Positions 1 through 64,000 of a DNA stretch of 64,000 nt are shown here, in pieces (positions within the stretch are counted from its first letter, which is position 1; each line of letters begins with the position of its first letter). Origin of the DNA: Myxococcota bacterium (GTDB taxonomy: Bacteria > Myxococcota_A > Polyangia > Polyangiales > Sandaracinaceae). The stretch covers positions 14,680 through 78,679 of the forward strand of contig JAYZQJ010000088.1 in NCBI GenBank assembly GCA_036149055.1, in the 5' to 3' direction. Under the pieces are notes generated by a model. The model made no database searches. It saw only the letters and a list, made by a program, of their open reading frames with translations, and was not told the origin of the DNA. Made by a program: the position numbers and the translations under genes.

Positions 1-36
1 GTGAAGTGTAGAGGCGGGTGTGCTAGCTCGGCGCCC

Positions 37-792
37 ATGTCCACCACTCGCCCCGACGGCCGAAGCAGCGACGCGCCCCGCCCGATCACGGTCACCCACG
101 GCTTCCAGCGCTTCCCCGAGGGGAGCGTGCTCTACAAGTGCGGCGGCACCACGGTGCTCATCGCCGCGTCGGTGGAGGAGTCGGTCCCGCCGTGGATGCG
201 GAACAAGGGCCGCGGCTGGGTCACCGCGGAGTACGAGATGCACCCGCGCGCGAACCCCGACCGGCAGCGCCGCTCGCGGACCCGCAACAACCTCGACGGC
301 CGCTCGTCCGAGATCCAGCGCCTCATCGCTCGCTCGCTCCGGGCCTGCGTCCGGCTCGACCGGCTCGGCGAGCGCATGATCACCGTCGACTGCGACGTGA
401 TCGACGCCGACGGCGGCACGCGGACCGCGTCGATCACCGGCGGCTTCATCGCGCTGGCGATGGCCCTCGACGTGCTCCGGCACAAGGGCGCGATCAAGCC
501 CGGCATCCTCCGCGAGGAGGTGGCCGCGATCAGCGTCGGCATGGTCCAGAACAAGCACCTGGTGGACCTGAACTACGACGAGGACTCGGGCGCGCAGGTC
601 GACCTGAACGTCGTCGCGACCCAGAAGGGCGGCATCGTCGAGGTGCAGGGCACCGCCGAGGGCGCGCCGATCGCGAAGGCCGACTTCGACCGGCTGGTCG
701 AGCTCGGGCTCGGCGCGATGCCGATCCTGGTCGCGAAGCAGCAGGAGGCGCTCGCCAAGGCGGGCGTGGACCTCGCGAAGCTGATGGGCTGA
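37..792 (+). CDS. rph: Ribonuclease PH
   Basis: RPDGR N-terminus, GWVTAEY, EIQRLIARSLR, DCDVIDADGGTRTASITG, EVQGTAEG motifs; ATG at 37; TGATG overlap with rdgB. Confidence 0.96.
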   Translation: MSTTRPDGRSSDAPRPITVTHGFQRFPEGSVLYKCGGTTVLIAASVEESVPPWMRNKGRGWVTAEYEMHPRANPDRQRRSRTRNNLDGRSSEIQRLIARSLRACVRLDRLGERMITVDCDVIDADGGTRTASITGGFIALAMALDVLRHKGAIKPGILREEVAAISVGMVQNKHLVDLNYDEDSGAQVDLNVVATQKGGIVEVQGTAEGAPIAKADFDRLVELGLGAMPILVAKQQEALAKAGVDLAKLMG

Positions 793-1385
793 TGAAGGCG
801 CTCGTCGCGACCCGCAACGCGGGCAAGGTCCGCGAGCTCGCCCGCCTGCTCGACGGGGCCGGCTTCGAGCTCGTGGCGCTCGATCCCGAGGCGCCCGAGG
901 TCGTCGAGGACGGCGACACCTTCGAGGCCAACGCGCTCAAGAAGGCGCGCGAGATGGCCGCCTTCTCGGGGCTGCCGACCTTCGCCGACGACAGCGGGAT
1001 CGAGGCGGACGCGCTCGATCTGCGGCCGGGCATCCACTCGGCGCGCTACGGGGGCGTGCACGGCGACGACGAGGCGAACAACGAACTGCTCCTCCGCGAG
1101 CTCGAGGCGACGCCCGACGACCAGCGCACGGGCCGCTTCGTCTGCGCGCTCGCCTTCGTCGACCCGGCCCGCGGCTTCGAGCACGTGGTCCGCGGGACGA
1201 TCGAGGGCTCGATCCTGCGCGAGCGTCGCGGGGAAGGCGGCTTCGGCTACGACCCGCTCTTCCTCCCCCACGGTCACACCCGCACCACCGCCGAGATGAG
1301 CGCGGCGGAGAAGAACGCGATCAGCCACCGCGCCGACGCGGCCAAGAGGATGCTCACCGTCCTCCGGGAGCGTTATTTGACCTGA
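792..1385 (+). CDS. rdgB: Non-canonical purine NTP (dITP/XTP) pyrophosphatase, Ham1 family
   Basis: ATRNAGKVRE, TFEANALKKA, ADDSG, PGIHSARY, GFGYDPLF, KNAISHR motifs; conserved rph-rdgB pairing. Confidence 0.95.
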   Translation: MKALVATRNAGKVRELARLLDGAGFELVALDPEAPEVVEDGDTFEANALKKAREMAAFSGLPTFADDSGIEADALDLRPGIHSARYGGVHGDDEANNELLLRELEATPDDQRTGRFVCALAFVDPARGFEHVVRGTIEGSILRERRGEGGFGYDPLFLPHGHTRTTAEMSAAEKNAISHRADAAKRMLTVLRERYLT

Positions 1386-1414
1386 GCTGCCTCGTCTGCG
1401 AGATCGGCGGGCCG

Positions 1415-2167
1415 ATGAGCGAGCAGACGATGGAGACCGAGCTCTTCGAGCTCTTCTACTGGCCGAGCATCCAGGGCCGCGGGGAGCTCGTGCGCCTCGT
1501 GCTCGAGGACGCCGGCGTGCCGTACCTCGACGTCGCGCGTCTGCCCGAGGAAGAGGGCGGAGGCGCGCAGCGCGTGGTGGAGATGCGCAAGGGCGGCGCC
1601 GCCGGGCTCCTCCCGTTCGCGCCGCCGATCCTCAAGCTCGGCGACCAGGTGCTCGCCCAGACCTCGGTGATCTGCGACTTCCTCGGCCGGCGCGTCGGCC
1701 TCGCTCCCGAAGACGAGGCCGGGCAGGAGGCGGCGCGGCAGCTCCACCTGACGATCATGGACGTCGTCGCCGAGGCGCACGACACCCACCACCCGATCGG
1801 CACCGCGAAGTACTACGAGGATCAGAAGGACGAGGCGAAGAAGGCGGCCGACGCCTTCCTCCAGGACCGTCTGCCGCAGTGGCTCGGCTACTTCGACCTC
1901 GTCATCGAGCGCAACGAGGCGAGCGACTGGCTCGTCGGCGCGGACTGCACCTACGTCGATCTCGCGCTCTTCCAGCTCGTCGAGGGCCTGCGCTACGCGT
2001 TCCCCAACGCGATGAAGAAGGTCGAAGGCGCGGTGCCGCGGGTCGTCGCGGTGCGCGATCGCGTGGCCGAGCGACCCGGCGTGAAGGCCTACCTCGAGTC
2101 CGACCGGCGCATCCCGTTCAACGAAGACGGGATCTTCCGCCGCTACCCCGAGCTCGACCTGGCGTAG
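1415..2167 (+). CDS. Glutathione S-transferase family protein
   Basis: LFYWPSIQGRGELVRLVLE, FAPPIL..AQT, TYVDLALFQ and GIFRRYPELD motifs. Confidence 0.9.
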   Translation: MSEQTMETELFELFYWPSIQGRGELVRLVLEDAGVPYLDVARLPEEEGGGAQRVVEMRKGGAAGLLPFAPPILKLGDQVLAQTSVICDFLGRRVGLAPEDEAGQEAARQLHLTIMDVVAEAHDTHHPIGTAKYYEDQKDEAKKAADAFLQDRLPQWLGYFDLVIERNEASDWLVGADCTYVDLALFQLVEGLRYAFPNAMKKVEGAVPRVVAVRDRVAERPGVKAYLESDRRIPFNEDGIFRRYPELDLA

Positions 2168-2565
2168 GCGACGGCGACGGTGCGGCGCGCCCGCAACGCG
2201 CCGAAGCGACCGAACACCCGCGCGGCGCCCTTCACCGCGTAGCCGAGCGCCGCGAAGGCGACGCCGAACACGCCGGCCACCGCCGCGAAGGCGAGCGCGA
2301 GGGCCGCGGCCACCACGAGCAGCGCGGCGGCGAACACGCAGAGCGCCGCCACCCCGAGCGCGCAGGCGGCCACCACCGCCAGCACGAGCACGCCCACGAC
2401 CAGCGACCCCGCGGCGAAGACGAGCGAGGCGACCAGCCCGAAGGCCGCGGCGAGGCACGCGCCGAAGGCGGCGAGGCCCATCCAGCCGAGCTTGCGCGCC
2501 GCGGACAGGAGATGGTCCCTGGACGGGAGCTCGAGCGGCTCGTCGAGGCAGAGATCGGTGGTCAC
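2143..2565 (-). CDS. Ala/Leu/Val-rich membrane protein (hypothetical)
   Basis: GGGAGG RBS before GTG at 2565; long hydrophobic stretch; the longer ORF call extends into the tRNA. Confidence 0.55.
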   Translation of the reverse strand: MTTDLCLDEPLELPSRDHLLSAARKLGWMGLAAFGACLAAAFGLVASLVFAAGSLVVGVLVLAVVAACALGVAALCVFAAALLVVAAALALAFAAVAGVFGVAFAALGYAVKGAARVFGRFGALRARRTVAVAYARSSSG

Positions 2566-2658
2566 GGGCGGCCTCCCATGCTGCGAATACGAACCGCCGG
2601 TCGGGCGTATTTCACCCGGTAGCCGCTCACCGCGAATCGGGTTAACCTCCGTTCCGTT

Positions 2659-2732
2659 CGGGGTGTCGCACAGCCTGGTAGTGCACGAGCTTTGGGTGCT
2701 CGTTGTCGTGGGTTCAAATCCCGCCACCCCGA
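2659..2732 (+). tRNA. tRNA-Pro (TGG)
   Basis: Acceptor CGGGGTG/CACCCCG, D-arm GCAC..GTGC, anticodon arm CGAGC-TT-TGG-GT-GCTCG, GGTTCAAATCC T-arm; CCA not encoded. Confidence 0.96.
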
Positions 2733-2760
2733 CTCTCTCGCCCCGCCCCCGGCGGGACGA

Positions 2761-2834
2761 GCTCCCTTAGCTCAGCTGGATAGAGCGGCGGCCTTCTAAG
2801 CCGATGGTCGGAGGTTCGAGTCCTCCAGGGAGCG
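2761..2834 (+). tRNA. tRNA-Arg (TCT)
   Basis: Acceptor GCTCCCT/AGGGAGC, D-arm GCTC..GAGC, anticodon loop CT-TCT-AA, GGTTCGAGTCC T-arm; CCA not encoded. Confidence 0.95.
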
Positions 2835-3461
2835 CTACTCCTCGTCGCGCGCGCGCGAGGCCTCGCCCTCGACCGCGCCCTCGACCTCGCCCTCGACCTG
2901 GGCCACCCAGGTGGGGGCCCAGCGCTCGATGTCCTCGAGCAGGGGGCCGCCGACGCGGGGCGGGATGAGGCCGACCCGGACGAGGTAGGTCGCGAAGCCG
3001 CCGACGTCCTGGGCGAGGCGGTAGGCGCTCCACCCGGGGCGCAGGCCGAGCGCGAGGTAGCCGTCGAAGAAGATCTCGCGCGCGTCGAGCGCCTCCCAGG
3101 AGAACGGGGGGCGGTGCGGGGAGACGATGCCACGAGACCGGTCGCAGGGCATGGCGAGGAGGTGCTCGGCGCCGTGCTTCGAGCGCGCGAGGTCGTCGTC
3201 GAGCTCGAGGTGGATCAGCTCTCGCATCCACCGGAGCGCGTGCGGGCCGTGGCGGTCCCACCAGTCGCGCTCCTGACGGCAGAAGGTCTGCACCGGGCCG
3301 AGCTGCCGGAACGCGCCGCACGCGAGGCGCATCTCCGAGGTGTAGATCGGGCGGTTCGGCCACGGCCCGAGGCCGGCGCGTCTCAGCCGCGCGCGCTCGC
3401 GCTCCCAGTCGCAGCAGTAGCAGTCGCAGGCGTGGGCGCTCCGTCGCTCGGCGGTCATCAT
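2835..3461 (-). CDS. Hypothetical protein with N-terminal HxCxCxCC cluster
   Basis: Protein-like composition (W, Y, F rich); stop abuts tRNA-Arg 3' end; start uncertain (3473/3461/3458). Confidence 0.6.
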   Translation of the reverse strand: MMTAERRSAHACDCYCCDWERERARLRRAGLGPWPNRPIYTSEMRLACGAFRQLGPVQTFCRQERDWWDRHGPHALRWMRELIHLELDDDLARSKHGAEHLLAMPCDRSRGIVSPHRPPFSWEALDAREIFFDGYLALGLRPGWSAYRLAQDVGGFATYLVRVGLIPPRVGGPLLEDIERWAPTWVAQVEGEVEGAVEGEASRARDEE

Positions 3462-3503
3462 GGGCCGCCTCATCGCGCCGTCGCGCGAGCGGTTGCGTGC
3501 CTT

Positions 3504-4064
3504 CTACGACCGGCGTCGCGATCTCCAGGCCAGGAGGACCGCGGCCACGCCGAGCAGCGCGCCGGCCGCCGCGAGGAGCGCGGCGATCGCCCTCAGCTGC
3601 CCGGCGCGGCCCACCCAGGACGGCTGGGCGCCCGGCAGCGCCGCCATCAGACCGACGCCGATCGCGAGCCCGATCGCGCCGAGGACCGCCAGCCGGAGCG
3701 CGAGCCGCCGGTCCCCGCTCGCGATGGGATCGGGCCCGGGGCTCTCCTCCGCCGAGGAGCGGTACGGGCCCCGCGGCGCGCGGGAGGGCGGCGTCTCGTC
3801 GGGAGCGGCGCGCCGACGCAGCGCCCGCCCCGTCCGCGCCATCGCCATCACCCCGGCCGACACGACGAGCAGGCCGCCGAGCAGCGCGAGCAGCATCGCG
3901 GGGCAGGTGATCGCCTCGGCGATCCCCTGCGTGGTGCGCCGGTCGATCGGCAGCGCCGTGAGCACCCCGGTCGCCACCACCACGCTCGCGAACGCCACCC
4001 CGGCTGCGCCGAGGCCCCACGCGAGCACGCGCAGCTCGGGGATCTCTCGCAGCCGCGGCCTCAT
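3504..4064 (-). CDS. Hypothetical membrane protein (about 4 TM)
   Basis: ATG at 4064 overlaps upstream stop (ATGA); four hydrophobic segments. Confidence 0.65.
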   Translation of the reverse strand: MRPRLREIPELRVLAWGLGAAGVAFASVVVATGVLTALPIDRRTTQGIAEAITCPAMLLALLGGLLVVSAGVMAMARTGRALRRRAAPDETPPSRAPRGPYRSSAEESPGPDPIASGDRRLALRLAVLGAIGLAIGVGLMAALPGAQPSWVGRAGQLRAIAALLAAAGALLGVAAVLLAWRSRRRS

Positions 4065-4741
4065 CGCTGCAGGTCCTCGGGCTCGAGGACCCACTCGAGG
4101 ACCGGCGCGCGCCGCGCGAGCTCGGAGGGGACGCGGGCGAGGAAGATCCACGGGGCCTGGCTCCCCGACTGGAAGAGCGCGAGGCCGGAGGGGCTCACGT
4201 GGACGTCGAGGGGGCCCGGGCCGGCCGCGAGGAGGGGCTCGCCGAGGGGCGGCCCGAAGTTGGCCCGGAGCCAGTCGCGTGCGCCCTCTGCAGCTGGCCC
4301 GTTCGCCGCGCCACGATCCGCGGTCATGACGGCCTCGAAGATCGCGTGCTGGACCGCGAACGCAGAGAAGGAGCGCGCCACGAGCCCGGCCTGCTCCCCC
4401 GTCGCGTGGACGGCGGGGTCCGCGCCCTCGAGCTCGAACTCGAGCCGCCAGTTGTCCTGACACTCGTCGAGGAAGACGAGGCCTCGTTCGCCGAGCGTCC
4501 AGGCTCGAGGCGAGCGCGCGTGGCTCTGCCCGTGAGCGAACCCGAAGGTGTCGGCGAGGCGCGTCATCCAGCGCGTCACCGGCGGAGAGAGGCGGACGTC
4601 GAGGCGACGACGAGCTGCCTCCACTTCGGCCGGAGCCCAGCCGCGCGGCGCGAGCCCCAGGCTCTGGCGGGCGAACGTCTCGAGCGCCCCGAGGCGAGCC
4701 TCGGGGGTGGCGGCCGCTCGCAACGCTCGCTCCGGGGTCAC
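4061..4741 (-). CDS. SMI1/KNR4 (SUKH)-like protein
   Basis: GWAPAEVEAARRRLDVRLSPPV..W and LVFLDECQ..W....DPAV....VARSFSAF resemble the SUKH pattern; GTGA overlap with upstream gene. Confidence 0.55.
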   Translation of the reverse strand: MTPERALRAAATPEARLGALETFARQSLGLAPRGWAPAEVEAARRRLDVRLSPPVTRWMTRLADTFGFAHGQSHARSPRAWTLGERGLVFLDECQDNWRLEFELEGADPAVHATGEQAGLVARSFSAFAVQHAIFEAVMTADRGAANGPAAEGARDWLRANFGPPLGEPLLAAGPGPLDVHVSPSGLALFQSGSQAPWIFLARVPSELARRAPVLEWVLEPEDLQR

Positions 4742-4944
4742 TCGCAGCTCGACGGCTGACACTCGCAGCCGCAGCCTCGGTCGCGGTGGCAATGGCAGCG
4801 ACCGGTGCGACGGTCGTGGTGGCAGCCGCAGCGGTTGAGGCCGCCGCCGTGCGCGGAGGCCGAGCTCTGCAGGGTCATGCCGCCGGCCAGGGAGAGGGCG
4901 GCGGCGATCGACGCGGCGAGGAGCCAGACCACGGGGCGGGTCAT
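4738..4944 (-). CDS. Small secreted YHYH-like His/Cys-rich protein
   Basis: Signal peptide ending ASA, then HGGGLN.CGCH.DRRTG.CHCH typical of YHYH-type peptides. Confidence 0.75.
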   Translation of the reverse strand: MTRPVVWLLAASIAAALSLAGGMTLQSSASAHGGGLNRCGCHHDRRTGRCHCHRDRGCGCECQPSSCE

Positions 4945-5045
4945 GCCCGCAGGGTATCAGGACCGCGTGCGACTGTAGAGGTCCCGCGGGTGAGGTCGTG
5001 ATTGTCGCCGCAGAGCCCGGGGCCGCGCCTCCGGCGGTCGAATCG

Positions 5046-5876
5046 TCACGGGCGCGGCGCGGCCGGCGTGACGAGCCAGGTGGCGAGCTCGGTCGCCTCG
5101 CGGCGGGCGCCGGGCTCGAGGGCGGTGAGCCAGGCGTCGGGGAGGGTGGAGGCGCCGAAGCGGGCGCCGGCGACCGCGCCGCTGATCGCGCCCACCGAGT
5201 CGGTGTCGCCGCCGAGGAGGATGGCGCGGGTGATCGCGGAGGCCGCGCTCTTGGCGCCGGTCACGGCCCACGCGGCGGCGCGCACGGACTCGACGGCGAA
5301 GACCGACGGAGGGCCCGGGCGCTCGGGCGGCGCGTCTTCGAAGAGCGTCGGGTGGTCTCGGGCGGCCCGGAAGATGGCGAGGGCGACGACCGCGGCCGCC
5401 GCCTTCGCCTCCTCGTGCGCGTGGGTCGCCCCGGCGCTCTCCCGGGCGGCGGCGATGACGGCGTCTTCGGTGTCCTCGAAGAGGGCGACCGGCGCGACCC
5501 GGACCGCCGCGCCGTTGCCCCGAGACCCCTCCGCCCAGGTGACGCGCACGGCCTCCTCGCGCGACAATCCACGTTGCCAGGCGCGGAAGGCGGCGCGGGC
5601 GCCTTTGCCGTAGCCGCGCGCCGGCTCGTGTCGGCGGGCCATCGCGTCGAGGATCGCGTCGGCGTCGACCCGCCCCGTCCGGCGGATCGCGTCGCCCAGC
5701 GCGAGCGTCATCTCGCCGTCGTCCGAGTAGGACAGCGCCCGCGGCGCCTCGAGCCTGCGCTCGAGCTGTCGCTCCAGCGAGGGTCCGGGGCTCGCCCCCT
5801 CGAAGGGCCGCCCGATCGCGTCGCCGAGGAGCGTCCCGAGCAGCGCGCCGAGCGCGCGATCGAACCGGAGGCTCAT
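5046..5876 (-). CDS. ADP-ribosylglycohydrolase (DraG/ARH family)
   Basis: GDAIGRPFE, YSDD, GNGAAVR, ATH, GGDTDSVGAISGAVAGA motifs. Confidence 0.9.
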   Translation of the reverse strand: MSLRFDRALGALLGTLLGDAIGRPFEGASPGPSLERQLERRLEAPRALSYSDDGEMTLALGDAIRRTGRVDADAILDAMARRHEPARGYGKGARAAFRAWQRGLSREEAVRVTWAEGSRGNGAAVRVAPVALFEDTEDAVIAAARESAGATHAHEEAKAAAAVVALAIFRAARDHPTLFEDAPPERPGPPSVFAVESVRAAAWAVTGAKSAASAITRAILLGGDTDSVGAISGAVAGARFGASTLPDAWLTALEPGARREATELATWLVTPAAPRP

Positions 5877-5952
5877 ACCTCGCGAGCATACCCGCCTCCC
5901 GTTGTGTGGGCGCGGCGGAGGGGGTACCCCTGTAGCCGGGAGGGAGGACACG

Positions 5953-6618
5953 ATGAGCGATCTGATGAATCTCCTGGGGGGCGCGCTCTCCGGGCAGCTG
6001 GGCTCGATCTCGACGCAGGTGGGGGCGACGCCGGAGCAGACGCAGCGGGCGGTCGGCGCGGCGCTGCCGGCGCTCGTCGGCGCGCTGGCGCGCAACGCGG
6101 GCAGCCCCGGAGGCGCGCAGGCGCTCGCGGGCGCGCTCGACCGGGATCACGACGGAGCGCTTCTCGACGGGCTCGGCGGGCTGCTGTCGGGGGCGGGCCC
6201 GCAGACCGGCGTCGGGGGCCTGCTCGAGATGGCCGGCTCGATGCTCGGCGCCGCGCCCGGGCCGGGGAGCGCGCGCACGACCAACGGGGACGGCATCCTG
6301 AGCCACGTGCTCGGGGACAAGCGCGGCGCGGTCGAGCGCGGCATCGCCCAGGCGAGCGGGCTCGACGCGTCGAAGGCGGCGCACGTGCTCTCGCTGCTCG
6401 CGCCGCTGGTGATGGCGGCGCTCGGGAAGGCCAAGCGAGGGCAGGGGCTCGACGCCGGCGGCCTCGGCGAGCTCCTGGGGCGCGAGCGCGCGGGGCTCGA
6501 GCCGTCGGGGGCCGGCGATCTCCTCGGTGGGCTGCTCGACCGGGACGACGACGGCTCCATCGCCGACGACCTCGTGAAGGTGGCCGGGAAGAACCTCCTC
6601 GGCGGCCTCTTCGGGTAG
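5953..6618 (+). CDS. DUF937 domain protein
   Basis: GGAGG RBS; AALPALVGALARNA, ALDRDHDG, GDGILSHVLG, LDRDDDGSIADD pattern. Confidence 0.85.
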   Translation: MSDLMNLLGGALSGQLGSISTQVGATPEQTQRAVGAALPALVGALARNAGSPGGAQALAGALDRDHDGALLDGLGGLLSGAGPQTGVGGLLEMAGSMLGAAPGPGSARTTNGDGILSHVLGDKRGAVERGIAQASGLDASKAAHVLSLLAPLVMAALGKAKRGQGLDAGGLGELLGRERAGLEPSGAGDLLGGLLDRDDDGSIADDLVKVAGKNLLGGLFG

Positions 6619-6620
6619 CG

Positions 6621-7313
6621 ATGCCGGAGCTGACGCGCCCGGTCCGGCTGCACTGGACGCCCCTCGATCGCGAGCGGGCGCGCACGGTGCTCGCGTGCAC
6701 CGCGAGGGTGCTGGCGGACTCGAATCAGACCCTCGACATCATCACCGTCGAGGAGATCACCGCGCAGACGCAGCTCCGCCACCTGGTCGACCGCGGGGTC
6801 TTCGAGACCGAGGAGGGCCGGGCGCTGCTCGCCGATCGGCCGCACCTGGCGGACGTGCCGCTCGGGCCGCTGCGCGCGTACCCCGACGGGACGCTGGGGC
6901 GCGAGTGGGTCCGGTTCCTCGACGACCACGGCCTCGACCCGAAGCTGACCAAGCAGCCGACGCCGTACACCGACGACCCTCGGTGCGCCTACCTGATGCA
7001 CCGCATCCGGCAGAGCCACGATCTGTGGCACGTGCTGATCGGCGTCGGCACCCGCGGGCACGAGGAGGTGCTGGTGCACGCCTTCTCGCTCGCCCAGACC
7101 GGGCTGCCCGCGTCGGTGGCGATCGTGGCCCTGGGCGCGCTCAAGCACATGGTGCTGGAGGGCCGCTGGGAGGTGCTCCGGCGAGACGTGGCGCGCGCTC
7201 ACCGCGTGGGCGTCGAGGCGGCGCCGCTGCTCGCGGTGCGCTGGGAGGATCACCTCGGCCGGCCGCTCGACGAGGTGCGTGCCGCCTACGGGGTGACTCC
7301 GATCTACGCGTAG
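6621..7313 (+). CDS. Coq4-family protein
   Basis: LRAYPDGTLGREW..FL, YLMHRIRQSHDLWHVL.G....EE (HDxxH..E metal motif), WED.L..PL.EVR. Confidence 0.85.
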   Translation: MPELTRPVRLHWTPLDRERARTVLACTARVLADSNQTLDIITVEEITAQTQLRHLVDRGVFETEEGRALLADRPHLADVPLGPLRAYPDGTLGREWVRFLDDHGLDPKLTKQPTPYTDDPRCAYLMHRIRQSHDLWHVLIGVGTRGHEEVLVHAFSLAQTGLPASVAIVALGALKHMVLEGRWEVLRRDVARAHRVGVEAAPLLAVRWEDHLGRPLDEVRAAYGVTPIYA

Positions 7314-7316
7314 CGC

Positions 7317-8045
7317 TCACCCCGGGCGTCGCGAGGCGGCGATCTGGGTGCGGGCGTGGTCCAGGGACGCGCCGCGCAGGCCGGGGTCGAGCACCGAGGC
7401 GACGCGCACGCGGAGGTGCGGGACGTCGTGCTCGAGGATCCGGCGCAGCCACACGTCTTGCAGGTGCGGCGCCTCGACCAGCTCGCCGAGCCGGGCCCGG
7501 ACGTCCTCGCTGGCCTCGGCCCAGAGGGGCATCACCGGTCGGTGGAGCTCGTCGTGCATCAGCACGAGGAGGCCCGGCCCCTCGGGCGCGATCGGGACGT
7601 GATCGGCGTCGAGCACGAACGGGTCCGACCAGGAGACGCCGGCCGCGTCCTGGTGCGGGAAGGCGGCGGGGTGGGTCACGGGCAGCTCGAGGAGCGCGCG
7701 CACCACGTCGAGGCTGGAGACGACCCCGACCGCGCGCCCCGCTTCGTCCACCGCGATCAGGCGGTGCACGTCGTACTCCGCGATCTCGCGCCCCGCGTCC
7801 CGGATCTCGGCGCCTCGCTGGATCGTGATCGCGGGCCGGCTCATGCGGTCCCCGACCGTGGGTCCGCCGGTAGCGCTCACCAGATCGCGCAGGGAGACCA
7901 CGCCGAGCGGGCGCCGCTCCACGTCCACCACCGGCGCGGCGGTGACGCCGAGCGAGAGGATGCCGAGCATCGCGGTGCCCACCGTGTCCTGCGGGCGCAG
8001 GACGAACAGCTCCGGGTTCATGATCTCGTCGACGTACCGCGCCAT
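7317..8045 (-). CDS. CBS-domain pair protein with C-terminal extension
   Basis: VDEIMN..., APVVD....LGVVSLRDL, VGDRMSRP, HRLIAVD..GRAVGVVSSLDV. Confidence 0.85.
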   Translation of the reverse strand: MARYVDEIMNPELFVLRPQDTVGTAMLGILSLGVTAAPVVDVERRPLGVVSLRDLVSATGGPTVGDRMSRPAITIQRGAEIRDAGREIAEYDVHRLIAVDEAGRAVGVVSSLDVVRALLELPVTHPAAFPHQDAAGVSWSDPFVLDADHVPIAPEGPGLLVLMHDELHRPVMPLWAEASEDVRARLGELVEAPHLQDVWLRRILEHDVPHLRVRVASVLDPGLRGASLDHARTQIAASRRPG

Positions 8046-8113
8046 GAGCGGCAGGTGCGCACGCCCTCGCGGCGAGCAAGCGTCCGCCGTCGACGCAGAA
8101 CGTGCGCGAGCGT

Positions 8114-8755
8114 TCACCGCGTCGCGCCGCGGAGGATGGCGACGCGGGCGCGCAGGCGGCTGGCCTCGACCCGCTCCGGCGGCACGGGGGGATCCAGGGC
8201 GAGCTCGATCGGGAGCCGGAGGTGCCGCGGGAGCTTGGTCAGCGGCTCGCCTCCGTTGCGGCTGAGCGCGCTCCGCCACGCGCCGCGGATCGCGATCGGC
8301 ACGACCGGCACCGGCCGCCGCGCGACGATGCGCTCCACTCCGGGGCGAAACGGGCCGACCTCGCCGTCGGGGGTCATCGCGCCTTCGGGCCAGAGCAGCA
8401 CCTTCTCCCCGCGCGCCAGGGCCGCGTCGATCGCCTCCATCGCGCGCTCGAGCATGGCCGGATCCTCCTTGCGGGGCGCGATCGCGATCACGCGCGCCGA
8501 GCGGAAGAACCAGCGCAGCGGAGCGTAGCGCCAGTGATGGTGGTGCATGACGTAGCGAGGCACCTCGGGGAGCGCGGCGCCCACGAAGAGGAAGTCGATG
8601 AAGGATACGTGGTTGCTCACCAGCACGGCGGCGCCGGGCGGGAGGCGGTCGAAGCCCTCCGTCCGGAGCCGGTAGACGGCGCGTATCAGGGCGCGGCCGA
8701 GGCGGTGCAGGAGCCTCAGCCAGACGCGCTGGGCGAAGGTCGGCGGTCGGAGCAT
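8114..8755 (-). CDS. 1-acyl-sn-glycerol-3-phosphate acyltransferase (PlsC family)
   Basis: NHVSFID (HxxxxD), WPEG, FRPG, VPVVP motifs. Confidence 0.88.
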   Translation of the reverse strand: MLRPPTFAQRVWLRLLHRLGRALIRAVYRLRTEGFDRLPPGAAVLVSNHVSFIDFLFVGAALPEVPRYVMHHHHWRYAPLRWFFRSARVIAIAPRKEDPAMLERAMEAIDAALARGEKVLLWPEGAMTPDGEVGPFRPGVERIVARRPVPVVPIAIRGAWRSALSRNGGEPLTKLPRHLRLPIELALDPPVPPERVEASRLRARVAILRGATR

Positions 8756-8768
8756 GCCGCGGGCGAGT

Positions 8769-8784
8769 TGCACCCCTCGTGCCC
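8769..8784 (-). promoter_or_regulatory. Putative sigma54 (-24/-12) promoter of PlsC-like gene
   Basis: Minus strand GGGCACGAGGGGTGCA fits GG-N10-GC; -12 C lies 15 nt before the ATG. Confidence 0.5.
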
Positions 8785-8856
8785 ACGCCCGGCGTGTCGA
8801 CTCGCGCGGCCTCCTCGCGCCCCGGAGCGTGCAGCCCGCTTCGCAGGTCGTGCAGC

Positions 8857-10377
8857 CTACTCGCCGGTGCGCACGACGCGGAGGGCGCCGGCGTAGGCGA
8901 AGCGCGCGCCGCCTTCGGGGCTGACGCCCACGCGGAGCACGATCTCGCCGCGCGCGTCGGGGCGCACGTCCTCGAGGCGGGCGACGGTGCCGCGGTTGTC
9001 CGTGACCTCGAGGTCGACGAAGCGGTCCCCCACCCGGTAGCGGGTGAGGCGGCCGCGGCCGGAGTCGTCGCCGTCGCGGGAGGCGAACAGCTCGAGGCGG
9101 TAGGCGCCGTCGGGCAGGCCGCGGACGACCAGGCGCGCCTCCATCTCGAGGGCGGCCGCGTGTCCGTCGAAGGAGCCGACCCAGAGGGTGTCGCGGCTCA
9201 CGTCGCCGGGCCATCCGAGCACGTTGTCCGCGGCCCCGCCCTCCTGCGTGCCCGAGAAGCCCCAGCTCGTCACGTGCGCGCGGGTCGCGGCGCCGGACTC
9301 CGTCGCGACGTCGGGGGCGGTGAGCGCGCTGGCGGTCAGCGCCGTCCAGCCGCTCGCCGGGAGCGGGCCCACGTCGATCGCGATCGCGTCGCCGGCGGAG
9401 ACGGGCAGGAGCGGGCTGGGGCCGAGCACGCCGAAGCCCTCCTCGCCGGTCACGTCGTCGGCCGCGCGCTGGAGGGCGGCCGCGGTCGCCGCGTCCAGGC
9501 CCCGCAGGGGGACGAGGCCGTCCGCGCGTCGCCGGAACAGGGTGGAGTAGAGCACGAGCGCGTTGAGATACTGCCCCGCCGGGCCCGCGTGGTAGTCGTC
9601 GCTCCCGTGGAGCTTCGGCGGCTCGCCGCCCGCGAGCTGCAGCTCCCAGGCGTCCCCGGCGGGCGCCACCCGGATCGACAGCGGCGCGTCGCTCGCGCGG
9701 TTCGCCGGCACGTGCTCCTCGGCCGCGTAGTAGTAGTGGTAGCGGAGCTGCGCCTGCATGTCGGCCGGATCGGTGAAGGGGTCCGGATAGATCGAGTGGT
9801 TGAAGCGCCGCGCCCAGGTCTCGTAGAGCACGATCTCCGCCGCCGGGTTGGCGGTCTTCGCGAGGTCGTAGAACCAGGTCGCGTCCTCGTAGAAGCGGGC
9901 CGCGGGGCCGACGGAGTCGGTGGGCCGCACGCTGTGCTCCTGCAGCACCACCGCGTCCCAGCCCTCGGCGACGCGGGCCGGCGCGCCGGCCGGGTCGCCG
10001 TCGGCGCGGTGGCCCTCGAGGGTCTGGCCGCCGATGGCGCGGTACTCGACGTTGGGCGGCGGGAAGCCGGCGTAGATCGCGAGGTCCTCGACCAGCGTCG
10101 GCACGGGCCCGCCGAAGGTGAAGGAGTTGCCGACGAAGAAGACGCTCGCCGGCGGAGGCGGGGGCGGCGGGCCGGCGTCGCCCGGGCCGGCGTCGACGGG
10201 GCCCGCGTCGGTCGGACCCGCGTCGGTCGGGCCCGCGTCGGTCGGACCGGAATCAGCGGGGCCCGCGTCGGGGAGGCCCGCGTCGGTCTGGACGGCGCCG
10301 TCGCCGGCGTCCGCGCCCGGGATCGGGTGGGCCTCGCATCCGAGCAGGAGAAGGGTCAGCAGCAGCGCGCGCGACAT
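8857..10377 (-). CDS. Lipoprotein with SGNH/GDSL-like (DUF4886-like) domain and C-terminal beta-sandwich
   Basis: Lipobox LLGC; DAGP linker repeats; FVGNSFT, WDAVVLQE.S, LYETWAR, D.YH motifs; start overlaps kinase stop. Confidence 0.75.
   Translation of the reverse strand: MSRALLLTLLLLGCEAHPIPGADAGDGAVQTDAGLPDAGPADSGPTDAGPTDAGPTDAGPVDAGPGDAGPPPPPPPASVFFVGNSFTFGGPVPTLVEDLAIYAGFPPPNVEYRAIGGQTLEGHRADGDPAGAPARVAEGWDAVVLQEHSVRPTDSVGPAARFYEDATWFYDLAKTANPAAEIVLYETWARRFNHSIYPDPFTDPADMQAQLRYHYYYAAEEHVPANRASDAPLSIRVAPAGDAWELQLAGGEPPKLHGSDDYHAGPAGQYLNALVLYSTLFRRRADGLVPLRGLDAATAAALQRAADDVTGEEGFGVLGPSPLLPVSAGDAIAIDVGPLPASGWTALTASALTAPDVATESGAATRAHVTSWGFSGTQEGGAADNVLGWPGDVSRDTLWVGSFDGHAAALEMEARLVVRGLPDGAYRLELFASRDGDDSGRGRLTRYRVGDRFVDLEVTDNRGTVARLEDVRPDARGEIVLRVGVSPEGGARFAYAGALRVVRTGE
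10170..10290 (-). repeat. 15-bp coding tandem repeat (DAGPT/DAGPV linker)
   Basis: Repeated gcccgcgtcggtcgg-like units inside the lipoprotein gene; limits approximate. Confidence 0.7.
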
Positions 10378-12302
10378 CAGTACGGGTTGTCCCATCCCTC
10401 GGTGCCGCCGGGGAGGGTGACGTTCACGGTGGTGAGCGATCCCCACTCCACGGTCACCGTCACCGTGCGCCCCGGCTCGCGGCCGTTGGGGAGGAGGCGG
10501 AGCTGCTGGCGACCGACGGGGAGCTGCACCCGGAGCGGGGTGCGCCCGAGCTCCCGGCCGCCGTGCGTCACCGTCGCCCAGCCGCCCGACGTGCGGATCA
10601 GGACCGGCCCCTGCGAGAAGTCGAGGGTGGTCGAAGGTCGGACCGGGGCGCGCTCCTCGCCGGATGACGGCGTGGGCGTGGCGGGCGGGGGCGTCTCCCG
10701 CCTCGAGCTCGATCGGCGCGGCGCGCTCCGGCGGCTCGGCGTCGGCGCGGCCTGCGCCTCTTCCGCCGCTTCGGAGGGCTCTTCGGCCGCCGCCGCTTCG
10801 CGCTCCCCCGTGCCCTCTTGGTCCGTGCCCTCCTCGTCCGTGCCCTCCTCGCCGACGGTCTCCTCGAGGGCCTCGTGCGCGGCGCGAGCCTCGTCGCTCA
10901 CCGCCTCGTCGGGTGTGGTCTCGATGGCGACGGCGAGCTCCTCCTCGGCCTCAGGCGCGGCCTCCTGCTCGGGCGCGGCCTCCTGCTCGGGCGCGGCCTG
11001 AATGCCGAGCCACGCGTTCACCTGGGGCTGGTAGCGCCAGTAGCCGAAGGCCGCGCCGCCGGCGAGCGCGAGCAGGATCAGCGCCGTCCACACCCACTTG
11101 CCCGTGCGGGTCGGGATCACGACCGGCTCGTCGTCGCCGTCCTCGTCGAGCTTGAAGGTGTGCTGCTTCGAGGCGCTGGACGTCGTCTTGGCGAGCTTGG
11201 TCGGCGCGTCGGCGAGGGCGGCCTTGTCGTCGTCCGGCGCCCGCTCGGCCACCGACGGGAGCGGCGCGACCGCGGAGGCGTCCACGCCCTCGACCTCGCC
11301 GAGGCGCTTCAGGTCGCGCTTGCGGCGGTCGTTGAAGAGGAAGCGCATCCACTCCGCGATCTCGGCGGCCTCGAAGGCGGCGCCCGAGCGGGCGATGAAT
11401 CCGCGCAGCGCCTTGCCCATCGCGCGCGCCGACTGGAAGCGATCGTCCGGGTTTCGCTGCAGCGCCTTCTCGGCGATGTCCGCGAGCTGCTCCGGCACCC
11501 ACGCCGCCTTGGTCGTCGCGCGCGGGACCTCCTCTTCCAGCACCGCCATCGCGGTCTTGATCGCGGTGTCGCGGCGGAAGAGCTGCTGGAGCGTCAGGCA
11601 CTCCCAGAGGCACACGCCGAGCGCGAACACGTCGACCCGCGCGTCGAGATCCTCGCCCTGCAGCTGCTCGGGCGCGGCGTAGGACACCTTGCCCTTCATC
11701 ACCCCGGTGTTGGTCTGGGTGACCCGCTCGAGCGCCTTGGCGCAGCCGAAGTCGACCACCTTGGTCGCGCCGTCGTAGGTGACGAAGAGGTTCTGCGGCG
11801 AGACGTCGCGGTGCACGACCTGCAGCTTCGCGCCGTCCTGGCCGGTCAGGGTGTGGGCCGCGTGCAGCCCCTCGCAGGCGTCGGCGATCACGCGCGCGGC
11901 GATGAACGGCAGCGCCTCCTTCAGGTCCTCGTTGTCCGACTCGGCGATGGCGTTGACGAAGTCGAAGAGCGGCACCCCCGAGAGGTACTCCATCGCCATG
12001 TAGTAGATGCCGCCCACCGCGCCGAAGTCGTAGACCGAGCAGACGTTGGGGTGGCTGATGTGCGAGGCGATCTTGGCCTCGTCGAGGAACATGTCGACGA
12101 AGGTCTGCTCCTTCGCGAGGTGGCCGTGGATCGTCTTCAGGGCGACGAGCCGGTCGAGCCCCGCCGCGAGGCGCATCTTGCCGAGGTAGACGGTCGCCAT
12201 GCCGCCCGCGCCGATCTCCTTGCAGAGCGTGAAGCGCCCCATGGTGAAGGGGAGCTGCGGCCCGAGGGACTGGAGCGCGGCCTCGTCGGTGCTTGAAGCC
12301 AT
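10377..12302 (-). CDS. Membrane Ser/Thr protein kinase with PEGA-like C-terminus
   Basis: IGAGGMATVY, VALK, HRDVSPQN, DFG, GKVSYAAPE, DVFALG; TM helix; LGRTPL..LPVG PEGA-like tail. Confidence 0.95.
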   Translation of the reverse strand: MASSTDEAALQSLGPQLPFTMGRFTLCKEIGAGGMATVYLGKMRLAAGLDRLVALKTIHGHLAKEQTFVDMFLDEAKIASHISHPNVCSVYDFGAVGGIYYMAMEYLSGVPLFDFVNAIAESDNEDLKEALPFIAARVIADACEGLHAAHTLTGQDGAKLQVVHRDVSPQNLFVTYDGATKVVDFGCAKALERVTQTNTGVMKGKVSYAAPEQLQGEDLDARVDVFALGVCLWECLTLQQLFRRDTAIKTAMAVLEEEVPRATTKAAWVPEQLADIAEKALQRNPDDRFQSARAMGKALRGFIARSGAAFEAAEIAEWMRFLFNDRRKRDLKRLGEVEGVDASAVAPLPSVAERAPDDDKAALADAPTKLAKTTSSASKQHTFKLDEDGDDEPVVIPTRTGKWVWTALILLALAGGAAFGYWRYQPQVNAWLGIQAAPEQEAAPEQEAAPEAEEELAVAIETTPDEAVSDEARAAHEALEETVGEEGTDEEGTDQEGTGEREAAAAEEPSEAAEEAQAAPTPSRRSAPRRSSSRRETPPPATPTPSSGEERAPVRPSTTLDFSQGPVLIRTSGGWATVTHGGRELGRTPLRVQLPVGRQQLRLLPNGREPGRTVTVTVEWGSLTTVNVTLPGGTEGWDNPY

Positions 12303-12428
12303 CGGAAGACCTCCATGGTAGCCGGTCGGCGGGCGTGGCGTCACGCGGCGCGGCGCATCGCCCGTGTCAGTCGCCCACGGGCGTGGCGAGACGTCACGGC
12401 GGATCGGCGAGAGCGGCCGCGAACCGCC

Positions 12429-12444
12429 CGGAACGCCGGCTGCA
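12429..12444 (+). promoter_or_regulatory. Putative sigma54 promoter of kinase-like/barrel/phosphatase operon
   Basis: CGGAACGCCGGCTGCA fits GG-N10-GC; -12 C lies 14 nt before GTG 12457. Confidence 0.5.
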
Positions 12445-12456
12445 TTCCGTGCCCGC

Positions 12457-14013
12457 GTGCGCGCTCGTGGATCGCGGTTTCTGATCGTCTCGCTGCTCCT
12501 CGCAGGATGCGGGGCGGCGCTGCGTCCGTTCCCCGACGCGCCGATCGTCCGGGAGGACGACGATCGCACGCCGTTCGGCCCGCGCCCCGCCCCGCGGCGA
12601 TCGACGGCGGTGTGGGACGCGGGCGAGGGCGTGTTCTTCCGCCCGGCGCTGCGCGCGCTGTCGCTCGAGGGTGGCCGGCAGGCGGTGAACGTCAACGCGC
12701 TCGACGAGGTGCCGGACTCGAGCTGGTTCGAGGCCCGGCGCGTCCCCGCGGCGGAGATGTCACGCGGGGCCTGCGCGCCGTCCCAGCTCGCTCCGCCGCG
12801 GCCCTGGCGTGTGCTCGAGCCGAAGACCGACGGCGTGCAGCCCGGCCTGTTCATCGAGGACGCACGGGGGCGGCGCCACCTGCTCAAGACCGACGGAGCC
12901 GGGACGCCGGAGCGCTCGACCGCCGCGGACGCAGTGGGCGCGGCGCTGATGCACGCGCTCGGCTATCATGTGCCCTGCAACCAGGTCGTCTTCTTCGCGG
13001 TCGACGATCTCCGGTTCCCGCCGCGGCTGCGGGCCGAGGTCGAGGCGGTGATCGCGGCGGCCACCCCGGACGCGAGGGGGCGTCGCGCGAGCCTGAGCGC
13101 GCTGGTGGATGGCGAGCCGCTCGGGCCCTGGCGCTACGAGGGCGTCTGGCCGTCGGACCCGAACGACCGCGTGCCCCACGAGCGCCGCCGGGAGCTGCGC
13201 GCGCTGCGCTGGTTCTTCGCCTGGATGGATCACCTCGACGCGCGCGAGCACAACACGTTGATGGTCTGGCGGGGCGCCGAGCGCGGCCACGTGGAGCACC
13301 TGCTCATCGACTTCGGCGACGCGTTCGGAGCCGGCGCGCCCTCCGAGCGGCGCCGCGCACGCATGGGACGCACCTCCTGGATGGACCCGACCGCGACGGC
13401 GGAGGACGTGCTCACCCTCGGTCTGCTGCCGCGCCCCTGGTTCGTCGCGCGCGAGGCGCACCCGATCCTCGGCGACTTCGCGACCGAGCCCTTCGACCCC
13501 GACGGGTGGCGGTCGCACTACGACCCCGGGCCCTTCGCCCGCGCCGACGCCACCGACGCCGCCTGGGCGGCGCGCCGGCTCGCGACGCTGACGGACGCGC
13601 ACCTCGAGGAGGCGGTCCGCGCCGCGCGCTTCGCCGACCCGTCGACCGCCGCGCTCCTCGTGGCCGCGCTGCGGACGCGCCGTGACGCGATCCTCACCCG
13701 CCACCTGAGCGGGCGCTCTCCGCTCACCTCGCCGCGCGCCCTGGGGGACGCGCTCTGTCTCGACGACGTCGCCGTCCGCGCAGGGCTCGTCCTCGCTCGG
13801 GCCCGCGAGGACTTCGGGCGGCTCCGATTTCCCTCCTCGCGTGGCCTCGCCGTCTCCCGGACCGGCGAGCGGGTGTGCGTGCGCGGCGTGCCCACGGAGG
13901 GCTACGCCGTGGTCGACGTGCGCGTGCGCGGCGTGCCCGGGCCGGCGCGGGTGCATCTCCGCGACGGGCGGGTGGTCGGCCTCGAGCGGCCCGAGGGCGA
14001 GGCGTTCCCGTGA
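12457..14013 (+). CDS. Lipoprotein with atypical protein-kinase-like fold (uncharacterised)
   Basis: Lipobox LAGC; HLLK (beta3 Lys), E..A......LGYHVP, WMDHLDAREHN, LLIDFG motifs in kinase order. Confidence 0.65.
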   Translation: MRARGSRFLIVSLLLAGCGAALRPFPDAPIVREDDDRTPFGPRPAPRRSTAVWDAGEGVFFRPALRALSLEGGRQAVNVNALDEVPDSSWFEARRVPAAEMSRGACAPSQLAPPRPWRVLEPKTDGVQPGLFIEDARGRRHLLKTDGAGTPERSTAADAVGAALMHALGYHVPCNQVVFFAVDDLRFPPRLRAEVEAVIAAATPDARGRRASLSALVDGEPLGPWRYEGVWPSDPNDRVPHERRRELRALRWFFAWMDHLDAREHNTLMVWRGAERGHVEHLLIDFGDAFGAGAPSERRRARMGRTSWMDPTATAEDVLTLGLLPRPWFVAREAHPILGDFATEPFDPDGWRSHYDPGPFARADATDAAWAARRLATLTDAHLEEAVRAARFADPSTAALLVAALRTRRDAILTRHLSGRSPLTSPRALGDALCLDDVAVRAGLVLARAREDFGRLRFPSSRGLAVSRTGERVCVRGVPTEGYAVVDVRVRGVPGPARVHLRDGRVVGLERPEGEAFP

Positions 14014-15296
14014 GCCGCGCGCTGCCCGTCCTCGCGGTCCTGCTCTTCACCTCCTCGGCCACCTCGCCCGCCGCCGCGCAGCTGCGCACCACCCGCGAGG
14101 CGTACGACGGACGGCCGCCGCCGGACCACACCGCGGAGGACGCCGCGCTGGCGGTGCCCCGCGCCCTGCTCGCTCCGTTCTGGGGCGCGATCCGCGCCGG
14201 GCACCTGATCTCGGAGGCCATGCTCGCGCCGCTCGGCCCGCCGCCCAGCTCGATGGACGCCGCCGAGCCGGCCCCGCCGCCCTTCGAGGTGCTGCCCGTG
14301 CTGCAGCTCGAGACCGAGCGCACCCCGGCGATCGGCGCCTACGCGACCCTGCGCGCCGCGCCCTGGCTCCTGCGCGGGACCTTTCAGCACTGGGACGACC
14401 GGCGGCTGGAGGGCGCGCTCTCGATCCAGTTCGACGTGGCGCCGCGGCTCTCGGTGCTCGGCCGGGGCTTCGGCGCCTCGCGCGCCGACCGGATCTTCCA
14501 CGGCCTCGGCTGGGACGCGCCGGCCGACGCCCGATCCCGCTATCGACATCATCGCGGCGGCGGCGCGCTCGCGCTGGAGTCGAGGCCCTGGCGGGCGAGC
14601 CGGCTGCGCACTGAGCTCGCCCTCGCTCGCCACGGGTTCGAGGGCGTGGCCTGGGGCGGTGAGCCCTCGTTGACCGCGCAGCGCGCCAGCCCCGAGGGGT
14701 TCGTGCGCGGCGTCACCCTGCTCGAGGCGCGCTTCGTCGCGCGGCTCGACGATCGCGGGCCCGACGCGGCGGCGCGGCCGGGCGGCGCCATCGAGCTGGG
14801 CCTCACCCAGGGCGCCGATCTCGACGGAGGCGCGCGCTGGCTGCGGGTCGACGCCACGTCGGAGGCCACCGCGCGCCTCGCGCCGGAGCACGACCTGACC
14901 CTCGGGGGCTGGGTGACCGCGCTCGCGCCGACCGGAGGCGAGACGCCGTTCGTCGCGCTGCCCGCGCTCGGCGGCCAGCCCGGGCGTCTCGCCGGCCTCC
15001 TCGCCGGCCGGCTCCGCGGCGAGACCGCGGCCGTGCTCCATCTGCGCTACCGCTGGGGCATCTCGGAGTGGGCCGACGCCGCGCTCCACGCCGAGCTCGG
15101 CAACGTGTTCGGGCCGGCGTTCGAGGGCTTCGGGCTCGACCGTCAGCGCCTGAGCGTCTCGATGTCGATCGACACCCTCGCCGACGACGCGCACCGGGTG
15201 GGGTTGATCGTCGGCTTCGGCACCGACCCGCTCGTCCGAGGCGCGACCGTGCGCGAGGGGCGCGTCGCCTTCTTCATCGGGAGCCCGCCGTCGTGA
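14010..15296 (+). CDS. Outer-membrane beta-barrel, Omp85/BamA-TamA-like
   Basis: Signal peptide; alternating beta-strand pattern; PF..LP.LGG...RL.G...GRLRG.......YRW loop motif; GTGA overlap. Confidence 0.6.
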   Translation: MSRALPVLAVLLFTSSATSPAAAQLRTTREAYDGRPPPDHTAEDAALAVPRALLAPFWGAIRAGHLISEAMLAPLGPPPSSMDAAEPAPPPFEVLPVLQLETERTPAIGAYATLRAAPWLLRGTFQHWDDRRLEGALSIQFDVAPRLSVLGRGFGASRADRIFHGLGWDAPADARSRYRHHRGGGALALESRPWRASRLRTELALARHGFEGVAWGGEPSLTAQRASPEGFVRGVTLLEARFVARLDDRGPDAAARPGGAIELGLTQGADLDGGARWLRVDATSEATARLAPEHDLTLGGWVTALAPTGGETPFVALPALGGQPGRLAGLLAGRLRGETAAVLHLRYRWGISEWADAALHAELGNVFGPAFEGFGLDRQRLSVSMSIDTLADDAHRVGLIVGFGTDPLVRGATVREGRVAFFIGSPPS

Positions 15297-16444
15297 CCGT
15301 CCGTCGAGACGCGATCGCGGGCGTCGGCGGGATCGCGCTGGCGGCGCTCGGGCTCGCCGCCTGCCTCCCGCACCTCCACGGCGCGCGCGCGGCTCGGGCC
15401 CCGCTCGACGACGTGGCTCCGCGCTTCACGCCGTGGTGCGCGGCGAGCGAGGGAGACGCGCGCTTCTCGCGGCCGCCGCGTTTCGTCGCGCTCGCGCCCG
15501 ACGCGGCGACCCTCGCCTGGCGCGCCGACGCCGACGCCGGCTGGGTGGAGGTCTGGTCGCCCGAGCGCTTCGAGGCCCGGCGCTTCCGCGCGCGCGGCGA
15601 CGAGGCGCACCTGCGAGGGTTCGAGCCCGGGGCGCGCCTCTGCTACGCGGTCACGGTCGGGACCGCGCAGGGACCGACGGTCTCGTTCCGCACCCCGCGA
15701 CCCGACGGGCCGGTGGACGTGGTGGTCTTCGGCGACTCCGGCGGCTCGCACCCCGACCAGGCGGCGATGGCCCGCGCGCTCTCACGCCACGCGGCCGACC
15801 TCGTGCTCCACACCGGCGACATCGCCTACTACCGCGGCACCGAGGAGGCGTACGACGCGCAGTTCTTCCGCCCCTTCGCGGCCCTCACCCGGCGCGCGCT
15901 CGTCGCCGCGGTGCCCGGCAACCACGACCGCAAGGTCGACGGAGGCCGACCGTTCTTCGACACCTTCGGCCCGGTGCCCCGCAGCTTCGACTACGGCCCC
16001 CTTCACGTCGCGCTGCTCGACACGGGGGGCGACCTCGCTGCGCAGGCCGAGTGGCTCGCGCGCGACCTCGACGCGAGCGATCGCCCCTGGAAGCTCGCGG
16101 TCGGCCATCACCCGCCCTTCGCCTCCGGCGCGCACGGCTCGAGCCTCCGCGTGCGCCGCGCCTTCGCCGCGGTCCTCTCCCGCCACGGCGCGGACCTGAT
16201 GCTCTCGGGGCACGATCACCACTACGAGCGCGTCCGGCCGCAAGGCGGCGTGACCTATGTGGTCAGCGGCGGCGGCGGCCACTCCACCCGTCCGGTCGGC
16301 GAGAGCGACTTCACGGCCTTCGCCGAGTCGGTGCTCCACTTCGTGCACCTCCGCGTCGATCCCGACCGCCTCGTCCTTCGTGCAGTCGACGCCGAAGGCC
16401 ACGTCTTCGATCGGATCGTCTTGGAGGCCTCTTCGTCGCGGTAG
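15293..16444 (+). CDS. Purple acid phosphatase-like metallophosphoesterase lipoprotein
   Basis: Lipobox LAAC; FN3-like N-domain; GDSG, GDIAY, GNHD, GHHP, GHDH metal motifs; GTGA overlap. Confidence 0.9.
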   Translation: MTVRRDAIAGVGGIALAALGLAACLPHLHGARAARAPLDDVAPRFTPWCAASEGDARFSRPPRFVALAPDAATLAWRADADAGWVEVWSPERFEARRFRARGDEAHLRGFEPGARLCYAVTVGTAQGPTVSFRTPRPDGPVDVVVFGDSGGSHPDQAAMARALSRHAADLVLHTGDIAYYRGTEEAYDAQFFRPFAALTRRALVAAVPGNHDRKVDGGRPFFDTFGPVPRSFDYGPLHVALLDTGGDLAAQAEWLARDLDASDRPWKLAVGHHPPFASGAHGSSLRVRRAFAAVLSRHGADLMLSGHDHHYERVRPQGGVTYVVSGGGGHSTRPVGESDFTAFAESVLHFVHLRVDPDRLVLRAVDAEGHVFDRIVLEASSSR

Positions 16445-16463
16445 GCTCGGAAGGCGACAATTA

Positions 16464-16723
16464 CTCTCGCAAAGACGCAAAGTCGCAAAGGGGTTGGGTG
16501 GCGGCGGGGTGGAGGCTCGCCGGGCTGTGGCGGTCGCTGGGCGGGTCTGCGAGCGTCGACGTCTCGGGTTGGGGTTCTCGCAGAGGCGCAGAGTCGCAGA
16601 GGGGCGCACGCTGTGCGGGAGCGGCCGCTCGCTGGGCGTGTGCTGCGACGGTGATGGACGGGGCGGCGAGTCGCCGTCCCGTCGCCTGCTCGTCCCTTTG
16701 CGGCTTGGCGGCTTGGCGAGAGC
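16464..16723. repeat. REP-like cluster of (CGCAAAGN)x3 motifs, two direct and one inverted
   Basis: ctctcgcaaagacgcaaagtcgcaaaggg (16464), tctcgcagaggcgcagagtcgcagaggg (16576), inverted ccctttgcggcttggcggcttggcgagag (16694); 16664-16723 recurs at 54137 and 54361. Confidence 0.8.
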
Positions 16724-16750
16724 CATTTTCCACCGAAGACCGGGCGAGGG

Positions 16751-17497
16751 CTAGCTGTGGATGCGGAGGGTGGCGCGGTAGCGGCGCTGGCCGTCGGGGG
16801 CGAAGTCCTCGACGGTGATGGTGCCGTTCTGGAGATCCATGTCTACGAGGGGATCGCCATCGGCGTCGGACTGGCCGTCGTCGACCGCGCGGACCGGGCG
16901 GCCGTTCTCGAGCTCGCAGGGGACGTAGCCTGCCGTCTGGCGCTCGTTGGGATAGAGGACGGCGCCGTCGCAGACGACGCGGACGACGCAGTTGAAGGAG
17001 CCCGCCTGGACGGGGAGGACGCGGACCTGGCAGCTGTCCGCCGCGAGGTCGACGTCGCCTTCGGCGTCGATGATCTGGGCGCGGTGGGCGGTGGGCTCGA
17101 AGGGGAGGGTCGGCTCGCCGTCCTGGGCCATCGCCGAGAAGGAGCGCCACATCGCGAAGAGCTGGGGGTCGCGGGCGCGCTCTGCGACGCCCTCCTGCCA
17201 GAAGCGCGGGCCGGGCAGGTCGAGCGACATCTGGCGCTGCAAATCGGACTCCTGCCCCCAGTCGTGGTGGGTGTAGGAGCCGCCGGAGCTCGGCGTGTGA
17301 CGCGGCCGAGCGCGGTCGGAGGGGGCGCGACCGTCGCGGCGGTCCCGCGGGTCGCGGGCGTCGGCCGTCGCGGCTCGCTCGCTCGCGCGGCGCGCGGAGG
17401 CGCCATCCAGGATGGCCCAGGCCGTGACCCCGGCGCCGGTCAGGAAGACGGCGGCGAAGAGCCAGAGGCTCGGTCGGATCCCGGTACGCTCGTTCAT
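16751..17497 (-). CDS. Hypothetical membrane-anchored protein with Cys-containing C-domain
   Basis: N-terminal TM; CQVRV, NCVVRVVC, GYVPC..., DGDP motifs. Confidence 0.7.
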   Translation of the reverse strand: MNERTGIRPSLWLFAAVFLTGAGVTAWAILDGASARRASERAATADARDPRDRRDGRAPSDRARPRHTPSSGGSYTHHDWGQESDLQRQMSLDLPGPRFWQEGVAERARDPQLFAMWRSFSAMAQDGEPTLPFEPTAHRAQIIDAEGDVDLAADSCQVRVLPVQAGSFNCVVRVVCDGAVLYPNERQTAGYVPCELENGRPVRAVDDGQSDADGDPLVDMDLQNGTITVEDFAPDGQRRYRATLRIHS

Positions 17498-17634
17498 CGG
17501 CGGTCCCGTGTCGAACGCACCATGGAGCCGAAGCATTTCCGCGCAACCTGGGTCACTGCCCGGTGTGGACGCGCGAGCCGCGGGAAAGTTCCCGCGTCTT
17601 GCCTTCGGCGGGGGCAGACGATATTCGCGGGGAC

Positions 17635-19056
17635 GTGCGGCACCTGTCCATTCTCCTCCCGCTCCTCGTGATTCTCCCCTCCTGCGGCGGCGGCGCCGGG
17701 CCCCGCGCGCCGGGGGAGGGCGAGGTGCTGCTCCGGCACACGCCGACCGCGAACGCGCGCATCCGCTATCACAGCGTGGTCCGCGAGGTGCCGGGGGACG
17801 CGCCCGGGCGGACCATCAGCGCGCCCGCGACCCTCTTCGTGGGAGAGGAGACCGAGCCCGGCGTGCACGCCCTGCGGGTGGAGCACGCGGACGTGAAGCT
17901 CGCCGGCGAGGGCGGCTCGCGGGTCGACGTGACCGGGGAGATCACGGTGACCCTGGCCCTGGGCGATCAGCGGCAGGCGACGCGTGAGCCCAGCGCGACC
18001 GAGGTGGAGACGGCGGCCGATCTGGCGCGCACCTGGGCCGACGGGCCGACCTTCCCGTACGAGCCGGTCGGCGTGGGCGACCCGTGGGAGATGAGCCCGG
18101 TGACGCGGGTGCTGCCCACCGGGCCGGTGGAGATCGGGCGCAGCGCGCGCATCGCCGACATCTCGGGCGGGGTCGCGACCATCGAGGTCACCGGGGTCCT
18201 CGCGGCGACCGAGGTGGGCGACGGGATCATCGCCGGCGGTGAGCTCGAGCAGCGCTTCCGGGTCCGCGTCGCCGACGGGCTGCTCGTCGAGCAGGACGAC
18301 ACCACCGCGCTCTGGATCGCCTCGCGCGGCGAGGGCGGCGCCGAGCTGGGCCGGGTCGGACACTGGCGGCGCGCGCACCTCGAGCGGATCGCGGGCGCGA
18401 TGCCCGGGCCGGAGGCGCACGACTGGCGGCCCGATCAGCCGGACCGCAGCTGCCGGGCTCGGCTCGCCGCGATGGGGCGCCGCTTCGAGCAGGCGCCGGG
18501 CGGCGTCGACCTGGACCCGGTGGCGGGGGAGCCGATCCCGTGGCCGGAGGTGGCGGACGGGCGCACCGTCGACGAGCCGGGCGTGCTCTTCCACGGCGAC
18601 GACGTCGACGCGCTGCGCGCCTCGTTCGAGTCCGCGGACCTGGGGCGCGCCGTGGTGGCCTACGCGGTCGCGCCGGCGTCGCTGAGCGACGACGAGGTGC
18701 GCGAGGCGCTCGACGGGCTGCCGTCGTTCATCGACCTGCGCCGCCTGGTGTACCGCCCGATCGATCCCCCCTCGCCGCCTCGCCCGGAGGGGGCCGACGA
18801 CGTGGCCCGCGCCATGCGCGCGGGGGATCGGATCGAGGTGTGGCGGGCGGCCGTCGCGCCGTTGGTCGCGACGTGCCGCCCGGCCGCGATGGCGATCGCG
18901 GCGGACGACGACGTCGCGGAGCGTGCCGGGAGCGCGCGGAGGGCGGTGGTCGAGGCGTTCGGTCGCTGCGGCTGCGAAGCCACCGACCTCACTCTCCTCG
19001 AGCACCTCCTCGATACGCGCTACGGCGGCCCCTACCTCGGCTGGACCGACCTCTGA
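17635..19056 (+). CDS. Hypothetical lipoprotein
   Basis: Hydrophobic signal ending LPSC; FP.EPVGVGD.W beta-rich region; GC3-biased codons. Confidence 0.7.
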   Translation: MRHLSILLPLLVILPSCGGGAGPRAPGEGEVLLRHTPTANARIRYHSVVREVPGDAPGRTISAPATLFVGEETEPGVHALRVEHADVKLAGEGGSRVDVTGEITVTLALGDQRQATREPSATEVETAADLARTWADGPTFPYEPVGVGDPWEMSPVTRVLPTGPVEIGRSARIADISGGVATIEVTGVLAATEVGDGIIAGGELEQRFRVRVADGLLVEQDDTTALWIASRGEGGAELGRVGHWRRAHLERIAGAMPGPEAHDWRPDQPDRSCRARLAAMGRRFEQAPGGVDLDPVAGEPIPWPEVADGRTVDEPGVLFHGDDVDALRASFESADLGRAVVAYAVAPASLSDDEVREALDGLPSFIDLRRLVYRPIDPPSPPRPEGADDVARAMRAGDRIEVWRAAVAPLVATCRPAAMAIAADDDVAERAGSARRAVVEAFGRCGCEATDLTLLEHLLDTRYGGPYLGWTDL

Positions 19057-19066
19057 ATCCCGGTGC

Positions 19067-19531
19067 TCACCGCTCGGTGGCGGTGTTCACGAAGATCCGG
19101 CGGCCGTCGAGCTCGCTGTCGGTGAGCCCGTCGATCGCCTTCGGCGCGTCGCGCCGGTTGGCCATCGTGACGAAGCCGAAGCCGCGCGAGTTGCCGGTGC
19201 TGCGGTCGGTGACGACGACCGCGTCGGCCACCTCACCGAACTCCTCGAAGGCGCTCTTGAGCGTCTGCGCCGTGGTGTCGTAGCTGAGCCCACCCACGAA
19301 GAGGCGAGCCGGGATGGCCGTGCCGCCGCCGCCGTTGCGGGGGGCCTCCATCTGCTCCATCAGCTCTTCGACGCTGGGGCTGGTCGTGGCGATCAGCTCC
19401 TCGCGGTCGACGACGTCGAGCTCGCTGGGGCCTTCCTCGCGCTTCATCCGGCGACGCATCGCCTTCTCGCGCTTCTTCTTCGCCTTCTCGTTCTCACGAG
19501 CACGCTTGTTCTGATTGTAGCCGCGGCTCAC
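19067..19531 (-). CDS. RNA-recognition-motif (RRM) RNA-binding protein with basic N-terminal extension
   Basis: RNP2 LFVGGL, RNP1 RGFGFVTM, ELDGRRIFVN.A. Confidence 0.92.
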   Translation of the reverse strand: MSRGYNQNKRARENEKAKKKREKAMRRRMKREEGPSELDVVDREELIATTSPSVEELMEQMEAPRNGGGGTAIPARLFVGGLSYDTTAQTLKSAFEEFGEVADAVVVTDRSTGNSRGFGFVTMANRRDAPKAIDGLTDSELDGRRIFVNTATER

Positions 19532-19772
19532 TGGGGGCCTCGAGCGGCGTGGGATCGATGTGTCGGGTGCAAGTTTCCGTTTCCTCGTTTCTCGTCGGCG
19601 CGAAGCCGAAACGCGGCGCGTCACCGTGACGGACGCCGGACCGCTGCAGGCGCGAGCTGTTCGCCGCCGCGCGCGGACCCTTCCGTGTGACGCCTCGGAG
19701 CGCCCAGGTCAACCGTTCAATTGTGATTCCGCCGCTCGCGCGGGCGCGCAAACGTGTCAACCTCGCGCCGCC

Positions 19773-20735
19773 ATGCGGGCTCTCGCCGCCACCCTCCGCG
19801 CGCCGGTGTCACCGGTCACGGGCCGCCTCCACCTCGAGGGGTGGGACCGGCTGCGCGTGATCGCCGCGCTCGACACCGTGTTCCTCCACTTCACCGGAGA
19901 CCACGCGTTCTTCGGCTGGGGGCTGCCGCTCTTCCTGCTGCTCTCGATCGCGCTCGGGGTCTCGAAGCCGCAGGCGCCGACCACCGCGCGCTTCCTCGAG
20001 CGTCGGGTGCCCCGGATCCTGCTGCCCTGGGTGTTCTGGGCGGTCGTCTTCGTCGGCCTGCGCGCGCTGTCGTGCTGGATGAGCGGCCTGCCGCTCTTCG
20101 GCTGGCTCGAGCCGTCGATGCTCTTCTACGGCCCGCGCATCCACCTCTGGTTCCTGCCCTTCATCCTCGGGGCGGGCCTGATCGCCCACCGGGTGCACCA
20201 GCTCGTCGGCACCTCGCGGGTGGCGCCGGTGGTCGCCCTCGGCCTCGCGGGCGGCGCGGTGCTGCTGGCGCCCACGCTCTCGGCGACGGAGTGGCCCTAC
20301 GCGCAGTGGGTCTTCAGCCTCCCGGCGATCCCGCTCGGCTTCGTGCTCGGCCGGGCCCTGGCGTTCGAGCGATCGCTGCCGCGGCTCCGGCTGACGCTGC
20401 TGACGATCCTGCTCGGGTTCGTGGGCCTCGGCCTCGCCGCCTGGGGCGTGGACGAGCGGAGCGGCGTCTACGCCTTCCGCCACGCGGGCGGCTTCGGGCT
20501 CCTCGCGCTGGCGACCCTGCTCCCCAACCGCGCCGATCCGATCACCAAGAAGCTCACGCCGCTCATGCTGGGCGTCTACATCCTGCACCCGGCGGTCTAC
20601 GGCTGGATCGTCAAGCCCGCGATGTGCGCGGTGGAGATGAACCACGTGCGCTGGCTGCGGGTCGCCCTCGCGTTCCCGGCGACGATGCTGGTGGTCTGGC
20701 TCCTGCGGAAGACCTGGCTGAAGCGCTTCCTCTGA
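19773..20735 (+). CDS. Acyltransferase-3 family membrane protein
   Basis: DRLRVIA...V..H, PLFLLLS, RR..RILLP..FW, HLWFLP, GVYILHP; about 10 TM. Confidence 0.85.
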   Translation: MRALAATLRAPVSPVTGRLHLEGWDRLRVIAALDTVFLHFTGDHAFFGWGLPLFLLLSIALGVSKPQAPTTARFLERRVPRILLPWVFWAVVFVGLRALSCWMSGLPLFGWLEPSMLFYGPRIHLWFLPFILGAGLIAHRVHQLVGTSRVAPVVALGLAGGAVLLAPTLSATEWPYAQWVFSLPAIPLGFVLGRALAFERSLPRLRLTLLTILLGFVGLGLAAWGVDERSGVYAFRHAGGFGLLALATLLPNRADPITKKLTPLMLGVYILHPAVYGWIVKPAMCAVEMNHVRWLRVALAFPATMLVVWLLRKTWLKRFL

Positions 20736-21623
20736 TCAGGGGAAGACGCGCACGACCAGGTCGCCGAGGGCGAAGGGGAAGGTCAGCGCCCCGTCGGTGG
20801 CCACGTAGGCGGTGAAGCGCACGCCGACCTCCAGGTCGTTCGCGGTGAAGGCGAAGCCGAAGGACGCGCCGAGCAGGCCGAGGTGGTATCCGTCCGCCTC
20901 GCGCTGGCCGGGACCGAGGAAGCCGTAGCCGCCCTCGAGGCCGGCCTCGAAGCGCCCCTGGCGCCGGTCCGCCGCGTAGGTGAGCCCGCCGGTCAGCATC
21001 GCGCTGCCGCGCATCGTCGGATCGAAGACCGCCCCGCCGCGGGCCCGGGCCTCGACCCGGAGAGAGGGCCAGGGGAAGAAGCCGACCCCGACCAGCCCCT
21101 GGTTCGCCATGAGCGCCGTCGACCAGCCCAGCTCGACGAAGCCGCCGCGCAGCGGGCCTCGGGCCTCGCGCAGCGGCGCGGGCGGCTCGACCTCGGCCTC
21201 GGGGGTGACCGTGGCCGGCGCGTCGAGCTCGCGTCCGAGGTGGCCGAGCGGCTCCATCGAGTCGACCAGGCGGGCGGCGACGATCGCCGCGACGCGGGCG
21301 TCGGCGCGGGGAGGCATCGCGGCGTCGACGTGCGCGCCGTCCGCCACCCGGATGGCGTGGAGCCGGCCGTCGGGCTCGAGCCAGATCGCGACCTCGGCCC
21401 CGCGCGCGTCGGCCTGGGCCCGGGCCGACACCGCCCGCCAGGCGCTCGACGGGCCGGTCGGCGGGTCCACGCGGAACGCCTCCATGCCGGTCCGGGAGAG
21501 CTCGCGCTCCAGCGCCACGGCGCGCTCCCAGTCCCCGTCCATCCACAGCACCGTCTGCGCCTGCGCCGAGAGCGGCATCAGCCACCCCAGCGCGAGCGCG
21601 ATCCAGATCGTCCCTCTCCGCAT
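20736..21623 (-). CDS. Secreted protein with C-terminal beta-strand (OMP-like) region
   Basis: Signal peptide AQA; amphipathic beta strands at C-terminus. Confidence 0.65.
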   Translation of the reverse strand: MRRGTIWIALALGWLMPLSAQAQTVLWMDGDWERAVALERELSRTGMEAFRVDPPTGPSSAWRAVSARAQADARGAEVAIWLEPDGRLHAIRVADGAHVDAAMPPRADARVAAIVAARLVDSMEPLGHLGRELDAPATVTPEAEVEPPAPLREARGPLRGGFVELGWSTALMANQGLVGVGFFPWPSLRVEARARGGAVFDPTMRGSAMLTGGLTYAADRRQGRFEAGLEGGYGFLGPGQREADGYHLGLLGASFGFAFTANDLEVGVRFTAYVATDGALTFPFALGDLVVRVFP

Positions 21624-21731
21624 GCCGGCCAGGAGACCTCACGTCGTGGCCCGCTGCCAACCGATCTCGACTATTCTCCGCTGAGCTACTCGATTGGCGC
21701 GGCCTCCACGCGTCCCGCCGGAGACCGACCT

Positions 21732-22427
21732 GTGCGACGGGCCGACCGCCTCTTCCAGATCATCCAGCTCCTCCGCGGCCGCCGCCGGGCGGTCACCGCG
21801 CGCTGGCTGGCCGAGCGGCTCGAGGTGTCGGAGCGGACCATCTACCGCGACATCCACGACCTCGTCTCGACCGGCACGCCCATCGAGGGGGAGGCCGGGG
21901 TCGGGTACACGCTTCGCTCGGGCTACGACCTGCCTCCCCTCATGTTCGACGAGGAGGAGCTCGAGGCGCTCGTGCTCGGCGCGCGGGTGGCGGCGGCGTT
22001 CGGGGACGAGCGGCTCGCCCGGGCCGCCGAGCGCGCGCTCTCCAAGGTGACGGCGGTGCTGCCGCGGGGCCTGGCGGAGAAGCTTCGGGCGGCCGCGCTC
22101 TTCGCGCCGCGCTTCCCGAGGGCCGCCAACGAGTCCCTCGGCGTGGTGCGCGCGGCCATCAACGACCGCCTTCGTCTGCGCATGCGCTACGAGCGGGCCG
22201 ACGGGGACCTCCGCGTGCGCACGGTGAGGCCGCTCGCCGCCTTCTTCTGGGGCAGCAGCTGGACGGTCACCGCCTGGTGCGAGCTGCGGGACGACTTCCG
22301 CACCTTCCGGCTGGACCGCATGCGGGAGATCGAGCTGGGCGAGCCTTTCCTCGAGGAGCCGGGCAAGACGCTGCACGACTACGTGCTCACCCTCGGCCCG
22401 GACGCCCACGGCATGCTCGACGCCTGA
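21732..22427 (+). CDS. YafY-family HTH-WYL transcriptional regulator
   Basis: RRADRLFQIIQLLR, LAERLEVSERTIYRDI, GEAGVGY, LPPLMF, AWCELRDDFRTFRLDR. Confidence 0.93.
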   Translation: MRRADRLFQIIQLLRGRRRAVTARWLAERLEVSERTIYRDIHDLVSTGTPIEGEAGVGYTLRSGYDLPPLMFDEEELEALVLGARVAAAFGDERLARAAERALSKVTAVLPRGLAEKLRAAALFAPRFPRAANESLGVVRAAINDRLRLRMRYERADGDLRVRTVRPLAAFFWGSSWTVTAWCELRDDFRTFRLDRMREIELGEPFLEEPGKTLHDYVLTLGPDAHGMLDA

Positions 22428-22507
22428 CGGGAACCTTCGGGGCGGATCGCGGTCAGCCCGACGTGACCCCCACCCACGCTCGCAACGCCGTACCGACGGT
22501 GCTACCA

Positions 22508-24310
22508 ATGGACCGCTCGATGGGCCGACGATCTCGACGACGACGGCTCCTGGTCGAGCGACGCGCGATGATGCAGCTCGTCGCCGACGCCCAGGAGAAC
22601 GCGCCGGTGCCCACCGGCGGAACCGCGCTCGCGCTGCGCGCGCCCGAGACCGACGAGGAGTGGGTGGACCTCATCCACCACGATCCCCTCGTGACCCTCG
22701 ACAAGGAGCTGCTGCGCTCGGCGCTGCGCTTCGCATTCGAGTCGGGCGACGCGGGAGGGCTGCTCGGCAAGGCGGTGGACGACGCGCCGATCACGCCGAG
22801 CGGCTGGGACCCGGAGGTCTTCTCGGGCGGACTCTTCTTGCCCGAGCTGCTCACCAGCTGCTTCGTCATCGAGGTCGGAAAGAAGCGTCACACGCCGAGC
22901 CAGACCCACCTGGTGAAGCTGCTCTCGCACCCGCCCGAGGACGTCCGCGACGTCACCCTCCGGCAGGAGGTGCTCCGGGAGCTCGCCGGCTCCCCCGCGC
23001 TCCGCGAGGCGCTGAGCACCATCTACGTCGCGCTCCGCGAGCTGCGCGGGCTGCTCGACGAGCGCGCGATGACGCCGGGCGAGACCATCAAGCGCAAGGT
23101 CGACGTGCTCGGCGCGGTGAAGCGCATCCTCGACACCGCCGACGAGGGGCTCGGCGACGCGACCAGCGCCCTGTCGCGGCTCCACGAGTTCGGCGCCGCC
23201 GTGCGGGGTCGCGACGTCTACCGCCGGCTCGCCCAGATCCTGGACTTCGAGCGCAACATGGCGCTCCTCGAGGTCCGGGTCGTGCTCGGCTCGGACGGTC
23301 GCATCCGCGACTTCCAGCTCGTCGAGGCCAAGGAGAACCGGGACAACCCGCTGCTCTGGTCGCCGTGGCGGCGCGTGTGGTCCCGCCTGTTCTCCTGGCT
23401 GCGCGGCTACGAGTACACCGAGAACGAGGTCCTGCTGAAGGTCATCGACGAGGTCTTCGAGGAGCTGGAGGACGTCATCCTCCCCTGCTTCGACCTCATC
23501 GGCGACGTCGAGCTCTACCTCGCGGCCCTCGGCTTCAAGGACCGCTGCGAGCGAGAGGGGCTCGAGGTCTGCCTGCCCGAGATCCACGACACGCCGGACG
23601 CTGGAGAGCCCAGCGGACCGCTCGAGATCGAGCGCCTCTTCAACCCGCTGCTGCTCCTGCAGGACGTGACGCCCACGCCGTGCGACCTGCGCACCTCGGG
23701 GCACGACGCGATGGTGCTGGTCACCGGCCCGAACTCGGGCGGCAAGACCCGCATGCTCCAGGCGCTCTCGCTGACCCAGCTCCTCGGTCAGAGCGGGCTC
23801 TTCGTCCCGGCCGCGGCGGCCAAGCTGACCCGCGCGCCGACGATGTTCGTCTCGCTGATCGAGGGCGCGCCCGCCGATCAGAAGGAGGGCCGCCTCGGCA
23901 CCGAGCTGATGCGGGTGCGGCGGCTGTTCGAGCAGCTCGAGCCCGGCTCGATGGTGGTGCTCGACGAGCTCTGCAGCGGGACCAACCCGAGCGAGGGCAT
24001 CGCCATCTTCGAGATGGTGATCTCGCTCCTGCCGCGCCTCCGGCCGCAGGTCTGGGTGACGACCCACTTCCTCGACGCCGCGCGCAAGCTCGAAGCCGAG
24101 GGGCGGGTGGACCGCCTCGAGTTCCTGCAGGTCGAGCTGAAGAAGGACGAGCCGACCTACCAGTTCGTCCCCGGCGTCGCGCCCACCTCGCTCGCCTACG
24201 TCGTGGCCTCCCGGCTCGGCGTCACGCAGGAGGAGCTGGTGGCGCTCGTCGAGCGTCAGGAGCGCAAGTTCGCGGTCGACGACGACGAGGCGCTCGAAGA
24301 GGCCGGGTGA
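22508..24310 (+). CDS. MutS-like (domain V) ATPase lacking mismatch-recognition domain
   Basis: Walker A GPNSGGKT, GLFVPA, EGRLGTEL, Walker B LDELCSGTN, VTTHF; start uncertain (22508-22571). Confidence 0.85.
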   Translation: MDRSMGRRSRRRRLLVERRAMMQLVADAQENAPVPTGGTALALRAPETDEEWVDLIHHDPLVTLDKELLRSALRFAFESGDAGGLLGKAVDDAPITPSGWDPEVFSGGLFLPELLTSCFVIEVGKKRHTPSQTHLVKLLSHPPEDVRDVTLRQEVLRELAGSPALREALSTIYVALRELRGLLDERAMTPGETIKRKVDVLGAVKRILDTADEGLGDATSALSRLHEFGAAVRGRDVYRRLAQILDFERNMALLEVRVVLGSDGRIRDFQLVEAKENRDNPLLWSPWRRVWSRLFSWLRGYEYTENEVLLKVIDEVFEELEDVILPCFDLIGDVELYLAALGFKDRCEREGLEVCLPEIHDTPDAGEPSGPLEIERLFNPLLLLQDVTPTPCDLRTSGHDAMVLVTGPNSGGKTRMLQALSLTQLLGQSGLFVPAAAAKLTRAPTMFVSLIEGAPADQKEGRLGTELMRVRRLFEQLEPGSMVVLDELCSGTNPSEGIAIFEMVISLLPRLRPQVWVTTHFLDAARKLEAEGRVDRLEFLQVELKKDEPTYQFVPGVAPTSLAYVVASRLGVTQEELVALVERQERKFAVDDDEALEEAG

Positions 24311-24344
24311 TGGCGACGCCGCGGACCGGACCTACGTCTCGGTC

Positions 24345-24752
24345 ATGCGAGGAGACAGCTCGGGCGAGGCGCTGATGGACGCGGGCGCGCTCGCGCTCGC
24401 CACCGGGGTCGCGCTGGCGGCCGGGGACGCCGCGGTCGGAGGCGCCGCCTTCCCGATGCTGCCCGAGGCGCTCGCGACGCCCGCCTGGGTGCTGCTGTTC
24501 CTGCTGCTCGGCGGGGCGGGCTGGCTGGTGTGGCGGCGCGAGGGCCTGGGCGGGGGCGTGCTCCTGCTCGGAGGGCTCGCGGCGCTCTTCGCGCTCCGGC
24601 CCGCGCTCGGCGCGGGGCACGGGGTGGTCGCGCTCGTGCTCGGGCTGCTCACCGGGCTCGCCGCGCACCTGCTGGCCCGCCGCGGGCAGCGCGGCCCGGC
24701 GGCGCTCCTGATCCCCCTCGCCATCGCCGTGGGGGCGCTGGCGTTCGTCTGA
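24345..24752 (+). CDS. Small hydrophobic membrane protein
   Basis: 4-5 hydrophobic helices; alternative start at ATG 24375 after GAGG. Confidence 0.6.
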   Translation: MRGDSSGEALMDAGALALATGVALAAGDAAVGGAAFPMLPEALATPAWVLLFLLLGGAGWLVWRREGLGGGVLLLGGLAALFALRPALGAGHGVVALVLGLLTGLAAHLLARRGQRGPAALLIPLAIAVGALAFV

Positions 24753-25334
24753 TCACCAGCGGCCGATCTCCCAGTCGCCGCCCTCGTGACGGGCGCGCAA
24801 GAGCGCGAAGCACTCGCGCGCGATCTCCAGCCCGCGGTCCCGGAAGTTCTTGTCGTTCATCCAGAACTCGTGCAGGTCGCCGCGCCGCTGGCGGCCGTAG
24901 ACCAGCGCCTTGGTCATCATCTGGATCTTGTCGGCCGCCTTGACGACGCGGGCCTCGAGGCTCTCCCCGTCCTCCATCTCCCGCCAGGTGGTCCGCTGCC
25001 GCGGCGGCAGGGAGCGCTGGACGATGCCCTCCTCGAGGGTCTCGAGCGCGGCGTCGAGCGCGGGCGTCTTCTGGGGCATCGGCACGTCGCCGGTCTTGGC
25101 CTCGGGCGCGTCGTGCACGAGGGCCATGCGCAGCGCCTTCTCGCCGTCGACCTCGACCCCCTCGTCGCGGAGCGCGTCCACCAGGAGCATGACGGTGAGC
25201 GCGACGCCGTAGCTGTGGTCGGCGATCGACTCGCAGGGGCGGATGCCTCGCAGCAGCCAGCCGGTGCGCGGCAGGTCGGCGAGGGGATCGAGGGTCACGA
25301 GGGTGTCGACGATGCGGGCGGCGCGTTCGGTCAT
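24753..25334 (-). CDS. HD-domain hydrolase (YfbR/HDDC2-like 5'-deoxynucleotidase)
   Basis: PRTGW, ESIADHS, ALVHD..EAKTGD, EARVVKAADK. Confidence 0.9.
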   Translation of the reverse strand: MTERAARIVDTLVTLDPLADLPRTGWLLRGIRPCESIADHSYGVALTVMLLVDALRDEGVEVDGEKALRMALVHDAPEAKTGDVPMPQKTPALDAALETLEEGIVQRSLPPRQRTTWREMEDGESLEARVVKAADKIQMMTKALVYGRQRRGDLHEFWMNDKNFRDRGLEIARECFALLRARHEGGDWEIGRW

Positions 25335-25343
25335 GCCCCGCGC

Positions 25344-26741
25344 TTAGCACGCCTCGAGCGCGATCGGCCGCGGCCCCAGCCGCTCGAGCGCCGCCCGCGT
25401 CCGCCGCTCGAGCCGGTCCCGGTCCGCCCCCGCGAGGTGGGGCGCGGCCTCCTCGCGGAGCGCGTGCACCTCGCCGCGGAGCGCGCGTCGGCGGCTCGGG
25501 TCGTCCAGCTCCGCCGCGAGCTCCGCCAGCGTGCTCGCCAGGTGCAGCGAGACGTTGCGATCCTTCACCGCGTAGGGGCGCAGGCGCTCGAGGGACTCGG
25601 CGACGAAGATCTCGAAGGTCAGGGGGCGCGCCACCACGCGCACCGCGCCGTCCGCGTCCCGCGTCACGCCGTGCACGTCGCCGCGGCGCGCCAGCGCGGA
25701 GAGGGCCGCGCCGATGCGGTCCACGCAGGAGATGGCGGTGAACGGGTCGTTGACGCCGGGAGAGAGCGCGCGGGTCGCGATCTCGAGTAGCTCGTTCACG
25801 AGGAAGAGCACGTCCTCCCGCGGCGTGCGGAGGACGCCGGTCGCGAAGGCGGAGCGGATCGAGTCGGCCAGCGCCGCCTCGTCGACGCCGCGCGCCGCGA
25901 CCCGCGCGAGGACCCGCCCCCGGGCCACGAACTCACCGGGCGCGTGCACGAGGTCGATGCGCGCGTCGGCCCGCTCCGCGCACTCCAGCAGGTGCCCGAG
26001 ATCGATGCGCTGGATGTAGCCCTGCTTCTCGGCGCGGACCTCGAGCGCGCCGGTCGCGAGCGGCGGAGGCTCGGGCACGTCGCGGCGCTCCGCGGGAAAG
26101 AACGCCTCGATCCGGTCGTCGAGGGCGTCGCCGATGCGCGCGATCACCCGTGAGATGTGGATGCTCTGCGGGATGTGGTGGATGTAATAGATGAGCACCG
26201 CGCAGCCCGCGATGGCGAGGCCGAGCGCCATCAGCGTCGCCACCTGCGGGACGAAGGGCTCGGCCGCCTCCCCGCTGCCCGGGCCCCAGGAGTCGTTCAC
26301 CGCGCGCAGCACCACCAGGCAGTAGAGGAAGGCGGCGACGTAGGTGCCGAGGGTGATCTGGTTGCCGCGGTCGCGCATGAAATTCGTCAGCAGCCGCGGC
26401 GCGAACTGGGAGGCGCTGTAGGCGACGGCGGCGATCGTGATCGAGAAGGTCACCCCGGCCACCCCGATCATCGACGCCGCCACCGTGGTCAGCACCGCGC
26501 GCGCCCCTTCGGGGCCGTTGGGCCCGATCAGGCGCAGCTCCCCCAGCCAGTCCGGCGGCAGGGCGCGATCGATCGCGATGCTCGCCACCGCGAGGGCGAC
26601 CGCGCCGACGGCCATCAGGCTCGGGACGAACCAGTAGCTGCCGCGCAGGTTCTCGAGCAGCTGCCGGATGCCCACCCAGCTGGTCAGCCGGCGGAATCCG
26701 CGGCGCTTGGGGCGGAGGGCCTTCGATCGCATCGCCGACAT
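25344..26741 (-). CDS. DUF2254 membrane protein
   Basis: SYWFVP, ASMIGVAGVTFSIT, SQFAPRLL.NF, GYIQRID, RALSPGVNDPFTA. Confidence 0.9.
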   Translation of the reverse strand: MSAMRSKALRPKRRGFRRLTSWVGIRQLLENLRGSYWFVPSLMAVGAVALAVASIAIDRALPPDWLGELRLIGPNGPEGARAVLTTVAASMIGVAGVTFSITIAAVAYSASQFAPRLLTNFMRDRGNQITLGTYVAAFLYCLVVLRAVNDSWGPGSGEAAEPFVPQVATLMALGLAIAGCAVLIYYIHHIPQSIHISRVIARIGDALDDRIEAFFPAERRDVPEPPPLATGALEVRAEKQGYIQRIDLGHLLECAERADARIDLVHAPGEFVARGRVLARVAARGVDEAALADSIRSAFATGVLRTPREDVLFLVNELLEIATRALSPGVNDPFTAISCVDRIGAALSALARRGDVHGVTRDADGAVRVVARPLTFEIFVAESLERLRPYAVKDRNVSLHLASTLAELAAELDDPSRRRALRGEVHALREEAAPHLAGADRDRLERRTRAALERLGPRPIALEAC

Positions 26742-26857
26742 CGCGCGGGGGAGTGCAGGGGGCGTGCCGTGCACCCGAGGCTGCCGGTCGGCCAACGTCT
26801 CGGGGCAGCGCGCCCCACCTCGTAGCGGCGCCGCCCACTCTGGTACGCTCCGCCGCC

Positions 26858-28390
26858 GTGCCCCGTCGCGCGCCGGATGGATGGTGGGATCGCCTGCACG
26901 CGGCCTTTCACCGGCCGAGCACGGCCCAGTACCGCGCGGTCGACCGGACCGTCTGGGTGCTCATCCTCGTGTCGGTGGGGCTGCTCGCGCTCGAGCCGTT
27001 CGCCCCGGCGGGCGCCGCCAAGCGCGCGCTCCGGGTCGCCGACTTCGTCATCCTCGCGCTCTTCGCGATCGAGCTGTCGCTGCGGGTGATCTCCTACCGG
27101 CCGCCGTCGCTCGAGGTCTTCGACCGGCCGCCGATCGGCACCCTGCGCACCCACCTCCTCGCCCGGCTCTCCTTCCTGCTCAAGCCGATGCAGCTGGTCG
27201 ATCTGATCACCATCATCGCGGTCGTCCCGGCGCTGCGCGGCCTGCGGGTGCTCCGGCTGCTGCGCCTGCTCCGGACCGCCCGGGTCTTTCGCTACGGCAA
27301 CCCCTTCGCCGGGCTGATCGGCGCCTTCGAGGCCGACCGGCTGCTCTTCACCTTCGCCTTCGGCGTGCTCGGGGTGGAGTCGGTGCTCGGCGGCGTGACC
27401 CTCTACCTGCTGGAGCGGGACGAGCCGGGCGCGCAGGTGCACACGATCGGGGAGGGCATCTGGTGGGCCCTCGTCACGTTGACCACCGTGGGCTACGGAG
27501 ACTACGCCCCCGTCGGCGAGGTCGGCCGGGTGTGGGGCGCGGTGCTGATGGTGGGCGGCATGTTCACCCTCGCGCTCTTCGCCGGCATCGTCGGCCACAG
27601 CCTCCTACACGCGGTCCTGTCCATCCGCGAGGAGCAGTTCCGAATGAGCAGTTACGTCAATCACGTGGTGGTCTGCGGGTACGAGGAGGGGCGGCAGCTG
27701 CTGCTCGACAGCCTGCGCGCGGAGCTCGACCTCGACGAGACGAAGGTCGTCCTCTTCAGCCAGGAGCCCCGGCCGGGCGAGGTGCCCCCCGACCTGATGT
27801 GGGTTCAAGGCGACCCGACCAAGCAGAGCGAGCTGGGCAAGGTGCGCATGAGCCACGCCCGGAGCGCGATCGTGGTCGGCTCGCGGGTCGTCACCCCGCA
27901 GCTCGCGGACGCGGCGACGATCCTCACCGTCTTCACCATCCGCGCCTATCTCGACCATCAGGAGGAGACCGCGTCGCGGGAGCGACCGCTCCACATCGTC
28001 GCCGAGATCCTCGACAGCGAGAACGTCGAGCACGCGCGCACCGCGGGCGCCGACGAGGTGATCGAGTCGCAGCGGCTCGGCTTCGCGATGCTCACCCACA
28101 CCGTCGCCTACCCCGGGGTCGGCGACCTCACGAGCCAGATCGTCGCGTCGGGCGCGGCGAGCTTCTACGTGGGGCTGCTCCCCGAGGGGCTGCCGCTGCC
28201 GCTGACCTTCGGCGAGCTCACCCGGGCGGTGAAGGAGCGCCACGACGCGCTCGTCATCGGGCTCCGGGATCCGGAGACCCGGGAGCAGCGGATCAACCCG
28301 CCCGACGACACGCCGGTCCCCGAAGACGCCGAGGTGGTCTACCTCGCCGAGCATCCGTCGCTCGAGCCGACGCACGCGGAGGCGCGATGA
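26858..28390 (+). CDS. Potassium channel with voltage-sensor-like domain and RCK (TrkA-N) domain
   Basis: S4-like LRGLRVLRLLRLLRTAR, filter TTVGYGD, NHVVVCG, GDPT, AGADEVI. Confidence 0.92.
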   Translation: MPRRAPDGWWDRLHAAFHRPSTAQYRAVDRTVWVLILVSVGLLALEPFAPAGAAKRALRVADFVILALFAIELSLRVISYRPPSLEVFDRPPIGTLRTHLLARLSFLLKPMQLVDLITIIAVVPALRGLRVLRLLRLLRTARVFRYGNPFAGLIGAFEADRLLFTFAFGVLGVESVLGGVTLYLLERDEPGAQVHTIGEGIWWALVTLTTVGYGDYAPVGEVGRVWGAVLMVGGMFTLALFAGIVGHSLLHAVLSIREEQFRMSSYVNHVVVCGYEEGRQLLLDSLRAELDLDETKVVLFSQEPRPGEVPPDLMWVQGDPTKQSELGKVRMSHARSAIVVGSRVVTPQLADAATILTVFTIRAYLDHQEETASRERPLHIVAEILDSENVEHARTAGADEVIESQRLGFAMLTHTVAYPGVGDLTSQIVASGAASFYVGLLPEGLPLPLTFGELTRAVKERHDALVIGLRDPETREQRINPPDDTPVPEDAEVVYLAEHPSLEPTHAEAR

Positions 28391-29355
28391 GCCAGCTCGG
28401 GCCGCCCGCCTTCTTCGAGGGCCCGGAGAAGAAGGTCGAGCTCACGGTGGTCGACGATCACCCGTCGCTGCGTCACCTCGGCGAGGCCTTCTGGCACCGG
28501 GTGGTCAACGCGTCCGGCGCCGAGGTGGTGAGCAAGCGGAGCAACGACGTCTTCGACGCCTACCTCCTCAGCGAGAGCAGCCTCTTCGTCTACGAGAGCT
28601 TCGTGACGATGATCACCTGCGGCCGGACGCAGCTGGTCAACGGCGTCGACGTGATGCTCGAGCAGATCCCCGACGAGGCGATCGCGGTGCTCATCTACGA
28701 GCGCAAGAACGAGCACTTCCCGCACGAGCAGGCGTCGAGCTTCTTCGACGACGCGCGCCGCCTCGCCGAGCGGCTCGACGGCCGGGCCCTCCGCTTCGGG
28801 GCGGAGCACGAGCACGCCGTCCGGCTGTTCCACACCACCCGCGGCTACCAGCCGGTGCAGGAGGACCGCACGCTCGAGGTGCTCATGCACGGCATCGACG
28901 AGCGCTGCGCCGAGACCTTCCTCGCCTCACGTCGGCCGCCGACCGGCACCCTCGCGCACCAGCTGGGGCTCGACCGCGCGCTCGAGGGCTTCGAGGTCGA
29001 CGAGTTCGTCTTCGACCCGGCGGGCTACTCGCTCAACGGCATGCGGGACGAGGCCTACGTGACCCTGCACGTCACGCCCGAGCGCGTGGGCAGCTACGTG
29101 AGCTTCGAGACCAACGCGCCCGAGGTCGGTCACGACCCGAGCGGCCTGGTGCAGGAGGTGGTCGAGCGCTTCCGCCCGGAGTCGTTCGACGTCGTGGTGT
29201 TCGAGCCGGACGACCAGCCGGTCAGCGTCGACGTGCCCGGCTACGTCCTGCGCAAGCACGTGCAGGAGCCGGTGAGCGGCTACCACGTGACGTTCCAGCA
29301 CTTCTACCGCCCGTCCAGCCGCCCCGTCCGCGCGTTCCCGATCCCGCTGGAGTAG
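28387..29355 (+). CDS. speD: Eukaryotic-type pyruvoyl S-adenosylmethionine decarboxylase proenzyme
   Basis: FEGPEK, AYLLSESSLFV (E/S autocleavage), TCG, F.P.GYSLN, TLHVTPE...SYVSFETN; ATGA overlap with channel. Confidence 0.88.
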   Translation: MSQLGPPAFFEGPEKKVELTVVDDHPSLRHLGEAFWHRVVNASGAEVVSKRSNDVFDAYLLSESSLFVYESFVTMITCGRTQLVNGVDVMLEQIPDEAIAVLIYERKNEHFPHEQASSFFDDARRLAERLDGRALRFGAEHEHAVRLFHTTRGYQPVQEDRTLEVLMHGIDERCAETFLASRRPPTGTLAHQLGLDRALEGFEVDEFVFDPAGYSLNGMRDEAYVTLHVTPERVGSYVSFETNAPEVGHDPSGLVQEVVERFRPESFDVVVFEPDDQPVSVDVPGYVLRKHVQEPVSGYHVTFQHFYRPSSRPVRAFPIPLE

Positions 29356-29356
29356 G

Positions 29357-30190
29357 TCAGTCGAGCGCGTCGGGATCGACGCCGAGCTCCCGGAGCTTGG
29401 CGGCGTATCGCTCGGCGCGGCGGGCCTCGTCTTCGGCGCGGCGTGCCTCGTCTTCTGCGCGGCGTGCCTCTTCCTCGGCGCGGCGTGCCTCTTCCTCGGC
29501 GCGGCGCGCCTCTTCCTCGGCGCGCACGACCGCCGCGTCGACCATGGTGGAGAGCCGGTCGATCAGCTCGCGGGCGTCGGGCAGGGGCGCGTCGCCCACG
29601 AAGAAGCGGAGCAGGTCGCCCTCGACCGTGAGCTCGACCCCCAGCACGCCCGACGGCCAGAAGCCGCGCTGCGGCACGATCGGGGTGTAGACGCCCCCCG
29701 ACTCGAGGCGGTAGCCGAGGAGCCGGCCGCGGCGCGGAAGGAAGACGAAGTACTCGGGGATCCCGAGGCGCGCGTAGCGCTCGACGTTCTGCTCCAGGTC
29801 CTTGGCGCGATCGCCGGAGACGTGGATCTCGAGCACGAAGTCGAGCCCGCGGCCTTCCTCGCTCACCGTCCACTTGTCCCGGTGATGCGGCTCGACGTCG
29901 AGCACCGCGAGCAGGTCCGGGGCGAACATCGGCTCGTCCGGGTAGTAGATGGGCAGCTCGCTCGAGAGGTAGACCTGCCGCCCGCGCCGGCGGAAGAACT
30001 CGTCGAGCGCCTCGAACGCGCGCTTCTTCGGGACGCGGTGACCGTCGCCCTCGGGCGGCAGCGCTCGCTCGGGCTCGGACGGGAGGCTGGCCACCACCGC
30101 GCGGCGCTCCTCCGGCGTCATGGCGTCCCACTGCGCCTGGGTGGGGGCGCGCGGATCGTCGGCGTCGAAGACGAAGCGCTCGGGCTTCAT
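29357..30190 (-). CDS. Uma2 (DUF820) PD-(D/E)XK family protein with coiled-coil tail
   Basis: APDL, FVLEI.V, YARLGIPEYF; heptad RRAEEEA tail; LRELGVDP end. Confidence 0.9.
   Translation of the reverse strand: MKPERFVFDADDPRAPTQAQWDAMTPEERRAVVASLPSEPERALPPEGDGHRVPKKRAFEALDEFFRRRGRQVYLSSELPIYYPDEPMFAPDLLAVLDVEPHHRDKWTVSEEGRGLDFVLEIHVSGDRAKDLEQNVERYARLGIPEYFVFLPRRGRLLGYRLESGGVYTPIVPQRGFWPSGVLGVELTVEGDLLRFFVGDAPLPDARELIDRLSTMVDAAVVRAEEEARRAEEEARRAEEEARRAEDEARRAEDEARRAERYAAKLRELGVDPDALD
29412..29526 (-). repeat. 21-bp coding tandem repeat (RRAEEEA/RRAEDEA x5)
   Basis: Repeated cggcgcggcgtgcctcttcct units; limits approximate. Confidence 0.8.
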
Positions 30191-30227
30191 GCTCCCAGTG
30201 TCGCGCGCGCGCCGCTCGACGCCAAGG

Positions 30228-30767
30228 TCAGCGGCAGGAGAGGGTGAGCGTCGCGCAGCCCGCCTCGTCGGCGCCGTCGGCGCAGGCCTCGTAGCCGTCG
30301 CATCGGTGGGAGGGGCGGAGCTCGGTCCCGTCGCCGCAGACGATCCGCGGGCAGCCCTCCTCGTCGCTCTCGTCGGCGCAGTCGGGCCAGCCGTCGCAGC
30401 GGGGGCGCCGGCTCCCGAGCTCCTGGCCGTCGGCGCAGACGTAGGGCGTGCAGCCCTGCTCGTCGCTGTCGTCCGCGCAGTCGGAGAAGCCGTTGCAGAC
30501 CTGGTGGGGGGCGATCAGGGCGCCGTCGTCGCAGCGGGGAGCGCACTGCTGGTCGCATTCGATCAAGAGGCTCACGTCGGTCCGGCAGAGCGCCGCGTCG
30601 AGCGCCTCGCAGGACGCGCCGGCGAAGCACGCGCGGTAGCAGGCGTCATCGTAGAGGGGGAGCGCGGGGAGCGAGCCCTCGGAGGCGAAGCCGCACGCGC
30701 GGAGGCGATCCTCGACGGTGGCGTCACAGCCGACGAGCAGGAGGGCGACGAGCAGGAGCCGGTTCAT
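30228..30767 (-). CDS. Lipoprotein with three LDL-receptor class A-like repeats
   Basis: Lipobox LVGC; CNGFSDCADDSDEQGC, CDGWPDCADESDEEGC, CDGYEACADGADEAGC. Confidence 0.85.
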   Translation of the reverse strand: MNRLLLVALLLVGCDATVEDRLRACGFASEGSLPALPLYDDACYRACFAGASCEALDAALCRTDVSLLIECDQQCAPRCDDGALIAPHQVCNGFSDCADDSDEQGCTPYVCADGQELGSRRPRCDGWPDCADESDEEGCPRIVCGDGTELRPSHRCDGYEACADGADEAGCATLTLSCR

Positions 30768-30883
30768 CGGAGCGGCCCAACGCAAGTCACGTGCCTCCGC
30801 CACGCGCGCCGGGTTGTCTCGGGAGCTGTGCCGAGCTGAGCCGAGGCGCGGTCACGAGCGGGCGGGCGCGGCGCACCGGGCGG

Positions 30884-30899
30884 TGGAGCGCTTCGTGCA
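30884..30899 (+). promoter_or_regulatory. Putative sigma54 promoter of DUF2330 gene
   Basis: TGGAGCGCTTCGTGCA fits GG-N10-GC; -12 C lies 14 nt before ATG 30912. Confidence 0.5.
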
Positions 30900-30911
30900 A
30901 CGTGCCGTCCC

Positions 30912-32618
30912 ATGACCAGGCTCACGCGACTTCGAACGTCCGCGCTCTTCGTGAGCGCCCTCTGTGCCCTCGCCTTCGCCCCCGAGCGCGCCTCGGCGTG
31001 CGGGGGCTTCTTCTGCGACAGCTCCCAGCCGGTGAACCAGCAGGCGGAGCGCATCATCTTCGCCCAGGAGGCGGACGGCAGCGTCACCGCCGTCATCCAG
31101 ATCCAGTACCAGGGGCCGTCCGAGCGCTTCGCCTGGATGCTCCCGGTGGCCGGGAGCCCCGAGATCTCGGTGTCCTCCGACGCCGCCTTCGCGCGCCTCC
31201 AGGGGGCCTCGAACCCGGTCTACCGGCTCAACACCCGCGTCGAGGGGAGCTGCGGCGGCAACCCGGCCTCCGACCGCGGAGGCAGCGCGGGCGGCGCCGA
31301 CGCGGGCGCCTTCGGCGACGACGCCGGGAGCATGGAGCCGCCGGTCTCGGTCGTGGACCGCGGCTTCGTCGGCCCGTACGACTACATCGTCATCTCGATC
31401 GATCCCGAGGCGCCGGACGTCGTCGAGGTCGGCCTCGAGTGGCTGCGCGACAACGGCTACGACGTGCCGACGATGGGCGCGGACGTGCTCCGCCCCTACC
31501 TCGAGTCGGGCATGAACCTGCTCGCCTTCCGGCTGGTGAAGGGCAACGACGCCGGCTCCATCCGGCCGGTGCGCCTCTCGTTCGGGCCCGGCCTGCCGTC
31601 GATCCCGCTCCGGCCGACCGCGATCGCGACGCAGCCCGACATGGGCATCCTGGTGTGGGTCCTCGGCCCGAGCCGCGCCGTCCCCGCGAACTACCGGGAC
31701 CTCGAGCTGAACGAGGCGCTCATCAACTGGCTCAACCCCGGCTCCACCTACGACGCGGTGGTCACCCGCGCCGCCAACGAGGCGAACGGGCAGGGCTTCG
31801 TCACCGAGATGGCCGGCCCCGCGGCGCCGCTCGCCGACGTCATCTGGAGCGACGCCGAGGCCACCGAGTGGGCGAGCATCCGGGCGGACGACTGGACCGG
31901 GCGCGAGGGGCAGCTCCTCTTCGCCGTGGCCCGATTCGCCCAGCTCGACGGCGTGCGCGAGGTGCTCCAGACCCACGTGACGCCCCCGGACGGAGTGCCG
32001 GAGGACGCGTTCTACGACTGCGTGTCCTGCTACCTGGACGGCACCGAGGCCGATCTGCCGGGGCTGGAGCCGACCGCGCTCCTCGACGCGATGCAGGCGG
32101 ACGTCATCGACCCGATGGCCGAGACCCGGGCGCTCTTCCTCGAGTCGCCCACCATGACCCGGCTCTACACGACGATGTCGGCCGACGAGATGACGGTCGA
32201 CCCGATCTTCGACTTCAACGACACGCTCGGCGACTACTCCAACGTGCACGTCGCGGATCGGATCATCGAGTGCTCGCCGAGCATCCGTCGGTTCGAGGCG
32301 CCGTGGCGCGTCGAGCTCGAGGGCGGCGAGACGGTGCGCGGCCTGGGCAACACCTGGCCCTTCGACGCGAGCGGCGAGATGCCGGCCAACGCCCGCATCC
32401 GCCGGGTCGGCACGAGCGGGGAGGGCGAGGTGATCGAGGACAACACCGCCGCCATCGCCGAGGCGCTCACGGAGCACAACGCCTCGGTCCCGGGCGCGCC
32501 GACCGGCGGCACCGCCGGCGCCTGCTCGGCCAGCCCCGGCTCGTCTTCGGCGGTCGGGTTCGGCTTCGCGCTCGCTTTCGGGCTCGGGGTCTTCGCCCTC
32601 CGCCGGCGCCGCGCCTGA
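30912..32618 (+). CDS. DUF2330 domain protein with MYXO-CTERM-like anchor
   Basis: ACGGFFC, VNQQAERIIF, FAWMLPV, WLRDNGY, TRLYTTMS..EM..DP.F; C-terminal GAC+TM+RRRR. Confidence 0.88.
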   Translation: MTRLTRLRTSALFVSALCALAFAPERASACGGFFCDSSQPVNQQAERIIFAQEADGSVTAVIQIQYQGPSERFAWMLPVAGSPEISVSSDAAFARLQGASNPVYRLNTRVEGSCGGNPASDRGGSAGGADAGAFGDDAGSMEPPVSVVDRGFVGPYDYIVISIDPEAPDVVEVGLEWLRDNGYDVPTMGADVLRPYLESGMNLLAFRLVKGNDAGSIRPVRLSFGPGLPSIPLRPTAIATQPDMGILVWVLGPSRAVPANYRDLELNEALINWLNPGSTYDAVVTRAANEANGQGFVTEMAGPAAPLADVIWSDAEATEWASIRADDWTGREGQLLFAVARFAQLDGVREVLQTHVTPPDGVPEDAFYDCVSCYLDGTEADLPGLEPTALLDAMQADVIDPMAETRALFLESPTMTRLYTTMSADEMTVDPIFDFNDTLGDYSNVHVADRIIECSPSIRRFEAPWRVELEGGETVRGLGNTWPFDASGEMPANARIRRVGTSGEGEVIEDNTAAIAEALTEHNASVPGAPTGGTAGACSASPGSSSAVGFGFALAFGLGVFALRRRRA

Positions 32619-33106
32619 TGCGACCCGCGCGCGCCGCCCTCGCCCTCGCGCTGCTCGCCCTCACCGGGGCGGGCTGCGCCGAGGCGCCTCCCCACGAGAG
32701 CGCCGCCATCGAGCTCGGCACCGGCTCCTGGCGCTTCGAGCCGCTCGAGGACGGGCAGGAGGTGGAGCTGGTGCGCGGCGCGCAGGGCGGGTGGCACATG
32801 TGGATCAGCGTCCGGGTCCGGGGCCTCGAGGGAGACGCGCTGCCGCTCCGCCTCACGATGCAGCCCGCGGACGAGAGCGCCCCGCCCTCGGAGACCGAGA
32901 TCCGGCTCCGGCTCGACCCGGCGGACGACGAGGGCTGGCGGAAGCTCGTCGGCTACACCGGGATCGTGAACGAGCCGTCGTGCCTGGTGGGGGAGCTGAT
33001 GCGGGTGCGGGTCTCGACGCCGATGGACGACGGGACGACGATGGCGTCGGAGCGCGACGTGCGCGTGCTCGGCGGCGCCTACCCGCCGGAGCCGTGCGCG
33101 GAGTGA
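32618..33106 (+). CDS. Hypothetical lipoprotein
   Basis: TGATG overlap; lipobox GAGC; ELGTG...F.PL.DG......G.QGG.H.W motif. Confidence 0.8.
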   Translation: MRPARAALALALLALTGAGCAEAPPHESAAIELGTGSWRFEPLEDGQEVELVRGAQGGWHMWISVRVRGLEGDALPLRLTMQPADESAPPSETEIRLRLDPADDEGWRKLVGYTGIVNEPSCLVGELMRVRVSTPMDDGTTMASERDVRVLGGAYPPEPCAE

Positions 33107-33151
33107 GGCCCGGCGCCTTGCTCCCCTGGTGAGTCCTTCCTACAGCACGGC

Positions 33152-36100
33152 ATGCGGACTCGCCGACTCCTCGCCTTCGCCTCCTTCGCGCTGCTCCTCG
33201 GCTGCGGCGGCCACCCCGGGGTCTTCGACCTCGCGCCCGCCGCGCGCGTCTCGCTCGGCGCCGCCGGGGGGGACGCCGAGATCGACGCGCTCGCCGCTCG
33301 CTTCTACGGCGAGACCCTCGACCCGGCCGCGATGCGCGCCGAGCTCGAGGCCGCGCTCGAGCGGCACCCGGAGAGCGCCACGCTGCACGAGATGGCGGCC
33401 CACCTCGCGGAGCTGCGCGCCGACGACCGCGCCGCCTGGCTGCACTGGCTCTCGGCGGCCAGCGACACCTCCACGCCCTTCACGGCCGTCTATCTCCAGC
33501 GGGCGCTCGGCCGGGACCTGACGGGCGGCGAGGAGCGGGCCAGCATCGCGCTGCTCCGCGAGATGTCGGCCTCGCACCCGCGCCCGGCCGCCCGGGTCGA
33601 CGCGGCCCGGCGCCTGATCGGGCTGCTCGAGCAGCACGGCCGGCTCGAGGAGGCCGAGCGCCTGGGGGCGGAGCTCGGCTATCTGCGGGCCTGGCGCATG
33701 GTCGGCGCGTTCGACAACGACCAGGGCCGCGGCTTCCAGGCCACCGAGCCGCCCGAGACCGAGGCGCTCGACCTCGACGCGTCCTTCCGGGGGCTGCGGA
33801 GCGAGGTGCGCTGGCGGGAGGTCACCCAGTACGACCGGGCCGGCGTCGCGCAGCTCGGCGCGCACCTGAGCCCCAACCGCTGGGCGGTCGCCTACCTCGT
33901 GACCCACGTGGAGAGCCCGAGCGCGCGCGAGGCGCAGCTGCGGCTCACGACCTCGAGCGCGACCAAGGTGTGGGTCAACGGGCGTCTCGTCGTGGCCCAG
34001 GACCGGCTCGCCAACGCGGCGACCGACAACTTCGTGCTCCCCATCACGCTGCGCGCCGGCCCCAACCGGATCTTCGTGAAGTCGGCTCAGGACGGCAGCG
34101 GCGCGTGGATCTTCGGCGCGCGCCTCACCGACCGCGAGGGGCGCGCGCTCCCCGGGCTGCGGGCGGACGCGGGCGCGCGGGCGGTCGAGCTCGACGCGCC
34201 CGGTGACGACTCGGGCAACCCGAGCCCGCTCGAGGAGGCCCTCGCCGCGGTCGAGCCCCCGCTCCGCCGCGAGCTGCTCCGGCACCACGACGCGGTCCGC
34301 AACGGCTACGAGGGCGACGCGCTCGATCAGGCCCGGGCGCTGCTGGAGCTCGCCCCGCGCCACCCGGTGGTGCTGCTCACCGCGGCGACGACCCACTGGA
34401 CCAACGAGGAGCTCGGGCAGGCGATGGACCTGCTCAACGAGGGCGCCGAGCGCTTCGAAGGGTCGGCGGGGTTCGCCTACCACCGCGGCGCCTTCTACCG
34501 GGAGCGCGACCGCTACGACCGGGCCATCGAGGATCTCGAGCGGGCGCGACAGCTCGAGCCCGGGGCGCGGCTCGCCGCGATGGAGCTGTCGCTGACCTTC
34601 GGGGACCGTCGCTGGCGGGAGCACCAGTGCCGGGTGCTCGACGAGGTGGTGGCGCGCTGGCCGGACAGCGGCTGGGCGGTGCGCAGCCAGGCGTGGTGCC
34701 TGGGGCAGCGCGGCTACGTGGAGGCCTCGCGGCGCGCCTACGAGCGGGCCGACGCGCTGACGCCGGGGCACATCTGGACGCTCCGGCGCCGCGCCGAGCT
34801 GGCCCGGGCCGAGGGCGATCACGAGCGCGCCCTGACGTTCGCGCGGCGCGCCCGCCGCACGCGGCCCTGGGACATGGGCGTCCTCGTCTTCGTCGCCGAC
34901 GAGCTGCGGCTCGCCGGTCGCCGCGCCGAGGCGCGGGCGCTCCTCGGCGCCGGCCTCGAGATCGATCCCGACTGGTCCTCGCCGCATCACCGCCTCGGCT
35001 TGATGGCCTTCGAGGACGGCGACACGGCGGAGGCCCTCGCCCGCTGGGCGGCGGCGCTCGAGCGTGACCCCGACAACGGCCCGCTCGCCGATCGCGTCGA
35101 CTTCCTCCGGGGGGACGAGGACGATCCGGATCGTCAGCTCATGCCGAGCGCCCAGGACATCGAGGCCGCGCTCGCGCAGGCGACCGAGATGGAGATCGAC
35201 CCCGGCGCGCACAGCGTGCTCGTGCTGGACGACGAGGTCACCACCGTGCAGCAGGACGGCAGCTCGCTGCGGCGCATCACCCAGGTGCACCTCGCGGTGA
35301 CCACCGACGGGCGCGACGACCTGATCCTCAACCGGGTGCCCGGCAACGCGCGCATCCTCGAGGCCTACAGCGTCGGGCCGGAGGGCGAGCGCCAGGAGGC
35401 GTCGTCGATCCGCGGCGGCACGATCCGCTTCCGCGGCCTCGAGGTCGGCAGCCGCGTGGTGCTGCAGTACGTCTTCCACGCCCAGCCCCCGCCGTTCCTG
35501 CCCAACCACTTCGTGTCCAGCTGGCTCTTCCAGGGGCCGCAGCGGCAGCTCGGCGTCGCGCGCTGGGTGGTGCAGGTCCCCGCGGGCCGCGAGCTCGCCA
35601 CCCACGTGCAGGGGCCGGTCGAGCACCGCGTCGAGCGCGGCGAGACCCACGACACGCACCTCTTCACCGCCGCGGGCGTGCCGCCGCTCCAGCCCGAGCC
35701 GGCGATGCCGCCGATGCGCGACGTGCTCGCCATGGTGACGCTGTCGACGCTCACCGACTGGCAGCAGTACGTGGACTGGGAGCGCGCGCTCTTGAGCGAG
35801 GTGTTCGAGAGCAACCGGCAGCTCCGACAGCTCGCGCAGCGGCTGACCGAGGGCGCCGAGACGCCCGCCGCGAAGCTCGACGCGATCTACCGCTACGTCG
35901 CCCAGGAGATCCGCTACCAGCAGGACTACGAGGACACGATCGCGGGCGTGCGGCCGCACAGCTGCCCGGTGGTGCTCGAGCGCGGCTATGGCGACTGCAA
36001 GGACAAGGCGGTGCTGATGATCCTGCTGGGCCGCGAGGTCGGGCTCGACATCCGCTTCGCCATCCTGCGCACCACCAACGCCGGCGCGGTGCGGCGCGAG

Positions 36101-36925
36101 GTGCCCAACCAGCAGTTCAACCACGCGATCGTCTACGTGCCGCAGCAGGACGGCATCGACGAGGCGCGCTTCATGGACCCGACGACCGACCTGCTCGACG
36201 CCGGCAACCTGCGCGCCGACGATCAGGGCGCGACCTCGCTCGTGCTCGACCCCGACAGCGGGGCGTGGGAGTTCGTCGACATCCCCTATCAGCCGGCGGA
36301 GATGACCTACTTCTCGTGCGACGTCGACGTGAGCGTCACCGGCGCCGAGCAGGCCACCGCCGACGCGCGCTGCCGGGGGCGTGGATCGATGGCCTCGGCG
36401 TTCCGGCGCATCATGCGCAACGAGGAGAGCGCCTCGCAGCTCCGCCAGAACCTGGCGCAGGGCATCTTCCAGGGCTCGGCGGTCACCGGGCACTCGGTCG
36501 CGCACGCCGAGGACGCCGACGCCCCGCTCGAGCTGAACCTCGAGCTCGACGCGAGCGCGGCGCTCCAGCCCCAGGGCGAGGAGCGGCGGCTGCGGGTGCC
36601 GTCTCCCTTCAACCTCGGGCGGGTGACCCGGCTGGAGCGGCGGCGGCTCCCGCTCCGGCTCGGGGTGCCGGACTCGGCGCGCTGGGAGGTCACCTTCGAG
36701 GCTCCGTCGGGCGGCCGGGTCGTGCGCACGCCGGAGGACTTCACCATCGAGCACGCCTGCTTCCGGGTCTCCCGGACCACGGTCACCCGAGGTCGGCGCG
36801 CCACCGTGACCATCGACTATCGCCGGACCTGCGCCGAGGTCTCGGCCGAGGACTACCCGGAGCTCCGCCGCCTCGCGCAGCGGGCGCAGAACCAGCTGCA
36901 GGCCGACGTCGTCATCAGCCCTTGA
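33152..36925 (+). CDS. TPR + DUF3857 + transglutaminase-like lipoprotein
   Basis: Lipobox LLGC; TPR-like helices; IRY, GDCKDKA (Cys), FNHAI (His), MDPT (Asp) triad. Confidence 0.88.
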   Translation: MRTRRLLAFASFALLLGCGGHPGVFDLAPAARVSLGAAGGDAEIDALAARFYGETLDPAAMRAELEAALERHPESATLHEMAAHLAELRADDRAAWLHWLSAASDTSTPFTAVYLQRALGRDLTGGEERASIALLREMSASHPRPAARVDAARRLIGLLEQHGRLEEAERLGAELGYLRAWRMVGAFDNDQGRGFQATEPPETEALDLDASFRGLRSEVRWREVTQYDRAGVAQLGAHLSPNRWAVAYLVTHVESPSAREAQLRLTTSSATKVWVNGRLVVAQDRLANAATDNFVLPITLRAGPNRIFVKSAQDGSGAWIFGARLTDREGRALPGLRADAGARAVELDAPGDDSGNPSPLEEALAAVEPPLRRELLRHHDAVRNGYEGDALDQARALLELAPRHPVVLLTAATTHWTNEELGQAMDLLNEGAERFEGSAGFAYHRGAFYRERDRYDRAIEDLERARQLEPGARLAAMELSLTFGDRRWREHQCRVLDEVVARWPDSGWAVRSQAWCLGQRGYVEASRRAYERADALTPGHIWTLRRRAELARAEGDHERALTFARRARRTRPWDMGVLVFVADELRLAGRRAEARALLGAGLEIDPDWSSPHHRLGLMAFEDGDTAEALARWAAALERDPDNGPLADRVDFLRGDEDDPDRQLMPSAQDIEAALAQATEMEIDPGAHSVLVLDDEVTTVQQDGSSLRRITQVHLAVTTDGRDDLILNRVPGNARILEAYSVGPEGERQEASSIRGGTIRFRGLEVGSRVVLQYVFHAQPPPFLPNHFVSSWLFQGPQRQLGVARWVVQVPAGRELATHVQGPVEHRVERGETHDTHLFTAAGVPPLQPEPAMPPMRDVLAMVTLSTLTDWQQYVDWERALLSEVFESNRQLRQLAQRLTEGAETPAAKLDAIYRYVAQEIRYQQDYEDTIAGVRPHSCPVVLERGYGDCKDKAVLMILLGREVGLDIRFAILRTTNAGAVRREVPNQQFNHAIVYVPQQDGIDEARFMDPTTDLLDAGNLRADDQGATSLVLDPDSGAWEFVDIPYQPAEMTYFSCDVDVSVTGAEQATADARCRGRGSMASAFRRIMRNEESASQLRQNLAQGIFQGSAVTGHSVAHAEDADAPLELNLELDASAALQPQGEERRLRVPSPFNLGRVTRLERRRLPLRLGVPDSARWEVTFEAPSGGRVVRTPEDFTIEHACFRVSRTTVTRGRRATVTIDYRRTCAEVSAEDYPELRRLAQRAQNQLQADVVISP

Positions 36926-37742
36926 GCACCTGACACGACGGGCAGAAGTAGACGTGCCGGCCGCCGATGTCCTCGCGGCGGATCGGCGCGTCGCAGCGGC
37001 GGCAGGGCTTGCCCGCGCGCCCGTAGACGTAGAAGCGCTTCTCGCTCCGCCGCGCGCCGCCCTGGCGGAGCCGCGCCGCCGTCCGGGCGGGGAGGGTGAC
37101 GCCGCGCTGCGCGTAGGCGCGCCGGCAGATCTCCACCGTGGAGTCGGCCAGCTTGCGGATCTCCTTCGCCTCGAGCGCCTTCGGTCGCTCCCTCGGGTGC
37201 ACGCGGGCGTGGAACAGGATCTCCGCGCGCAGGTAGTTGCCGAGCCCCGCGAGGAAGCCCTGGTCGAGATAGAGGGCGGCGAGCTGGCGGCCGTCGAAGC
37301 GGTCGTCGCGCAGCCGCTCGCGCACCACCGACGGATCGAGCGCGCCGGCCGACACGTCCGGCCCGAGCTTCGCGAGGTACGGGTGCGCGCGCAGATCGTC
37401 CGACTCGAGCACGGCGATCTCGCTCGCGGAGTACAGCCACGCGCTCTTGTCGGCGGTGTGCACCGCGAAGCGCAGCGAGCGGCGGGTGCGCGGCGTGGTC
37501 CCCCGCGCCGTGACGTACCAGCGGCCGTAGAGCTGGTTGTGGGTGTAGACGGTCAGCCCGACGTCGAAGCGCGTGAGCAGCGCCTTGCCGCGGTTGTCGA
37601 CCGCCTCGACGCGACGGCCGCTCAGCTCGTCCGCGTAGTCGCGCAGGTGGTCGAAGGCGAAGAACACCTCTTCGGCGATCTCGCCGGCGATGGCCTTCGC
37701 GAGCCGGTCGGCGGCGCGGCGGATCTCCGGTCCTTCGGGCAC
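36915..37742 (-). CDS. nei: Endonuclease VIII (Fpg/Nei DNA glycosylase)
   Basis: N-terminal PEGPE, RGKALL, HNQLYGRW, LDQGFLAGLGNYLRAEILF, CxxC..CxxCQ zinc finger. Confidence 0.95.
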   Translation of the reverse strand: MPEGPEIRRAADRLAKAIAGEIAEEVFFAFDHLRDYADELSGRRVEAVDNRGKALLTRFDVGLTVYTHNQLYGRWYVTARGTTPRTRRSLRFAVHTADKSAWLYSASEIAVLESDDLRAHPYLAKLGPDVSAGALDPSVVRERLRDDRFDGRQLAALYLDQGFLAGLGNYLRAEILFHARVHPRERPKALEAKEIRKLADSTVEICRRAYAQRGVTLPARTAARLRQGGARRSEKRFYVYGRAGKPCRRCDAPIRREDIGGRHVYFCPSCQVLKG

Positions 37743-37764
37743 GCACCAGGCCTAGGGCGAAGTA

Positions 37765-37880
37765 GGCGGCTCGACCACGAGGAGCGACGGGTGAGTCGAG
37801 CTTTGGATGTGTGGAGTTGGATGAGGTGCGTTGGAGTGGGATCGGAGGGGGAGGGTCGCTCCTCGTGATCGAGCACGAGC
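37765..37880 (-). ncRNA. Candidate sigma54-dependent small RNA or structured leader
   Basis: 20-bp inverted repeat 37769-37788/37855-37874; its one mismatch is a G-U pair only on the minus strand; 66-nt C/A-rich loop; begins at the predicted sigma54 +1. Confidence 0.55.
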
Positions 37881-37888
37881 TAGGTGTT

Positions 37889-37904
37889 TGCAGCCGGTGT
37901 GCCA
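37889..37904 (-). promoter_or_regulatory. sigma54 (-24/-12) promoter
   Basis: Minus strand TGGCACACCGGCTGCA, close to consensus TGGCAC-N5-TTGCA; predicted +1 near 37878. Confidence 0.7.
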
Positions 37905-37947
37905 CCCGCTCCGCGCGACGACCTGCGCCCGAAACGGCGTGACCGAA

Positions 37948-37993
37948 GGACACGCTGGTGACAGGTCGGCGACCCCACCCCTCGAGGGCGACA
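37948..37993 (-). promoter_or_regulatory. Possible enhancer-binding-protein tandem sites
   Basis: Minus strand TGTCGCC, GGTCGCC, TGTCACC, TGTCC; the last three are in 11-bp phase, 70-115 bp upstream of predicted +1. Confidence 0.35.
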
Positions 37994-38025
37994 AAATGGC
38001 AGCCGAACTGAACGCCCCGGGGCGG

Positions 38026-39291
38026 CTACGAGCCCAGCGGCCGCGGCGGGCGGTAGTGGACGCGCTCGGCGTCGACGGAGACCAGCTCGCGCTCCGGCCA
38101 GCGCAGCGCGGTGAGCTTGCCGCCGAACACGCAGCCCGTGTCGAGGCAGATCGTGTTGTTCACCCAACGCGTCTCCGCGACCGGGGTGTGGCCGTAGACG
38201 ACCGCCGCGCGCCCCTCGTAGTCCTGCGCCCAGTCCAGCCGGATGGGGAGGCCGTCTTCGTCGGTCTCGCCGGTGGTGTCGCCGTAGAGGCAGAACGCGC
38301 GCACCTTGCCGCCGACCCGCCCGTGCATCGACTCCTTCAGCCCGGCGTGGGCCACGACCAGCTCGCCGCCGTCGAGCACGTAGTGCGGCCGGAGCGCCTC
38401 GATGAACGCGCGCGCCCGCTCCCGGAACGCCTCCGGCTCGGCCTCGAGCGAGGCGATCGACGTCCCGGCGCCGTGCGTCGGCTTGATCTTCTTGCCCTCG
38501 AGCCAGCGGAGCAGCTTGGCCTCGTGGTTGCCCTGCACGCAGATCGCCGCGCCCGCGTCCACCATGTCCATCGCCAGCCGCAGACACCCGGCCACGTCGG
38601 GGCCGCGGTCCACGAGGTCGCCGACGAAGACGACGCGGCGGCCCTCGGGGTGGCGGTGCACGCCGTCGGCGCCCGGCGCGTAGCCGAGCCGGTCGAGCAG
38701 CGTGTGGAGCTCCGACGCGCAGCCGTGCACGTCGCCGACGAGATCGAACGGGCCGCGCTCCTCGCGCCGCTCGGGCGCCAGCTTCTCGCGCCGCACCTCG
38801 ACGCGCTCGATGTCCTGCTCGGCCAGCACGTGGACCTCCCGGAAGCCCTCGCTCCGCAGGCTCTCGAGCGATCGACGGAACTGCGCGTGGTGCTCGCGCA
38901 CGACGACCTCGGTGAACGGTCGATCCCCGCGGGCGGCGTGGCGCGCCAGGAGGGTCTCCAGCGACACGTCGAGGGCCACGACCACGATCGGGAGGTGCTG
39001 CCGCTTGGCGATCTTGCGCAGGGGCTGGCGGGCCCGGGGCTCGAGGCTCGTGGCGTCGATGACGGTCATGCGCGCGTGGGCGAGCCGCATGTCGGCGAGG
39101 CGGTGCACCATCTCGAAGGCGTCCGCGCTCACCCCCTGATCGTTCTCGTCGTCGCAGATGAGCGCCCGCATCCGATCCGACGAGACCACCTCGGTCGGCG
39201 CGAAGTGCTTCGCGGCGAAGCTCGACTTGCCGCTGCCCGACGCGCCGAGCAGCACCACGAGCGACGGCTCCGGGAGGATCAGGCTCGGCAT
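38026..39291 (-). CDS. Polynucleotide kinase-phosphatase (Pnkp kinase + metallophosphoesterase; no ligase domain)
   Basis: Walker [56 protein letters not shown]. Confidence 0.9.
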
Positions 39292-39323
39292 GCGGTCCTC
39301 GGTTTGCGCCGCCGGGCGCGTCG

Positions 39324-40289
39324 GTGCAACACCGCGTCGTGGAGCCCGAGGTCGTCGCCCGTCACGCGGAGATGTTCGCCAACCGCGTCAAGAAGAACCA
39401 CCGCAAGCTGGCCAAGGGCTTCGAGCGGGAGGGCGTGGGGGCGTTTCGCCTCTACGACTGGGACATCCCCGAGGTCCGCGCGGTCTGCGACTGGTACGAG
39501 GGGCACCTCGTCGTCGCGGAGTACGAGCGCACCCAGACCGAGGGCGTCGACGACTACGCCGGGGACCTCGGCCGGGCGGCCGCGGCGGCGCTCGGGCTGC
39601 CCGAGGAGCGGGTGCACGCGAAGCAGCGGCGGACCCGTCCCCAGGAGGGCGCGCGCTACCAGAAGCTCGGCGACGGCGGCCGGCTGATGCAGGTGCGGGA
39701 GCGGGCGCTGCGCTTCTGGGTGAACCTCGACGACTTCGTCGACACCGGCCTCTTCCCCGACCACCGCGACACCCGCCGGCGCTTCGGCGAGATGGCGGCG
39801 GGCAAGCGGGTCCTCAACCTCTTCTCCTACACCGGCGCGTTCACGTGCTGGGCCGCCCACGGCGGGGCGAAGGAGACGGTCTCCGTCGATCGCTCCGCGC
39901 GCTACTCCGCGTGGGCGGAGGACAACCTCGCGCTCAACGGGCTCGCCGGGCCGGCCCACGCGGTCGTCGCCGCCGACGTGCACGACTGGCTCGCCGGGGC
40001 CGCGCGGACCGACGAGCGCTTCGACCTCGTGCTGGTCGATCCGCCCTCGTTCTCGACGACCTTCGGCGCCGGGGACTTCGAGATCCAGCGCGATCACCCG
40101 ACCCTGCTCTCGACCCTCGCGCGGCGGCTGACGGCGGACGGCGTGCTGCTCTTCTCGACCAACCACCAGCGCTTCGAGCCCCGGCTCGAGGGGCTGCCGT
40201 TCTCCGAGATCGAGGAGATCACCGCGCGCACCGTGCCGGCCGATTACCGGAACCGCGCCGTGCACCGCGCCTTCCTCTTGCGGCCCTGA
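39324..40289 (+). CDS. Class I SAM-dependent rRNA methyltransferase (stand-alone RlmK-like half of RlmKL)
   Basis: [46 protein letters not shown]; alternative start ATG 39372. Confidence 0.85.
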
Positions 40290-40312
40290 GCCCGCGGTCC
40301 CACCGATGGGCG

Positions 40313-40684
40313 GTGGAGCCGGAGAAGCACTGCGCGCGCTGCGGACGCGCCTTCGCCTGGCGCAAGAAGTGGGCGCGCGACTGGGACGCCGTCCGCTACT
40401 GCAGCGCGGCGTGTCGCGCGGCGAAGCTCGACCCGACCGACCTCGCGCTCGAGGCGGCCCTCCGTCGCATCCTCGCGGAGCGCGCGGCCGGCAAGACCCT
40501 CTGCCCGAGCGAGGCGGCCCGCGCGGTCGGCGGCGAGGGCTGGCGGGATCTGATGGAGCGGACCCGCATGGCCGCGCGGCGGCTCGTGGCGCGCGGCGAG
40601 GCCCGCATCCTCCAGCGGGGCCGCGAGGTGGATCCGTCCCGGGCGCGCGGACCCATCCGGGTGGGTCACGCGCGCTCGACCTGA
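40313..40684 (+). CDS. DUF2256-DUF3253 fusion protein
   Basis: [22 protein letters not shown] followed by T.CPSEAAR....WR.LM...R.AA...GPIR. Confidence 0.88.
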
Positions 40685-41781
40685 ACGGTGCCCCACCGCG
40701 TCGCGAGCGCCGGGTCGACGGGCGGCACCACTCGGACGCGCCAGGCGCCCTCGGTGGCGTTCGGGTCGGCGCGGAAGCTCGTGGGCAGCGGCACCAGCGA
40801 GATCGGGCTCGGGGTGCGACGCGCGGGGTCGTACAGGCGGAAGCGGTGGTCGAGGAGCGCCGGCGCCTCGGGGCCGAGGCGCTCCGCCCGGCGGGTGTCG
40901 TCGTGCTCGAGCAGGCGGAGCATCCACGCCCGCATCACGCTCGTCGCCGCGGGCAGCGCGGCCTCCACCGAGAGCTCGGGCAGCATCCAGCGGGACAGGC
41001 CCCGGGTGTGCCAGCGGTCGGCGGTGCGGACCACGCGGGTCCAGAGGCCGAGGAGGGTGCGCGGGTGCGACTCCGCGTGCGCCCCGACCTCGCGCCACTC
41101 CGAGACCGGCACCCACCGCTCGACGTGCGGCACCCAGACGATGCGCGCGTTCGCCCCGAGCCTCGAGACGGCGTCGGTGAGCCACCGCAGCTGCGCATGG
41201 CGCACGCCCGGGAGGGAAGCGAGCGCCATGCGCAGCGTGAAGCCGCGGGGCCGAGGCCCGAGGTCGTGGATCAGGGCGCGGGGCAGCCGCGCCACCGTCT
41301 CGGGCTGGAGCGGGAGCACCGCCGCCTGCCACCCGCGCTCCGGGTGCACGATCGAGCGGCGCCTCCGATCGATCCGCAGGGCGTCGCCGTGGCTCTGGGA
41401 GCGGAGCGGCCGGGCGACGTCGTCGGCGCAGCCGAGGAGCGCGATCTCCACGTCCGTGTCGTGGCAGAGGCCGGTCTCGACGAGGGTGAACTTGCCGCCG
41501 GGGCCGGGGCGCCACCGCTCCACCCGGGCGCGGCTCGCGCCGAGCGCCGGATCGAAGCTCCGCTCGAACACCTCGACGTCACCGTTCGCGTAGCCACGCG
41601 CCGCCTCCACCCGCGACGCCAGGCGGGCCGCGTCGGGCGTGGTCGCCACGAGCGCGGGCCGCTGAGCCACCGCGAGGTCGACCGCGCCCACCTTGCGGCG
41701 CTCGCCCGACCGCGCCCGCCGCTTGGCGTCCGGGCTCCCGGGGTGGGTCACCAGCTCCAGGTCTCGCCGTCTTGCTTCCAT
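40666..41781 (-). CDS. Hypothetical protein
   Basis: GGAGG RBS before ATG; HTRGL...LPEL segment weakly reminiscent of DUF4261-like proteins. Confidence 0.6.
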
Positions 41782-41946
41782 CGCGCCTCCGCGTCCCCTC
41801 CAAGCAGATCCAGTGCCGTCGGAGGGTTCCGCGTCGATCGGAGGGATCCAGCTGTGGCGGCATGCGACTCCGGCCGGGCGCGGGTGGCATCGCGCCCCGT
41901 CCGCGCCGTGCTACCCTCAGGGCCGTCGAGGGGGACCCGAGAGCGC

Positions 41947-43626
41947 ATGAGCCAAGCCGCGCCGGAGAGCGAAGACGCCCTGATCGGACGCGTGATCGAA
42001 GGACGCTACGCGATCCTCGAGCGCCTGGCCGCGGGCGGCATGGGCGTGGTCTACAAGGCCGAGCAGCGGCCCCTCGGCCGGGCGGTCGCGCTGAAGATCC
42101 TCGAGATCCAGAAGACGCCGAACGCCGCGGCGAGCTTCGGGCAACGCTTCTTCCTCGAGGCCTCCGCGGCCGCGAAGCTGGCCCACCCGAACACCATCGT
42201 CGTCCACGACTACGGCAAGACCGACGACGGCCTCTACTTCATCGCGATGGAGCACCTCGACGGAGGCACGCTCGCGCAGCGGCTCCGCAAGCAGGGGCCG
42301 CTCTCGCCCGCCGAGGCCATCCACGTGGCCCTCCAGGTCGTCAGCTCGCTCCGCGACGCGCACGCCCAGGGCCTCGTGCACCGCGATCTGAAGCCGGGCA
42401 ACGTCATGTTCGCGCCGCGCGGCGGCGATCCCCTCTTCGTGAAGGTGCTCGACTTCGGCCTGGTGAAGATGGTGGGGGAGGGGAGCGAGAACCTCGGCCT
42501 CACCCAGAGCGGCGTGATGATGGGCTCGCCGCGCTACATGTCACCGGAGCAGGTCAAGGCGGCGCCGGTGGACGCGCGCACCGACATCTACTCGCTCGGC
42601 GCGGTGCTCTATCACGTGCTGACCGGCGCCCCGCCCTTCGCCTCCGGCAGCGCGTACGAGGCGATGAACGCGCACGTGAACTCGCCGCCGCCCCCGTTCC
42701 GGGCGACGCGCCCCGACTGCGTCGCCGGGCCCCAGCTCGAGGCGCTGGTGATGCGCTGCCTGGAGAAGGACCCGGCCGCGCGCTTCCAGAGCATGGACGA
42801 GGTGATGACCGCGCTCCGGGGCTGCGAGGCGGAGGCCGGCGCGTCGGGGAGCGGCTCGTACCTCGGCTCGGCCCACTCGCGGAGCGGCAGCCAGCCCGAG
42901 GCCTCGTCTCCGGGCCTCGCTCCGCAGCCGCAGTCCCAGCCGAGCTCTCAGCCCGACGCCCCGGCGTCGACCGGGACCTACCAGAAGACGGTGCGCTTCG
43001 ACGCCCCGGAGCTCGAGCCGCCGCCGCCCGCGCCGATCTCGAGCCCGGCCCCGGTGGCCGCGCCGAGCGCGTCGGGTGGCGGCTTGCTCAAGGTCGCCCT
43101 CGCGCTCGTCGCGCTGCTCTTCATCGGCGCCGCGGTCGCCGCGACGGTGGTGCTCTGGCCGCGGGCCGAGGTCGAGGCCGACGACCCGCCGCCTCCGCCG
43201 GTCGCGACGCCGGAGCCGCCCCCGCCGCCGGTCGAGCCGACCGAGCCGCCCCCCGAGGAGCCGGCCGCGCCCGCCGTCGAGCCGCTGATGCTCCGCACCG
43301 ACCCCTCCGGGGCCCGGGTCCGCCTCGACGGCGTCGATCTCGGCGACACCCCGCTCGCGCTCCGCATCCCCGAGGGCGAGCGCTGGTCGATCCAGGTCTC
43401 GCTCGACGGCCACGAGACCCGCGCGGTCACGGTGATGAGCGGGCAGCCCGAGCTGCTCCTCCACCTCGAGCCCGAGGCGGCGGCGGAGCCGTCCAGGCCC
43501 TCGCGCCCCTCGCGTCCCGAGCCGCCCGCGCAGACCCCCGAGGTCCGCCCGCTCCCGCCGCCCACGACCGGCCCGACGCACCCCGACGTCTACGCGCCCG
43601 ACCTCGACAACCCCTGGGCCCGTTGA
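41947..43626 (+). CDS. Membrane Ser/Thr protein kinase with PEGA-like domain
   Basis: LAAGGMGVVY, VALK, HRDLKPGN, DFG, GSPRYMSPE, DIYSLG; TM; TDPSGARVRLDG..LG.TP. Confidence 0.95.
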   Translation: MSQAAPESEDALIGRVIEGRYAILERLAAGGMGVVYKAEQRPLGRAVALKILEIQKTPNAAASFGQRFFLEASAAAKLAHPNTIVVHDYGKTDDGLYFIAMEHLDGGTLAQRLRKQGPLSPAEAIHVALQVVSSLRDAHAQGLVHRDLKPGNVMFAPRGGDPLFVKVLDFGLVKMVGEGSENLGLTQSGVMMGSPRYMSPEQVKAAPVDARTDIYSLGAVLYHVLTGAPPFASGSAYEAMNAHVNSPPPPFRATRPDCVAGPQLEALVMRCLEKDPAARFQSMDEVMTALRGCEAEAGASGSGSYLGSAHSRSGSQPEASSPGLAPQPQSQPSSQPDAPASTGTYQKTVRFDAPELEPPPPAPISSPAPVAAPSASGGGLLKVALALVALLFIGAAVAATVVLWPRAEVEADDPPPPPVATPEPPPPPVEPTEPPPEEPAAPAVEPLMLRTDPSGARVRLDGVDLGDTPLALRIPEGERWSIQVSLDGHETRAVTVMSGQPELLLHLEPEAAAEPSRPSRPSRPEPPAQTPEVRPLPPPTTGPTHPDVYAPDLDNPWAR

Positions 43627-43638
43627 GCCCGCACGCGC

Positions 43639-44721
43639 TCAGGGCTCGCAGGCGGTGCCGTCGCCGGTGAGGGTCGCGATCCAGGCGCGCACCGCCGCGA
43701 GGCCCTCGTCGTCGGCGCGCTCGGTGGCGAGCGGAGGCATCTGGGCGCGGTCCCCGCGCTCGGCCATGCGCACGAGGGTGAGGCTCGAGTCGGGGCTGCC
43801 CGGGTGGACGCGGCAGATGGCGTCCGGGTGGAAGTAGCTCGCCACCTCGCTCACCGCGGTGGTGTGGGCGTCGGTGCCCTCCACGGTGGTGTCGTCCACG
43901 TTCACCCACATCCAGAGGCCCGTGGTCATGGCCGCCGCGTCGGAGGCGTTCTCGCGGTGACAGTGTCCGCAGTTGGCGTGCAGGTAGCCGAGGGCCGCCT
44001 GGGCGGTGGCGTCGCCGGGCACGTCCGCGTCGGCGGGCGCGACCGCCTCGGTCAGGAGGCCCTCGTCGAGCAGCGTCTGCAGGGTCACGCCGGGGCCCGC
44101 GTGGTTGAGCTGGATGGCGCTGAAGCCGTTGACGACGTCGAGGCCGCCGTGACAGCGCAGGCAGTCGGCGCCGCTCGGGATGTCGTGCTCGGTGCCGAGC
44201 ACGTCCTGGCGGATGGACTCGTCGAGGTTCGTCACGTCGGTGACGCCGTCCTGCGTCTCGTTCCAGGCGTAGACCCGCATCTCCCAGGCGCCGATGCCCG
44301 TCCCGAGCTCGTCCTTCTCCAGGATGCGGGTCTCGAGCCGGACGCCGTCCTGCAGGAAGGTCTTGTAGATCCGTGTTCCCACCGGGAACACCCAGTTGTC
44401 GGGGTCGCGGGTGTCGATCGTCTCGCCGGGCGGCAGCGCGATGTAGCGCTCCTTGTCGGCGCCATCGGCCCAGAGCTGGAAGCGGGGCTGGTAGGGGCGC
44501 ACGCCGGCGGCCACCACCGTGCACGCCCCGTCCTCGTAGAGGCCGGGCGGGCCTTCGCAGTCGCCGCTGCCGGTGTCGGGCGGGTCGGTCGAGGCGTCTC
44601 CGGCGTCCTCTTCGCCCGCGTCCTCCGTCGGGCCGGCGTCCGGCTCCGGGGGCTCACCGTCACACGCGATCAGCGCCGCGATCGCGAACGCCGAGAGAAG
44701 CCACTGAACGAGTCTGCGCAC
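43639..44721 (-). CDS. Diheme c-type cytochrome lipoprotein (SO2930-like)
   Basis: GGAGG RBS; lipobox LIAC; LWADGADKER, FPVGT..KTF, CLRCH, YLHANCGHCH, QMPP. Confidence 0.85.
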   Translation of the reverse strand: MRRLVQWLLSAFAIAALIACDGEPPEPDAGPTEDAGEEDAGDASTDPPDTGSGDCEGPPGLYEDGACTVVAAGVRPYQPRFQLWADGADKERYIALPPGETIDTRDPDNWVFPVGTRIYKTFLQDGVRLETRILEKDELGTGIGAWEMRVYAWNETQDGVTDVTNLDESIRQDVLGTEHDIPSGADCLRCHGGLDVVNGFSAIQLNHAGPGVTLQTLLDEGLLTEAVAPADADVPGDATAQAALGYLHANCGHCHRENASDAAAMTTGLWMWVNVDDTTVEGTDAHTTAVSEVASYFHPDAICRVHPGSPDSSLTLVRMAERGDRAQMPPLATERADDEGLAAVRAWIATLTGDGTACEP

Positions 44722-44860
44722 CCTACCTCCGAGGCGACACGATGAACCATATCCATGGGGTCGCCAGTTGGAAAACGACCGGTTCGTGCAACGGCTGGGA
44801 AACGCGGCGGGCGGTGCGCTAGAATGCCGCGGCTTCCTTGATGCGGAGAGGGGACGGTTG

Positions 44861-45688
44861 ATGAGATCGACGATCGCTGCGTGGTGTGCCGTCGCGTGCC
44901 TCGCCTTGACGACGAGCGTGGCGCACGCTCAGGACCCGGACAGCCAGAGCCAGCTCGACGAGGCCGCGCGGCTGACCTTCGAGTCGGCGCGCGAGGCGTT
45001 CGTCGCCGGCGACTACGAGGTCGCGCTGGCTCGCTTCCGGCAGGCCTATCAGCTCAGCGCCCGGCCCGGCCTCCTCTACAACATCGCCCAGACCCTCGAT
45101 CGCCTCCGACGCGACGAGGAGACGGTCGCGGCGCTCCGGGAGTACCTCGAGGCGCTGCCCAACGCGCCGAACCGTCCCGAGGTCGAGGCCCGCATCCGGG
45201 TGCTGGAGACCGCGATCGCGGAGCGCGAGGCCGACGCGGCGGCGCAGCAGGCCCAGCAGGAGGCGCAGCAGGCTCAGGTCGAGCAGACCCAGGCGGCCGC
45301 CGCGCAGACGACCACGACGGACACCTCGGAGGGAGGCGGCCTCGGCGTGCTGCACCCCGCCATCTTCATCGGCGTCGGCGGGGTCGCGCTGGTGGCCGGC
45401 GGCCTGGCGGTCTGGGCGGGCCTCGAGACGCTGTCGTTGAACGACGCCTACCTCGCCACTACGGACCGCGCCGCGGCGCAGGCGGCCTACGATGAAGCGA
45501 GCTCGATGCAGACCCTCGCCAACGTCTTCATCTTCAGCGCGGCCGGGCTCGGCGTGGCCGCGGTGGCGCTCGCGATCTTCACCGACTGGGACGCGTTCGG
45601 CGGCGGCGACGGCGAGCGCGTCTCGCTTCGGCCGCGCTTCCTCGCCGGACCGAACGGCGGCCAGCTCGGCCTCGAAGGGAGCTTCTGA
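44861..45688 (+). CDS. Secreted TPR protein with C-terminal membrane segments
   Basis: Signal AHA; F..GDYE.AL..F..AY, LLYNIA, YLE..P.A; myxobacterial-type C-terminus. Confidence 0.85.
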   Translation: MRSTIAAWCAVACLALTTSVAHAQDPDSQSQLDEAARLTFESAREAFVAGDYEVALARFRQAYQLSARPGLLYNIAQTLDRLRRDEETVAALREYLEALPNAPNRPEVEARIRVLETAIAEREADAAAQQAQQEAQQAQVEQTQAAAAQTTTTDTSEGGGLGVLHPAIFIGVGGVALVAGGLAVWAGLETLSLNDAYLATTDRAAAQAAYDEASSMQTLANVFIFSAAGLGVAAVALAIFTDWDAFGGGDGERVSLRPRFLAGPNGGQLGLEGSF

Positions 45689-46737
45689 TGCGGCTCGCGC
45701 TCCTCCTCGCCCTCTCCGGCTTCACCACCGGCTGCTTCGTGGTCGACACCGGCCACCTCGAAGGCCTCGGTCAGGACGACGACGCCGGGATCTCGACCGA
45801 CGCCGACACGACGACCGACTCCGGCACCGGCGATCAGCTGAACGACGCCTGCGGCGGCGACATCGCCGACTACGTCGTGCTGCGCACGAGCACTCCGAGC
45901 CAGCTCGCCTTCAGCACCCGGAGCCTCAGCAACCGCGTGTCGAGCTGCGGCTCGCGGTCGGCGCCCGGCAACGACGGCTTCGTCGCCATCGAGGTGCAGG
46001 CCGGCGATCAGTGGCACTTCCACGTCATCCCGGATCCCTCGGTCGCCGGGCAGGATCGCGACCCGTTCCTCTACCTGCTCGACTCGACCTGCCGGAACAC
46101 CGCGTGCGAGCACGCCTCCGACGCGTGCGTCGGGGCCGGCGACGAGCACTTCGCGTTCGTCGCGCCGCGCAACGGCACCTGGTACCTCGGCATCGACGAC
46201 CGCAACGAGGGCGGCGGGGACTACCTGCTCGGCGCCTATCGACTCTTCTGTGGGGACGGCGAGCCGGAGCACGGCGAGGCCTGCGACGGCGGCGGCACCT
46301 GCAACACCGAGTGCCGCGAGGTGCTGAACGTGGGGCGCGCCTCCGAGCAGCTGCCGAACGACAACGAGATCGAGGCCAACTTCCTCGAGTTCCCCGCGTC
46401 GAACTCGCTCACGGTGAGCGGCATCCTCGGCGGCGACTCGTGCACCTACCCGGACGTCTACAACTTCGCGGTCGCCAACGACGGCACCAACCTGGTGATG
46501 GAGATCCTGAAATCGGACGGCAGCGTCTGTGACTCGGGGTCGCTGACGCCCTTCGACATCGTGCTGCGGAGCTCGGCCGGCGAGATCCGAGCCGGCATGC
46601 AGACCAACGCCTCCACCGGCTGCGCCGAGCTGCGGGTCGCGGACGTCACCGCCGCCAGCTACTTCGTGTACCTGGAGCACGACGAGCCGCTCGACCGCCC
46701 GGTCAGCTACTCGCTGCGCATCACTCAGTCGCTCTGA
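45688..46737 (+). CDS. Cys-rich lipoprotein with PPC-like and myxococcal Cys repeat
   Basis: Lipobox TTGC; DPFLYLL..C, GTWYLGID, CGDG.....EACD; TGATG overlap. Confidence 0.75.
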   Translation: MRLALLLALSGFTTGCFVVDTGHLEGLGQDDDAGISTDADTTTDSGTGDQLNDACGGDIADYVVLRTSTPSQLAFSTRSLSNRVSSCGSRSAPGNDGFVAIEVQAGDQWHFHVIPDPSVAGQDRDPFLYLLDSTCRNTACEHASDACVGAGDEHFAFVAPRNGTWYLGIDDRNEGGGDYLLGAYRLFCGDGEPEHGEACDGGGTCNTECREVLNVGRASEQLPNDNEIEANFLEFPASNSLTVSGILGGDSCTYPDVYNFAVANDGTNLVMEILKSDGSVCDSGSLTPFDIVLRSSAGEIRAGMQTNASTGCAELRVADVTAASYFVYLEHDEPLDRPVSYSLRITQSL

Positions 46738-46756
46738 CGCATCCTCGGGGGGTCGC

Positions 46757-49117
46757 GTGTCCCATCGCTCTCGGGTTCTCTTCGCCGCCTCGATCCTCGT
46801 GCTCGCCGCGCCGACCACCGCGTCGGCGTTCGAGCCGTTCGGTCTGCAGCTGCCGTGTCGCTCCTTCGCCACGAACTCCGTGGGGACCGAGCGGTATTGC
46901 ATCACCTGTCACGACAACGCCGACGGCGGCGGCGCCTGCGCGACCCCGCCGTGCCTCAACCCGTTCGGCACCGCGTTCAACATGAACGGCCGGCGCTGGG
47001 ACGAGACGCTGGCCGCCCTCGACTCGGACAGCGACGGCTACACCAACGGCGAGGAGCTCGGGGATCCCGCGGGCACCTGGCGGCCCGGCATGGCCGACCC
47101 CGGTCAGTGCGACTGCGCCACCCGCCCGGGCTTCGCGAGCTTCACCCCGGGCGACGCGGACTCCGACGGCGACACCTACTGCTGCGTCGGCACCGACACC
47201 AACGGCGACGGCGACTGCCTCGACGCGGGCGAGCACGACATGTCGTACGACTGCGACGAGATGAACGCGATGGTCAGCCCCGGCGCGGCGGAGATGTGCA
47301 CCAACGCCATCGACAACGACTGCGACGGCGCGGCCACGCTGCTCGACCCCGACTGCTCGATGGTCGTCGACCGGGACGGCGACGGCTACTGCCCGATGGG
47401 CGAGGACATGAATGGGGATCGGGACTGCACCGACCCCGGCGAGAACACCGCCGACGTCGACTGCGACGACGACGAGGTCACCGTCTCCCCCGCCGCCCGC
47501 GAGTTCTGCGTCGACGGGCTCGACAACGACTGCGACGGAGACATCGACACCGCCGACTCGGAGTGCACCAGCGACACCGACGCCGACATGGACGGCTTCT
47601 GCCCGATCGGCACCGACCTCAACGGGGACGGCGACTGCAACGATCCCGGCGAGGCGTCGGACGGCTTCGACTGCGACGACTCGGCCGCGGACGTGAACCC
47701 GGACGAGGTGGAGGTCTGCACCGACTTCCGCGACAACGACTGCGACGGCCTCGCCGACTTCCGCGACTCGGACGACTGCGGCGCCTTCTTCGACGCCGAC
47801 GGCGACGGGTACTGCCCCGGCGGCCGCGACGGCAACGGCAACGGCAACTGCGTCGATCCCGGCGAGGACGCCGAGCCCGGCGACTGCGACGACACGATGG
47901 CCTCCATCAACCCGGGGGCGATGGAGGTCTGCACCAACGGCGCGGTCGACGACGACTGCGACGGCGCGGCCTCGCTGCTGGACTCGGACTGCGCCGGTTA
48001 CATCGACAGCGACGGCGACTCGTTCTGCTTCGTCGGGCCCGACATGGATCGCGACGGGGTCTGCATCTCCACCGGCGAGCAGACCGGAGACGGCGACTGC
48101 GACGAGATGTCGGTGGCGATCAACCCGGCGGCCGCCGAGGACTGCACCGACGGCGTGGACAACGACTGCGACGGCAGCGTCGACGCGGGCGACCGGGGCG
48201 AGTGCGACGACTACCGCGACGTGGACGGCGACGGCTGGTGCATCGTCGGCGAGGACCTCAACGGCGACGGCGACTGCTCGGACGACCGAGAGCAGGGCCC
48301 GACCGGCGAGGCGCCTCCGGTGCGCGACGCGATGGGGCGCATCATCGATCCCGGCACCGAGGCGGACCCGACCCGCTACCCCGGCGCCCCCGAGAACTGC
48401 GTCGACGGGAAGGACAACGATCTCGACGGCGAGATCGACGAGGCGACGTTCTGCACGCGTGAGCTCGACGAGGACGGCGACGGATGGTGCCGCCTCGGGC
48501 AGGACATGAACGGCGACGGAGACTGCCTCGACGAGGGCGAGAACGTCGCCGCCTCGGACTGCAACGACCGCGACATGGAGATCCATCCGGACGCGATGGA
48601 GCGGTGCCGGGACTGGGTCGACGCCGACTGCGACGGCGCCTTCATGACCGTCGACGCCGACTGCCACTACCTGATCGACGAGGACGGCGACGGAGTCTGC
48701 GGGCAGGGCGTCGACGACAACCGGGACCGCGACTGCCTCGACGACGGCGAGGATCGCTTCGGCGTCGACTGCGACGAGACGATGACCACCGTCAACTCGC
48801 GCGCCCGCGAGCTCTGCGACGACGGCATCGACAACAACTGTGACGGCGCGATCGACTTCGCCGACCCGACCTGCGTGTGCGAGATGGACGCGCAGTGCGA
48901 CGACGGCGATCCTTGCACGACCGACACGTGCGGCGGCGGGGAGTGCAGTCACGCGCCGGCCTGCGTGGACGGCGGAATGAGCGACGGCGGCGTCACCCCG
49001 GTCAGCGAGGACTGCAACTGCTCGGCGGTCGGCGCGCGTCACCGCGGCGCGACGCCCTGGGCCCTCGCCGCGATCGCGCTCGCGACGTGGCTGCGGCGTC
49101 GCCGGCGAAAGGAGTGA
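46757..49117 (+). CDS. Surface protein with temptin-like N-domain, many MopE-like Cys/Asp metal-binding repeats and MYXO-CTERM-like anchor
   Basis: CITCH; NPFG..F....W...LA.LDSD.DG.TNGEELGDP; repeated DCDD....PGA.E.C.DG.DNDCDG; C-terminal CNCS+TM+RRRRR. Confidence 0.85.
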   Translation: MSHRSRVLFAASILVLAAPTTASAFEPFGLQLPCRSFATNSVGTERYCITCHDNADGGGACATPPCLNPFGTAFNMNGRRWDETLAALDSDSDGYTNGEELGDPAGTWRPGMADPGQCDCATRPGFASFTPGDADSDGDTYCCVGTDTNGDGDCLDAGEHDMSYDCDEMNAMVSPGAAEMCTNAIDNDCDGAATLLDPDCSMVVDRDGDGYCPMGEDMNGDRDCTDPGENTADVDCDDDEVTVSPAAREFCVDGLDNDCDGDIDTADSECTSDTDADMDGFCPIGTDLNGDGDCNDPGEASDGFDCDDSAADVNPDEVEVCTDFRDNDCDGLADFRDSDDCGAFFDADGDGYCPGGRDGNGNGNCVDPGEDAEPGDCDDTMASINPGAMEVCTNGAVDDDCDGAASLLDSDCAGYIDSDGDSFCFVGPDMDRDGVCISTGEQTGDGDCDEMSVAINPAAAEDCTDGVDNDCDGSVDAGDRGECDDYRDVDGDGWCIVGEDLNGDGDCSDDREQGPTGEAPPVRDAMGRIIDPGTEADPTRYPGAPENCVDGKDNDLDGEIDEATFCTRELDEDGDGWCRLGQDMNGDGDCLDEGENVAASDCNDRDMEIHPDAMERCRDWVDADCDGAFMTVDADCHYLIDEDGDGVCGQGVDDNRDRDCLDDGEDRFGVDCDETMTTVNSRARELCDDGIDNNCDGAIDFADPTCVCEMDAQCDDGDPCTTDTCGGGECSHAPACVDGGMSDGGVTPVSEDCNCSAVGARHRGATPWALAAIALATWLRRRRRKE

Positions 49118-49121
49118 GCGG

Positions 49122-49559
49122 ATGGCGTTGATCGAGTGCCCGGACTGCGAGCGCAAGGTCTCGGACCGCGCGGCGACCTGTCCGGACTGCGCGTGCCCGG
49201 TCGCCGAGGTGGTGGCCGAGCAGCGCGCGGCGCAGGCCCGCCTCGAGGCGGTGAAGAGCCGCGAGGTGACCGACGAGGAGACCGACTGCCCACCGTGCGA
49301 CGCGCGCGGCTTCATCGAGCACGACAGCGGCGCGACCTCGTGGTGCGCGGTCTGCGAGCACTCGGGGCGGGTCACCCTCTGCGTGGCCTCCGACGGCTAC
49401 TACGCGGTGGCGCGCTACGCGACCGAGCGCTTCGTCGAGGGCGAGCTCCACGCGGAGTCGTCCGGCGTCGTCTTCCACGTCGGGACGCGCAAGCCGCCCT
49501 TCAAGTACAAGGCGGCCGGCGAGCGTCACGCGGTGGAGCCCGAAGACATCCCCTGGTAG
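49122..49559 (+). CDS. Zinc-ribbon domain protein
   Basis: AAGGAG RBS; MALIECPDC..VSD.A..CPDC..P, second CPPC/CAVC pair. Confidence 0.8.
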   Translation: MALIECPDCERKVSDRAATCPDCACPVAEVVAEQRAAQARLEAVKSREVTDEETDCPPCDARGFIEHDSGATSWCAVCEHSGRVTLCVASDGYYAVARYATERFVEGELHAESSGVVFHVGTRKPPFKYKAAGERHAVEPEDIPW

Positions 49560-49563
49560 CGCC

Positions 49564-49872
49564 TCAGCGGCGCGCGCGAGCGCGGGGCTCTTCGGTCTCG
49601 CCGACGCAGATGCGGGCGTCCTCGCCGCGCGGGCAGCGGGGGCACGTGCCGAGGCGGACCTGCTGACAGGTCTCCCCCTGGCGGCACTCGCGGTCTTCCT
49701 CGCAGTAGCGCTCCACCGGCTCGGCCCACCAGCGCTCGCTCGAGGTCGGGACGCGCTGGCTGGGCTCCCAGTCGGGCGTGGTGCGGCGACGATCGGCGTC
49801 GTCTCCGCCGCACGCGAGCGCGAGCAGCGAGAGCAGGACCACGAGCAGGCTGACGAGTCGGGCGTTCTCCAT
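49564..49872 (-). CDS. Small Cys-rich lipoprotein
   Basis: GGAGG RBS; lipobox ALAC; C..D.EC..GETC...CPRC...C. Confidence 0.7.
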   Translation of the reverse strand: MENARLVSLLVVLLSLLALACGGDDADRRRTTPDWEPSQRVPTSSERWWAEPVERYCEEDRECRQGETCQQVRLGTCPRCPRGEDARICVGETEEPRARARR

Positions 49873-50057
49873 GAGCGTTCCTCCGGCCGGCGATCGAGAG
49901 CTACCACGAAAGGCCGGTCCCCTTCTCGCGCAATTGTCCCGAACGCACGCGCCACGTCGCAAGAAAAGCGTATCGCGTGGGATTTCTCATCCGTCCGTCG
50001 GTCTGGCACCATGGGCGCGTGCCCGGACGGCGGGCACGGTCATGAAAAGGAGAACGG

Positions 50058-50612
50058 ATGATGCGCATCACGCAATGGATGCTCGTGGCGCTGGCGGGCG
50101 CCCTGATGGCAGCCTGCAGCGCCGACGTCGCGGACAGCGGCGGATATCTGCGGGCGGTCGACGAGGACGCGATGACCTCGCAGACCCTCTACATGGTCCC
50201 GGAGGCGTCGGTCTATCCGATGACCGCCGCGGCGCTCGAGGCCGAGGGGCTGGCGGAGACCGACGCCATCCCGGTGCGCATCGAGATCCTCGACGACGTC
50301 GCCGTCGCCTGGTTCGCGCCCGCGGGTGAGGCGGTCATCAGCGTCGACTCGATCGTCGCCCTCTGGCGCGTCGTCGATCGTCAGCCGATCGCCGGCGAGG
50401 TCACGCCCGGCGAGCGCCCCGAGGTGATCGAGGCGCTGCCCTACGTGGAGGCCGAGGTCACGCTCACCCTCGACGCCGACGAGACCCACGAGGTCCAGAC
50501 GGTCGATCCGGGCGGCGCGGCCGCCACGATCGTGGACTTCTACGACCGCCTCGGCACCCCCGAGGAGTGGTGGATGCTCAACGTGCTCCGGAACCACCAC
50601 CCCGGCTGCTGA
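50058..50612 (+). CDS. Hypothetical lipoprotein
   Basis: AAGGAG RBS; lipobox MAAC. Confidence 0.75.
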   Translation: MMRITQWMLVALAGALMAACSADVADSGGYLRAVDEDAMTSQTLYMVPEASVYPMTAAALEAEGLAETDAIPVRIEILDDVAVAWFAPAGEAVISVDSIVALWRVVDRQPIAGEVTPGERPEVIEALPYVEAEVTLTLDADETHEVQTVDPGGAAATIVDFYDRLGTPEEWWMLNVLRNHHPGC

Positions 50613-50633
50613 AGACGGGCCGAAGCTCGTGTG

Positions 50634-50667
50634 GACGCGGCGTCTCCCTCCGTGGGGGCGCCGCGTC
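50634..50667. terminator. GC-rich hairpin between convergent genes
   Basis: gacgcggcgtctcc...gggggcgccgcgtc inverted repeat; no clear U tract. Confidence 0.45.
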
Positions 50668-50674
50668 TTCGCGT

Positions 50675-51202
50675 TCAGGGCCGCAGCTCGAATCGGTGGA
50701 GCGCGGTGTGGGTGGCGCCGCGCGCGCCGAGCTCGCTCCGGTAGAGCGTCACCGCGTCCCAGCGCTCCAGCGGCGTCTCCGCCCCGGCGTTCGCGCGCAG
50801 ATAAGGCGCGAGACCCTCGGGGCGCTTCAGGCGCGCGAGCGTCACGTGGGGCGCGAAGGGGCGATCGGCGGCCGGGAGGCCGGCGCGCTGCACGGCCGCC
50901 TCGACGTCGGCGGCGAGCGCGACGACGTCCTCGATCGGCTCGAGCGCGCCCCACAGGACCCGGCGCCCGAACGTGCCGAGGCCGCGCACGCGCATCGTCA
51001 GCGGCGCGCGATCCCGGAGCGCGCGCGACACCTCTCCCGCGAGGGCGTCCACGATCGCGGCGTCCTGCTCGCCGAGGAAGCGGATCGTCAGGTGCAGCTG
51101 CTCCGCCTTCACCCACCGGGCGCCTCGGAGTGCATCGTCGCGCAAACGCGCCAGAATGGCTCTCGTTTCGCGAGGTACGGTCATGGCGAGGAAGAGCCTC
51201 AT
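50675..51202 (-). CDS. thpR: RNA 2',3'-cyclic phosphodiesterase (2H family, LigT)
   Basis: MRLFLA, two HxT motifs (LHLTIRFLG, PHVTLAR), LYRSEL...GA.H. Confidence 0.93.
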   Translation of the reverse strand: MRLFLAMTVPRETRAILARLRDDALRGARWVKAEQLHLTIRFLGEQDAAIVDALAGEVSRALRDRAPLTMRVRGLGTFGRRVLWGALEPIEDVVALAADVEAAVQRAGLPAADRPFAPHVTLARLKRPEGLAPYLRANAGAETPLERWDAVTLYRSELGARGATHTALHRFELRP

Positions 51203-51288
51203 CGAACACCGATCAGCATGGTGGAGCAGAAAGTCACGGCGATGTGGGGTTCAACCCGACCCGGTGTCTATGTGCATGAGGTAGACTG

Positions 51289-52404
<1,116 letters not shown>

Positions 52405-52599
52405 CCCAGTTCAGCATTTCGGAGGAGCGACCGGCGCGCTGGGCGCGGCGTCCCGCCGGCGAGGGCCGCGCAGTCATCTTCGCGGCGCGCTGCCAATTGT
52501 CGGCTCGACCCGACGACCCGTGACATCCACGCCACGGTCGGTGTGTCCCGCGGCACCCGAAGACGCGGACGCGTCGCGTCTGGCCTCGGAGAGGCGGGC

Positions 52600-52615
52600 T
52601 GGAACGGTGGTTGCA
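52600..52615 (+). promoter_or_regulatory. Putative sigma54 promoter of esterase gene
   Basis: TGGAACGGTGGTTGCA, a strong match to TGGCACG-N4-TTGCA. Confidence 0.6.
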
Positions 52616-52634
52616 AAATGCCTCGACTGCCTCG

Positions 52635-53459
52635 ATGCGGATGTTTCGCGCCCAGCTCAGACGCCTCCCCTTCATCGCCGCGCTCTTCGCGCTCGCGACC
52701 TCGTTCGGCCCGGCCGACGGGGACACGACGCTCCCGCTGCCCGAGTCCTCGCTCCGGCTCTCTCGCGGTTTCGCCGCCGGCCTCGAGTTCGTCGTCGCCG
52801 AGCCCCGCGACGTGCCCGAGGGCGCCGAGCTGCCGATGGTCGTGTACATCCACGGCCGGGGCGACGTGCCGCCGACCCCCACCGACTCGCCCTTCGGCGT
52901 CGACGCGCCGGTGCGTTGGATCTTCCCGCGCGCGCCCGAGCGCTACGGCGACGGCTACGCCTGGATGCCGGTGAGCGCGCACCGCGGCGAGAGTCGGGCG
53001 CTGACCGACGCGTTGACCGAGAACAGCCGCGTCCTGAGCGAGGCGATGGTGGAGTGGCGTCGTCGCTATCCGACCCGCGGGCTGCCGATGGTCGTCGGCT
53101 TCTCCCAGGGCGGCATGCTCGCGATGGAGCTCGCCGTGAGCCACGAGACGGCCATCAGCCACGCCTTCCCGGTGGCGGGCTGGCTCCCGCCGAGTCGCAT
53201 GCCGCGCCAGACCGCCGACCCCTACGCGGTGCACGTGAGCGTGCTCGCCCTGCACGGCGCCGCCGACCCCATCCTGTCGGCGGCGCGCACCGAGCGCGCC
53301 GTACGCGACCTGAGCGCGCTGGGCTACCCGATGCGCTTCGAGCTCTTCGACGGCGTCGAGCACGAGCTGAGCGAGGCGATGCGCGACCGACTCCGTGCGG
53401 CCCTCGAGGCGGCCCTCGAGGAGCTCCCCTCCACCGGGCGCGCTGCCGGGCATAGCTGA
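52635..53459 (+). CDS. Exported phospholipase/carboxylesterase (alpha/beta hydrolase)
   Basis: IHGRG, GFSQGG nucleophile elbow, HGAADP, GVEH; signal-like N-terminus. Confidence 0.88.
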   Translation: MRMFRAQLRRLPFIAALFALATSFGPADGDTTLPLPESSLRLSRGFAAGLEFVVAEPRDVPEGAELPMVVYIHGRGDVPPTPTDSPFGVDAPVRWIFPRAPERYGDGYAWMPVSAHRGESRALTDALTENSRVLSEAMVEWRRRYPTRGLPMVVGFSQGGMLAMELAVSHETAISHAFPVAGWLPPSRMPRQTADPYAVHVSVLALHGAADPILSAARTERAVRDLSALGYPMRFELFDGVEHELSEAMRDRLRAALEAALEELPSTGRAAGHS

Positions 53460-53745
53460 GTTTCCGGAGGGGCTTTCAGCCCCTCCCCCCGCTGCGCCGT
53501 CAGACCTGTCTCCGCTCCGGGTGCGTCCGCACCCTCCGCAGAGACAGGTCAGCCGGCTCCGCGGGGCCCCCCACCCAATTGCGCGGATTCTCGCTTCGCT
53601 CGAATCCGCGTGTCCCGCGCTCCGCGCGTGAGCCACGCGGCTCGCGCTCGCGCTTCGCGCGAGCTGGCCGCCCGCTGCCGCGGGATCGAACGGGGCGGAT
53701 GGCGCGTGCGGCGACCTCGCTGCGCTCGTCGCCTTCCGTCGCGTC
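53460..53745 (+). repeat. Structured multi-hairpin dispersed element, copy 1
   Basis: Nested hairpins; 5' hairpin and 3' ~105 nt homologous to 63621-63865. Confidence 0.75.
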
Positions 53746-53758
53746 GGCGCTGTGCCTT

Positions 53759-54300
53759 GGGGACGCTCGTCGTCATATCGTCATCGAGCGGTCGGGGACG
53801 CTCTTCGTCATACCGTCATCGAGCGGTCGGGGACGCTCTTCGTCATACCGTCATTCGAACCCGGGCGTTGGCGCAGGAGCGGTCGGGGACGCTCTTCGTC
53901 ACGCGCAGGAGCGGTCGGGGACGCTCTTCGTCATATCGTCATTCGAACCCGGGCGTCGGCGCTGGGCGGTTGGGGACGCTCTTCGTCATATCGTCATCCG
54001 AACCCGGGCGTCGGCGCTGGGCGGTTGGGGACGCTCTTCGTCAGATCGTCATTCGAACCCGGGCGCGTCCCGCGCAGATGGGGCGCACGTCGGCGCGGGG
54101 CGATCGCTCGAGGGGCCCGTGGCAAGGGTCGACGTGCGGCGAGTCGCCGTCCCGTCGCCTGCTCGTCCCTTTGCGGCCTTGCGGCTTGGCGAGAGCAAAT
54201 CGAGACGCGCCGCGGTCACACGGGAGCGTAGACGGGGGTGGTCGTCGGCGCAGGAGCGATTGGGGACGCTCTTCGTCATATCGTCATTCGAGCCCGGGCA
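53759..54300 (+). repeat. Irregular array of 8 GGGGACGCTCTTCGTCATATCGTCAT-type repeats
   Basis: Copies start at 53759, 53794, 53829, 53885, 53917, 53972, 54027 and 54262; the intervening sequences are themselves repeated. Confidence 0.9.
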
Positions 54301-54468
54301 GATGGCGGGCACGTCGGCGCGGGGCGATCGCTCGAGGGGCCCGTGGCGAGGGTCGACGTGCGGCGAGTCGCCGTCCCGTCGCCTGCTCGTCCCTCTGCGG
54401 CGTTGCGGCTTGGCGAGAGCAAGTCGAGACGCGCTGCGGTCACACGGGGGCGTAGACGGGGGTGGTCG
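54074..54468 (+). repeat. Direct duplication of ~170 bp including a REP-like motif and a gene 3' end
   Basis: About 54074-54244 versus 54298-54468, near-identical with scattered substitutions. Confidence 0.85.
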
Positions 54469-55079
54469 GCGGGGGATCGACGTCGAGGCGGCGGGCGTCG
54501 TCGGCCGCGCTGCCGACGAGGACGGCGTGACCGAGGCCGAGGAGGCAGGGGACCAGCGCGAGGGCGAGGGTCATGGCGCCCATCTCGAGCTCCACCAGCA
54601 TGATGAGCGCCATCGCGCCGAGGACCGCGAGGTGGTGCGCGATCGACCAGGTCGAGACGCGGCGAGCGACGCGGGCGGCGCCGGGGCGTGCCCGGAGGAG
54701 GGCGACGGCCGCGACGACGAGGCCCACCGCGAGCGCGAGGCCGTGGGAGGGACACCAGCGCGACCGGGACGCTCGTCGCGGCCGAGGCCTCTTCGCTCAG
54801 GATCCACGCGAGCAGCAGGCCGGCGGGCGCGAAGACGAGCGCGGTCAGCGTCGCCCAGATCAGCGCGAGCGTCGACGCGGCGGTGACCATGCCTGGCGTC
54901 GACGCGCTCCGGTCGGCCACCGTGACCGTCCCGCCTCGGTACGCTCCGTTGCCCACGTCCAGCCGCCTCGTCTTCGCCCAGCGATGTCGGTTGCGGTGCC
55001 CCAAGAGGACGACGACCGCCACGCTGAGCGCGGTGACCGCGAGACCGAAGACGGCGAGGGTGGCGACGAAGGTGTTCAT
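54440..55079 (-). pseudogene. Membrane protein interrupted by +1 frameshift (pseudogene or sequence error)
   Basis: MNTFVATLAVFG...VALVSL continues as HGLALAVGLVV...VYAPV* in another frame; one extra C in the run at 54745-54747. Confidence 0.7.
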
Positions 55080-55092
55080 GGCCGAATCACCG

Positions 55093-55108
55093 AGCCATCG
55101 CCGTGCCA
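55093..55108 (-). promoter_or_regulatory. Putative sigma54 promoter
   Basis: Minus strand TGGCACGGCGATGGCT; -12 C lies 15 nt before ATG 55079. Confidence 0.5.
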
Positions 55109-55195
55109 GGGGCCCCCGCTCCCGACCGGAGGCTCGGCCACCCCCTCGGCCGTCCCCGGATGTACACGGGGCGCTCGGCGACGGACATTGGATGC

Positions 55196-56962
55196 TCAGC
55201 CCGCGAGGCCTCGCACCTCCTCGAGCGCGTCCTCGAGCGCGTAGTCCACGGCGACGTCGTCGCGGGTGCGCAGAACGGGATCGAAGCGCACGAGAAAGCG
55301 GGTCAGCGCGTCCAGGATCGCGGCGCGCCCGGCGTCGGGGCGCGCTCTGGACTGCGCCTCGAGCCAGCGCTCGGGGCGGGCGACGGTCGCCGCCCCGTCG
55401 ACGAACAGCCAGGGAGAGATCACGAAGGCTTCGAGTCCCGGGAACAGCTCGGTGCGCTCTTCGGACGCGCGGTGGCGGAGTGGCTCGAAGTCGTCGGGGC
55501 AAGGGAGCCAGCCTCGTCCGCGCGTCGTGAGCCGGCGCCCGCGCAGCCACGCCTCGGTCGCTCGCTCGGACACCCGGAGGACCGGCTCTCGCACGAAGCG
55601 CGGCTGCTCGTCCCACTCCAGACCGCGGAAGATTCGCGCGAGGGCTGCGTGGACCTCGAGCGAGAGGACGAAGCTCTCGTCTCGGCCCGGGACCGTGAGC
55701 CCGTCTGGCGTCGAGGTGAGGTGCGGGGCGTCGGCGAGCTCTCCCAGGGTGGCCGTGCCGTCGAAGTCGGAGGAGCTCACACATCGTCGTCGCCACGATT
55801 CGCCGATCTCGACGCCCTGCTCGAAGAGGAACGCGGAGTACCAGGTCGCGAGGCGCGGCGCGTCCCCCCGCGCTTCGACCTTCTCGAGGGCCTCCGGGAG
55901 ATGCCGGAGCAGGGCGCGCCGCAATCGGCCTGCGATCTCGTCGTGGCCGACCGGCGTGAACGCGTCGCGGTCGAGGCGACAGAGCGTCCGGGCCTCACCG
56001 AACCACGCGGACCACGACCACGGGCCCTGTGGGGACACGGGCTGGATCGGGGCGCCGCGGTAGTGGGCGTGGAAGCTCTCGAAGCCCGAGAGGAAGGCGC
56101 TTCGCGTAGGGTCGGGCACGCCATCGTCGGTCTCCGGCAGCGTGAGCTCGATGAGGGTCTCCGGGTCCAGGACGCCTCGAGGCTCCGGTCGCGGCAGCGC
56201 CCGTCCGTCCAGCCGAACCGGCGCGCAGCAGGCCCGGGCCAGGTCGCGGAGCAGCTCTCGGGCCCGGTCGATCGCCGTGTCGAACGGCGCGTCGTCGAGC
56301 GGATCGAGGCCCGCTCGGCATCGGCCCCACCAGCGCGCGGCCTCGTCGTCGTCGGCTTCGAAGACCATCCGGAGCTCCACCCGGGTGCCGATCGCGCTCC
56401 GCGTCCCCGCCCGGGCGTTGACCCGCCCGCCCTCGGCCGTGCGCACCCGGAGCTCGACGGCGTCCCCGTCCAGGCTCCGGCTCGAGAGAAGCAGCTCGTC
56501 GGTCGCCATGAAGACGCTCTGCAGACCGATGCCGAACGCGCCCGACGGTCGCATCCACTCCGGCATCCGGGCGATGAGGCCTGCGCGCTTCGGGTTCTTG
56601 CGCGAGCTCCCGATGGTCTGGAGGTACGGGACATCCTCGCGCGCGATGCCGATGCCGCGATCCTCGATCACCACCTCGTAGACGCGACGCGCCGCGTCGG
56701 GGGCGCCTTCGGTCCGCGTCAGCGAGACGTCGATGGGATAGCGCTGCAGCAGAGCGCGCAGGTCCAGGAGGGATCGCTCGTGGGTCGGGAACGACTCCGG
56801 CCCGTGCTCCGCGAAGGCGCGCAGCAGGGTCGCGTCGACCGCGTTCTGGAGAAGCTCGCGGACGAAGGCGAACGGCGAGGCGTAGAGGTTGGCGCCTCGG
56901 GCGAGCTCCAGCAGAGACTCCCGGTCCACCTCGAGGGGCGCGTCCACGAGTTGCTCGTCCAT
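55196..56962 (-). CDS. Hsp90-like GHKL ATPase with uncharacterised C-terminal region
   Basis: NLYASPFAFVRELLQNAVDA, IEDRGIGI, IGSS, GAFGIGLQSVF, GTRVEL. Confidence 0.85.
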   Translation of the reverse strand: MDEQLVDAPLEVDRESLLELARGANLYASPFAFVRELLQNAVDATLLRAFAEHGPESFPTHERSLLDLRALLQRYPIDVSLTRTEGAPDAARRVYEVVIEDRGIGIAREDVPYLQTIGSSRKNPKRAGLIARMPEWMRPSGAFGIGLQSVFMATDELLLSSRSLDGDAVELRVRTAEGGRVNARAGTRSAIGTRVELRMVFEADDDEAARWWGRCRAGLDPLDDAPFDTAIDRARELLRDLARACCAPVRLDGRALPRPEPRGVLDPETLIELTLPETDDGVPDPTRSAFLSGFESFHAHYRGAPIQPVSPQGPWSWSAWFGEARTLCRLDRDAFTPVGHDEIAGRLRRALLRHLPEALEKVEARGDAPRLATWYSAFLFEQGVEIGESWRRRCVSSSDFDGTATLGELADAPHLTSTPDGLTVPGRDESFVLSLEVHAALARIFRGLEWDEQPRFVREPVLRVSERATEAWLRGRRLTTRGRGWLPCPDDFEPLRHRASEERTELFPGLEAFVISPWLFVDGAATVARPERWLEAQSRARPDAGRAAILDALTRFLVRFDPVLRTRDDVAVDYALEDALEEVRGLAG

Positions 56963-57037
56963 CGAAAGCAAGGTTACCGGAATCTCGCGAGGACGGGGCG
57001 GTTTCCCCATCGGACGGGCTGAGGCATGCTCCCGGCC

Positions 57038-59692
57038 ATGGCGCGCGAGCGAGTGGTCCTGATCGATGGCAGCTCGATGATCTATCGAGCGTTCTTCGCC
57101 ATCCCGAGCAACTTCCAGACGTCGCACGGGCTGAAGACGAACGCGACGTACGGGTTCGCGCTGATGTTCCGGAAGATCCTCGCCGGGCGGAAGCCGACGA
57201 TGGGGGCGGTGGTCTTCGACGCGCCGGGCAAGACGTTCCGGGACGAGAAGTACCCGGAGTACAAGGCGCAGCGGCCGCGCATGCCGTCGGAGCTGTCCCA
57301 GCAGCTGCCGTGGATCGACCGGGTGGTGAAGGTCCACGACTTCCCCACCGTGAAGGTCGAGGGCTACGAGGCCGACGACGTGATCGGGACGCTGACCCGG
57401 GAGGCGCTCGCGGCCGGTCACGAGGTCCACATCATCAGCGCCGACAAGGACTTCGCCCAGCTCATCGGCGAGCACGTGCGCATGATCGACACGATGCGCG
57501 ACATCACCTACGACGCCGCGCTGGTGAAGAAGAAGTGGGGCGTGCCCCCGCACCAGATCGTCGACCTCCTCGCGATCATGGGCGACAAGGTCGACAACGT
57601 GCCCGGCGTCCCCGGCATCGGGCAGAAGGGCGCGGCCGGGCTGCTCGAGAAGTACGGCTCGCTCGCGGGCGTGCTCGAGCACGTCGAGGAGCTCAAGGGC
57701 CGACAGAAGAAGGCGCTCGAGGAGCACGCGGACGCGGCGAAGCTGAGCCGCGAGCTGGTGACCATCGATCAGCACGCCGAGCTGCCCCTGACGCTCGCCG
57801 AGCTCACCATCCCCGACGCCGACGCGGAGGCGGTGGACGCGCTCTACCGGGAGCTCGAGTTCTTCTCGCTGCTCGCCAAGGCGGACGAGGTCGAGACCGA
57901 GGACTCCGACTTCTCGGCCGTGACGAGCCAGGGCGCGCTCGAGAACCTGCTCGCCGGCCTGGGGGACGGTCCGGTCGCCTTCCACTGCGTGTGGGAGCCG
58001 CCCTCGTTCGTGCGCGGCGAGCTGATCGGGATCGCGCTGAGCCGCGCGCCGGACCGCGGGCGCTTCGTGCCGCTCTTCGAAGGCGACGGCGCGCTCGGCG
58101 GCGACGCGCTGGGGCTCCTGAAGCGGTGGCTCGAGGACCCCGCGGCGCCGAAGGTCGCGCACGACGTCCGGGACCAGCGGAGCCTCTTGCTGAAATACGG
58201 GATCGCGCTCGACGGCGTGGTGGGCGATACGCAGCTCGCCTCGTTCCTGATCGACCCGGAGAAGCTCATCCCCCACCCGCTCGAGCAGGTCGCGCGCGGG
58301 TACCTCCACCGGTCCCTCGCGATGGAGAAGACCATCCTCGGGAGCGGCAAGAAGCAGAAGCGCTTCCGCGACGTGAAGCTCGCGGACCTGGCGCCGTGGG
58401 CCTGTCACCTCGCGGCGGCGGTGCAGGAGATGTGGCCGAAGCTGGAGGCGCGCCTCGAGGAGGAGGGGCAGACGAAGAACCTCCGCGCGCTGTCGCTGCC
58501 GATGAGCGAGCTGCTCTCGCGCATGCAGCGGGACGGGATCCGGGCCGACGCCGACGTGCTGACGAAGCTCGGCGAGGAGTTCGAGACGCGCAAGGCCGAG
58601 GTCGAGCGGCGCATCTACGAGCTCGCCGGCAAGGAGTTCAACATCGCCTCGACCAAGCAGCTCGCCGAGGTGCTCTTCGAGGACCTCGGGCTGCCGGTCA
58701 TCAAGCGCACCAAGACCGGCTACTCGACCGCGGCGGACGTGCTGGAGCGGCTCGCGCAGGAGCACGAGATCTGTCAGCTCATCCTGCGCCAGCGCGCGCT
58801 CGCGAAGCTCATCAACACCTACACGCGGGTGCTCTTCGAGGCGATCGAGCCGGAGACGGGGCGCATCCACTGCACCATGCAGCAGACGACCGGGGTGTCG
58901 GGGCGCCTGATCACCACCGACCCCGATCTGCAGCGCACGCCGATCCGCACCGACGACGGCAAGCGCATCCGCGAGGCCTTCATCCCGCGCGACGGCTGGG
59001 TGCTCATCAGCGCGGACTGGAGCCAGATCGAGCTCCGCGTGCTGGCGCACTTCAGCCAGGACCCGCTGCTGCTCGAGAGCTTCACCGAGAACGTCGACAT
59101 CCACCGCCGCACCGCGAGCCAGCTCTTCGAGGTCCCGCCCGAGGAGGTGAGCGCGTTCCAGCGCAACGTCGGCAAGACGGTGAACTTCGCGACCATCTAC
59201 GGGCAGGGCGCCACCGCGCTCGGCCAGCAGCTCGGCATCCCGCGCAAGGAGGCCAAGGGCTACATCGACCGCTACTTCGAGCGCTACGCGAAGGTCCGCG
59301 CCTGGCTCGACCGCACCATCGCCGACGCGCACGTGAGCGGCTACGTCGAGACCCTGCTGGGGCGGCGGCGCTACATCCCGCAGCTCAGCAGCAACAACTT
59401 CACCGACCGCGCGTACGGCGAGCGCATCGCGGCCAACACGCCGATCCAGGGCTCCGCCGCGGATCTCTGCAAGATCGCGATGCTCGAGATCGACCGCCGC
59501 TTCCGCGAGGAGGAGCTCGAGGCGGTGATGATGCTCCAGATCCACGACGAGCTGCTCTTCGAGTGCCCACCGGCCGAGCTCGACGCGGTGAAGGCGATCG
59601 TGAAGGACCGCATGGAGCACGCGACCGAGCTGACCGTGCCGCTCGTCGTCGACATCGGCCACGGCGCGAGCTGGGCCGAAGCCAAGGAGTAG
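57038..59692 (+). CDS. polA: DNA polymerase I
   Basis: LIDGSS..YRAFFA, YEADDVIGT, GDKVDNVPGVPGIG; motif A DWSQIELR, motif B K.VNF..IYG, motif C QIHDELLFE. Confidence 0.98.
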   Translation: MARERVVLIDGSSMIYRAFFAIPSNFQTSHGLKTNATYGFALMFRKILAGRKPTMGAVVFDAPGKTFRDEKYPEYKAQRPRMPSELSQQLPWIDRVVKVHDFPTVKVEGYEADDVIGTLTREALAAGHEVHIISADKDFAQLIGEHVRMIDTMRDITYDAALVKKKWGVPPHQIVDLLAIMGDKVDNVPGVPGIGQKGAAGLLEKYGSLAGVLEHVEELKGRQKKALEEHADAAKLSRELVTIDQHAELPLTLAELTIPDADAEAVDALYRELEFFSLLAKADEVETEDSDFSAVTSQGALENLLAGLGDGPVAFHCVWEPPSFVRGELIGIALSRAPDRGRFVPLFEGDGALGGDALGLLKRWLEDPAAPKVAHDVRDQRSLLLKYGIALDGVVGDTQLASFLIDPEKLIPHPLEQVARGYLHRSLAMEKTILGSGKKQKRFRDVKLADLAPWACHLAAAVQEMWPKLEARLEEEGQTKNLRALSLPMSELLSRMQRDGIRADADVLTKLGEEFETRKAEVERRIYELAGKEFNIASTKQLAEVLFEDLGLPVIKRTKTGYSTAADVLERLAQEHEICQLILRQRALAKLINTYTRVLFEAIEPETGRIHCTMQQTTGVSGRLITTDPDLQRTPIRTDDGKRIREAFIPRDGWVLISADWSQIELRVLAHFSQDPLLLESFTENVDIHRRTASQLFEVPPEEVSAFQRNVGKTVNFATIYGQGATALGQQLGIPRKEAKGYIDRYFERYAKVRAWLDRTIADAHVSGYVETLLGRRRYIPQLSSNNFTDRAYGERIAANTPIQGSAADLCKIAMLEIDRRFREEELEAVMMLQIHDELLFECPPAELDAVKAIVKDRMEHATELTVPLVVDIGHGASWAEAKE

Positions 59693-59695
59693 GGC

Positions 59696-61297
59696 TCAGA
59701 TACAGCGGCCCATCTCGCATCGCTCCCCCGCGGCGCAAGCACGGAAGCAGGTGCCGCAGTGCGACGGGTTTCTCGCGCGGTCCACGCACTCGGTGCCGCA
59801 CGCCGTGATCCAGGGGTGCACGGGGCTGCACCGGCAGCGCCCGCTGTAGCACCCGAGCGAGCCTGCGCACGCGTTGTCGCACGTCCCGCAGTGCGTGGAG
59901 CTCCGGCGCGTGTCGACGCAGGTGCCGCCGCAGACGCTCTCGCCGGGCGCGCAGGTGCAGGCGCCTCCCGAGCACGACGCGCCTCCGGGGCAGACGGTCC
60001 CGCACGCGCCGCAGTGGCTCGGGTCCGTCGACAGGTCGCGACACACGCCGTCGCACGAGGTCTGGCCGGCCGGGCAGACACCGCAGGTCCCGCCCCAGCA
60101 CCGCTCCCCGGGCGCGCACGCGACGCCGCAAGCGCCGCAGTGGTCGACGCTCGAAGAGAGGCTGACGCACGCGCCGCCGCACCGGACCTGACCCGCCGGG
60201 CAGTCGCTGCACACGCCGGCCTCGCAGGCGTGCCCGGCTGGACACGCCGCTCCACAGGCGCCGCAGTGCCGCGCGTCGCGGTCGACGTCTGCGCACGCGC
60301 CTGCGCAGACGATCTGGCCGGGGGGGCACGCACACGCCCCGGACGCGCAGGTCTGACCGGAGGCGCAGGCGTTGCCGCAGGCCCCGCAGTGGCGCGGGTT
60401 GGCCTCCACCTCGGTGCAGCGCCCGTCGCACGCGAGCTCGCCGGGCGCGCACGTGCAGGAGCCGTCGACGCAGTCGCGTCCGCCGGTGCAGAACGCGCCG
60501 CAGGCCCCGCAGTGGCGGCTGTCCCGCGTGAGGTCGAAGCAGGCGCCCCCGCACGACGTCTCGGTCGCCGTGCGGCACCGGCAGGCGCCCCGCACGCAGA
60601 CCTCCGCCGGGTCGCAGCGAGTCCCGCAGGCGCCGCAGTGGCGCGTCGACGTGGCGGTGTCGACGCACTCCCCGTCGCACACGACCCGGTCGTCGGGGCA
60701 CGCGCACGCGCCGTCCACGCAGTCGACGCCGAAGGGGCACGCGTCGCCGCAGCCGCCGCAGTGCGACGGATCGTCGTCGAAGGAGACGCAGCGGCCGTGG
60801 CAGAGCGCCCCGCCGCCCGGGCACGCGCACGCGCCGCGATCGCAGCGCTCCGGGCCGCCGCAGATCTCGCCGCACGCGCCGCAGTTCCGGGCGTCCGTCT
60901 CGAGATCCACGCACGCGCCGTCGCAGCGCGCGCCGCCCGCGGGGCAGGCGCACGCGCCGTCTTCGCAGACCGCGCCGTCCGGACAGGCCTCGCCGCACGC
61001 GCCGCAGTGGTCGGGGTCCGACGCGAGGTCCACGCACGCGCCGTCGCAGACCTCGTCCGCGGGGCAGGCGCAGACGCCGTCGACGCAGGCGAAGCCCTCG
61101 CCGCACGCGGTCCCGCAGCCGCCGCACGCGCGGTCGTCGGACCGCGGGTCGACGCAGCGATCCTCGCAGAGGAGCTCGCCGGGCCCGCAGCGCGAACAGC
61201 CTGCGTCGCAGCCCTCCGCGTCGCGAGCGTCGGAGTGCGAGCTCGAGCACCCGAGCGCGGCGAGAAACATCAGCGCGAGCGCTCGTGCAAGCTTCAT
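59696..61297 (-). CDS. Cys-rich repeat lipoprotein (STIG1/MXAN_6577-like repeats)
   Basis: Lipobox ALGC; more than ten repeats of C.G.CVD...D..HCGACG..C.....C..G.C. Confidence 0.88.
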   Translation of the reverse strand: MKLARALALMFLAALGCSSSHSDARDAEGCDAGCSRCGPGELLCEDRCVDPRSDDRACGGCGTACGEGFACVDGVCACPADEVCDGACVDLASDPDHCGACGEACPDGAVCEDGACACPAGGARCDGACVDLETDARNCGACGEICGGPERCDRGACACPGGGALCHGRCVSFDDDPSHCGGCGDACPFGVDCVDGACACPDDRVVCDGECVDTATSTRHCGACGTRCDPAEVCVRGACRCRTATETSCGGACFDLTRDSRHCGACGAFCTGGRDCVDGSCTCAPGELACDGRCTEVEANPRHCGACGNACASGQTCASGACACPPGQIVCAGACADVDRDARHCGACGAACPAGHACEAGVCSDCPAGQVRCGGACVSLSSSVDHCGACGVACAPGERCWGGTCGVCPAGQTSCDGVCRDLSTDPSHCGACGTVCPGGASCSGGACTCAPGESVCGGTCVDTRRSSTHCGTCDNACAGSLGCYSGRCRCSPVHPWITACGTECVDRARNPSHCGTCFRACAAGERCEMGRCI

Positions 61298-61431
61298 GGC
61301 GACAGGGTACCGCGCGCGCCCGGAGCGCCGGGAGGCCGGTCGGGGCTCGCGGATCATTTTCCGTTCAACCGCGCCTCCAGCACGACCTCGGACGCGTCGC
61401 GCGGGGGGAAGAGGCGCGCTAAGCCGGAGGC

Positions 61432-63090
61432 ATGGGTCGACGCCAGGTCACCGACGCGCTCGAGCGGCTCGCCTTCGCGGCCGAGCTGCTGGACGATCCG
61501 AGGGCGCAGAGCTGGGGCCGCGCCTCGTGGAGCGTTCGCAACCTCGAGGGCGACGTGGCGGAGATGCGCGCGAGCGGGGCGCTCGCCAAGCAGCGCGGCG
61601 TCGGTCAGGGAGTGCTCGCGGTGGTCGACGAGGTGCTCGCGGGCAAGAAGCCGGCGGCGCTCGTGGAGATGGAGGCGAAGCTGCCCGCGGGGCTCTTCGC
61701 GGTGCGTCGGGTCAAGGGCCTCGGGCCCAAGAAGGTGAAGCAGCTCTGGCGAGAGCTCTCGATCACGAGCCTCGGCGAGCTGGAGTACGCCTGCCGCGAG
61801 AACCGCCTCGTCGACCTGAAGGGCTTCGGGCGCAAGACCCAGGAGAAGGTGCTCGCCCAGATCGAGGCCATCCGCGAGACCGAGGGGCTCCTCCGCCGCG
61901 ACCAGGCGGAGGCGGTCCTGGCGCCCGTGCTCGACGCGCTCGAGGAGGCCTTCCCGCAGGTCGCGCCCGCCGGGGAGCTGCGGCGGGGCATGGAGCTGGT
62001 GAGCGCCCTCGTCGTGCTCGTCGAGGGGGACGACGCCGAGGCGGCGCAGGCGCTCGCCGACGCCGCGCGCCCGCCCGAGGTCCCGGTCGCCGTGGAGGTC
62101 GCCGAGCCCGACACCTTCGGCGCGCGCCTGGTGTGGCTCAGCAGCGCCGACGCCCATCGGGCCGCCCTCGCGCTGCGCGCCGAGGCGCGGGGGCTGACCT
62201 TCGACGCCCGCGGCCTCCTCCAGGACGGCGAGCCGCTCGGCACGCCGGAGGAGGACGACGTCTATCGGGCGCTGGGGCTGGTGCCGACCGCGGCCGAGCG
62301 CCGCGAGGAGGGCGTGCCGCTGGTCGAGCAGGGAAGGGCGGCGCCGTCGCTCGTCACCCGCGACGACCTGCGCGGCGCGCTCCACAACCACACGACCGCC
62401 TCGGACGGCAGCCACTCCCTCGAGGAGATGCGGGCGGCCGCGGCCGAGCGCGGCCTGGAGTACCTGCACATCAGCGAGCACAGCCACTCGGCGTTCTACG
62501 CGCGCGGCCTCGACGCGGAGCGCCTGATGGAGCAGCTCCGCGCGATCGAGGCGCTCAACCGCGACCCGGGCGGCTGCGTGCTGCTGACGGGCGTGGAGAG
62601 CGACATCCTGCAGGAGGGTGAGCTCGACTACGGCGACGACGTGCTCTCTCGCCTCGACGTCGTGATCGCGTCGGTGCACCGGCGCCACTCCCAGGACGCG
62701 GCGCAGATGACGGCGCGCATGGTCGCGGCGGCGCGCCACCCGATGACCGACGTGGTCGGCCACCCGACGGGTCGACTGCTGCTCGGTCGAGCGCCGAGCG
62801 AGTACGACGTCGGCGCGTTCCTCGACGCCTGCGCGGCGGCGGGCTGCGCGGTGGAGCTGAACGCGAACCCGCACCGCCTCGACCTGAACGAGGTCCACCT
62901 GGCGATGGCCAAGGAGCGCGGCGTGCTCGTGTCGATCGCGGCCGACGCGCACTCCACTCGCGAGCTCGACAACCTCGATCACGGGGTCACGATCGCGCGC
63001 CGCGCCGGGCTGACGGCCGAGGACGTGCTCAACGCGCGCGGCCCCGACGAGCTGCGCGCCTGGGTGAGCGCCCGTCGATCGTCGAAATAG
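61432..63090 (+). CDS. polX: Family X DNA polymerase-PHP protein (non-canonical polymerase site)
   Basis: HhH GVGQG, GLGPKK, GFGRKT; GELRR; PHP motifs HNHT..SDG, EHSH, GVESDI, SVH, GHPTGR, ELNANP.RLD, DAH. Confidence 0.9.
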   Translation: MGRRQVTDALERLAFAAELLDDPRAQSWGRASWSVRNLEGDVAEMRASGALAKQRGVGQGVLAVVDEVLAGKKPAALVEMEAKLPAGLFAVRRVKGLGPKKVKQLWRELSITSLGELEYACRENRLVDLKGFGRKTQEKVLAQIEAIRETEGLLRRDQAEAVLAPVLDALEEAFPQVAPAGELRRGMELVSALVVLVEGDDAEAAQALADAARPPEVPVAVEVAEPDTFGARLVWLSSADAHRAALALRAEARGLTFDARGLLQDGEPLGTPEEDDVYRALGLVPTAAERREEGVPLVEQGRAAPSLVTRDDLRGALHNHTTASDGSHSLEEMRAAAAERGLEYLHISEHSHSAFYARGLDAERLMEQLRAIEALNRDPGGCVLLTGVESDILQEGELDYGDDVLSRLDVVIASVHRRHSQDAAQMTARMVAAARHPMTDVVGHPTGRLLLGRAPSEYDVGAFLDACAAAGCAVELNANPHRLDLNEVHLAMAKERGVLVSIAADAHSTRELDNLDHGVTIARRAGLTAEDVLNARGPDELRAWVSARRSSK

Positions 63091-63167
63091 TCGGTCTGCG
63101 CTCCCCGTATGGAGGTTGCGCGCGCCACGGAGGCGCGGCACTCCAGTACGGAAGGGGAACCTCAGCG

Positions 63168-63620
63168 TTGAACCAGCACACTCCACCTCAGGGGGGCTGG
63201 GGCCAGCAGCCGCCCGTCTCGGGCCACGGCCCCACCCAGCCGCTCCAGGCGAGCTCGCTCGCGCCCCAGGCGGCCGAGCCGTCTCAGGACGATCGCGTCC
63301 TCGCCGCGGTCGCGCACGGCGCCACGTTCGTGGAGGGCGGCCTCATCGGCCCGCTCATCATCTACGTGCTCAAGAAGGACGAGAGCGACTTCATCGCCTT
63401 CCACGCGCTGCAGTCGCTCTACTTCGGCCTCGCGTTCCTGGCGGCCACGCTCCTGACCTGCGGCTTCGGCGCGATCATCCTCGTCTGGCCCTACCTGATC
63501 TTCGAGGTCATCGCGACGATCCGCGCCTACGAGGGTCAGTGGTACGAGCTGCCGCTGGTGGGAAAGTACGCTCGCGAGAAGCACCCCGGCCCCATGGGCC
63601 CGCCCCCCGCGCAGTTCTGA
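63168..63620 (+). CDS. DUF4870 membrane protein
   Basis: DDRVLAAVAH, GPLIIYVLKKDES.F..FHALQS, IRAYEG..YELP; TTG start uncertain. Confidence 0.85.
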   Translation: MNQHTPPQGGWGQQPPVSGHGPTQPLQASSLAPQAAEPSQDDRVLAAVAHGATFVEGGLIGPLIIYVLKKDESDFIAFHALQSLYFGLAFLAATLLTCGFGAIILVWPYLIFEVIATIRAYEGQWYELPLVGKYAREKHPGPMGPPPAQF

Positions 63621-63865
63621 GTTTTCTGGAGGGTTTGGTGCAAACCCTCCCCCCATTGGGCAACGCGCCAATGGGGCCCCCCTCCCGACTCCGTCGGGGC
63701 CTCGCGCGCTTCGCGCGCTGGCCCCGCGACCCCAGCGACGGGGCGCTGGGGGCCCTGCGGCTCGCGCTCGCGCTGCGCGCTCGCTGGCCGCCCGCTGTCG
63801 CGGGATCGAACACACGGGGTGGTGCGTGCGGCGACCTCGCTGCGCTCGTCGCCTGCCGTCGTCTC
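63621..63865 (+). repeat. Structured multi-hairpin dispersed element, copy 2
   Basis: GGAGGGTTTG-GTG-CAAACCCTCC hairpin and 3' segment homologous to 53637-53741. Confidence 0.75.
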
Positions 63866-63931
63866 GCGTCAGTCGTCGCGGTAGCGGGCTTGGGCTTCCC
63901 CCGCGCCATCGTTTGCCCCCTCTCGAGTTTC

Positions 63932-64000
63932 GGGGGGGGGGGGGGGGGGGGGGGCGCCGGGCGCCGGGGGGGGGGGGGGCGGGGCCGGGGGGGCGCGCGC
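63932..64000. other. Poly-G low-complexity tail, probable sequencing/assembly artefact
   Basis: Run of more than 20 G plus further G tracts at the window end. Confidence 0.7.

Follow-up and report, generated by a model that had tools for sequence, protein, structure and literature searches.

Several bacterial regulatory RNAs that titrate proteins (CsrB/CsrC, RsmX/Y/Z and CrcZ/CrcY) occur as groups of RNAs, each repeating a short unpaired word at variable spacing, and CrcZ is driven by sigma-54 and an activator. The C-rich sRNAs cuckoo/CcsR, RsaE, LhrC and RepG expose UCC words in unpaired regions, and several of them are Hfq-independent. In bacterial Y RNAs, pairing of the two RNA ends encloses a pyrimidine-rich loop, and the helix that binds Ro60 is bulged. 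In myxobacteria, Pxr of M. xanthus has been described as an sRNA of approximately 100 nt whose sigma-54 promoter is controlled by an NtrC-type activator (PMC5568312, PMC5684412). In Bacteroides, GibS and FopS are different sRNAs that have a single-stranded motif in common and are associated with RbpB, an RRM protein (PMC11697453).

The locus described here lies in a 64,000-nt stretch of a Myxococcota bacterium (Sandaracinaceae), referred to as the window (Table 1). Like Pxr (RF01812; PxrK/PxrR), the predicted RNA is myxobacterial and has a sigma-54 promoter with upstream activator sites, but Pxr forms three stem-loops and is encoded directly behind pxrR, whereas here a single clamp encloses one large loop, and in 11 loci, each spanning about 3 kb, no activator gene adjoined the RNA. 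RF01812 gave no match up to E 10 in the 37600–38200 region, and the genome-wide and phylum-sample searches with this family were also without a match, but none was obtained in any control either. The CsrB, RsmX and CrcZ groups differ in their word, which here is CAUCC instead of GGA or an A-rich motif, and is placed in one clamped loop. GGA, as in the CsrB/RsmZ sponges, is found here only on the opposite strand, which is disfavoured by the G-U versus A-C counts given below, while the A-rich motifs of CrcZ/CrcY are bound by Hfq-Crc, unlike the C-rich loop of this genome, in which hfq was not found. The C-rich anti-SD sRNAs carry their words in small hairpin loops, in contrast to the single loop of 49–72 nt seen here, where CCUCC is not enriched and no Rfam match was obtained. 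The likeness to GibS and FopS consists of a motif common to different sRNAs and of RRM genes being present, no sequence likeness being claimed; the differences are that each FopS RNA has one seed, that the promoters are of other types and that pairing targets were shown there. The likeness to Y RNAs raised by the earlier note extends to the paired ends, the pyrimidine-rich loop and the presence of Ro60 in the genome, but a Y RNA identity was not supported: the clamp is an unbroken helix, no Rfam family was matched, and the RNA is not linked to Ro60, which is encoded on another contig (C148).

Table 1. Positions of the predicted RNA, its promoter and structural elements, the adjacent genes and related loci elsewhere in the genome
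Feature	Position	Strand	Basis or remark
Predicted sRNA	37769..37878	-	~110 nt up to the clamp end; start and 3′ end predicted; covered by RNA-library contigs of runs X3 and X8
Sigma-54 (-24/-12) promoter	37889..37904	-	Predicted +1 near 37878
End clamp, 5′ arm	37855..37874	-	Covariation
End clamp, 3′ arm	37769..37788	-	Covariation; without U-tract terminator behind
C-rich, G-poor loop, 66 nt, predicted open	37789..37854	-	Composition and word counts
CAUCC words in loop	37823-37819, 37809-37805	-	
AUCC in loop	37842-37839	-	
CCUCC in loop	37854-37850, 37848-37844	-	
Distal upstream activator site, predicted	37989..38001	-	Imperfect 13-bp palindrome TGAC-N5-GTCA; 97 bp before the sigma-54 box
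Proximal upstream activator site, predicted	37959..37971	-	TGAC-N5-GTCA; 67 bp before the box, 30 bp (three turns) from the distal site
Short Pnkp-like protein	38026..39291	-	Kinase and phosphoesterase domains, without ligase domain
Endonuclease VIII (nei)	36915..37742	-	Possibly read through from the RNA's promoter in this organism
Probable paired-site regulon in G000 (this genome)	C158:24430-24560, C6:9322, C204:42417, C7:78460, C123:12672, C9:86797		gsp operon, second gspD, gspG-like gene, three unknown-family proteins
Second sigma-54 small RNA	G000 C243:37346-37470		Sigma-54 box, CAUCC/CCAU repeats, terminator-like hairpin

The RNA gene and its conservation in the family

The earlier note had proposed a sigma-54 box at 37904-37889 followed by a 20-bp end pairing with one wobble, and both were confirmed in coordinates and sequence, the wobble being a U-G pair at 37868. 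The G-poor loop proved to be as claimed as well: its 66 nt include 36 C and 4 G, with seven UCC and two CCUCC motifs, which read as seven GGA on the plus strand. The fold had a z of -6.5 and equal stability was reached in 0/200 shuffles. The sigma-54 box is one of the 20 strict boxes of the genome, and of the genome's 126 G-poor, C-rich windows this was the only one with a 20-bp clamp and such a box, the runner-up clamp being 12. Most of these 126 windows represent two dispersed pyrimidine-rich repeat types, which are often tandem and located near contig ends. The RNA gene itself is single copy in the genome, and the mobile repeat that many genomic copies would have indicated was rejected. A small protein gene was also rejected, since no reading frame is conserved on either strand. 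Searching the region against Rfam matched no family, and a terminator with a U-tract was not found after the 3′ arm of the clamp.

Homologues were collected in three steps: BLAST found 2 among 61 genomes, a first model 8 true members in the 32 family genomes (its match in G013 was discarded on inspection), and a second model raised this to 11 of the 32 genomes, representing 7 of 12 genera. In a tree of the candidate activator protein, a 100/100 branch separates precisely the 11 carriers from the other genomes; the tree is based on this one marker in 29 rows, three incomplete genomes without the marker being left out; G023, an unpublished genome, enters the tallies and the tree only. The sigma-54 box was kept in 11/11 carriers, the clamp measured 14–20 bp and began at +1 to +6, and the loop was 49–72 nt long with 45–60% C. 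Over 17 core pairs in eight homologues, 124 cells were Watson-Crick, 9 G-U, 0 A-C and 3 other (97.8% of cells pair), and 10 cells had changed on both sides, while RNAalifold returned 16 pairs for the 11 sequences with both-side changes in 7, neither set of counts being corrected for kinship. The 9 G-U against 0 A-C cells bear out the minus-strand assignment, and the homologues that the earlier note had called for have both stem and promoter conserved, with compensatory changes. Its proposal of a stand-alone, sigma-54-driven minus-strand small RNA is thus backed by promoter, spacing and clamp in 11 genomes. In contrast, its two alternative folds were not upheld, as the local fold is 15 kcal/mol weaker here and 15–28 kcal/mol weaker in 11/11 homologues, without a common shape.

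The gene that follows the RNA is nei in 2/11 carriers, a convergent gene in 6/11 (within about 30 nt in four of these) and another same-strand gene or open frame in 3/11. Since the following gene varies, no frame is kept and the alternative fold is weak, the conserved unit is the RNA gene and not a leader. On the other side, Pnkp lies directly upstream in 5/11 carriers and a pnkp match was found within about 3 kb in 8/11, which is probably synteny only. The short Pnkp ending after the phosphatase domain recurs in G001, G005, G008, G011, G014, G017, G021, G022 and G097, most other relatives having the long form, and no Pnkp relatives were found in viral contigs. A TPR-transglutaminase-like gene at 33152-36925 has a close orthologue in 8/32 family genomes, all of them RNA carriers, and adjoins the RNA or is near it in 7 genomes. 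An RRM-domain protein with a basic N-terminal extension is encoded at 19067-19531, 18 kb from the RNA.

Outside the family, no convincing match was found among 151 genomes of the order in a search that was insensitive, because it missed the true member G002; five weak matches were returned (E 0.011–0.084), and the four inspected lacked the same open C-rich loop. With a strict pattern, 21 loci were matched in genomes, one of the seven inspected being the RNA, and two in metagenomes, which were near-copies of G000 and G001. At the end of one metagenome contig (L111), the sequence upstream of the RNA is a fold-back chimera, in all likelihood produced artificially during amplification or assembly. 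Two candidate sRNAs, apparently unrelated, were seen in other families: in L146 (G117) a sigma-54-like box is followed by an end-paired structured RNA, and in L143 (G110) by a long hairpin with a U tail. No published description of the RNA was found in the open full-text literature, which leaves subscription journals mostly uncovered. From the comparative sequence data we concluded that this predicted non-coding sigma-54 RNA gene is real, conserved and clade-wide, and that it apparently represents a new family.

Upstream palindromes and the type II secretion genes

The TGTCRCC repeats pointed out earlier upstream of the promoter were only partly meaningful: the word alone is not enriched (20 in the window vs 23.5 expected), but two of its copies are conserved, each forming the right-hand half of a 13-bp palindrome. 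A pair of these sites 30–31 bp apart was detected in 10/11 carriers, compared with 35 of 75,897 random genome windows; in G002 the pair is shifted by one turn and in G011 it is absent. As the pattern was derived from 8 of these carriers, G010 and G002 are the independent cases.

A matrix built from these sites selected 5 of the 293 sigma-54-like boxes in the genome: one is that of this RNA, one belongs to a gspG-like gene and the remaining three to genes without a known family. The same site pair was present upstream of the second gspD. The main gsp operon (gspC) is preceded by two sites separated by 41 bp, which immediately follow the gene for an NtrC-type activator (C158:23081-24418). When five genomes were searched with the pattern, 17 matches were obtained vs 0 in the reversed control; four of the 17 were this RNA. 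The other 13 included three before gspD-like and two before gspG-like genes, six before orthologues of the three site-pair proteins of this genome, one before an unmatched small protein and one without a called gene; one pattern match was in G003, a genome without the RNA. Where gspC abuts the activator gene, the DNA separating the two genes contains a sigma-54 box and the site pair in 7/7 genomes, and no site pair was seen in the 420 nt behind the activator gene in the other 22 genomes.

These patterns suggest that the input of the RNA is likely a type II secretion-linked regulon. The genome encodes at least 44 NtrC-type activators, among which the protein encoded just upstream of gspC would activate the sigma-54 promoter of the RNA. 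By gene order, this activator is probably Nla4-like, because nla4 (MXAN_2516; PMC11980068) and gspD (MXAN2514; PMC3222651) are near each other in the M. xanthus numbering. PilR was set aside as the activator on weak evidence, namely that the palindromes of the pilA promoter have a 7-nt spacer and not 5. This promoter (G000 C228, upstream of 15250, minus strand) contains two TGAC-N7-GTCA palindromes, a candidate PilR site.

The CAUCC word, a second RNA and possible modes of action

In the 11 loops, CAUCC occurs 21 times vs 11.3 in dinucleotide shuffles (0/2000), and with one genome per genus 12 times vs 6.4 (p 0.0045), which makes it the word that exceeds chance most. It is present in 10/11 loops in varying number and spacing, the loop of G011 being without it. 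The emphasis of the earlier note on the anti-SD CCUCC was borne out as far as its two copies in the loop are concerned, but this word is not enriched beyond composition (12 vs 8.7, p 0.13) and is missing from 3/11 loops. The wider word (A/C)UCC was counted 53 times vs 34.8 (0/2000), UCC and CUCC were enriched too, and the KH-type word YCAY was not above dinucleotide shuffles in the loops.

Three or more AUCC(A/C) follow a strict sigma-54 box in 2/20 cases, compared with 33 of 49,594 non-coding windows; with the first RNA left out, about 0.01 repeat-followed boxes are expected. The second sigma-54 small RNA has a predicted single-stranded CAUCC-repeat region, a hairpin with compensatory changes and its own upstream palindrome, GGCAC-N3-(G/C)TG(G/A)CAC. 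In 8 genomes (loci L266, L268, L313-L315, L317, L321 and L324) it sits behind a gene whose product is an SH3-like repeat protein, two of these copies having been assigned by synteny alone and three by a pattern that required the motif. Among the copies, CAUCCUCC, which contains the anti-SD sequence, is kept in 7/8 and CCUCC in 8/8. No convincing Rfam match was obtained for the second RNA, nor does the model of the first RNA match it. At the syntenic place it was not found in G022 and G010, and in G011 the marker gene was not found. An order-wide CAUCC pattern matched 79 of 401 genomes; half of the 8 regions retrieved, all from within the family, proved to be the second RNA. Two further CAUC-repeat stretches followed by strong hairpins, where no sigma-54 box was seen, are located at C7:45979 and C202:37399 of G000 (both on the minus strand), one intergenic before a thioredoxin-like gene and the other right after a stop codon.

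Protein-titrating RNAs characteristically repeat a short unpaired word at loose intervals. Because two unrelated RNAs, each with upstream sites of its own, have such a word in common, we favour, with a probability of roughly 0.45, the reading that they form a protein-titrating sRNA pair, in which the CAUCC words of the clamped loop would bind and titrate an RNA-binding protein. The clamp may protect both RNA ends and keep the loop single-stranded, and the 3′ end could arise when a longer transcript is trimmed as far as the clamp. Two activators would then feed via two RNAs into one post-transcriptional regulator, in the manner of CsrB/CsrC or CrcZ/CrcY. A more specific version, which we put forward tentatively, is a Csr-like circuit in a Rho-less branch (in this genome also Hfq-less), where two unrelated sigma-54 RNAs would titrate one CAUCC-reading protein, the first, with its words in the loop of the covarying clamp, being switched by the type II secretion activator and the second by another.

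Several findings weigh against titration. The search for proteins showed KhpA, KhpB and five RRM-domain matches to be present but identified none as the binding partner; the loop of G011 is without CAUCC; YCAY does not exceed shuffles; and in mRNA leaders CAUCC shows no clear enrichment (rank 5 of 20 permutations), which leaves no regulated sites to be seen. As to other proteins, csrA was found in 7/11 carriers but not in G008, G017, G022 and G010 (86–96% complete), and its copy in this genome lies behind flagellar hook genes; a CsrA sponge on the plus strand, already less favoured in the earlier note, is therefore unsupported. The rho gene was not found in 32/32 family genomes, the control being positive in 8/14, and a Rho decoy, considered since the loop resembles a rut site, was rejected on this ground.

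In bacteria that lack Hfq, base pairing is the usual mode of action of C-rich sRNAs. For this reason, and since UCC is enriched in the loops and the second RNA keeps the conserved anti-SD stretch, multi-site pairing with ribosome-binding sites explains the data nearly as well as titration. With the same gene and the same regulation, the C(A/C)UCC words of the loop would pair with GGAGG or GG-AUG of many mRNAs and block translation without Hfq, which we consider a serious possibility, though at less than even odds. The enrichment of (A/C)UCC, the retention of CCUCC in all copies of the second RNA and the failure to find hfq in this genome agree with it, as does the order of words: CAU followed by CUCC within 8 nt, fitting an SD sequence and a start codon, was seen 11 times vs 4.8 (p 0.004), but this excess is lost once each genus is represented by a single genome (p 0.17). 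The lack of CCUCC enrichment and its absence from 3/11 loops speak against it. In a weak scan of one genome with 7,950 crude gene calls, no mRNA target signal rose above shuffles; duplex energies, best helices and shared-target counts were no better than those of the shuffles (122 genes vs about 84–158 scaled). A 15-nt anti-loop pattern gave many matches in five genomes that read as an ordinary RBS and ATG, their orthology being unchecked. Described sRNAs favour pairing: the function of Pxr requires a loop base (PMC5568312, PMC5684412), and mRNAs are paired by GibS and FopS, which have a seed in common (PMC11697453).

RNA-library contigs, possible processing and the downstream gene

Parts of the region are contained in eight RNA-library runs from five studies, and their contigs suggest that the RNA may be expressed. 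The runs were selected for containing the region, and the contigs give neither strand nor ends. X1, from a seawater study, contributed long near-identical pieces across the neighbourhood; its low cover at 37816-38116, the depth figures and the uncovered parts were given no evidential weight. From the same study, the contigs of X3 (37643-37867) and X2 (37510-37790) both bridge the clamp into nei, while in X5 and X7 only nei is covered. The single adapter-flanked fragment of X6 crosses the predicted start and therefore represents DNA or read-through. In X8, from another study, the sole contig in 3.3 kb is the loop, a 104-nt record with a depth of 4.8. The contigs of X3 and X8 end at 37867-37868, near the predicted start, which is a weak hint because the perfect inverted repeat has its edge at this position as well.

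The X8 record corresponds to a closed 74-nt cycle (37791-37864) plus a 30-nt overlap. The clamp could be a processing signal, at which RNase III or another nuclease frees the loop as a shorter or circular RNA, possibly healed by Pnkp. RNase III is present in the genome, the ligase-less Pnkp lies directly upstream in 5/11 carriers, and Pxr is processed in steps (PMC10217877). However, the record is one contig of low depth, its joint has a 4-nt microhomology typical of template switching by reverse transcriptase and is asymmetric, unlike an RNase III cut, so that the cycle is most simply a template-switch product and less probably a true circle; moreover, the short Pnkp is also found in genomes without the RNA (G021, G097), while G004 has the long form only. 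We regard this role of the clamp as improbable.

Least probable of all is the structured 5′ leader or switch for nei suggested earlier, which as a main role is largely refuted: nei begins 26 nt past the clamp here and is also downstream in G011, the X2 and X3 contigs bridge into it and no terminator intervenes, but it follows in only 2/11 carriers, a convergent gene follows in 6/11, the closest relative has nei on a different contig from the RNA, and the alternative fold is weaker and not conserved.

In the literature covered, a role has been worked out for just one myxobacterial regulatory RNA, Pxr. The RNA described here adds an apparently new family in which both the input, a likely type II secretion regulon, and the repeated word are defined, and this word recurs in a second RNA. 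The TGAC-N5-GTCA palindrome provides a testable candidate binding site for the Nla4-like activator. If the titration of a protein by the two RNAs holds true, it would imply a new bacterial RNA-binding regulator; if pairing is true, the RNA would be a multi-site anti-RBS RNA that works without Hfq.
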